Position numbers and translations under genes: made by a program | Source of the DNA: Thelocarpon superellum | Taxonomy: Eukaryota | Length of the DNA stretch: 45,647 nt | Direction: 5' to 3' | Assembly (NCBI GenBank): GCA_026025795.1 | Contig: JAPEUG010000002.1 | Span: forward strand, 124,001-169,647 | Notes under the pieces: model-generated | Database searches by the model: none | The model's input: only the letters and a program-made list of their open reading frames with translations | What the model was told of the DNA's origin: nothing | In this document: piece by piece, positions 1-45,647 of the stretch | How positions within the stretch are numbered: position 1 is the stretch's first letter | Layout: each line of letters starts with the position of its first letter

Positions 1-1256
1 GGCCGTCTCGCTAGTTGGCGAGTGCGGACCCGCCTGGCGATGCGCATACGTAGCCCGTAGGCTGCCCGGCTACGGGACCGCCACGTCGCTCCTTGGCGGC
101 AGATGAGCCCACGGTCCGTACGGTCGTAACCGGGCACAAGCTCAGGCGTCAGCAGTGAACGCTCCTTTCAGCCATCGTGGCGAGGAGGCCTGGGCTGCGC
201 TCACGCTCCCTTTGTCCCGCAGTGGGCTCGAAGCTTCCGGCGCTAAGTCGTTTGTGGCATCTTTCTCCTGGGCGGCTTCGTCTTCATCAGCAGCATCTTC
301 CGGGCCATCTACATCAGTCGGCTGACCAATAGGCCCAGAAGCTTTGACCCATCCGGGTCGAATGTGACCCCGGGGCTTTGGATCGCACCTGTGCCTGCCT
401 CCCTTCGACCTGGCCGCTGGTTGTGATCGTGACCACGAGTCTGCTCTCCTATACGGGAACCTGGCGCCAGCCTCACATTGGGGGGAGTGGCCTTGACCGG
501 AAGCCGGAAAACCGCTACCCATGAGCTCTCGGAAGCGTCGAGCAAGCGAAACCTCAAGGTGACGGAAGTCTCGGAGGGAACTTTGGCCCGACACGGGACA
601 GGAAGGCTTAGCATTCGTTATCCGCGGTCCCCGCTGCTAGCAACTACCAGAGAGCGAGCGATGGCAGGGGCATGGAGCTGGGCGATGAGCACCAATTCTG
701 TATGTAGGACTGAGACTGTACGCTGCGCTGGTCTGGGGCATACATGTACTTACGGAGAGGGAGCGCATGGGCGTCGGGTAGGCCGAGGGACGACGCAATG
801 CTTTGAGACGGAGGAAAAGGAAAGGGAAGGGGAAGCAGGCTGCTGAATGTTGGATGACTTCACTGCACGATATTGATACACACTCGCGAGATGTTTCACC
901 ACTGTGCTCGTCCACATCTTGCGGAATAGCAGGGGCGTATTTCATTACCGGATCCCTAACGGGAGTTCTCCATCTAGGCGAGATATCACGAATACGGAGG
1001 ACTCGTACCGACCACTGCCCCTGCACGTGTTTGTGGATATTTCCATTCACCCATCCATCCATTCTTCTTCTGCACGCCCCGAGTATTCCTACTACTCATA
1101 CCCTACTCGTCTGGACGGGCGTCCTGATGCGTCTACAACACCTGTTCATCCAGTCTAGCTATAATTGACTAGCCAGCGGCCAAGTGTCGCCGGTGGGGGT
1201 GCGGCAGGTCGGGGCGCACGCTACGCTACGCTGTTCGTTCGACTCATCGTGTAAGT

Positions 1257-1269
1257 GAGTGAGTCACTC
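1257..1269. promoter_or_regulatory. Extended AP-1/Gcn4(CpcA)-type pseudo-palindrome GAGTGAGTCACTC
   Basis: TGAGTCA at 1260-1266 with 3 extra symmetric bp on each side. Target gene unclear. Confidence 0.3.
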
Positions 1270-1974
1270 GTACCACCCCACGCCACAATTGTACCACACC
1301 ATATTACTCGTGCGTGAGACGGCGGTACGGGCATTGCTATTCTCCTTACTTGCTATTTAGCTATCTACATGCCGTGTTAGTAGGCTCCCGGAACTTCCCA
1401 CAGATGCAGCAGAACTGCACTTCGAATGAGTGCGGGCACACCTCGGGTGGCGAAGCTGACGCCGAAGCCACTGAACTGCAAAAGCCATGCCGAGCCATGG
1501 TCAAGCCAAGCTACGCTACGCTGCTTTCTAGTTCGTATGTTCCACGTGGACGTTGGTTCGGACGGCTACAGCGCCCTCTACAGCTCTAAATGTGTGGCGT
1601 TGCTACAAAAGCCGAGATGTTGTTTCTGCGGTGCTTACGATGCTGTACTAACCCCCCTGGGACTGACATCTCGTCTTATTGAAGAGGGTAGCTAGATCGG
1701 TCAATCGAGAGGTAGATCGGACACGGATGAGAAAGAAGCAGAAGGAGAAGAAGAAAGTAAGAAGAAGGCAGAGGTGGAACGTTATAATAGCGTCACAGTA
1801 AAGGCCTGCCTTCCTGCTTGCTTGTCTGCTTCCTGGCCCATTCCTACACTTCCTCGACCGTACAACGCCAGTGAAAGTTCCTGTTTTGTAGTAGTTGAGA
1901 TGGTGATACAGAGATGGTAGAGACGTTGTGAAGGCCGGCACCCTGCTCGTATTATGCCCTGAGTCATGTCCGGG

Positions 1975-2890
1975 TCAACGACGGGAAGCGCTATGCGAGG
2001 GGCGTCAGTCAGGGTAGTCAGGGAGCAACAAGGGGCCGACGCACGCCATGCCGCTGATGTCGTCCAGATGATTGCACATGGCCACAAAGAGATCAAAGAA
2101 CATCTTGCCGCCCTGCTCGATCTCGAGCTGCATGGTGCCGCTGCGTTTGAAGGTGCCGCGACTGCGGATGATCAGCGCGAGGTAGTGCGCGCGCATCTTC
2201 GAATCCGTGTCCGGGGTGTTGGCGTAGGCGAAGCGCGCGCTCGCCAGGATCGTCGAGCACTGGATCCCGCTCTGGAGACCCTGCTTGCGGAGCGCGAGCC
2301 GCTTGAGCTCCTCGAGACCGTACTTCTCCGCCGTGCAGTAGATGACGGTGTCCTTGAGCAGGAGGCCGCCCACCCCGTTATGATGCACCGTCGACTCGAC
2401 CGAGCCGCGAGCCGCTCCGCCATCCTCCAGCTCCCAGGTATCCCGCCGCTTGTTGTAGCTGAGACGAGGATAGTAGTCGCCCTTATAGAGGTACTCCAGC
2501 ACCGACGAGAAGATCTCGGCTTCTTCGTCGGGAAGATCGATGCGTCGCGCGTGCGCCTCGTGAAACTGGCCACGGCAAGCAGCGGCGAAGAAGGGCGACA
2601 AGCAGAGCACGTCTTCATGGGCGGCAAAGAGGCGCTGCTCACGACCGACCACGAGGGTGACAATGGCAGACGTCAAGGTGCTGTCGCGGTCAGCGCGGCC
2701 TGAGTCGGGCACCCGGTTGGGTGGAGGGAAGGATAGTGGCTGACCTCCCCAGTGGAGGACTTTCCACTTTCTGCGACTTTTCCCACTCCTTGGTTACGGC
2801 GTGTTCACGAAAGGAGCGTTTATGGCTCCGCGTGGCCTTGTGTGCCCGGTGTCTAGAACTCTCAGCAGGATGCAAACGTCGGCTGAACAT
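1975..2890 (-). CDS. BTB/POZ domain protein (fungal, putative Cul3 adaptor type), 3 exons
   Basis: Exons 2890-2745, 2680-2045, 1990-1975; GT-AG introns 2744-2681 and 2044-1991 with CTGAC branch points join in frame. BTB signature IVTLVVGREQRLFAAHEDVLCLSPFFAAAC...IDLPDEEAEIFSSVLEYLYKGDY...IYCTAEKYGLEELKRLAL. Ends MAASRR*. Confidence 0.9.
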
Positions 2891-4564
2891 AGTCCAGGTA
2901 GGTGGTACAAAGAAGGCCGGTGGGTGGGGTCGAGTCTCAGATCCGGAGTCACGGTCCTGTAACGAGATACCACTCTTCACGGCTCTGCTCGACTAGAAAG
3001 TACAGAAACGCCTCAGGGATCAGGCATCCAAAAGACCAGCACAAGCCCGAGAAAGCGCGGCTCCACGCCCGGGGATGGAGAGGATTCATATAGTCCAGAC
3101 TCGAGTGTTGGGGCCTGCTCCGGGGAGACGCGCCGGATTCCGCAAGTACGTGTTAAGTGGTACGCCTGTTCCTGTGACTCGACACGAAACCACATGACCC
3201 CCTAATCTGACAAAGCTGCGCGGCCGTTGATGGGCGGGTGCGACCTGCAATGGGAGCGCCATCTCTTCCTGCGCGGCTTGGGGCAAGGGAGGCAAGGGTG
3301 CGAACGTTGGCTAGTGAGCGATGGAGCGAAAGGCAAACCAGCCGGGTGTGATAGCGGCACTCGCCATGTCCGAGGGCAACGCAGCGAGGGAAGCTTGAGC
3401 TCGGATGGTCCCTGCTAGCTCCGTTGCTCCGTCACAATCACGCTGCCCTGGCCGCTGAACGACGAGCGCCGCCCGACACTCCGGGCCGTGTGTGGACGGG
3501 CAAGCGAAAGGCAGCGATCCGTATGACTCTTCTCTTTTTTTCGCTGTGCATGAAAGCCCCAACGCTCCCATCATCACCCCACTCCTGGCTGCTGCGTGCT
3601 GCAATTCGAATCGTCGCCCCGGGTCGACGTGGAAGTCGGTCTATTCATCCACCCACCCGCCCGTCCGTACTTCTCCCGTAGCGCCAGCTGCTGAAGCTGG
3701 TGGAGCCCTTAGCTCCGCCGCTCGCTTCCGAGGCGGACCCACCGTAGCGTGGGTGACCACCTCCCTGGGTAGACGACAGCAGCGGTGCTAGTCAGGAACT
3801 CAATTCGCGAAGCCAGGAACGCCACGGGCCACGGGCCACGGCCGGCCGAAGCTCGACGGAGCCAAGGGCTGTGCCAGGCTACGACACCACACTTAGCGCA
3901 GGATCTCGTACTCGCACGCCGGTCGCCGACGCCGACATCGATCGCGGACCCCACACCTCTACTCGTCGCCATCGGAGATGATATCACGTATCTCGATGAC
4001 GAGCCCGAAGAAGCCTGATTAGGCTCCTGCACTGTCTCACGGCGACGGGATGAAGAGTCAACCCTGTGTCATGCTGATATCGACGATGCGGGGCGAGGCT
4101 GAAAATGCATGCGTACTACGGGCCTCCCTCCCCGGGCGCGCCCTTCCCCAAGGTAATGGCGGGCACGCATGGTGCGTCTACTCGTCTAGCGATCCGTATG
4201 GACCGAAAGAAGGCGCCTATGTACGGTACGTGGACTCGCCGTCAGATGGTGTGATGAGGTGGCCGACGGAACATTTTGGCCTCGCGTGATTGCAGGCATG
4301 AGCGAGGCATCCTCGTCGACGTCAGAGACATTGGGCCGGATCATTGCGTGTCCATCGGCATTAGGATTCTCAGAAATGTACAGTTCTCTATGCCATCCAA
4401 TTCAGTCCCTGCGCCGCACTCGACCGATCCATCTTCGTGCTCTCCCATCCTTCCTTGATGCTCTTGTTCAACCGGGATATCCACCCAAAGCGCCAGATCC
4501 TCCGCCCAAGCCACCCGCCGTGCAATGCCACATAAGTACAAGAAAACGACGTGATCGGCCGCGC

Positions 4565-5947
4565 TCACCAGCTGGCGTCGGTGTTCTTGTACGTACACCC
4601 GCACAAGTCAGCCGGCCCACCAGTCGCAAGCCCCATGACCTGATCTCCCGCGTTGCCATTGATCAGCTTGAAGCATTCCGGCACGTCTTCGCCTCCACTG
4701 ATCACCTGCTCGATCTCCACCGCGTAAGGCCAATTCTGAAACGCCGTGCTTTCCGTCGCGGCCGGTGTGCCACTGGGAGCGCTGGCCGCGGACGAGGGCG
4801 ACGACGGTGGGGGGTATTGTTTCGGCATCTTGGTGAAGAGTTCGGCCTGGAAGGTTGTGCCGTTGAACCAGCACGTGGCTAGCGAGTTGTCGTCAGTGAT
4901 GGGTGAGCTAGGCACCACCTCCTTGTCCATGGGCACCTGGAAGCGGTAGCGCTCCGTCGAAAGTCCGGAATCTAGGAGCTCCAGGGGTACGTTGTTGAAG
5001 GTCAGGGCGAAGGGGTTGTTCGACGACGAGATGGTGAACTTGGACAACGCCGACGCCCCCGCGCTCGGCGTGATGATCCAATCGAACGTGGCTTCGGATC
5101 CCATCGCCGACTGATTATACGTCACATACGGAAAGCATCGCCACGCGTTGGGGTTCGAGGTGCAGTTGCTAGCCACGCTGTCGAGGTAGGTGGAGATGGA
5201 ATACGACCCGGCCGGAAAGGGGCCGAGAGGCTTGGCGGTCGGGCTCGGCGAGGGTGTCGACGCTGACGCCTGCGCCGCCATGGCCTTCTCATACTTCTTC
5301 TGCAGCCCGAGGGACAGGCCGACGGCTAGGCCGACGATGATCATCAGGGCGATGGCCAGAATGACACAGAGACGTTTCCATCCGCCGCGTTTCGCAATGT
5401 ACTTGTTGTTGCGCATCTCATGCAGCTTCTCGCCATTAGGCCCGATGACGTCCGTGTAGGGGCTGTAGGGCGGCGGCGGAGCCTCCGCCAGGGAAGAGGC
5501 ATATCCTGCGAGGCCGAGCCGTCTCATCGACGGTCGGTGGTGGGATTTGACCGGGCTCGCCGGTGGGGATTCGGCGTGCTCCATAATGACTTCCAAGCGA
5601 CCGGTGCTTGAGGTGACAGGAATGACGGGCGACGAGGTCAGCGGTCCTGGTCTGGGGGTCGGGATCGGTCCGAGCTTGGGCGACGGTGCGGACTTGGATG
5701 TTGGTCGTGGAGAGGGAGGAGGAGATTCGGTGGCCTTGGAAGGCGACGACATTAAGGTGAAGAGGAACGCCATGATGGCAACGTTGCAGGTGTCGGTGAA
5801 TGAATCACTTTCTTGAACCACGCTGCGTGAGCATCTTACCCGACGCAAGGGCTGTGGTGGGCGAGGCCCAGTCTTAAAAGGCGGTGGTGCACCAAGAGGC
5901 TCGAGCGGGTGGTGGCTGCGCGCCCATCTGCCGAACAGGTCGCTCAT
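4565..5947 (-). CDS. Single-pass (type II-like) membrane protein with Cys-containing C-terminal domain; resembles fungal proteins often auto-annotated 'Tat pathway signal sequence'
   Basis: 460-aa intronless ORF; Pro/Ser-rich N-terminus, PPPPY motif, KRGGWKR followed by hydrophobic LCVILAIALMIIVGLAVGLSLGL, then a globular domain with 6 Cys and N-X-S/T sites. The real start may be the downstream ATG at 5773 (MAFLF). Confidence 0.8.
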   Translation of the reverse strand: MSDLFGRWARSHHPLEPLGAPPPFKTGPRPPQPLRRVRCSRSVVQESDSFTDTCNVAIMAFLFTLMSSPSKATESPPPSPRPTSKSAPSPKLGPIPTPRPGPLTSSPVIPVTSSTGRLEVIMEHAESPPASPVKSHHRPSMRRLGLAGYASSLAEAPPPPYSPYTDVIGPNGEKLHEMRNNKYIAKRGGWKRLCVILAIALMIIVGLAVGLSLGLQKKYEKAMAAQASASTPSPSPTAKPLGPFPAGSYSISTYLDSVASNCTSNPNAWRCFPYVTYNQSAMGSEATFDWIITPSAGASALSKFTISSSNNPFALTFNNVPLELLDSGLSTERYRFQVPMDKEVVPSSPITDDNSLATCWFNGTTFQAELFTKMPKQYPPPSSPSSAASAPSGTPAATESTAFQNWPYAVEIEQVISGGEDVPECFKLINGNAGDQVMGLATGGPADLCGCTYKNTDASW

Positions 5948-6597
5948 CTTGCTTTTAGTGCCAGCGTGCCTGACGACGGTGTCCGTCCGGGTGAAATTGT
6001 TTCCACCAATGAAGCTCTATGAACACGGGGATGTGGCGGGTCGTGCGCTCTAAGAGGCAAAGATCGGCGAAACGCATGCCAATAACGTCACACGGTCACC
6101 CTTCCAGCGGCCGTAGCGCTACCCGTTCTGCCCTTTTAGGATACCTTTGACCCCTTTGGGCGCACTGGTTGGTGGTGGTACAGATCGGCCGGCCAATGGC
6201 CGCTCGCGCCACCTCCGGCTGGTGCCAGGTCCGAGTCGAATGGGGCCGGGCCTTGGAAAAGATCTTCGCTTACCACCCGTGCCAGCCTCCAGCCCGCCAG
6301 CGATGTTGGTCAGACGGAAGGACTGGAGAATAACGCCATGGGCCGAGTAACAGTGTAGGGGTTCTCCCAGTCCGTTTGCCAGGCGAGTACGAAGATGGGT
6401 GCGTGCAACGCACGGAAGTGTGTACCTCGGCGAGAAACCAACGAGCATAAAGCCCTTGCGCACCCATGCCAATGATCGATTTGACGACGAGGATGAGTTT
6501 TGCGGTACCACCCCACAAAGCCACGATGGTTTCTCACTATCTCACTCTCGGGTAGGAAGCTTTTGATCGCAAGTGCGACGTCTCTCGAAGTGGCGAT

Positions 6598-6620
6598 CAA
6601 TTGGCCAATCGGCCAATTGG
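6598..6620. promoter_or_regulatory. CCAAT-box cluster within a perfect 9-bp inverted repeat
   Basis: CAATTGGCC-AATC-GGCCAATTG; four CCAAT/ATTGG pentamers in 23 bp, in the divergent region between the membrane protein and the oxidoreductase. Confidence 0.4.
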
Positions 6621-7480
6621 CCCCAAACGGGCACCTCGCTGTTCTGTTGTCGCAATCAATACCCACGCGCCCTGGATCGTTGCATGGAAAAGACCTTCCC
6701 GTTGCAATCCGCGACCACTCTGTCTGGAACTCCGCATCATCAAGTCCTGACTTCGTCGTGACGAATGAAGTGAACTAGTTCTGCTCGACCACCGTTGTAA
6801 CTCAACCGCTACCTCCCAGATTGCGTGTGTTGCGCGGGGAACGGGTACAGCTAGGCCCACTAAGATTGCGGCCTTTGATCCTCGGATACGCAGGACGCAT
6901 GGCTTCTAGGATGGAGGATGAGAAGAAAGCCGCTCATCACCCAGCTGGTCAGCTACTCACGTGAAATATGAAGATAAGAAGGGGGGTTGAAACCCCTCCA
7001 AGGCGATCGTATGGAAAGTCCGTTTGAAAGGCAACCAATGAGAGTACGGGGCGCTTACGCCGGGGCCGGAGCAAGGTGGAGCGGGATGACGTTGCGACGA
7101 CGCGACTCTTCAAGTAGCCGAGGTACGACATCTACCGCCCCCACCACCTGCACCATGAGAAAGCTACCCCACTCCCTCCCACGGGCAGCCTTCGCGGAGT
7201 GCATAGAATAGGATAGACGCGGGCCTCAGCGGATTCGACCGCGTCTGCCATCTGCCGTTCGCCGGTTTTCGCTATGATGGATTACCAAGCGGACCTCGGC
7301 CGTTGTGGTTACGCCATGATGGTGCGCTTGGACTCTCCCGGTGAAGGCGTCGCGGCCGACGGTGAAGAAGTATATATGCAGGCCATGGCATTGCAAACCT
7401 TCGCCCTTTTCCCCGTAGTCCCCTGACCACTCTGCCTTCCTCTTCCGAGCTGCTACACCCATCCGTACTCGTCCTTCATC

Positions 7481-8674
7481 ATGGTGCAGAACAAAGGTCT
7501 CATCTTCAAAGCGGTGCCAAAGGGTTGGCCCGTTCCGGGGCAAGACCTGGCGGTGGAGACGCGTGAGTTTGACGTCAACCAAGCACCTCCTGCAAAGGGC
7601 ATCACCACGCGGAATTACTACGTGTCCTTCGATCCTTATCAGCGCGGACGAATGCGTCCGGCGGGGACGAAGAGCTATAACGAGCCCTACACCCTCGGGC
7701 GGCCCATCGAGAACGGAGCCATCTCCAAGGTTCTCAAGAGTGACAATGAGAAGTTCAAGCAGGGCGACATCGTCATCCTGGCCGTACCGACGGAGGAGTA
7801 TAGTTCCCTGAGCGAGCCGTGGTTGGCGAAGGCCCGAAAACTGGACAATCCCTATCATCTGGACCCCAAACTCTTCATCGGCCCGCTGGGCATGCCCGGC
7901 TTGACCGCGTACAGCTCATTCTACGACATCGGCAAGCCCAAGAAGGGCGAGACCATCCTCGTGTCGGCCGCGAGCGGCGCCGTGGGTCAGATTGTCGGGC
8001 AGTTGGCCAAGCACGAAGGCTTGACGGTGCTCGGGAGCGTAGGTGACGACAAGAAGTTGGATTTCATCGTCAATGAGCTCGGCTTCGACGGCGGCTTCAA
8101 TTACAAGAAGGAAGCCCCCGCCGATGCGCTGAAGCGTCTGGCGCCGAAAGGACTGGACATTTACTACGAGAATGTGGGTGGCGAGGCCCTCGACGCCGCC
8201 CTGGCGCACATGAAGGACTTTGGTCGGATCGGTACGCTAACCATCCACCCCTCTCGACCATGCCTTCGCGGCCGACTGACCTGTTGGCACAGTAACATGC
8301 GGGATGATCTCGCAGTACAACTTGAAGCCCGAGGAGCAGTACGGGGTCAAGAACATCATCGCGGTCGTTAGTAAGCGCCTGACGATACGCGGATTCATCG
8401 TGACGGACCCAAACATGGGACCGGTCTACTTTGCCGAGCAGCAGAAGAACATGCAAAAGTGGATTCACGAGGGCACCTTCAAGTCCCAATTGGACGTGAC
8501 GGATGGGATCGACCACGCCGTGGACGGATTTCTGGGGATGCTTCAAGGCAAGAACTTTGGGAAGGCGCTGCTGAAGCTGGCTGATCTTGACCCGGTAAGA
8601 CGCCGCCGTCTGGTTTCTTTTGCTCTGCCGACAGCTGATGGTGATAGTGACAGGGCTCCCCGACGAAGCTATGA
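7481..8674 (+). CDS. NADP-dependent oxidoreductase, MDR superfamily (alkenal/prostaglandin reductase-like), 3 exons
   Basis: Exons 7481-8231, 8293-8594, 8654-8674; introns 8232-8292 and 8595-8653. Motifs SFDPYQRGRM, LGMPGLTAY, VSAASGAVGQIVGQLAK, GLDIYYENVGG, GRIVTCGMISQYN, GKNFGK. An alternative acceptor at 8647 would end the CDS at 8650 (see findings). Confidence 0.93.
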
Positions 8675-8919
8675 ATGTAGATGCCTCTGACCGTGAAGAT
8701 GATGGGATCTACCGACAATGTTCGGAGAGCTGGAGTAACTCCATAACTTGCGAACAAAATGATTGGACCGGTTTTCATCCTCTTTGTTGTGTGAAGCCCG
8801 GGGACTTAGCCCAGACTCGGAAACCCTGAGAAGGCTCGCTCGTTAGTTGGAGTTGGCGCGACGAGTGGAAAATGTTAAACTTTGCTTGACGCCACGGTGC
8901 GTCGTAGAAGTACGAAAAA

Positions 8920-8958
8920 GTACGAAGAACTCCGTACGAAGAACTCCGTACTCCGTAC
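8920..8958 (+). repeat. Short tandem duplication (GTACGAAGAACTCC)x2 + GTACTCCGTAC upstream of HIS4
   Basis: Units at 8920-8933 and 8934-8947; ACTCCGTAC occurs at 8929, 8943 and 8950. Confidence 0.75.
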
Positions 8959-9147
8959 CATCCAGACTACGGATTCCTCGTAGCGATGTCGGACCCAAGA
9001 CTGACCCCACCATGTCAGTGGAACAGAGAACCTAGGGCTGAACATGGACTTCCGCATTGATTGATCCGCCATATCCACACAAAATACCCTCGTTCACACG
9101 TTCATCCGCTCTGTCAAGGGATAGACGCCGACGGCTTGATAAAGGAG

Positions 9148-11931
9148 ATGACCTTCCCTTTCGTACCTGCAGTGGGCGACATCCGCCAACTCGTCCGAAC
9201 AGACCAGCTCTATCGCCCCTCTCTGTCCTATCTTCAATATCTAGGAAGTGTCTTTGCCGCCGTGACTACTGATGAGGTTGCGGATACCTTGGGGTCGGTC
9301 GAAGCACTCCGGAAGAGCTTTGGGGCACGCTTGAATGTCCTACTCGATGTCACCGCCCTCAGCGAGACTGGACAAGTTGTCCAGATATTGGACGTTGGAG
9401 TATCCAAAGCAATAGTGTCAAAGACGCAGCTAAGAGAGCTCCAAGACCATGCTAACATCGCCTCGGATCGACTCGTGCTTCGCGTCTTGGAAGCAGACCT
9501 CCACACCACGTCAACGATCACCGGCGAGACCACCGGCGGCTATCACGTTCCCAACCTGAGCGAGCCCATCTCTGTGGCCGAATGGATTCGGAAGAATGGC
9601 CACGGTCCTCTATATGTCTCCCTACCCCAGGAGGGATTGACGTCACCTGTCGAGACGTATACCGCCCTCCTGGCGGCAACTGCAATCCCTGTCATTCCGG
9701 CCTCTATACTGAGCGTGACCAAGGCGAAGGGTGCTGAAGAACTCCCCATCTCGTCGTTCTTACCCATTCGCTCGGACCGACCAGACGGTCTCTTTCCAAC
9801 CTTGGTGGCCGACGAGAGAGGCGTCGCCTTGGGTCTGGTCTATAGTACGAATGAGAGCATCCAAGAGAGCCTTCGTACCGGCCGTGGGGTCTATCACAGT
9901 CGGCACCGGGGGCTTTGGTACAAGGGGGAGAGCAGTGGTGACATCCAGGAACTGGTGAAGCTCGAGCTCGACTGTGATGCCGATTGTTTGAAGTTCACCG
10001 TCCGGCAAAGGGGCCGAGGTGAGACGACGCGGACCAAGACTTCATGAGCAGGCTGATAGAGACATCCCAGGCTTCTGCCACTTGGCTACGGCAACATGCT
10101 TCGGAGACTACCAGGGGCTGTCACGTCTGGAGAAAACCTTGCAGTCCCGCAAGTCTTCGGCTCCGACCGGCTCCTACACGGCGCGACTGTTTTCATCTCC
10201 CGAGCTTCTCCACGCGAAGATCATGGAAGAGGCGGAAGAATTGTGTAGTGCTAAAACACGCGAAGACGTGGCCTTTGAGGCAGCCGACCTGCTCTACTTT
10301 GCTCTCAGCAAATGTGTCAGCACAGGGGTGACGCTGGAAGAGGTGGAGCGGAATCTGGATAATAAGAGCCTCAAAGTCAGTCGAAGGAAGGGAGATGCAA
10401 AAGGTCCATGGGCGAAGACAGAGGGCCTGGCCAATGGAAGTGCAAGGAAAGAGGCCAAGAAAGAGCCCAAAGAAGCAACATCAACACCTGCAACCAAGGG
10501 GGCGCCTTCAGACGAGGGGAAGGAGAGAATTCGCATGACCCGATATGTTACGTCGAGCACAACGACGGCAGTCGTCCATGAAGCGTTACAGCGACCATCG
10601 CAACGATCGACAGACGCAATCATGGACATCGTCAAGCCTATAATTAAGGCCATCCAAGAACGAGGCGATGCAGCATTGCTTGAATACACGCACAAGTTCG
10701 AGAACGCCACATCGCTCACGTCACCCGTTATTCGGGCTCCCTTCCCTGCCAGCTTGATGCAGATCTCTGACGAGACGAAAGACGCCATCGACGTGAGCTT
10801 CGAGAACATCCGCAAGTTTCACGCAGCACAAAAGGAGACCAAGCCCCTGGTGGTGGAGACCATGCCAGGGGTGTCGTGTTCACGCTTCGCTCGGCCCATT
10901 GAACGAGTCGGGCTCTATGTGCCCGGCGGTACGGCCGTCCTCCCATCGACGGCCCTCATGCTGGGGGTGCCAGCCCAAGTAGCCGGGTGCCAAAAGATCG
11001 TCATGGCGTCTCCGCCCCGGGCCGACGGATCCATCACACCGGAAATTGTGTATGTCGCGCACAAGGTTGGCGCAGAAAGCATCGTCCTCGCCGGTGGGGC
11101 GCAAGCGGTGGCCGCGATGGCGTATGGGACGGAGAGCGTGAGCAAGGTGGATAAGATCCTGGGGCCCGGAAATCAATTCGTCACGGCGGGCAAGATGGTG
11201 GTGTCAAACGACACCAGCGCGGGGGTCAGCATCGACATGCCCGCCGGACCCAGCGAAGTCATGGTCATCGCGGACGCCACGGCCCGGCCGGCGTTCGTGG
11301 CGTCGGACCTGCTCAGCCAGGCGGAACACGGCGTCGACTCGCAGGTGGTGCTGATCGCGGTGGACCTGACGGAAGCGCAACTGGCGGCCATCGAAGACGA
11401 GCTCGACCGACAGGCGAACGCCCTCCCGCGCGTCGACATTGTCCGCGGCGCCATCAAGCACTCGGTGACGCTGGTCGTCACGGATATTGACGAGGCGATG
11501 CGACTCAGCAACGCGTACGCGCCCGAGCATCTGATCCTACAGGTGGCTCAGGCGGCGGAGGTACTCCACATGGTGGAGAATGCTGGGAGCGTATTTGTCG
11601 GCCCGTGGACTCCTGAGAGCGTAGGGGATTATTCGGCCGGAGTGAACCATTCGTTGCGTGAGTTCTTTCCCCTCCTCTCTCCTCCCGTCTCTCAACTGAC
11701 GAGCGAGAAGCAACATATGGATACGCACGACAATACAGCGGCGTGAATCTCGCTAGCTACATCAAGCACATCACAAGCTCGACGCTGACGGAGGAGGGAC
11801 TACGCAACGTCGGGGGCGCCGTTATGCAGCTGGCGCGCGTCGAGGAGCTGGAGGCTCACCGGAGGGCGGTGGATGTTCGATTAAGGTTTTTGGACGCTGC
11901 CGGTGCTACCGAGACGGCGGGAAGGGAGTAG
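9148..11931 (+). CDS. HIS4: Trifunctional histidine biosynthesis protein (PR-AMP cyclohydrolase / PR-ATP pyrophosphatase / histidinol dehydrogenase), 3 exons
   Basis: Exons 9148-10018, 10071-11657, 11711-11931. HisI motif LWYKGESSG...DCDADCL...GFCHL; HisE motif KIMEEAEEL...EAADLLY; HisD motifs GLYVPGGTAVLPST, DMPAGPSE, QAEHG, YAPEHL, GDYSAGVNHSLPTYG (spans intron 2), EELEAHRRAV. Orthologue of Neurospora his-3. Confidence 0.97.
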
Positions 11932-12054
11932 GGGGAAGGGGGAGAAGGACAGAGAAGGAGGAGATGGTGGTGAGTGATGCGTCCTAGGTGCTTGCTTCTA
12001 TAGAGATGGAACTAGACGAAGAAATGGGAAGACAGAGCTAGAATACAGTACCCG

Positions 12055-12159
12055 TTCTTTCTTTCTTTCTTGCTTCCTTCCTTCCTTCTTTCCTTCTTTC
12101 CTTCTCTCACGCTTCCACCGCCCTCGTACTTCCTTCATCTCCTCCTACTCCCACTTTCC
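12055..12159 (+). repeat. Polypyrimidine (CTTT/CTTC) low-complexity tract in the MAS1 3' region
   Basis: ttcttt ctttctttct tgcttccttc cttccttctt tccttctttc... read directly from the sequence. Confidence 0.8.
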
Positions 12160-13779
12160 CTAGGCATTCCGACTCATATCGTTCCGAATGCGGTTGTAGT
12201 CCAACAAGCCCTCGATACTGCCAACAGCCGAGACGGCGACGTCCTGGTCCCAGAGCTTACGGCGGGCGAAATCCATGACGTCCTTTTCCGAGATGGCGCC
12301 GACCACGCGCTCGACTTCCTCGGGCGACATGCGGCGGCCCGTCGTGACAATCTGTCGCCCGATATCCTCCGCCACGGCTGTCGTGCCGTCGAGCGACAGC
12401 AGAATCGACGCTTTCAGTTGCGCCTTGGCTCGCTCGACCTCTGCCTCGGTCACGTTGTACGAGAGTCGTGACCATTCGCGAAGCGTGAAGTGGACGAGGT
12501 CGTCGATCCGTGTTATGTTGTCCGTTACGAGGTAGATCCCCCAGAGGCTGTGTGGACGGTCAGTAGGATGATGGGAGGGGAGGATGAGGAGAAGGAGCAG
12601 GGGGGATGCTCACCCAGTGTCGCTGTAGCTGGTCGAGAAACTCATGAAGCTGTTGGCGAGTCCATTCTTGTGTACGAATCCACTGAGTTTGCTGCCCAGG
12701 TGAGGCGCGTTGCCCATGGCGCGGTCCCAGTTGCCGACGATGGCTTGCGTCACAAGCGCGGTAAAGTAGTCGTCGTCGTTCCAGCTGACGCCCTCGACGG
12801 CAATGGCGATGTTGGCCGTGGGGATGGTGTCGTCGCGCACCCGCACCTCGGAACCGACAAAATCCGGTCGTCGCTTTTGTGCGGCCACGGCGGCGCTTGA
12901 GCCTGAGGTCAGCGGCTCGGTGGGCAGGGCGGAGAAATGCTGCTCGGCGAGCTTGACTAGCTGATCATGCGGCACGCCGCCAGCTCCCACCAGCACCATC
13001 CGGTCCGCCGTGTAGTTTGTCTTGATGTAGCCCTCGAGGTCATCCCGTTGGATGCTCAAGATGTTTTCTTTGGGTCCGAGGATGGTGCGTCCGAGGGGTT
13101 GGCCTTGGAAGGCCGTGGCGTGGAGGTGATCAAACACCACCTCCTCGAGTTGCTTGTCGACTTCCTCTTGTTCGCGCAGGATCACGTCTCGTTCCCGCTC
13201 AATGGCCGACGGCTCCAGCTTGGAGTGTTGGAGAATGTCGGACAGGATGTTGACCGCGGCCGGCACGTCCGAATTGAAGGATTTGGCGTAGTAGACGGTG
13301 TTCTCGCGCGACGTGTACGCATTGAGGTGGCCGCCCATGTTCTCAATCTCCAACTCGAGTTGGTGTTGACTGCGGTTCTTCGTGCCCTGCTCTTCGTCAG
13401 AGCTTGTCATCGTCAACTGGATCCGCGTCGAGAACGCACCTTGAATGCCAGATGTTCCAGGAAGTGTGCCGTGCCGTTGGTCTTGTCCGTCTCTGCTCGA
13501 CTTCCGGCATCAATCCATACGCCAACTGTCGACGTTTGGGCCCATGGCGAATGCTCGGTCGCAATCTGTTGGATGCGCATCAGCAGTGTTCATGGACTCG
13601 CAGAGGTGGGCGGCCGGTCTCACGGTGAAGCCATTGGATAACGTGGTACTCTCCGTCTTCACGCCCGAGGCGACGTTGACCGGTGTCGCAAAGCCTCTCT
13701 TCACAGGTTGAATGCTATTAAGGGCAGCGCGACTCCGCAATGCCTGGTTCAGGTTTAGAGCCAGTCGCCGTGATGCCAT
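12160..13779 (-). CDS. MAS1: Mitochondrial processing peptidase beta subunit (doubles as cytochrome bc1 core protein I in Neurospora-type fungi), 4 exons
   Basis: Exons 13779-13624, 13565-13440, 13386-12614, 12547-12160, all GT-AG. Presequence-like [18 protein letters not shown]16 zinc motif [55 protein letters not shown]. Confidence 0.96.
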
Positions 13780-14144
13780 GACGGATGGTGGTGCAGCGAT
13801 GGAGGTGATTTTGGCGGTCGTCGAATGGCGACTTTCGACCGCTTGGCGGTTCCGGTTGACGCCGATATTCCTCGATTCTTCGTTCGCCAGGCCGACGGCA
13901 CGAGTACGAGGACAAACCCCAGTACAACTGAGTACGCATGCATGCACCAGTGTAGTTTGCATCACGCGTCCGCCGGGGTCTCAACCGCACCGGCCAATCG
14001 GATTACGCAAAAGAACCCCCTCTGCCGACGGCACCACTTTTGCTGGTCATCGTTGGACTTGATCGCTGCTTTCATTGCATCACAGCTCCACTTCGGTGCG
14101 TCGCCTCCTCTTCTCCACTCCGGCTCTCGGTACACAGAACAACC
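13780..14144. promoter_or_regulatory. Compact bidirectional promoter region MAS1/SDH4 with CCAAT box
   Basis: 365 bp between divergent ATGs; CCAATC at 13994-13999 followed by bZIP-like TTACGCAA at 14003-14010. Confidence 0.55.
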
Positions 14145-14955
14145 ATGGCCTCCATGGCACGTCCGATGCTGCTTCGGCGGGTCTGTCTCGCCGCCCCTCC
14201 TGCCCGCTCCTTCTCCACCCATCCTCCGACGGCCCTCAAGCCGTGTACGGCATCTTCGCCTCCACGGCCATTGTCCTTCCCGCGCCAAAGCAACTTCTTG
14301 TTACGAGACCTTGCGGCTGGATCGACCAGGGTAGCCGCCTTTCACGCGAGCCAGAAGCAATCGATTCTCCCCGTTGGACCTCGTGAGTACCTCGCTTCGA
14401 CCACGCGAGCCGGCTAACGTCCTGGGAGAACACATTGAAGGCACCGGTATGAATGATCTTGCTCGCATTGGAGCCGCCTATGTGGGACTGACTGCTGTAG
14501 TGAATGATCCTGCTCCTGTGCCGTCGCCGTCGCCGACTCACGGTAGCTATCATTGGACCTTTGACAGGTACGATGGGCGGACATCGATCACGGTCCTCCC
14601 ACTGATCCCGAACAGACTGATCTCCGTGGCCTTGGTGCCGCTGACGATCGCCCCGTTCGCTGCCGGATCCCTAAATCCGGTAACGGATGCTCTATTATGT
14701 GCCACACTTTTGATCCATTCGCACATTGGATTCGAGTGCGTTTGACCCCCATACGCTTCCGCCCGCAGCACTAACGTAGTTCCATCCAGATCCTACGTGA
14801 TTGATTACATCCCAAAGCGGCGATATCCCACGACACGCGCGATCTTCTGGTGGGGTCTCCGCGGCGCCACGCTTCTCGTGGCCGTGGGCTTATATGAGTT
14901 TGAGACGAACGATGTCGGGCTGACCGAGGCAATCAAGCGGGTGTGGACAGCGTGA
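14145..14955 (+). CDS. SDH4: Succinate dehydrogenase cytochrome b small (membrane anchor) subunit, 5 exons
   Basis: Exons 14145-14382, 14429-14446, 14501-14567, 14616-14735, 14790-14955. Spliced protein has VAAFHASQKQSILP...GTVNDPAPVPSPSPTHGSYHWTFDRL, HSHIGFESYVIDYIP and GLYEFETNDVGLTEAIKRVWTA*, typical of CybS. Confidence 0.93.
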
Positions 14956-15101
14956 ATGAGATGATGCGCATGGTAGATGTACGAAGTACGTATGTGCAGG
15001 GTATCAATGTATTGTTCGCCGTTGGGTCACAAGTCTACCATGGCTGCATTCTATCTCATCAACCATCAATGATCATGGACGGCAACAACAGAAACGAAGA
15101 C

Positions 15102-15908
15102 CTATTTCTTCCTCTCTCTAATCTTCCACTTGACGCCATGCTTGTTTGTGCCCCCGACGCTGGGCGCACGAGTCATCTTGGCCCGCTGCAGATCGAGCTC
15201 TCGTTCTGCCGCCTCGATATCTTTCTGCCGCGTCTGCGCGGCCAGGAGTCGGTGCCGGGCTCGCTCCGCCCTGTCATCTGCACCCGCGTCTGCATCTGTG
15301 TCCGTCTTGCCATGTTCATCTGCCTCATCCCCATTCCCCCGCCACTCTTCACTGACACCCGACGCGTGCCTGTCCTTCTCCCGAGCGTACGCCTTCTGCT
15401 GGACCGCATCATCGACAAACACCACGTGACGGCCCTTGCCTTGCACCTCGGCCCCATCCTTCCCGAGCACGACACCGCCCTCCAGCTTCTCCGTCTCTTT
15501 GCGCGCCTTCATCGCCATCGTCCGCAGGTATCCCATGTCTTGCGTCTTCAGCAAACGCACGCTATCCTGCGACAGCACGGTATTGCCGCGATCGCCGATG
15601 CGCGTCCCGGACGCCTTGGACGTACGCGATCGCATCATGCCAAAGTAGAATTCGTCCGGATTGCGTTCGCCCGCCTTCTGGCGCAGCGTGCGTAGGCGTG
15701 CCTTTTTGGCGTTGTAGTCTTTGGCGCGCAGCGAGTAGTCCTGCGACCGGAGCGGGCGTTAGTGGGCTATGGAGGTGCGAGAGAAAAGTCGAACGAGGGA
15801 TCCGGCTCCGACCTTGTGCTTCTCCAGAATGCCCCATTTTTCGCGCTCTTTGGGCTGCGCTCGTTCTCGGTGGTTGCGCCGTTGGACGGCATTACGCATG
15901 GATGACAT
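15102..15908 (-). CDS. UTP11: U3 snoRNA-associated protein 11 (SSU processome), 2 exons
   Basis: Exons 15908-15813 and 15740-15102. MSSMRNAVQRRNHRERAQPKEREKWGILEKHK|DYSLRAKDY; RNPDEFYFGM; LLKTQDMGY; C-terminal KWKIRERKK*. Confidence 0.95.
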
Positions 15909-16123
15909 TCTGATATCGAGGGGCGAGGAGAAGAGGGATCAAGGAAAGCGTAAATGTCGTTGAGGGACTGCTAGACGTGGTGGCGAGGCTGCCTGAGTTC
16001 GTATGTGATCATACTTGTACGGGGTCGAGGGTGGCGTGGGAGAGTAGAGAGGCTAGTTGCTGTTGAATGTCATCAGAGAAGAACGGGAAGTGTGGTGCAG
16101 AAGTGAAGTCCGGTGTCCGACGT

Positions 16124-16158
16124 TCCGCCATCCGCCATCCGCCGTCCGCCGTCCGCCG
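16124..16158 (+). repeat. 7-bp tandem repeat (TCCGCCR)x5 in the UTP11/CMC1 divergent region
   Basis: tccgcca tccgcca tccgccg tccgccg tccgccg. Confidence 0.85.
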
Positions 16159-16521
16159 TTCGGCGAGCTTGACCATCCCCGACCGAGCTGGACGGACCTT
16201 CATCGGCGCTAGCGATCGTCGTGGTGAACGACCACCGAGCTAGACCAGCTCCCTCCACTCCCGTTCCCAACGTCTCTATCCCGTATTGTCTATCTAGATC
16301 AATGCCCGAGTCTCGCAACGACGAGAGAGCCTCTCTATGATTGCGAGATCACCTTCTCGTTGGCGTTGATCTGTCATCTCTGGAATTGAAAGGTCCTCGT
16401 CTCAACAAGCTACATCATCCTCTTCCTTCACAAGCCATCATCGGTAAGACCCTGTCATTTTGCCTCGACTGGACTGTGCGAGAAAGAAGCTGCCCCGAGC
16501 ACACCGCTCTCACCCTCCAAT

Positions 16522-17158
16522 ATGGCCACTTCACACGCCCCCACCTCCACCTCCACCTCCACCACGTCGACATCCTCTCCCGGCCCATCCTCGCCATCAT
16601 CATCGTCATCAACCCGACTTCCAATGCCTTCACCAAACCCCCTTCCGCTCTCCGCATCGCAAGAACAGCAGGTACGAGATCTATACTACAAGCGGGTACG
16701 AGGCTACTGCGCTACGGAAATAAAGGGTGTGTCTCTGTCTTGCTCGTCTCTCCTGCGTCTTCTTCCCTATCCGCGCTTTTCCCTCTCTTGACCCTTCACG
16801 ATTGAAGATAACCACCTGAGCCAACTAAGCAGCTAACTTTCATCTCTCGGCCCGTCCAGAATTCGCAAGTTGCGCATTAGGACGTACAATAACAGCGACA
16901 TGGGCATGTCGCACGGAGCGGCTCGCCATGAATTCATGCATGGTGGGGCACGCGACGCAAGAGGAGCAAGATCGCGCGCGCGAGGAATGGTTCGCGACGC
17001 GCCTCGATCGCCAGCGGGCCCGGGAAGAAAGAGAGGCGCAGTTGCGCGAGAAGGAGAAGTTCCATCGCAAGTGGTGGGGCTTACCTACGAAAGAGGAGGG
17101 GGAGGAGAAAGCGGAGGAGAAGGAAGGAGAGGGAAGAGGGGAGAGAAGACCGGGGTGA
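16522..17158 (+). CDS. CMC1: COX assembly mitochondrial protein, twin CX9C (Cmc1 family), 2 exons
   Basis: Exons 16522-16726 and 16860-17158 (intron 16727-16859, GCTAAC branch). NPLPLSASQEQQVRDLYYKRVRGYC-ATEIKEFAS-C and C-RTERLAMNS-C give two CX9C motifs; then EEQDRAREEWF. Confidence 0.85.
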
Positions 17159-17184
17159 TGGGTCCATATCTACGTTTCGTCACT

Positions 17185-17203
17185 GTCGTCATCATCATCA
17201 TCA

Positions 17204-17235
<32 letters not shown>
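17185..17235 (+). repeat. Compound trinucleotide microsatellite (GTC)2(ATC)5(GTC)10
   Basis: Read directly; lies in the CMC1/TAF9 convergent spacer. Confidence 0.95.
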
Positions 17236-17409
17236 TTTCTTGGCGCTGCATGGTAGTGGGTCGTGCATGCTTGCATTGGGCCGGGCGTTTCCACAGCATC
17301 TGCTTCGATCCTTTCCTGGATATCAAAATATCATACCTCCCCCTCCCACCGTTTTCCAACGCCTCTATGAGTGATGCAGGAACATGAGTATGTCTGAAAT
17401 GAAGGACTC

Positions 17410-18354
17410 TCACGCATCCGCCATGACCTTGTCGTCGCCTCCATCCTCCCCTCCGCCCTCGTCCTCGCCGAACAGATCTTCCATGCGCGCATCGCCATCT
17501 TCGTTCTCGCCCTCGCCCTCCTCGTCCGCCTCATCCTCCTCTCCGTCGCCCATTTCCCTCCGCGCCGCTGCAGCGGCGTCGTCTCCCATCTCGTCGTCCT
17601 CGTCGTCCACTTCAACCTCACTCTCCCACTCCTCGCGCACTCCCCACCCGACGCCCGTCAGGCAGAAGCGCTCGGGCGGTAAGCGCACGCCGACCTCCTT
17701 CGCCGCCGTCGGCAGGGCCACGCGGTTCCGCTCCGACGCAAGCTCCATGAGGTATTCCTTGGGCAGGCCCGGATTAAACTGGTAACTCAGGCGCGACGCA
17801 ACGGCCAGTCGAAGCGCCGCGAGCCCCACGCTCCCTCCGTCCGCAAGCCCCGCGGCGGCTGCGGCCGCGGCTGCCGCGGCGGCTTTATCGGCGGCTTTCC
17901 CGGTCCCTGTTCCGCTGGTGGTGCTCGTGGCGTAGCCCTCGGCCGAGAGATGTTGGGCGTCTTGCAGCGTGGACGAGGTGTAGCGATAGGCAAAGTCGAG
18001 GAGCTGCAGCGGCACGCGCTCCTGGTATGCCGTGATGCCGAGCGAGGCCAGGATCATGTGGATCAGGCGGGCGTCGCGCGGCCGTTTGGACAGCCCCGAG
18101 TCCGTCAGGGATGTGGGGGGCACGGCGGCGCCGTGGATGGAGAGGTTCGAGGAGGTCGCCGAGGCAGCGTGCCCGTTGGCTCCCGCGCCGTTGGCCGCGC
18201 CTCCCTCGCCGGTCGCGGGCGTGGGCTGCGTGGAGCCCATGGTGGGCTGTGAGGCGCCGAGAGGGGTGGACGTCGGTTTGGTCGCCGATTGTGAGGCCGA
18301 TGCCGTGCCGCGAGGCGGCGTCTGCGTGGCCAGTCCGGCGTCGTTGTCGGCCAT
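17410..18354 (-). CDS. TAF9: TFIID/SAGA subunit TAF9 (histone fold)
   Basis: Intronless. KRPRDARLIHMILASLGITAYQERVPLQLLDFAYRYTSSTLQDA...PKEYLMELASERNRVALP...GVRLPPERFCLTG; acidic tail. First ATG is at 18354 (the ORF track start at 18387 is GTG). Confidence 0.95.
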   Translation of the reverse strand: MADNDAGLATQTPPRGTASASQSATKPTSTPLGASQPTMGSTQPTPATGEGGAANGAGANGHAASATSSNLSIHGAAVPPTSLTDSGLSKRPRDARLIHMILASLGITAYQERVPLQLLDFAYRYTSSTLQDAQHLSAEGYATSTTSGTGTGKAADKAAAAAAAAAAAGLADGGSVGLAALRLAVASRLSYQFNPGLPKEYLMELASERNRVALPTAAKEVGVRLPPERFCLTGVGWGVREEWESEVEVDDEDDEMGDDAAAAARREMGDGEEDEADEEGEGENEDGDARMEDLFGEDEGGGEDGGDDKVMADA

Positions 18355-18966
18355 TGGCTTGTCGGACGTGCCGTTGGGCGCGCACACGCTGGGGTGAAAC
18401 TTCTGATGGTGGCGGTGGTGCTTGTGGTGCGCATGGAGGAATGATTGTGATGGTCGAGAGCGAGGGAAGTGAGATGGGTGACCCTCAACCGTAGCTCAAC
18501 CCTGCGCCCGGGACTTCGATCTCTGTCTCGCTTGAGTCGTTCTTCACTAACATAGCGAATCGCCAACTGTAGCTGTTCGTATTGTTCGAAGTCGCCCCGT
18601 AAGAATGCGTACGAGGAACTTGCTGCAGAGGCTCGCTTGGAGTTGGCGCCTTAAGCTAAGCTACGGTGGAAGACTACTGGAGGTCCAACTGAGCACACTG
18701 AAGGATCCGATGCTACCAGCAACCCCTACAAGACTCAAAACTTCGTCTGCTCACGGATGCCCGGGAGGTACTTCGTTCATCGGCAGTCAAGAGTCTATCC
18801 TCTACCCCTCTTCGTGCTCCTCGTATTTGATACCTATTCATGCTCCTTTCGCTCGGAAAAAGACAGACGCCACGCCCAATGCCCCGTCGGTTCCCTGTAG
18901 AATCAACGCCATTTCATGCCACGACATGCCGCTGGATGCGCGACACAATTCTTCCCCGCGACCGCG

Positions 18967-21608
18967 TCAGATGCCTTTCACGCCCGAATCGGCCTTTGGT
19001 TCGACCGTCACGTTATCCAGCTCCGAGCGAGATTCGGCGTCGATTCCGATGTCGATGGCGGTGTCGACGGATGAACTCTGGGCCCCGCTCGCCTCAACGT
19101 CGTCCGCTGGGACGTCACGAAACGTATTGACATCGTCCAACAACACCTTGGGTTCCGACACCATTTCTGCAGACAAGTCATCGCTCGGCGTTGCCGAGAC
19201 GGCCAAAACCTCGCCCGTCTGGTCCTCGGGCCCCTTAGCCAAGCCCGGGCGTCGCCCTCGGTGCTCCTCGTCCACAATCGACTCGTCCATCATCGAGCTG
19301 GCCTGGTCACCGCCTTCCTCCAGCGAGTCGCGCGAGATGTAGCTGTCGCCCAGTTCGTCCGCCAACTCATCCTCGTCCAGCCCTTCACTGCCCTCGTCTT
19401 CGCTCCGCATGCTGCCCTCATCGTCGTCCACATCCTCATCCTCCTCATCCTCGACGCCCTCGCTGTCGCTGTCGCTCGCGGAAAAGTCATCCAGCGGGAG
19501 CGGCGCGTCGCGCCAGAAGTTGAAGTCGGTGAAATCCTCGCCGCCATCCCGCACCAGGAGCCCGACGGGCGGGAAGAAGTGGTCGACGATCTCGCGCATT
19601 GTCACGTAGCTGCTCTTATATTTGTTGAGCGTCAGTAAGTCCAACGACACCTCCGCATTCGAGTTGATGGTGAAGATGCGCGTCGATGGGATGTTGACGG
19701 AGCGGTAGCTCAACGCGTCCGTCAGCCGATTGCCGAAGCCGGCATAGAAGGGATTGTGTCGCTGGCTGAAGAGATTGAGGATGTCGCGCAGGCACGCCAT
19801 CTTGAACACCTCGGGCTTGCGGAGATAGATCTCGCGTCGCAGCGCCGCGATCGTGCGATCCGGGCTCAGGAGCACGGGACCCGGCGGCAACCGGTAGCCG
19901 TCCTGCACCACGCCGCTCAGGTAGGTGCGGGTTGTGTCCGCCTGCCCCACTGACCGGCTCGTCAGGTACATGATGTTGTATCCGTTCGCGACAATGTCCG
20001 TGTACAGCTTCGCCACCCCGAGATGCGTCCAGTCGCGCCCGATCATGTTGAGCACGTGCCCGAGCGCGTCGGACTTGGTGATGGTGCCATCAATGTCCGA
20101 GATGACAATGGGCACGTCGAATTTCCAGTAGAACATGTTGGCCGTGCACGTCGCCCGATTGACGCTGAAGCTCATCTCATTGGCCCCGGGCCGCAGCCCC
20201 AGCGCTTTGAGCTGATCACTCGTCAAGCGCAACGTCTTGGCGTAGTTTCGCATCGGGTCCGCCGACAGGTCCACCATGTCACCCGCCTCCGGCGGCGTCT
20301 GCGGCGGCGTGACCAACCCCGCTGCCACCAGGTCGGACCCACGCCGTCCGTGCCCGCCGCCGACATCAGGCCCGGCGGTGCTGCGCTCGCCGTCACTAGC
20401 GTAACCCGGATCAGACGCGGCGTCGCCCACCACCCCGCCGCCCGGGATTAAGCCGGCGCGGCGGCCCGCGGCCTCCTTGGCCTCCTCGCTGCTGTAGATC
20501 CACAGGTTGCCGCGCTCGTCCGCGCCGATCAGCGCCCCAATGTCGTAGTTGCCCTTCAGCTCCTCCGACAGGATCTTACGTGCAATCACCTCAGCCCGGA
20601 GCGCTTCATCCTCGCTGCTCTTGTAGCCCGTCATGTCGAGCATGAGGTCGCCGCTCTCCGAAATGTGCGTGGGGATGTTGGAGCTCGACAGCTTCTTCGA
20701 CAGCGATCGCGCTCGATCCACCGCTTCCTGCGTTGGCAATGCCGGCGGACTGCGAGAGCGGGCATAGGGCGGGGTCGCGCTGGACCCACCGCTCGGAGTG
20801 GGCGAGCCACCCGGGGGGGGCGGCCGGAGCGTTGTCCGTTGCGGGTCACTGAAGGTGTTAGCTCGGGTACGCGGAGCCAGAGTCACAGCATCCTCCGACG
20901 CGGCTCGGTCGAGGCGCGACGCCGACGGCAACGAGTGGGGCGTCCAGTCCTCCACGGCCGGAGCAAGGCTTGCGAGATTTCCCGGCGAGAGCGAGAGGGG
21001 GGTCATGTTTCCTAGGTCGCTATGTGTCCGCCGCTCCGCCGTCAGCATGGCCACATCCGATCGACTCTCTCGTCGGGATGACGAGGCCGGTGGCAGCTTG
21101 CGCTCGTCGACGGAGAGGTCGAGGAAGTCAGGTTCAGGCAAGATGGGTGCGCCCGTGACCGTGGCCGGATCGTCATTGGGATCGATGGCCGGCGAGACCA
21201 GCGGCGACGTTTGCAGGGCTTCGGGGATGTCGTCGGATGTCTCAAAGACGAAGAAGGCTTCGCCCTCTTCTCCCAATTTCATGGCATAGTCTTGCTTGAC
21301 CTGGTTGACGACAAACTCGACCTGTGCCGCCAGTTAGAGAACATCCTTTCGGACAGCCTCGTGGGACACGGCACCTTCTTCTCGTAGGGCCGAAGGAGAG
21401 AGAATTTGCCAAAGCGGACGTGGAAGGGTGAGCAGGCAAGCTCGCCTGCAGATGCAATCTCAGCGTAGCCCAAGCAGACCGCGTTTCATGCCGACTGACC
21501 ATCTTCTTGTTCGACGACAATCACGTCAATGGCCCCGCTGAGCGTGGCCGGATTGAGCGAGTACCATGTCTTGCTGACGGAGCTGCTCACGCTTCTCACG
21601 TACTGCAT
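18967..21608 (-). CDS. PAH1: Lipin / phosphatidate phosphatase (Pah1/Ned1/Smp2), 3 exons
   Basis: Exons 21608-21500, 21445-21375, 21321-18967. N-LIP: NPATLSGAIDVIVVEQED|GELACSPFHVRFGKF...MKLGEEGEAFF. C-LIP HAD motif ISDIDGTITKSD; FYAGFGNRLTD; conserved Trp in FNFWRDAPL. Confidence 0.97.
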
Positions 21609-23683
21609 GGTGCGAGGGGGTGGTCCGTCGGCAGTGGGCCCAATAGCCGACCCGGCTGCCGTCGACCCTGGATGGGCGGAGCGAGACAGTCGTCACCACG
21701 ATGGCAGGGGGAGAGGTGGTGACACGGATGGGTGCGCAAGACGTCTACATCCAGGCCGAGGATCCTAGGACGATGGTGTCGGAGTGGACACGAGTAGAGA
21801 CGGGGATGAGGATGAGGATGAAGATGACTGACCGGTAGTCGACCGAGGCAGTTCGGCCGAGGCGACCGCGAACTCTGAAGGATCCTGGCAGTCGGCTATC
21901 TGGGGCCAACTGTCCGGGTATGTGCGGGGTGGAATGGAGGGCAAATTACGACACGGACGCGTGCACGCAGCGGGGAAATGCGCGGATTGTGCAGGACTAT
22001 GTCTTTCTGCGACCAGACATCACGAGTCTAGATGGTATTCTTGGACATGAGACATTGTTCAAGGGCAGTCAGGGAAGCCTGGTCAGTGGGAAAAAGCATT
22101 CGTAATACCGGACGGAGCTCCAACGAGCTTCGGTTAGGTTGGCTCGGATGATCGGCGTCCTAGTCCAACACCACCAGACTACGCCGCCGCCAGGCCCAGT
22201 GGCGCTACGGCGAGCCCTGTGCAGTCAGAGGAGCATAAGGACGTCAGATGACGTCCCCCTTATCATAGCAGGCGCTCCATACACCATCGAATGCTGCCAG
22301 GTAAATAACTACCCGCATATCGAGACCCCAGAGTCTTCTTAAATTCTACGTCAGCCCCTTCGCCTACGGTGGCATCGACGCTCGCCACCATTGTAAGCAT
22401 GCAAGTCCCCACGGCGAACGCCATATCATATTTGACCTGCGACCTGGTCATCGAGGTCCCTGGTGTCGACGACAAAGTGTGGCGGACGCAACTTGATGAG
22501 CTGCCAAGCAGCTACAGCAACATCTCTGTCAGCATTTTTGAGTCAATAGCGCAACGGATGACGGAAGGCATTCCGTATAATCAGAAGCTCTTCAGAATGG
22601 TGCGGACCTCTGCTACGCGTCAGCTCAATGCCTGGGCTTAAGAATAGACCCTGATACTATCAGGGTCCAGTCTTAGGCAGGGAAAGAGCGTACAGGGCTG
22701 GCGCTACGCTCGTCTGATCACCCAAATTCGCGTGCCTGTTCGGGCTCGGGGTAAAGTAGGAGGGCCTCGTTGCTTAGAAGAGCGCCTGTCAAACATGAGA
22801 GGCCAGCGTCGGATATGAGCTCGAGTACAAGTACTCATACGCAGTGCCGGGCGACGCCTACGGCTCAACCCCAGTCGCTCAGAGGTGTGCCAGAGACATT
22901 TGAGCAGTGAATCCTCTACGTTCCATCCGTCCTGATAGAGACTCAATCGGGTACCCCGATGTCAAACGTAGGAGGAACATCGACAGCAACGACATGCATC
23001 ATGGGGCTTGCAAGCCGAGAAGCTGCCGGATGCACGTTGATGCGCAGTGCTTGGTGTATGTCGCAGAAGACCGGATGACACTCATGCATTTTTCTACCGC
23101 ATGCGACGCCAACATCTATTCTACTCGTCTTGGGGTCGCGGGCCGATGATCGTCAGGGCCACCTACTCGCCCCACGCTTACGGCCCACTGGTATTTCGTA
23201 CGTCCAACGTCTTCTTACCGTAGGGAGGACCTCCAGGTCATCTCGTCGCTGACCAGCCCTTAACCGAAGTTGAGCGTTCGCCAATCTGGCCAGACGCACA
23301 CGACAGCTGCCATTTGCTTTTGCAGTACCCTATATTTCGGGTTCGGTGGGTCACGGAGGATAGGTCCACCCGTTTGTGCAGAGTGACATGCCGGATTAGT
23401 CGACCGGCAAGGTCCAAGCACGTCGTGTGGTCGTAGTTAGTGGCGGTTGTGGGTGCTTGCCCCCATCGTTAGCGGCACCGAAGGTTAGGCCAATTCCCGT
23501 AAAGCCTCAAAAAGCATCACATCGCTCGACATCGCGCCCGCCTTGGTCGGCCACGAGCCACTACTGTACAAGTACTGCTGCAGAAGTCTTCGGCAGGCTT
23601 GCCCGCCCGTGTTGCATGCAGTAGAATGCACAGTGCTCCCACCACGATCATTGCCACCACCTTCTCATGGCCAGCAGCATGCG

Positions 23684-26600
23684 ATGGTCGGGCCGCCGTG
23701 GTTTGACCGCCTCCATGTCGACGGCTTCCTGGAGCAACCCGACCACCACGACGGGATCATGTTGCTGATCCAGACCATTCTGACCTGCGGGGCGTTGGCA
23801 TGGTAGGCGCCCTGAGGATCATGCACCCTCATCCATAGCCTGACTGACCGTCCCCCTCCTCTAGGCTGCTCCATCGGGCCTGGCAGACATTCACCAAGCC
23901 ATTGCCCGAGCTCGTCCACCTGCTGGGCTTGGACGTGCCTGCGGCGCCTGCGGTCTCGCTGACGGGCATCGATGCCGACAGCATCACCTTACATTGGACC
24001 CGGCCCGCCGAGCAAAGTCCCGCCGTCAAATACTTTATCCAGGTCAACGGCGTCAACGTCGGCGAACTCTCCTATCTCGACACGGCGATCACGGTCTCGG
24101 GCTTAAAGGCCAACAACTTCTACAGCGTGCGCGTCATCGCCACCAATACCAATGGTTTCCATGCCGGCAGCCGTGTCATCCGGCTGAAGACCCTGGCCGG
24201 CCCGCCTCCGCTTAATCAATCCGTCCGACCTAGGATCGCCGTCGGAGACCATGCTCAGATTGACGGAAGGATGGAGGCGGCCACGCCCACTTCTGTACAG
24301 CTGTCGTCCACCACGCCCACCACCGTTACGGCACAGGAGGTGCCTGTCGCAGCGACCAAGCGACTCCCCAACACGCGCAAGGTGTCGCCCCCGGCGCCGC
24401 CCGTCGAGGCCCCCGGAGCTGATGGGCCCTCATCGGACGAGTCATCCGAGGGCGAGCAGTCGGTGCGGTACTTGACTGACGCGTTGGACACCCTGCGTCG
24501 TGAGGCCGATGAGATTCAAAACCAAATCAGTCGCGAGGACGAGGAGTTCACCGCGACCAAGGCCACGGTGAGCCGCGAGCGGGACCAGCTCAAACATGCC
24601 CTGAAGGAACGCGAGGAGATGAGTGCCGAGCTGCGGAAAGAGGTGGCCAACCGTGACCGCCAGAATCGATCGGTGCAGAGCCGGCGGACAGCGGAAGAGA
24701 AGATCTTGCAACAGAAGCTGGACGAGCGCATGAAGCTCGAGCAGGACATGCGAAAGTGGGATCAGCAGATGGCGGATATGGCTCGCGACCTGACCGAGTG
24801 GGCCGAACGGAAAGGAGGTGTCGTCCAGGCCACCGAACAGCGGCTCAACGAGCTACAGCAACAGATGGGCGCGAGCCAGAAACAAGTCCGTGCACTGGAA
24901 GAACAGATCAAGACGAGGGGGGTACAGATCAAGGCACTCGAGGAAGAACGCCGGCATCAGCAAGGGGAGGATAATAAAGGCGATAGTCGACTGGCGGGGA
25001 AGGGCGAGGATGATGAAGAAGGTCGATGGGAGCACCGGCTCCGTGAGCTCCAGAGTAACTACGCCAAGGCAATGCATTCGCTGCAGCAGGTGAGAGTCCC
25101 CCGGGGATGCCGCGGACTGCGAACGATGAACTAAGCACGGATTGCACGCAGGCTCAAGGAAACCACCGTCAGGCGCAGGAGCGACTTAGCTGGTGGACCA
25201 AACGTGGGATCTACCATTCCACGGACTTTGCCCGTCACGTCCCCATCGACCCGGACATAGCCGGATCCAAGAAGGTCAAGGCCCGGCGCAGTCGTCCGCG
25301 ACGGTCGCGGACCAATACCGTTTCTTCCGGCAACGGCTTCAATGCGGGTGATCCACGCGTGCCCGGGTACGGTGACCCTACGCCAGGATTACCATCGGCG
25401 ACACCGGGCACTCCCTTTTTCAACATGGGCAATGGCATGGCCGTGCCCGCTACGCCCGAGGATTCGACTGCCATAGCCCAGGCGGATGTCGAGCGTCTGA
25501 CGGGCAACGCCGAGATCAGTCCAACGGCGAATGCCCTGCTACCGGCGAACCTGCTGGGCGACGAGGATGGGCCAACGCCCGAGGCCGCAGCGTCGAGTGG
25601 GATGCACGTTGTACCGGCCTTTGGCGGCGCTTTTCCCAGCCTTGGCCCGTCGACTTTTGACCCCTTCCAACATGAACACCACTCCCCTGCATCATCGGGC
25701 AGTCGGTCGGCCAGCGTCTTCTCCAGTCCTCGCGAGAGCCTGAATAACGTATCCATGTTCCCGTCGGCGCCCGACTCGCTGATGGAGCCCGATCGACGGT
25801 CGATTCACTCGACAAGCGCTTCCTTGGGCGCGGTGGGGACCGGACCTGATGGGACGACGTCAAGCTCACGACGCTTTGCGAGTCTCTTTAGTCTCAATCT
25901 CAGTCGACAACGCGGCAAGACCTTGGACGTGGACCCGCCGATGCTGGGAACGCTCAAGGCGAATGAGACGCAGTCCTTCCCGGCCGCGCTCGACCATCCG
26001 TCGGAAGAGCTGGACCCGATTGGAACGAAACGACGACGTGGGATTCACTCGACCAGCTGGGTCAGTCCGATGACCAACTTTAATTTCCTCGGTCGCCATC
26101 CGACGTCGGCGGGGAGCACCAGCGCGGGACAGGCGCCGGCGACGATGAGAGCTACGGCAGGGCGACGGAAACCGTTCAACATGTTCAGCTCCAAGTACGA
26201 TCCGTTGGATCCGTCCAGATTGCTTGGGGAACCCACCACGCCGCCGCGGCCCTCTTCGCTCTCGTTGTCGGAGCATGCTTTTCCACGACCATCGACGGAC
26301 ACGCCACCTTTTGGATGGCCTGCCGTGGACGCCTTTGGTCATCGTAGCAGTCCGCTGGGCGCCGACTGGGCGATTCGGTCTGACGAGCCTTGGTCACGAG
26401 GGCCCTCACGACGCAGCTCCATCAAGCACGGATCCACCCCATCGCTCCCATTAGGTACGACGCCTTTTCAGCCCGACGACTTCCACGACGTCCTCGCGCA
26501 ACGCCTACTGCCCGCGCCGATCGGCACGCGGGCGGAGACGACGTTGGGGAGCGGGGCGCCGAAGCTCAATCCGGCCGCGCCCACCTTCAAGACCATCTTC

Positions 26601-27344
26601 ACGCGCAGCGATGCGAAGAGGGCCGAGCGAGCGGAGAGGGCGGAACGTGCCGCGGAACGGGCAGCGGAGCGCGAAAAGGAGAAGGATCTGGAATGGTTGC
26701 GTGACGACTCGGCGACAGACGAGGGACAAGCACGCATGTCGCACGACGATCACTCGGTCAAGACGGAAGACTCGCAGGCCGATTCGCACAACTCCTTCGA
26801 TCAATTGCCGTTCGGCACGCCACTAGAGTCGAACACGCCCAACGCCAAGGACAGGGACAAGCAATCCATCTTCCAGAAACTGACGCGCAAGGGCAGTTCC
26901 AGCAAGTTCAACATCCCATGGAAGGACAAGGGGTCCCGATTCTCCTCGTCGTCCAAGCGCTCCACCGACCTTGAGCACGACGAGGGAGGCGGTTTCGAGA
27001 ACGGGCATCCGTTTGGCAAGAGCGTCGACAGCGTCAATCTGACCGCGTCGCCGCATCTGGCTGGCGTTGGTGCCTCGACTTCCACGAACACGACGCCGAC
27101 GAACCACACGGGCACTATGAATACAACCGCCCATGGCAATACCCTCAGTCGAAGCAGTATCTCATGGAGCTCGCTGATGCGGAAGCCAAAGAAGGGCGGC
27201 GCGGCGTCCATTGGTAGTGCGGGGGGGAGCCACCATGGCGGCGGAGGCGAGAAGTCATCCGTCAGCGAGGCCAGCGAACGGACGAATAGCGAGGGAGGAG
27301 ACTACGACGATGGACGTAGTAGCGTGGGGGGTAGTTGTGACTAG
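23684..27344 (+). CDS. Fibronectin type III domain and coiled-coil protein with N-terminal membrane anchor, 3 exons
   Basis: Exons 23684-23802, 23865-25089, 25152-27344. Hydrophobic MLLIQTILTCGALAW|LLHRAW; FN3 pattern SITLHW...YFIQVNG...VSGLKANNFYSVRVIATNTNG; about 200-aa coiled coil; long Ser/Pro-rich tail. The start could alternatively be the ATG at 23759. Confidence 0.85.
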
Positions 27345-27539
27345 GAGGGGGATTAGACGTCCAAGGCATGCATGAGAGAGCACGAGGAGTAAGAGGATGG
27401 GATGCGATGGGACTAGACGACGACACGCGACGGGATATATACATACTACTATGGATAGGGATGACTATCTAGTAGCAGATGAATGCGTGCATGCGTATGG
27501 TATGAGTTTACTCTGAGTACGAGAACACAGGACGATGTA

Positions 27540-29279
27540 TCAAAGGTCCTTTTCGCCTTTCTCCACCTTGGCTCCAACACCAACACCGGCATCAGTGGAG
27601 ACTGGCCCAGGCCCAGGCCCAGACCCTGCCGCAGATGAAGCAGCTGCAGCAGCAGCGGAACCAGTCAAAGAGGGAGCATGAGCAAAGGAGGGGAAAGAGG
27701 TAGGGTCAGAGTCAGAAGAAAGGATCCACGGTCTTGCGTGCCAGAAATCCTCGCGGATGAGGTCGACATGTTCGATTGTGATGCGTGCTTTTCCTTTTCC
27801 TCTCGTCTTTTCCCCCTTTCTCTTCTTCTCCCCACTCTCCCTCTCTCTCTTGGGCTTCCTGTCGTTGCTTTTTTGCGGAGAGGATGGTATTGCTTCTCCT
27901 GCTCCTTGCGACTGTGACTCTCGTATTGAGATCGAGGCGTTGTCGTAGCTGCCGCCGGAACTGAAGAGAGTCGAAAATGGCATGTCCGTCGTTTCCCACT
28001 GCCCCCTCACAGACATCCCGTCATCAGTAACGACCTTCTTCCATCTTCGATGGTGAACGTGGCGGTTCCTGTGTGTGGCTCACCTCCCTATACACCACAC
28101 TACCCTTCTTGAAGATCTCCGGCTCGTTGTTGTAGTTGATTCCGAATCGCTTGTACAGGATTTCGTTCTTGTCGGACGCGAGCGATCCCTTGTTGCCACC
28201 CCATCCTCTCAGCATTTGCAGCCCGGGATGGATGAAGGATGAATGACAGGGAGGGAGGTGAAGTGCAGGAGGAGAGATGAGGGAAAGGGAAAGACCAATG
28301 ACTCACAATCAACTCCTTCTCTGCGTCCTTGGCGTCCAGCTCCCCTTGTTGAATCAAAGCCCAGAAGGTGGTATTGTAGAGATTGTTAATGTGACCTGCA
28401 TGGCACGCGTCAGCCTCTGGTGGATGTCCAACCGCTCGATACCATCTTTCGAAGGGGCAGCAAGATGACGCGGAACGGAGGTACCATACAATCCACCTGC
28501 CGCCAACTCAGATAATCCCTCAAGTTGGTCTCGTTTGGGAATAGAACGGCTCGTCCATCGAACGAAGGCAACGGAGGCGACAGTGGCGTGTCGGGGAAGA
28601 AGGACGGCCAGAGATGCACGTAGTACGCCGTGAAGGACGACACGACGGTGGAGATGAGTTTGCTGGCACGTCGATCGAAGAGGCTGGACGAGCGATGGAA
28701 GACGAAGCTGCCGGGTATGAGCAAGGTCGGGCTTGTGAGGACGAAGCATCCTAGCCTGGGAGCTGGTCACTCGCCTATATTCATCACTGACGCCATATGC
28801 AATGACCACGTCGGGCAGCTCTCGCATCACCGCCGTCGCGGCCGTGTTCATCAGATCCAGCGCTCGTCGATCGTTCGGCTTGTGAAAGGCGTATTTGGTC
28901 GATAGACTACGACGCCACTTCTCATCAGCCGGTCTCGGTTTCGGCACACAGATGTACAGTTATTCCCCACTTGAATCGACTCCGACCTCGTGGGTAGCAG
29001 AGATCAATGAATTCAATTCTACGTACGTGTGGAATCCTCGACCGTCAATGCGTATCACTATCCACGTGTTGAGTAGCAGTGGATCCGGCTGTTCGAAGGT
29101 TCGAACATATTCGTATCTAGAAAGGGACAGGGGTCAACTTCGACACACTTCACGGCTTTCATCGCTCGTCAAAGCAAATCGATTACGTAGACGTATTGAA
29201 ATAAATAAACAAACAGATGGAAGAAATAAAATAATCAGGACGAAGCGTAAACTTGGTAGACGCACTTTGAGTTTGCCAT
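27540..29279 (-). CDS. THG1: tRNA(His) guanylyltransferase, 7 exons
   Basis: Exons 29279-29266, 29116-29027, 28906-28775, 28707-28490, 28395-28307, 28188-28084, 27998-27540. [75 protein letters not shown]...[16 protein letters not shown]. Intron 3 is GC-AG. Confidence 0.95.
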
Positions 29280-30430
29280 CCTGCGCCCTCCCTTCTCAGT
29301 GTCGACGTTAAAGGTGATATGATACCTTCGTTATGTCGGCGTGGTAGGTTGTTGTCGTGTATCACGTGGGTGATGAAGGATGAAGTGTAGCGGCCATTAC
29401 TCGATCCCGTATATCCGAAGTCGATGTGGTAGGTGTCAGATGTCGGATGTCGAGTGAGTAAGCGACACCGAGGCGGCCAGCCACACTGTATGTTAACATT
29501 ACTTAAAACTTGGAACGCCCGAGTTTTGGTGGCATTGGCACCTCCCGACTGGCACAGACTTCTGCTGCCGGCCTCGCCCCTCGACGCATCTCTTGGCGAC
29601 TCCGTCACTCTCGACTCTCAACTCTCTACTCCGTACACTCTGTTCCCACCACTCTTTCACACAAATCCATCGACCCTCAACCCTCAACTTCATTCCTACC
29701 CACCACTCTCGCCCAATCTTTCGTTACTCGCTCACACAAACACATACAGATCTATTAGGTCCGGTTGATTCTAAGAACAGGAGAGCCATTATGTACAAAC
29801 GCCCATCTGGGATTTCCGACCCTTTCATCCCCTGTCGTACCTCCCCGTCAACATTTACCAACCGCACGCGTGACGCGTGGCGTGGAAGCGTGACCGAGAG
29901 ACCAACAGAGAGAGGATTGGACAAAAACCATGCCTCCTTGGTATCACTTTTGCTCTTCGGCTACCGCACGCTCGCAGAGGGAACGAAACAGGTGAGCGCT
30001 GAGAGAGACCGAAACAAACCCCGTCCATCCTGCCTGGTACAATTTGGTCTTTGGGGGCGTGTGCGGCATGCCGACGCGGCAAGGCACCCGTCCGTGCAGG
30101 CGCACACACAAAGGTGTCATGCAAGGCAAAAGTCAAATGCAACCACAGATCAACGCCGAGATCGTCGAGACGAATGAGGGCACGCAGGGAGGTCGAGGGA
30201 GGAAGAGCACCAACACAGTCGAGCCGAAAGGGGAAAAAGGGGAATGGGAATGGGAGTAACCAGCCCTAACCAACCCAGAGACAGAAAACCCGTGCCGCGA
30301 AAATGCTTCATGACCATTGTGCTCGCTAGAGAAAAGAGGAGGAGCACGACACGCGGAAGACCAGGACGGACCCCGTGATCGAACTCGAATGCAGGTGTTG
30401 ATACAGAAAAAGCGCACGTCGGGCCGCGCC

Positions 30431-33400
30431 TTAGCCACGCGGCGAGCTCGGCGAATATTTGGGTGAGGTCCTGCGCGTGGTTAGTGACGACGTCCGGGCG
30501 TCAAGGGGCCATCGCACTCACGGGGACCACTTAGGAGACGACGCCGAGTATGGCGCCGAGCCCGGGGAGGTGGGCGAGTGGTTGAACGTCGGCGACGTCG
30601 GCGAGTAATGGCCCGCGGGACTCTTGGGGCTGTACATCGGCGACGTCGGGCTGTAGCTGAGCGGCGACGTGGGAGAGGTGGGCGAGCGTTGCTTGCCGGC
30701 CGCCCCGCCGCCAAACTGCGGACTCGTCGGGCTGTAGACGGGCGACGACGGGCTGTAGCTGGGCGACGTCGGACTGTAGTTGGGCGACGTCGGGCTGTAG
30801 TTGGGCGACGTGGGCGAGTAGCTGGGCGACGTGGGCGAATATGACGGCGACGTGGGCGACACCCCTTGTCCATACGCCGGCGACGAGGGCGAATAGCCCG
30901 GCGACGTCGGCGTGAAGGCGGGACTGGCGGGCGAGAAACCGGGCGAGGCCGAGTACCCCGGGCTGCTCATGCTCATGCTCGGCGACGACGGCGAGTAGCG
31001 GGGCGAGGACGGCGAGAAGCCAGGCGAGGTCGGGGACGTGTTGAACGGGCTGCTGGGCGAGTAGCCGCCGCCCGGGCTGCGGGCCCCAGCGTGTGGGCTG
31101 AAGGCCCCGCCGAAGCCGGGGATCATGCCGACGGTGAACTCGCTGGGCGACTCGGCACCCGAGTTGACGATGGGCGAGAAGGAGGCACCGTAGTCGGGCG
31201 TGCCATAACCACCCTCCTGTAGCGGCGACCCCCCGTCGTAGGGCGTGGCCGCGCCATCGACCACGCCGGCTTTGACGCCCATGGTCGGCAGGATGCCCAG
31301 CCGCGCGTTGTCCGAGATGACCGTGTCCAGCATGCGCTGGTCGAGGAAGACGTCCAGCTCGCCCGTGCCGAGCGGCGCCAGCTGCCCCAGCATCACGTTC
31401 TCCGACACGCCGCGGCAGTCGTCCAGCTCCCCGCAGGCCGCCGCCTCCAGCAAGATCTCCACCGTCTCCTCAAAGGAGCAGCGCATAAGCGCGCCCGTGT
31501 CCGCCCGATTGATGCCGTGCCGCGTGATGGCCATGAGGTGCCCGCGCGACGTCATGACGTCCACCAGGAGCGCCAGATGTCGGTGGTTCACGTACGAGCC
31601 GTCAAAGGCTAGCACCTGCGTCAGCTCACGCAGCAGCGCCGACCGCGTTGCCTCGATGCCAAAGACCTCGAAGATCTCAATGAAGGAGTTGGAGTAGGTC
31701 CGGCTGGTGTCGACGCCGGGGATGGCCAGCACACGGCCCAGGGCGGTGCCGCTCGTGTCGAGAAACCACTCGTTGCACAGCGGGTCTTTCTTGCGCATGA
31801 TGAGCGCCCCGTCCTCGGCCTCGCGCAGCTTGGGCTTCTGGTTGAGGAAGGCGCGCTCGATGCCGGGCACGCCGCGCAGCGTCAGCGTGTCGAGGATGTG
31901 GCTCTCGAGCCGCTTCAGCATCAGGTCCTCCTCCAGGTCGTCGTCCTCGTCGCGTTTGCCGTCGAAGTTGGCCCGGATCCGAATCACCTGCTCGTCCGCG
32001 TTGTTGTCGCTGAAGATGATGGCCAGATCCTTAGTGTAGTTCTCCTTGATCTTCGCTGCCACCTCCGACACCGTCAAGCCCTTGTCTAGCAAGCTGCGCC
32101 GGTCGAGCGTAATGCGCAGCAGCCAGCGCGACTGCAGCCGCGGGTCATCCATCGTGTCCTCAGGGATGAGGAAGAAGGAGTCCACCATGTCGCGGTCGGC
32201 GTCGATGACCGTCTCCTCGATGACGGGGTCGTAGTAGATCTCCGTGCTCTCCGTCACCGACCGTAGCGTCGTGTGCTCAATGGCGCTGCGCAGCGACTTG
32301 GCCGTCGTCTGCACGCCCGTGTTCTCGGGTGCCTGGTAGACCTTCATCGACGGCGTTTTGATGTCCTTGGCCACGTTGAGGATCTCCTTGAGCCGCGGCA
32401 CACCCAGCGTCACGTTCTTCGACGACACACCCGTGAAGTGGAAGGTGTTGAGCGTCATCTGCGTCGCCGGCTCGCCGATCGACTGCGCCGCCAGCACCCC
32501 CACCATCTCGCCCGGGTTGACGGCCGCGCGCTTGAATCGACTCTCCACCTCGCCCAGCACCCACTGAAACGCGAGCCGGTTGAGCGAGTACTCCACCACC
32601 ACCCGCTTGAAGGCGAGGCGCGAGCGCAGGTGCGCCTTGAACAGCAGCGTCGCGTTCTCCTGACCCTCGCGCGACAGCGCGTCCGTGCCGCGAACGACCA
32701 CCAGCGAGTCCAACAGCGCACGCACCGCCGGGATCACATCGCGCGGGTGCAGATCGCTGCGCTGGTTGTCCTTGATCCGGAACGTCGTCTTGGCCGTCTC
32801 CAGGATGCGCAGGATGTTGAGCGGCAGCTGCATCTGCTCGCCATCGTCGACCCGCGTCGAGCGCAGGAAGGCCCGGTCCGCCTTGAGCTGCTCCCACTCC
32901 TCGTCTAGCAGCGCCTGCAGCTCCAGGTCGCCGGCAATCTCCGCCGCCTGCTCCAGGTAGGCCGGCGCGATGCCGGCGCCCTCGTCCGTGAGGTCGACGC
33001 GGTACTTGGCGGCAAACTGCGCGTCGGAGCTGACGATGCAGTCGACCCGCTGCTGCTCGATGTGTGCGCCGTCCAGCCCGTCCTCGCCGTACACAAACTG
33101 CACCACGTCGCCCAGCGAGTTGCGCACCGTGCCGTCATACTTGGCCATGACGTCCTCGAGCGCCTTGACCAGACGTCGCTGGATGTAGCCCGTCTCGGCC
33201 GTCTTGACCGCCGTGTCGATGAGACCCTCGCGACCCGCCATGGCGTGGAAGAAGAACTCGGTGGGCGTGAGGCCGCGCAGGTACGAATTCTCCACGAAGC
33301 CGCGCGACTCGGGCGAGTAGTCGTCCTTGGTGAAGTGCGGCAGTGTGCGGTACTTGAAGCCAAAGGGGATCCGCTTGCCCTCGACCGACTGCTGGCCCAC

Positions 33401-35873
33401 CACCGCCGTCATCTGCGAGATGTTGATGGTGGAGCCCTTGGAACCCGAGCGCGCCATCTGGATGGCGTTGTTGAGATCCTTGAGGCTGCGCTCCGTCTCC
33501 GTACCCGCCTCGTCGCGGGCGTCGTTGAGCGCCTTGGACACCTTGCTCTCAAACGTCTCGCGCACGTTCATGCCCGGTAGCGGCTCGAGCTCGTTGGCCG
33601 TGGCGCTACGCGTGACCTCGGCCGCCTCAGCCTTCTTGCGGTTCACCGCATCCTCGATGTGCTGGATCGTGTCTTTGTCGGGGATGGTGTCGCCGATGCC
33701 GACGCTGAAGCCGTTGTGCAGCATCCAGTAGTTCACCACGGCCTGCGCGCCGTTGAAGAAGGACATGGCCGCCTCGGGACCCTTCTCGTTGAAGACAATG
33801 TGCACGATGCCCCCCCCGCTGGCGCCGACGGACTTCTTGTTGAGGAGCCCGTACATGAGGTCGCCGCCGTGCACGAAGAGACCCTCGTCGTTCAGCGGCG
33901 ACAGACCCTCCTCGGTCGTGCGCAGCAGGTTCAGTCCCGCGGGGATGACGAGGCTGATGAGCTGCTTGCCTGTCCAGCGCGCCTGTGGCTTGAGCACCGC
34001 CGGCGGCGGGATCACGCCGTCCCAGTCGGGCACCCAGAGCAAGATGTTCATGACCTGCTCCTTGGTGAGGAAGACGTCACGCCGGCAGATCTTGTAGATA
34101 CCGCACAGCGTGTCCTGGATGATGCCCATTAACGGCCCGTTGCGCTGGGGCGACACGATGTTCAGCGGCACCATGCAGAGCTGATTCACCTCCGCCCGCG
34201 TCTCCTCGCTCTGCGGCACGTGCAAGTTCATCTCGTCGCCGTCGAAATCCGCGTTGTAGGGCGAGGTCACGGACAGGTTGAGCCGGAAGGTCGAGTAGGG
34301 CATGACACGCACGCGATGGCCCATCATCGACTCCTTGTGCAACGACGGCTGCCGGTTGAAGATGATGAAGTCGCCGTCGATGATGTGCCGCTCCACCTTC
34401 CACCCGTACTGCAGCGAGATCTCGCCCGCGCGTTTGTGATGGCGCAGATCGATCCGCTCGCCCGTGTCGCGGATGACGTAGCGTGCGCCCGGGTGCTCGT
34501 TCGGCCCGTTGCGCACCAGCTGATGCAGCTTGTGGATGTTGTAGGGCGTCACCGTCTCAGGGTAGGTCAGCGTGCGGGCGATGCTGCGCGGCACGCCCAC
34601 CTCGTCCAGCGACAGGTTCGGGTCGCCCGTGATGACGGTGCGAGCGGAGAAGTCCACCCGTTTGCCCATCAGGTTGCCACGTAGCCGGCCCTCCTTGCCC
34701 TTGAGGCGCGCGCGGATCGACTTGACTGGCCGACCGGACTTCTGCAGCGCCTGAGGCTGGCCCGCGATGTCGTTGTCCATGTAGGTGGCCACGTGAAACT
34801 GCAGCAGCTGCTCGAACTCGCTGACGACATGCGCCGGCGACCCGTCCTGCTCGCAGCGGCGCACGTTGCCGTTCGCGCGGATGATGTCGCCCAGCTTGTA
34901 TGTGAGATCGTCCTCGCCGCGCATGCCCTGCCCCGTACCGTCCACCGAGATACTCGGTCGTACCGGCGGCGGCGGGACGGGCAGCACTGTGACGATCATC
35001 CACTCGGGCCGGGCGTAGTCGTTGCTCAGACCCATGCGTCGCACGTCCTCGGTTGAGATGAAGCGGAAGATGCTCAGGGCCATGGCCGGGGTGATGGGCC
35101 GGCGCTCCTTCTCGCCTTCGTTCTCTTCGTCCTTGGGGATCTTCCACGTGCCCCAGAGCTTGAGCCCTTCACGGCGCACCTCGGGCTGCGTGTTGCCACA
35201 ACCGCCATGGCTACTCTTCTTGGCGCCCTTACCGTCCGCGTCATCACCATCGTCCGCCAGGGCATCCATCTCGCACACCATCTTGGGCTTGCACAGCTTC
35301 CAGATGGCGTTGAAGCGCCGCTTGGGATCACGGTAGCGAAGGGCCTCGGCGAAGTCGGGATTGCTCTGGACGAGGTTCACCAGCGTTAGCACGGGCACGC
35401 CGAAGACCATGCGCCATCCCGTGCGGGACGACTCACTTCATCGAGCTTGATCTTGCCACAGTTGTGGCACACCGTCTCCAGAATCTTCTTGACCTTGGTC
35501 ATGAAGCCGATGTGGAAGACAGGTGTAGCGAGCTCGATGTGCCCAAAGTGGCCCGGACATTCGGACATGCCTTCATCACACGTGGCACACTTGAACGCGC
35601 GGTCGATAGACCCCAGGTGCGGGTCATTGAGGCCACGCTCGCGCGGCTTCTGCTTTTGTTCGTCCTGCGCACATCAGGTCAGCAACGAGGCCAGAGCAAG
35701 CGAGCGGGATGGGGCCGTGGCCAAGGCCGTCGCAGCGCGCTCACCATGGTCTCGGGGTACTCGATGTGCTGCACGCTCATGTTCTTGATCTCCTCTGGCG
35801 ACAGCAGGCCAAACTGGATCTCCTGGATGGAGCGTAGCGGCGCGCTGGAGTATGAGAAGTTGAGATTCGCCAT
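30431..35873 (-). CDS. RPB1: RNA polymerase II largest subunit, 4 exons
   Basis: Exons 35873-35745, 35664-35437, 35365-30522, 30470-30431. Zn motif ECPGHFGH, catalytic NADFDGD, bridge helix [17 protein letters not shown], trigger loop [11 protein letters not shown]-terminal YSPTSPS-type heptads. Confidence 0.98.
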
Positions 35874-36060
35874 GTTTGCGTGGATGTGTGGTCAGACTGC
35901 CGATGGTGGCGATGGAATGTGACGCAGCGAGACCACTTTCGCTCGGGACCACGTCGGTGGCGGCGCACGGTCGTTGAGCGCTCCCGGGCGTCGAGACGTG
36001 GATGTCCTCACCGTCACGCCGGCGCCCTCGATGCTGGCGAGTGGACGGCGATGCGTGCGG

Positions 36061-36105
36061 CGATGCGGGCGATGCGGGCGATGCGGACGATGCGGACGAT
36101 GCGGA
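36061..36105 (+). repeat. 9-bp tandem repeat (CGATGCGGR)x5 upstream of the RPB1 ATG
   Basis: cgatgcggg x2 then cgatgcgga x3, about 190 nt upstream of the start codon. Confidence 0.9.
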
Positions 36106-37008
36106 GCGGTGGCGCCGCCGGCCCCGGCTGACGGGCCTCGACACGGCCAGGCACCGGGCGACCGGGACCCCCTCTGCGCGCGCGTGTGAATCGATCGTGA
36201 TCGTAAAACGAGTGTTGGGACCGTGGGCGAGCGAAGGAATGCCGGCAGAAGAGAAACCACGATGATGAACGCGGTCTTCTCGGCCTGGTTGATGGTCGAT
36301 GAGAGGTGGAAGAGAGGGTTGGGGGGAGATGACTCCTGTGAAAGAATCGTGACAATAAAGAGCCGCAGTAGGACGGTTACGAGGACGCTAGTATAAGTAG
36401 GGAATAGCGTCCTCGTCGCCACGGCTGGCTGACTCATATCCTTCGGCGTTTCACCTCTTCTTCCACCAATCACGTTGCGCTCACTTGCTTCGATCTGTCC
36501 AATTGCCAGCGGGTCGCTCCTCCCAATGTTCCATGCCATCCGGACTCCATAACATGACATCGCACCTTTTGATTGCTGAGCGGGCCCTGGCCACCATCAA
36601 AGCGGGGGTACCCGTAGCTACAAGTAAATGAATGTGCAACCAGAAATGGGAATCGGGTTCAGTGACATTGACGACTCTCAAGGGTTCTTGGGTGGCGGAC
36701 GGGGTGCTACCCAAATCTAAATACGTTGGGACAGCGTTCGCAGTCCTTTTCTCGTCGGGCCTGAGTTGAAGATTTAGTCCTTTTGGGAATGGCCCGTCAT
36801 AGTGGGTGATCAACGAATAGGGTGAGCGAGAGCTACCATACGGGAATTCGTACGCTAGACGTAGCTGGCGACGCGATATCAAGCGACTCTCACGCACCCA
36901 CGCTCCCACGCTCCCATGCATCCAGACCTGGTGGGCGCCACGATGGTCTGATCCCATGCCTGCCCGATTGCATGCGCCGCAGTCAGAACGACGAGCGGCG
37001 GAGAGAGC

Positions 37009-38636
37009 ATGAATCTCTCGCTCCTCGACCCTTTTGTGCTGGCCCAGGACTATCCCGAGTCCCTGGCCGGCAATCTGCACAGCGGCCATGCGACCTGCCT
37101 CCGCTTCAATCGCACGGGAGACTTTCTGGCCTCGGGCCGCGTCGACGGCACCGTCGTCATCTTTGACGTCGAGACCAATGGCATCGCGCGCAAGCTCCGC
37201 GGGCACGCCCGCCAGATCCAATCGCTAAGCTGGTCCCGCGACGGACGCTTCTTGCTCAGCTCCTCGCAGGACTGGAAGTGCGTGCTCTGGGACCTTCAAG
37301 ATGGCTCGCGCGTGCGGACGGTGCGGTTTGAGGCACCCGTCTACATTGCCGAGCTACATCCCTTCAACCAGTGCGTTGCCTTCCCACGCGGCGGAGAAGA
37401 AGAAGTAGAGGCTCAATTGACATTGATGCTAGCCTCCTCTTCGTCGCCTCGCTCTTTGAGGACCAACCGGTCTTGGTGGACATGAGCGCTGCCATCCCCG
37501 TCAAGCGCGTCCTTCCCTCCGCCCCGAAGCGATCGGGCCTGCCGGGGGCCGCCGACGAAGCGGCGACGACGAAGCAGGCGCAACAGGACGCCAAGCAGAC
37601 CACGTGCGTCACCATCTTCTCCTCCTCAGGCTCGCATATCATCGCCGGTACCAGCAAAGGCTGGCTCAACATCATCTCTACCAGCACCTGCCAGCCCATC
37701 TATTCGACCCACCTGTGCAACGGGGTCGTGATCTTCCTACGCCTCACCGCCTCGGGCCGCGACATGGTGGTCAACTCGAGCGACCGCATCATCCGGGTCA
37801 TGCACATGCCCCATCTGGCCCATCCCGATTTGGACCCCGAACACATCACCATTGAGGTCGAGCATAAGTTCCAGGACGTGGTGAATCGCCTCTCGTGGAA
37901 TCACGTCGCCTTCAGCTCGACGGGCGAATATGTCATGGCCTCGACCTACAAGAACCACGACATCTACGTGTGGGAGCGCAGTCACGGCTCGCTCGTCAAG
38001 ATCCTCGAGGGGCCTAAGGAGGAGCTGGGTGTGGTGGAGGTCCGTCGTGCCCACCCCACTGTCCCCATTTGCATACGGACACGTTGACGGTGCTAACCCA
38101 TGCCACAGTGGCATCCCAACCGACCGTTTGTGGCTGGGTGCGGACTTGAATCGGGCCAGATCTACCTCTGGTCCATCAATACGCCGCAGCGGTGGAGCGC
38201 CCTGGCCCCAGATTTCGCCGAGGTGGAAGAGAACGTGGAATACCTCGAGCGCGAGGATGAGTTTGACATCCACCCCATCTCCGTCATTCACAAGCGGCGT
38301 CTAGATCTCGAGGACGAGGACGTGGATGTCCTGACCATCGAGCCGGTCAAGGCCGGTGAATGGGGTCCAGCGGGCGAGGAGGAGGGAAATGCGATGCGAC
38401 CGCATGGTGGCGCCGCCTTCCGCATGCCAGTCCTGCTCGATCTGAGCGACAGCGAGAGCGAGGAAGAGATCGTCGCCGTCGGCCCGGGTACGATGCGCCG
38501 CAAGAGCCCCGGCGCTGGGCGCGAGTGGGCCGAGCACGAGAGCGGCGCTAGCGGCGAGGACGATAAGGGCCTGTCCAAGAAAGGCGCAACGACGAACGGC
38601 ACGACGAAGCGGAGCCGCAAGCGCAAAGCCGACTGA
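37009..38636 (+). CDS. SWD1: COMPASS/Set1C WD40 subunit Swd1 (Cps50/RBBP5), 3 exons
   Basis: Exons 37009-37370, 37433-38039, 38109-38636. MNLSLLDPFVLAQDYPE, WD40 repeats, HKFQDVVNRLSW, GSLVKILEGPKEEL, WSALAPDFAEVEENVEYLEREDEFD; basic C-terminal KRSRKRK. Confidence 0.96.
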
Positions 38637-38647
38637 TGCGCCCTGAC

Positions 38648-40088
38648 TCATCGATGAATGATCTGAACGTCTCCCAGGTCTTTCAACCGCTTCAGCACAT
38701 CCTTCTCGCTAGACTGGGTCTCGGTGCAGATCTCGTCGAAGCAATGCATCCCGTTCACGAAGCGTCCCAGCGGGACCTCTGCCGCTCGCGCGTCGCCTCG
38801 CTCCTGGCCAGTGGCGACGTGGTGGGCGAGGGTCGGGCGCTTCTCCGCGGCACCCGCACCACTGGGCGCCACGGCATACTTGTGCACGCGGTAGAGGAAG
38901 CCCTTGATGCAGCCAAAGGTGATGAATCGACGGATGTCGATGGAGGCCACACGGGTGGCATGTTCGATGCACCAGGTGCGTAATGGGAGCCGCACGTGGA
39001 GTGAGCTGTACAGGGCGAGGATGTCCGCTGGCGGTAGCGGTGGACCTGTCGGGACGTGTCAGTCCGGTCGTTCGAGCCGCGGGGCACGAGGCGTGCCTAC
39101 CCGTGGCGGCGATGTAGGTCGCACACTCATACTGCATCGTCTCATCCTCGAAGAGCATGCCGATCTCGGCGGTCGGGGCGTAGACGGCGCTGAATTGGAA
39201 GATGTCTAGCATCAAGAGACAGCCGTAGTAGCTTTCGATTTGTGGCCCATCAGCAAGCCGTGCATCGTGCATCGCGGGAAGCGCGTGAAGGAGAGCATGT
39301 ACACACATCAGATGCTCCACACACTTGCGCACCAGCGTAAAATCGGCGTCGGCCAGCTCCGCAATGCGCTTGACCGAATTGACACCGTCGATGTAGGGGA
39401 TGATCTGTCCATCGTCGTCAGCGCCACATCCACGTTCCTCCCGCACGCGAGGGGCCTGTACCCGCTGCATCGTCAGGTCCCAATTGACATCTATCAAGGA
39501 CTCGAGGCGGACAGTGGACAGGGGCACGTGCCACGCCTTGACAGGAGGCGGGGGAGGATAGAGGGGAAACAGCTTGATGTTGATGGTGTTGAAATCATCA
39601 ATGGGAATCATGCACTCGCAGTAGTTGTTCAGATCCTCGAGGATGATCTCACATAGGGCGTACACCTTGCCCTTGGCTCCGACCACCCCGTCCGCCCCGT
39701 CCGTCCCGCCGTCGCGACTTAGAAATTCCCCGTGCTCCTCAAGGCTGCGGAAGAGCTTGGCCAGCTTGCGCACCACCGTCATGTAGCTACTGGCATCGGT
39801 CTCCTCCTCGAGGACGATGGCAAAGTTGAAGATGAATTCATTGCGATCATATTTGCGCGAGGTGATGCATACCGGGTAGCCCAGCACGCGGTATCGGTTC
39901 AGCGTGACGGAGATGAGCCGATCGCAGAGTTCTTGTCGAGGGATCAAGAACGATGACAGGGCATCAAAGTCAAAGAGGGGGAGCTGGGTCGAGGTGGGCG
40001 AGCTCACGATGGATCCGTCGGGGACTTGGTAGAGTACCCGGGGACCCTGGCGGGTCAGGAAGCGACTGAAGAAGATGGACTTGATCAT
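38648..40088 (-). CDS. NPR2: Nitrogen permease regulator 2 (SEACIT/GATOR1 subunit, NPRL2), 4 exons
   Basis: Exons 40088-39462, 39404-39307, 39231-39101, 39045-38648. MIKSIFFSRF...GPRVLYQVP, YDRNEFIFNF, EDLNNYCECMIPID, WDLTMQR|IIPYIDGVNSVKRIA, DIFQFSAVY, IDIRRFITFGCIKGFLYRVHKY, HCFDEICTE. Confidence 0.95.
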
Positions 40089-42634
40089 GGCCACCCGGCG
40101 TCCTTGAGCCGCAAGCTGTGTCGACCCGCTCTCTTCCGTGGGAACGAGGATCTACGAGCTCGTACTGAAAGGTCGGTGCGGCGCATATGATCTTTCTTGC
40201 AGATACAAGGCGCGACGTCTCGTCGGTCCAACCGGATGAGCGGTCGCGGAATCGGCCAGTTCTACCCTGGACTGCTGTGCTTGATGGGACGGGACTCACG
40301 GTCTGGTCGGAACCGATTTCTCCACGTGATGCTTCACTCGTCTAGCAGTCCTTACCGGCAGTGCGCCCGGGTGCGTCCCCAGAAATGCTTCACAGCTGAA
40401 TGCCTGTCCATAGCCGCGAAGTTTCGAGGTGCACTCCAACGCAAAGAACTACCGTACTCTGATGGCGTGCTTGACAACAAGCTCTCGCAGTGCCATCCCT
40501 CAGAGGAGAGCTTTGGAGCGTTGAAATTCCCCGCCAAGAGGTGAATGGCGGCTCGAGCCGAGAAAGAGTTGAAAATTCAACCAATTCACAGCCCCGTCCG
40601 TCATGCTGGGTACCTACCAGGATAGTATCTGATCTTGGGGCAGGTAGAGCAGCCTTCTTCGAATAGGCAAGGAGGGGCGTACAGGGTTTCTGCGCGTTGG
40701 TGCACATCCAGCCACGGAAAGTGGCAAACACGTCCCGCCGGTCAAGCGAAGAAGCATGCTCGGAACCATTCTGCTGAACAGCAGGGGTAGGCTCTTACTC
40801 GTCGGTTACCTGACCCCATACCCTGGCGGCGCATACGCAGACCGAATAACGCGATGCCATCTGGTGAGAAGTCCTCGCACCGGTCCAAAGCGGGATGGAA
40901 GGTCAATGATTATCATTGAGACCCACCATTGAGCCAAGTGCCAAGTCCGAATTACCTCATTCGGACGGGATCTCTCTCTTAGTGCCTCTACCCCTCTGCC
41001 GTTCCTGAGCCACCGTGGGGCCAAGGAGCTGGTGTCGACCAAGGTCTAACACAGTGGGCCGTGTGCCCCCATGACACAATGAGAACAAGGCGCTCACAAG
41101 GGGAATCGAGATGGGTCCACGACCGACGGGGACACCCATTACTGGCGAAGGGCGCCGGGGGCCGTGCATTTGAATACTAGTTCCGGGGCGCACGGGTGGC
41201 GTTCGGTTGGCAAGTTGGGCGGCGGGGGGGGACATTATTGTGCCGTGTCGGGCGACAAGAAGGTCTTCATGAGACGTGGAACAGGTGACAGGCCCGTTGT
41301 ACGAGACCCATCGTGGGGACTACGCACGACCAGTGATGTAGCCAGAGGAGGCGGGAGGGTAGGAAAACCATGTGCAGATAGAAACTCGTAGAGATAAAGG
41401 AAAAGCTTGCCACAACGGATGCACATCATTCGCGTCCACCACCTGGTCCAATCATGACGCAGAACTACCGCGTTGCTCAAACGAGAGAGAAATACGTTCC
41501 GTCTCGTACGTCATGGAACCCACCCTATCTGTCGCAAGGGAGGCTGGCCGCTGCTCGGTTAGGGCAAGAACCAGCGCCAGTGAACGCATGCACAGAACCC
41601 AGCGTAAAACGGGGAGGACTGCGCCGAGAAGTGGGCATCAGTGGGGGCGCTTGCCCCAAATCGCGGGACGTTCGAGGTGTCCAGCACATGGCAAAAGCTT
41701 TCCATTCGCCATGGCCGACAACTCTTCTCCACCAAACACCGCCAGAAGCGTGCTCGCAACGGCGCCGTGCTACTGCGGCTCTGCCGTGTCCATGGCAGCC
41801 GCCATGACAGGCCGCTTGGGCCCATCCGGGATCGCGAGAGTGGGGATTACGTCTTGCACCCATACTGCCGAAAGCTTTCCCCCGGCAGAGGCGCCGTCCC
41901 GTGCGGCATCGACCCGACCGCTGGCCCGTCAAGCGACGTCACAGTTACCCTGTGGACTCAGTCATCGCCAACAACTAGGTCGATCATCCAACCGCGCAGC
42001 ATCCAACCTTGCTCGATGCCAAGCTCCTCGCTCCTCAACGCTAACGCACCTTGGTTGTTGGTCACTATCGCCAGCATCAACTCTTACCCCCCGTCCCCCA
42101 TGCATACACTACGCACTGCATCGACTGGGATCTGGGGCCTCCCCGGGCCCATGGCCGCCCCAGCCGACCCAGCGCCGTCAGGGCTCCATGGTCGATGGGG
42201 CCTCGGCGAAGGAACGAGCATGACCACCGGTCGTCCATGCACCGCCGATCTGATCCACCACGGGAGCTCGTCACGCACAGGCACGGGACGAGCGCGGTCA
42301 GTCCTATCCTGGCCACGGCGCCAGACGATCCCAGGAGCTAAACACCCAGCCTCATGGTAGTTCATGCTTTCGTGGGACACACCGACGCGTATATCATGGC
42401 GCTGGAGGGCCCATCCATCGTCGACGTCCCTGGCGCAGATTTTCATCCCTCGGACGAGCTGATCTGCATCTTCTCGACCCACATCTTGCATTCTCATCGC
42501 CGGCCGATGCTGGTGGGTTGGCCTTCCCGGTCTTCCCAACCCGGTGGCTGCGCTTAGACCCCCCAATTCCCATCGCCGATAGCGCAGCACCTTGATCCAG
42601 ACAATTCTCGGGGCCAGGAAACGACGCCGCCGAC

Positions 42635-43847
42635 ATGTTCAGCCTCTTGCTGCCCCGAGATGATCCGACGGGCGGAATCGAGCGCGGACCGCTGACGCCA
42701 GACACGACGCGCACGTCGTTGTTGGTGGCCATGCTGTCTATCGCCATGTACCAGGCGCTCCTGGTGCAGATTCAGGTCTTTGGGACCTTCAAGCGACGCA
42801 ACACCCTTTACTTCTGGTCACTCCTGGCCGCGTCGGCGGGGATCATGAGCCACTCGTTTGGCATCGTCCTGAAGTGGTTCGTGGGCGCGTGTCCGTGGCA
42901 GGTCAACACGGCCTTTGCCACGTTCGGCTGGTGGTTCATGGTTTCGGGCCAGAGCCTGGTGCTCTATTCGCGTCTACACCTGGTCGTGCGCAACCCACGC
43001 GTGCTTCAGGGTGTGCTGGCCATGATCGTCATCAACTTCATCATCTTTCAGATCCCCACGACCATCATGACCTTCGGGAGCACCCAGCTCAACCCGGGCG
43101 AGTGGCTGACGGTGTACAACGTCTACGAACGCATCCAGCTCTGCATATTCACGGTGCAAGAAGGCATCATCTCCATCATCTACATTCGTGCAGCGGTCAA
43201 GATGCTGCGTCCATCGGACCCGGAAGACACGCACCACACCAAAAAGTTCCTGATCTACATCAACATGATGTGCATCATCTTCGACCTGGCCTTTGTTGGC
43301 GAGGTGATGAGCGGCGAATGGGTTTACAAGACGGGCACGCAGTCGCTGGCGTATGGCACCAAGCTCACCTTTGAGTTTGTCGTGCTCAACAAGCTCATGG
43401 CCATGGCGAAACGGGGACCAAGCTCGGGGTACAACCACGGGCGCTCGGGCACGGGCACGGGTGGGGACGACACGGAGGAGACGGGCAACACGAGCAAGTG
43501 GTCGCTGGCCTTCAAGCCGACCGCGTGGGACCGCAAGCGACAGAGCGTGTCGCTCCCGTCCCACGAACCCCGCAGTCGTACGTGGGCTCCTGTGCCCGGT
43601 CTGGATGATTCGTCACACTGACCGCCTCACAGCTACGCAGCAGCCGACGGTTACGTATCAGATGTCGGTGCGGTCGGAGCGCAAGCCGAGCACAAGCAAG
43701 ACCTGGGAGGCGCCGTGGGCAGAGACCAACGTGCTCACGGAGGAAGGCGCCCAGCCAAGCGTGACCAACACCGTCGAGGCGACATCGCGCCCGAGTGCCG
43801 AGGCGCCGACGGCGGTGCTACCGGTGATGTCGCGCCACGGGGTCTAG
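42635..43847 (+). CDS. Fungal multi-pass (about 7 hydrophobic segments) integral membrane protein with cytosolic tail, 2 exons
   Basis: Exons 42635-43577 and 43633-43847 (intron GTACGT...CTGAC...CACAG). FKRRNTLYFWSLL, MVSGQSLVLYSRLHLV, YERIQLCIFTVQEGIIS, YGTKLTFEFVVLNKL resemble a widespread Pezizomycotina family of uncharacterised membrane proteins. Confidence 0.88.
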
Positions 43848-43950
43848 GGTCCAGGCCTCGCCGACGTCCTCGATTGTCAATGGATGTCGAACGCGCCTGT
43901 GGCTTTGGGCTGGGACCTACGGGGACGGATTTACGACGGACGAAGCAATG

Positions 43951-43987
43951 CGTGGCGTGGAGCGGCGTGGTGTGGTGTGGCGTTGCG
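43951..43987 (+). repeat. Degenerate pentamer repeat (YGTGG)n downstream of the membrane protein gene
   Basis: cgtgg cgtgg agcgg cgtgg tgtgg tgtgg cgttg. Confidence 0.6.
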
Positions 43988-45647
43988 CCTTTCAATCCCT
44001 CGCAAAGGATTGTGTCTGTTGATAGTGACAGCTTGTCAGCCGGGTCGCGCGATCTCTTCCTCTGCCCTCTGTGGCATGGTAGACGTGGTGAGTCAGGTGC
44101 AGCGTTTCAGGCGTTGTGGATGTACATATCAACGACACCGCAGACATACCGTTTAGGCCTTCTCGTCACTCCTCTCTGGATCCTGCCCTCTGTCCTGCGT
44201 CGTACCGGACGTGATGTAGCTGTTCGCACCGTCTCGTCCCATCTCGCCTCGCAGCGGTGGCCGGCAAAGCATGAGCTCCATTAATGCGGGATCCCTCATC
44301 CATGCTCTTCATGAAGAGCCCACACCATCGTCTCCCGAGTGATCCATCACTCGTGACCTCGCCACTTCTCCCCCTCTGCCGAAGACGTCCTTTCCCGTGA
44401 CCGAGCTGGTGGACCGTCGCAGCTCAGTCCTTACCTGATGGAGCGAGCCACTTGCTATGCCATGGATGAACCAGGGTGAATGCTGAGAGAAAGGGAGGAG
44501 TGGTCAGACCAACGATCGTGCTACCCTTAGCTCCACCCTCGGCTCCACGCCTGCGACGCTAGGATCCGGGTCCTCCAGCACAACCAAAAACGCATCGAAG
44601 TCGAACAGCCAACACGATCCGGTCCCAAATGATCCGGTATTACAAATTCAAAGCTTCAGCCGGTGAGAGCACCACTCCTGTCCAGCCTGTTGAACCCCCT
44701 CCGCCGTGTGGCGGAAGGTCTAGATTGGCGTGGAACGCATCAGAGCCCGGTTCGTTACTGTTCCTGGCCATGAACTGAATGTATGTTGCGGACGCACGTA
44801 CGTTTTCCGTGAAAAGCACATCAGACGCGCGCATACCACGCGGTAGGCGACGCAGGCATCGGAGCTACAGTACTTATCACCCGTCATCTTCTGAAACATT
44901 CACCGCCGCGCAGTCGAGCAGATAAGCTGGTGTCGATCATTGCACCACCACCGTCCAGGCCCCTGTAGCCTCAGCTGTGGACGAGCGCACATACGATACA
45001 CAGCTATGTTATGTATGCCCAACGGCGCGTCGAGGCATGATGCAAGCAAGGATCGATGGAAGGATTGACCACGAGCGAGCGGCGCCGAGGTCGGCAGTGC
45101 GTATGCTGGCTCAAGCCTGGACCGAGTCCGCCATGACGCTCGGAGGAATCTAATCTTCCTACCTGTTTGTCCCGATGGTCACAAGTTGAGCCCTGGAAGT
45201 ATCGAGCGTGCTCGATAGGTTGATGAAAGCCGGGTAAGCGCATGAGAGTCAGGAGGAAGCGACGGCCTAGGTCGCCCTTCTCGACCTACGGTCGAAGGTC
45301 AAGGTGCTGGGAAGACGTCTGCTAGGAGAGGAGTCGACAATGATGGTCACCTCGTCCTTGTGATCCTGGGAGCTGTAGATCGGCCATAAACGTTGCGCGA
45401 AACCGATTGCTGATTCTTTCCTGGCGCTGGTGCTGCAAGGAATCTCCGTCGAAACAGGTCACGCTCCAGGTGCGCGCAGCAGATCGGTACGCAACCCGCC
45501 CAATATCATGGCATCTATAACCACAACCAACGCGACCCGGATACGTGCGGACTAAGGCTTGTGCATTCATAACTCTCTATGAATACTTCTCCTTACTATA
45601 TTGGTATGCAGGGGCGATGTCGGAGATGGCAACCGGGTCGGCTTCGT

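Follow-up and report, generated by a model that had tools for sequence, protein, structure and literature searches.

Can the last intron of a metabolic gene decide whether its enzyme stays in the cytosol or also reaches the peroxisome? The question is raised by a lichen-fungus reductase gene on the + strand of a 45,647-nucleotide stretch of the Thelocarpon superellum genome (contig JAPEUG010000002.1, positions 124,001 to 169,647; hereafter the window). There, in the terminal intron, close to where the coding sequence ends, two candidate AG acceptors stand 6 nt apart downstream of one branch site. A sequence-only reading of this stretch had proposed dual targeting of the product by alternative splicing or stop-codon readthrough. 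Comparison with relatives favors the acceptor half of that proposal, through a conserved intron module and the peroxisomal signals (PTS1) of related proteins, and disfavors the readthrough half, the stop context being UGA CA and none of eight relatives having the tail in frame. We estimate the probability that the last intron of the window gene is a splice switch for cytosolic and peroxisomal targeting of the reductase at roughly 0.55.

The enzyme and its terminal intron

Similarity to proteins of known structure identifies the predicted product as a cytosolic-type, NADP-dependent 2-alkenal/double-bond reductase of the MDR superfamily. Residues 7-343 are covered by the Pfam domains ADH_N_2 (59.7 bits, cut-off 31), ADH_zinc_N (69.9 bits, cut-off 31.8), and ADH_zinc_N_2. 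Among proteins of solved structure, plant double-bond reductases and the Arabidopsis 2-alkenal reductase score best (E 2.5e-76 and 1e-73), with PTGR1/LTB4 12-hydroxydehydrogenase next; the alignments span query residues 2-348 overall, and that of the Arabidopsis structure 2j3h covers residues 3-345. The enzyme is similar over the full length to 2j3h (P1/AER), 6eow (raspberry ketone synthase), and PTGR1 (E 2.5e-76 to 1e-46) and has its Pfam domains in common with them; its predicted activity, by similarity to 2j3h, 6eow, and 1v3t, is the NADPH-dependent reduction of an alpha,beta-unsaturated carbonyl. The difference lies at the C-terminus: the matched solved chains end at the domain end of the window enzyme, which has an extra tail. 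Since the solved homologues stop at query residue 344-348 of 357, the GSPTKL tail lies beyond the folded domain and is an appendage. The earlier claim that the MDR domain is complete before the last intron is thereby upheld, as both the Pfam and the solved-structure alignments end upstream of the tail; the domain is already complete at position 8594, where exon 2 closes with ...ADLDP.

The gene model (Table 1) was obtained by direct reading with a script check, starting from the ATG at 7481; the two-acceptor anatomy of the terminal intron, as first described, proved correct in every coordinate. The product of distal splicing has 357 aa and is letter for letter the deposited protein P0003, 'MAG: hypothetical protein M1838_001611 [Thelocarpon superellum]'. 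The two predicted products diverge at the C-terminus only, one ending in ...LDP and the other in ...LDPGSPTKL. Within the terminal intron, a pyrimidine-rich stretch separates the donor GTAAGA from the branch-site-like GCTGAT, and the branch A at 8638 precedes the A of the proximal AG by 8 nt and that of the distal AG by 14 nt. In intron 1 (8232..8292), 12 nt lie between the branch A and the A of the acceptor.

Table 1. Features of the reductase gene, in window coordinates
Feature	Position	Strand	Description
Exon 1	7481..8231	+	250 codons + 1 base; 100% identity to P0003
Intron 1	8232..8292	+	61 nt, phase 1; donor GTACGC, branch CTGAC, acceptor CAG; spliced model identical to P0003
Exon 2	8293..8594	+	C-terminal end ...GKALLKLADLDP, phase 0
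Terminal-intron donor GTAAGA	8595..8600	+	
Branch-site-like GCTGAT	8634..8639	+	Branch A at 8638
Proximal acceptor TAG	8645..8647	+	AG itself at 8646-8647
Terminal intron, short form	8595..8647	+	53 nt; predicted product 351 aa, ending ...LDP
TGA stop	8648..8650	+	First codon past the proximal acceptor; CAG next
Distal acceptor CAG	8651..8653	+	AG itself at 8652-8653
Terminal intron, long form	8595..8653	+	59 nt; form in the deposited protein model
Tail GSPTKL (six codons) and TGA stop	8654..8674	+	PTS1-like; TKL non-canonical

It should be noted that AG-stop-NAG as such is no rarity, occurring 11 times in the 91,294 positions of the window's two strands, so that the case rests on the location of the motif and its conservation in relatives rather than on the motif itself.

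Some other readings of the same region were dropped. A third acceptor, AAG, would give a 74-nt intron and adds one residue and no information; an acceptor at 8633-8634 implies a 40-nt intron, shorter than any seen here; and retention of the window intron yields a 31-residue tail that ends in RCL and carries no PTS1. A second branch-like sequence, GTGAT, is present at 8641-8645; its A (8644) precedes that of the distal AG by 8 nt, which mirrors the 8 nt between GCTGAT and the proximal AG.

A stop-adjacent intron in related genes

Metagenome contigs were scanned with an alignment of 52 family members, and the best 80 of 574 confirmed matches were taken. A readable 3' end was found in 71 of these 80 loci; the nine lacking the conserved GxNFGKxxL motif were excluded, and removal of six exact duplicates left 65 distinct ends. 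Ten of these 65 (L019, L020, L022, L036, L046, L050, L053, L055, L070, and L072; best 80 of 574) have a phase-0 terminal intron with a stop directly after the first acceptor, situated 6-9 codons past the GxNFGKxxL motif. In seven of the ten, the acceptor is followed by TGAG, and the AG found 4 nt further on opens a frame of 7-9 residues with a canonical PTS1 end. These distal-frame tails end in SRM (L019), SKI (L020), SKL (L022, and L050 with its near-twin L053), and ARL (L046 with its near-twin L072). With near-identical pairs merged, the count of PTS1 tails becomes five of eight (among the best 80 of 574). L036, L055, and L070, the other three of these eight module relatives, have no PTS1 tail in the distal frame, which indicates that the tag can be lost.

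The background frequency of such ends is low: [SAC][KRH][LMI] closes 143 of 14,671 open frames in the same loci, i.e., about 1%. The binomial probability of at least five in eight is 4.7e-9, a value that assumes independence and, because the module loci are related, overstates it. The five distal tails share little sequence except the last three residues, which is the pattern expected from selection on a targeting signal. The idea that orthologues keep the terminal intron together with PTS1-like ends thus finds support among the best 80 of 574 matches, where 10 of 65 distinct loci keep the stop-adjacent intron and seven of these ten carry a PTS1 tail.

A FastTree guide tree of 75 loci with at least 300 aligned residues and 32 proteins (five loci were left out; the tree was read for topology) places the window gene next to Cirrosporium and to L008 and L016. 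These nearest loci have a direct stop and no intron. The window group is sister to a lichen-fungus clade that holds L022, L046/L072, L050/L053, L055, L070, and Teloschistaceae, while L019 and L020 are placed among Dothideomycetes. The module, occurring in both the lichen-fungus clade and the Dothideomycetes, is therefore spread over several classes.

The distance between branch point and proximal acceptor is another conserved property of the module. From branch A to the proximal AG there are exactly 8 nt in eight of nine module introns, the window included; the exception is L036, with 11 nt, and for L050 the nearer CTAAC was counted. In intron 1 of the same genes, this distance ranges from 9 to 22 nt in 19 rows and is never 8, and AGs lying 2-5 nt past the branch are skipped in intron 1 of L051 and L052. 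The 14-nt distance of the window's distal site falls within the range seen among short candidate introns of the window, a noisy heuristic survey that provides a rough range only. The conserved 8-nt spacing suggests that the proximal AG is kept barely usable, which would leave room for competition from the next AG, and it may be this spacing that sets the ratio of the two forms.

The window gene differs from its TGAG relatives in the details of the pair. Its acceptors are 6 nt apart rather than 4, its tail is in frame, and its distal acceptor, 14 nt from the branch, is a consensus CAG, whereas that of the relatives is a GAG at 12 nt. GAG is a weaker acceptor, disfavored relative to YAG; the distal site being GAG in the seven TGAG loci, the proximal YAG is very likely used there. 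Given the consensus CAG 14 nt from its branch, the window gene may yield more of the tagged form. For the lichen-fungus TGAG relatives among annotated proteins (P0051, P0016, P0094, P0087, P0065, and others), cluster look-ups gave genomic or annotated forms only, with no transcript-sized contigs among them.

Other routes to a tag and known peroxisomal switches

Alternative acceptors are not the only way in which members of this family come to a PTS1. In L035 and L069, a TAA stop lies inside the donor (GA|GTAAGT): the unspliced product ends in ...ADE, and the spliced tails end in SKL. The same overlap of donor and stop occurs in L012 and L064, with no PTS1 among the candidate products of these two loci. 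For loci without the module, none of the other candidate splice products listed by script ends in a PTS1. Direct SKL or AKL ends, encoded without any switch, occur in five of the 65 loci (L018, L023, L026, L060, and L078; best 80 of 574).

A different arrangement is seen in a Leotiomycete branch. In L006 (1462-1540), read by eye, the codons for ...ADPE run straight into a 51-nt intron whose donor, GTTGGT, is weak, and TAA stands on its far side, so that the spliced form would be the short one. Protein P0244 (350 aa, ending ...ADPE; 16 contigs, at most 1,657 nt) equals P0026 over all 350 residues, while P0026 itself has 356 aa, ends in SKL, and occurs on contigs of up to 1.47 Mb. P0251 and the annotated Cadophora-like P0241 stand in the same short/long relation, and P0093 and P0253 are 98.9% identical. 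Public forms of 350 aa and of 356 aa ending in SKL are on record for Cadophora malorum and related species. The six extra residues of the long form begin with V-S, which is how a GTNAGY donor reads when translated. Taken together, L006 and the pairs P0026/P0244, P0241/P0251, and P0253/P0093 suggest that in this branch the retained intron itself encodes the PTS1.

Annotated proteins add further variety, bearing in mind that annotation records one isoform per gene and that the nearest lichen-fungus relatives were compared as proteins. Tails end in AKI in Peltula, SRL in Venustampulla and Leptodontidium, SKL in Rhynchosporium, and TKL in Lachnellula willkommii. Bipolaris annotations, those of B. 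sorokiniana and B. maydis among them, either end in ...SKI (357 aa) or lack this ending (355 aa), and contigs of 1.4-1.5 kb carry both lengths. Among the nearest lichen-fungus annotations, as judged from protein records, the majority lack a PTS1 (Sclerophora, Thelocarpon impressellum, Watsoniomyces, Caeruleum, Cirrosporium, and Agyrium). In Flavoplaca, the genomic DNA has a direct stop, and P0282, on a 48-kb contig, ends in TICEMK. With SKL, AKL, and SRL tails elsewhere in the family and the module in relatives, the alternative-acceptor half of the original proposal stands, and at the level of the family the splice-switch interpretation is, in our opinion, well supported by these comparisons.

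As a separate observation, several Dothideomycete members (L002, L003, P0076, P0106, P0193, and P0025) end in ...SKLQ, ...SKLE, or ...AKLE, where a single additional residue between a PTS1 tripeptide and the stop masks the signal.

The closest precedent is malate dehydrogenase (MDH). As described in PMC3372373, the terminal intron of Yarrowia YlMDH2 has 3' splice sites 4 nt apart, which give a cytosolic form and, from the distal site only, an AKI-tagged peroxisomal form; the evidence comprises cDNA clones, carbon-source-dependent RNA-seq ratios, and tagged isoforms. PMC7491326 reports the same 4-nt pair together with intron retention in A. fumigatus MDH, gives the switch an inferred age of more than 590 million years, and describes its replacement in other yeasts by duplicate genes with and without PTS1. 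The resemblance is close: in each system two AGs lie a few nucleotides apart, and the proximal one gives the untagged and the distal one the PTS1-bearing form, a prediction in the case of the window. Relatives of the window gene likewise have apparent intron retention or separate constitutive genes. Unlike MDH, the window gene encodes an MDR alkenal reductase, its stop directly follows the proximal site, and its tag is TKL rather than AKI; its spacing is 6 nt in frame, while its relatives have 4 nt with a frameshift, as MDH does. The MDH switch has been shown by RNA and localization; that of the window gene is a prediction from sequence.

Further spliced PTS1 cases listed in the review PMC3798809 are GAPDH, PGK, Gnd1, and hydroxypyruvate reductase, with cryptic PTS1 by differential splicing attributed there to U. 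maydis GAPDH and A. nidulans PGK (Freitag et al. 2012). In these systems, as summarized in the same source, a minor splice isoform of a cytosolic enzyme acquires a PTS1 at its C-terminus; the likeness to the window gene lies in this, and the enzyme and pathway differ. The general premise of the sequence-only reading, that fungi make cryptic peroxisomal isoforms of cytosolic enzymes, is accordingly well founded in the MDH, GAPDH, and PGK precedents. A literature search, conducted mostly outside subscription journals, found no report tying the reductase family to spliced or cryptic PTS1. The window gene is a probable further case of a known type of switch, in another enzyme family.

Weighing the explanations

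The preferred explanation can be put as follows. Splicing at the proximal AG would place TGA right after the last domain codon and produce the untagged enzyme of 351 aa. Splicing at the distal AG, 6 nt further, would remove this stop and add GSPTKL, which may serve as a weak PTS1, with Pex5 taking a portion of the enzyme into peroxisomes. The branch point is unusually near to the proximal AG (8 nt), and for this reason the distal AG would plausibly compete with the latter. We infer that both acceptors are used in Thelocarpon superellum and that TKL presumably mediates import.

How good a signal TKL might be is central to this explanation. Measured against the canonical PTS1, [SAC][KRH][LM], it fits with K at -2 and L at -1 and fails with T at -3; the initial caveat that the tripeptide is non-canonical was justified, the -3 residue being outside S/A/C. 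Residues -6 to -4 are G-S-P, and aspartates are found at -8 and -10. According to PMC9542071, weak plant tripeptides require a basic-nonpolar-basic arrangement in positions -6 to -4; the G-S-P of the window differs from it, and no enhancing residues stand upstream of TKL. On the other side, TKL counts as an established PTS1 tripeptide in plants (PMC9542071, Table 1; PMC9328179), and the TKL of zebrafish Urad is called 'weak but functional' in COS-7 cells (PMC8919083). In the literature searched, no fungal test of TKL as a PTS1 was found. By analogy with the plant and zebrafish reports, TKL would be a weak, non-canonical signal.

Two simpler accounts, each with a single working acceptor, have to be considered. 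The distal site, a consensus CAG at the typical 14 nt with a 6-nt in-frame spacing, could be the only one used, in which case a single 357-aa protein ending in TKL would be made, and any partitioning of it would stem from the weakness of its signal rather than from splicing. In agreement with this, 14 nt is within the 9-22 nt of family intron 1, the 8 nt of the proximal site is shorter than any intron 1 spacing seen, AGs close to the branch are skipped in intron 1 of L051 and L052, and the gene prediction that gave P0003 uses the distal site. We nevertheless regard exclusive use of the distal site as unlikely: it leaves unexplained the stop found directly after the proximal AG in the window and in all ten module loci (best 80 of 574); in seven of those loci the distal GAG is disfavored and the proximal YAG is very likely used; and 8 nt is just one base below the 9 nt of working intron 1 acceptors. 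Conversely, only the proximal acceptor might matter, the product being the cytosolic enzyme ending in ...LDP and GSPTKL being a decayed PTS1 relic or a chance frame. The non-canonical tripeptide without upstream enhancing residues is in line with this, as are the loss of the PTS1 tail in three of eight module relatives (L036, L055, and L070), the absence of a tail from several annotated close relatives, and the direct stop in the genomic DNA of Flavoplaca (P0282). This account is, in our judgment, improbable. TKL ends only 2 of the 14,671 background open frames from the same metagenome loci, and xKL 63 of them, and this rarity makes its chance presence exactly in the next-AG frame unlikely; a homologue from Lachnellula willkommii has TKL in place of the SRL or SKL found in its relatives; the tripeptide works in plants and, weakly, in zebrafish (PMC9542071, PMC8919083); and the distal CAG is a good acceptor.

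The remaining possibility is that an appreciable part of the protein with the TKL tail arises when the TGA of the proximally spliced mRNA is read through. The extension is indeed in frame: past the TGA, which would be read as one residue, come Q, GSPTKL, and a stop. Moreover, a C after TGA favors leakiness, according to PMC4207609. The same paper defines the efficient context in fungi and animals as UGA CU, improved by A and then G, and the window has UGA CAG, with A rather than U as the second base. The PTS1 isoforms described there (U. maydis Tpi1, Pgk1, Art1, and Rpe1; human LDHB and MDH1) share with the window the UGA-C and an in-frame PTS1-like extension, and differ from it in the UGA CU(A) context; the tails of the window's relatives are moreover off frame. 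The stop and the PTS1 tail share a frame in none of the eight module relatives, whose stop contexts are different ones (TGA-GA, TGA-GG, TGA-TG, or TAA-GT); readthrough is therefore not what selection kept. The readthrough half of the original proposal thus fares poorly on both the stop context and the frame of the relatives' tails; a meaningful contribution from it seems very improbable, and readthrough may at most give a trace of tagged protein in the window gene. In passing, the stop after ...DAEL in L016 reads TGA CTA G, the efficient readthrough motif, and the seven-codon in-frame extension behind it has no PTS1.

Returning to the splice switch, a broader and more speculative generalization may be drawn. 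The stop-adjacent intron might be an evolvable module for conditional tagging, present in at least three classes of filamentous ascomycetes, from which a PTS1 is reached by three routes: a second AG 4-6 nt further on, a donor-embedded stop that is spliced out, and a retained intron that encodes the tag. The 8-nt spacing would then be a tuned rheostat setting the ratio of cytosolic to peroxisomal enzyme, and the window would represent a variant that combines a weaker signal with a stronger distal acceptor. Taken jointly, these propositions are tentative, and we consider it somewhat doubtful that all of them hold.

Malate dehydrogenase and some enzymes of glycolysis and the pentose-phosphate pathway have known cryptic peroxisomal isoforms that tiny splice shifts produce. 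If the splice switch proposed here is real, an NADPH-dependent detoxifier of reactive alkenals joins the cryptic-peroxisomal list, and it would suggest that fungal peroxisomes, where fatty-acid oxidation makes peroxides, have an alkenal-reducing activity of their own. Gene models with a single acceptor would hide such a targeting decision: the tagged form is the one annotated for the window gene, and the untagged form is annotated in many relatives. Finally, the conserved branch-to-AG spacing of 8 nt offers a straightforward and testable entry to the question of how isoform ratios are set in fungi.

The region downstream of the gene also deserves brief mention. Intergenic sequence on its 3' side, at window positions 8908-8958, contains short perfect tandem repeats, including 2.3 copies of the 14-nt unit GTACGAAGAACTCC, with which 10-nt and 7-nt repeats overlap. 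The next + strand gene (9142-10070), in which the noisy heuristic survey marked a candidate 52-nt intron at 10019-10070, encodes a phosphoribosyl-AMP cyclohydrolase domain (PF01502, E 2.4e-18) and is, by virtue of this domain, HIS4-like, a gene of histidine biosynthesis.
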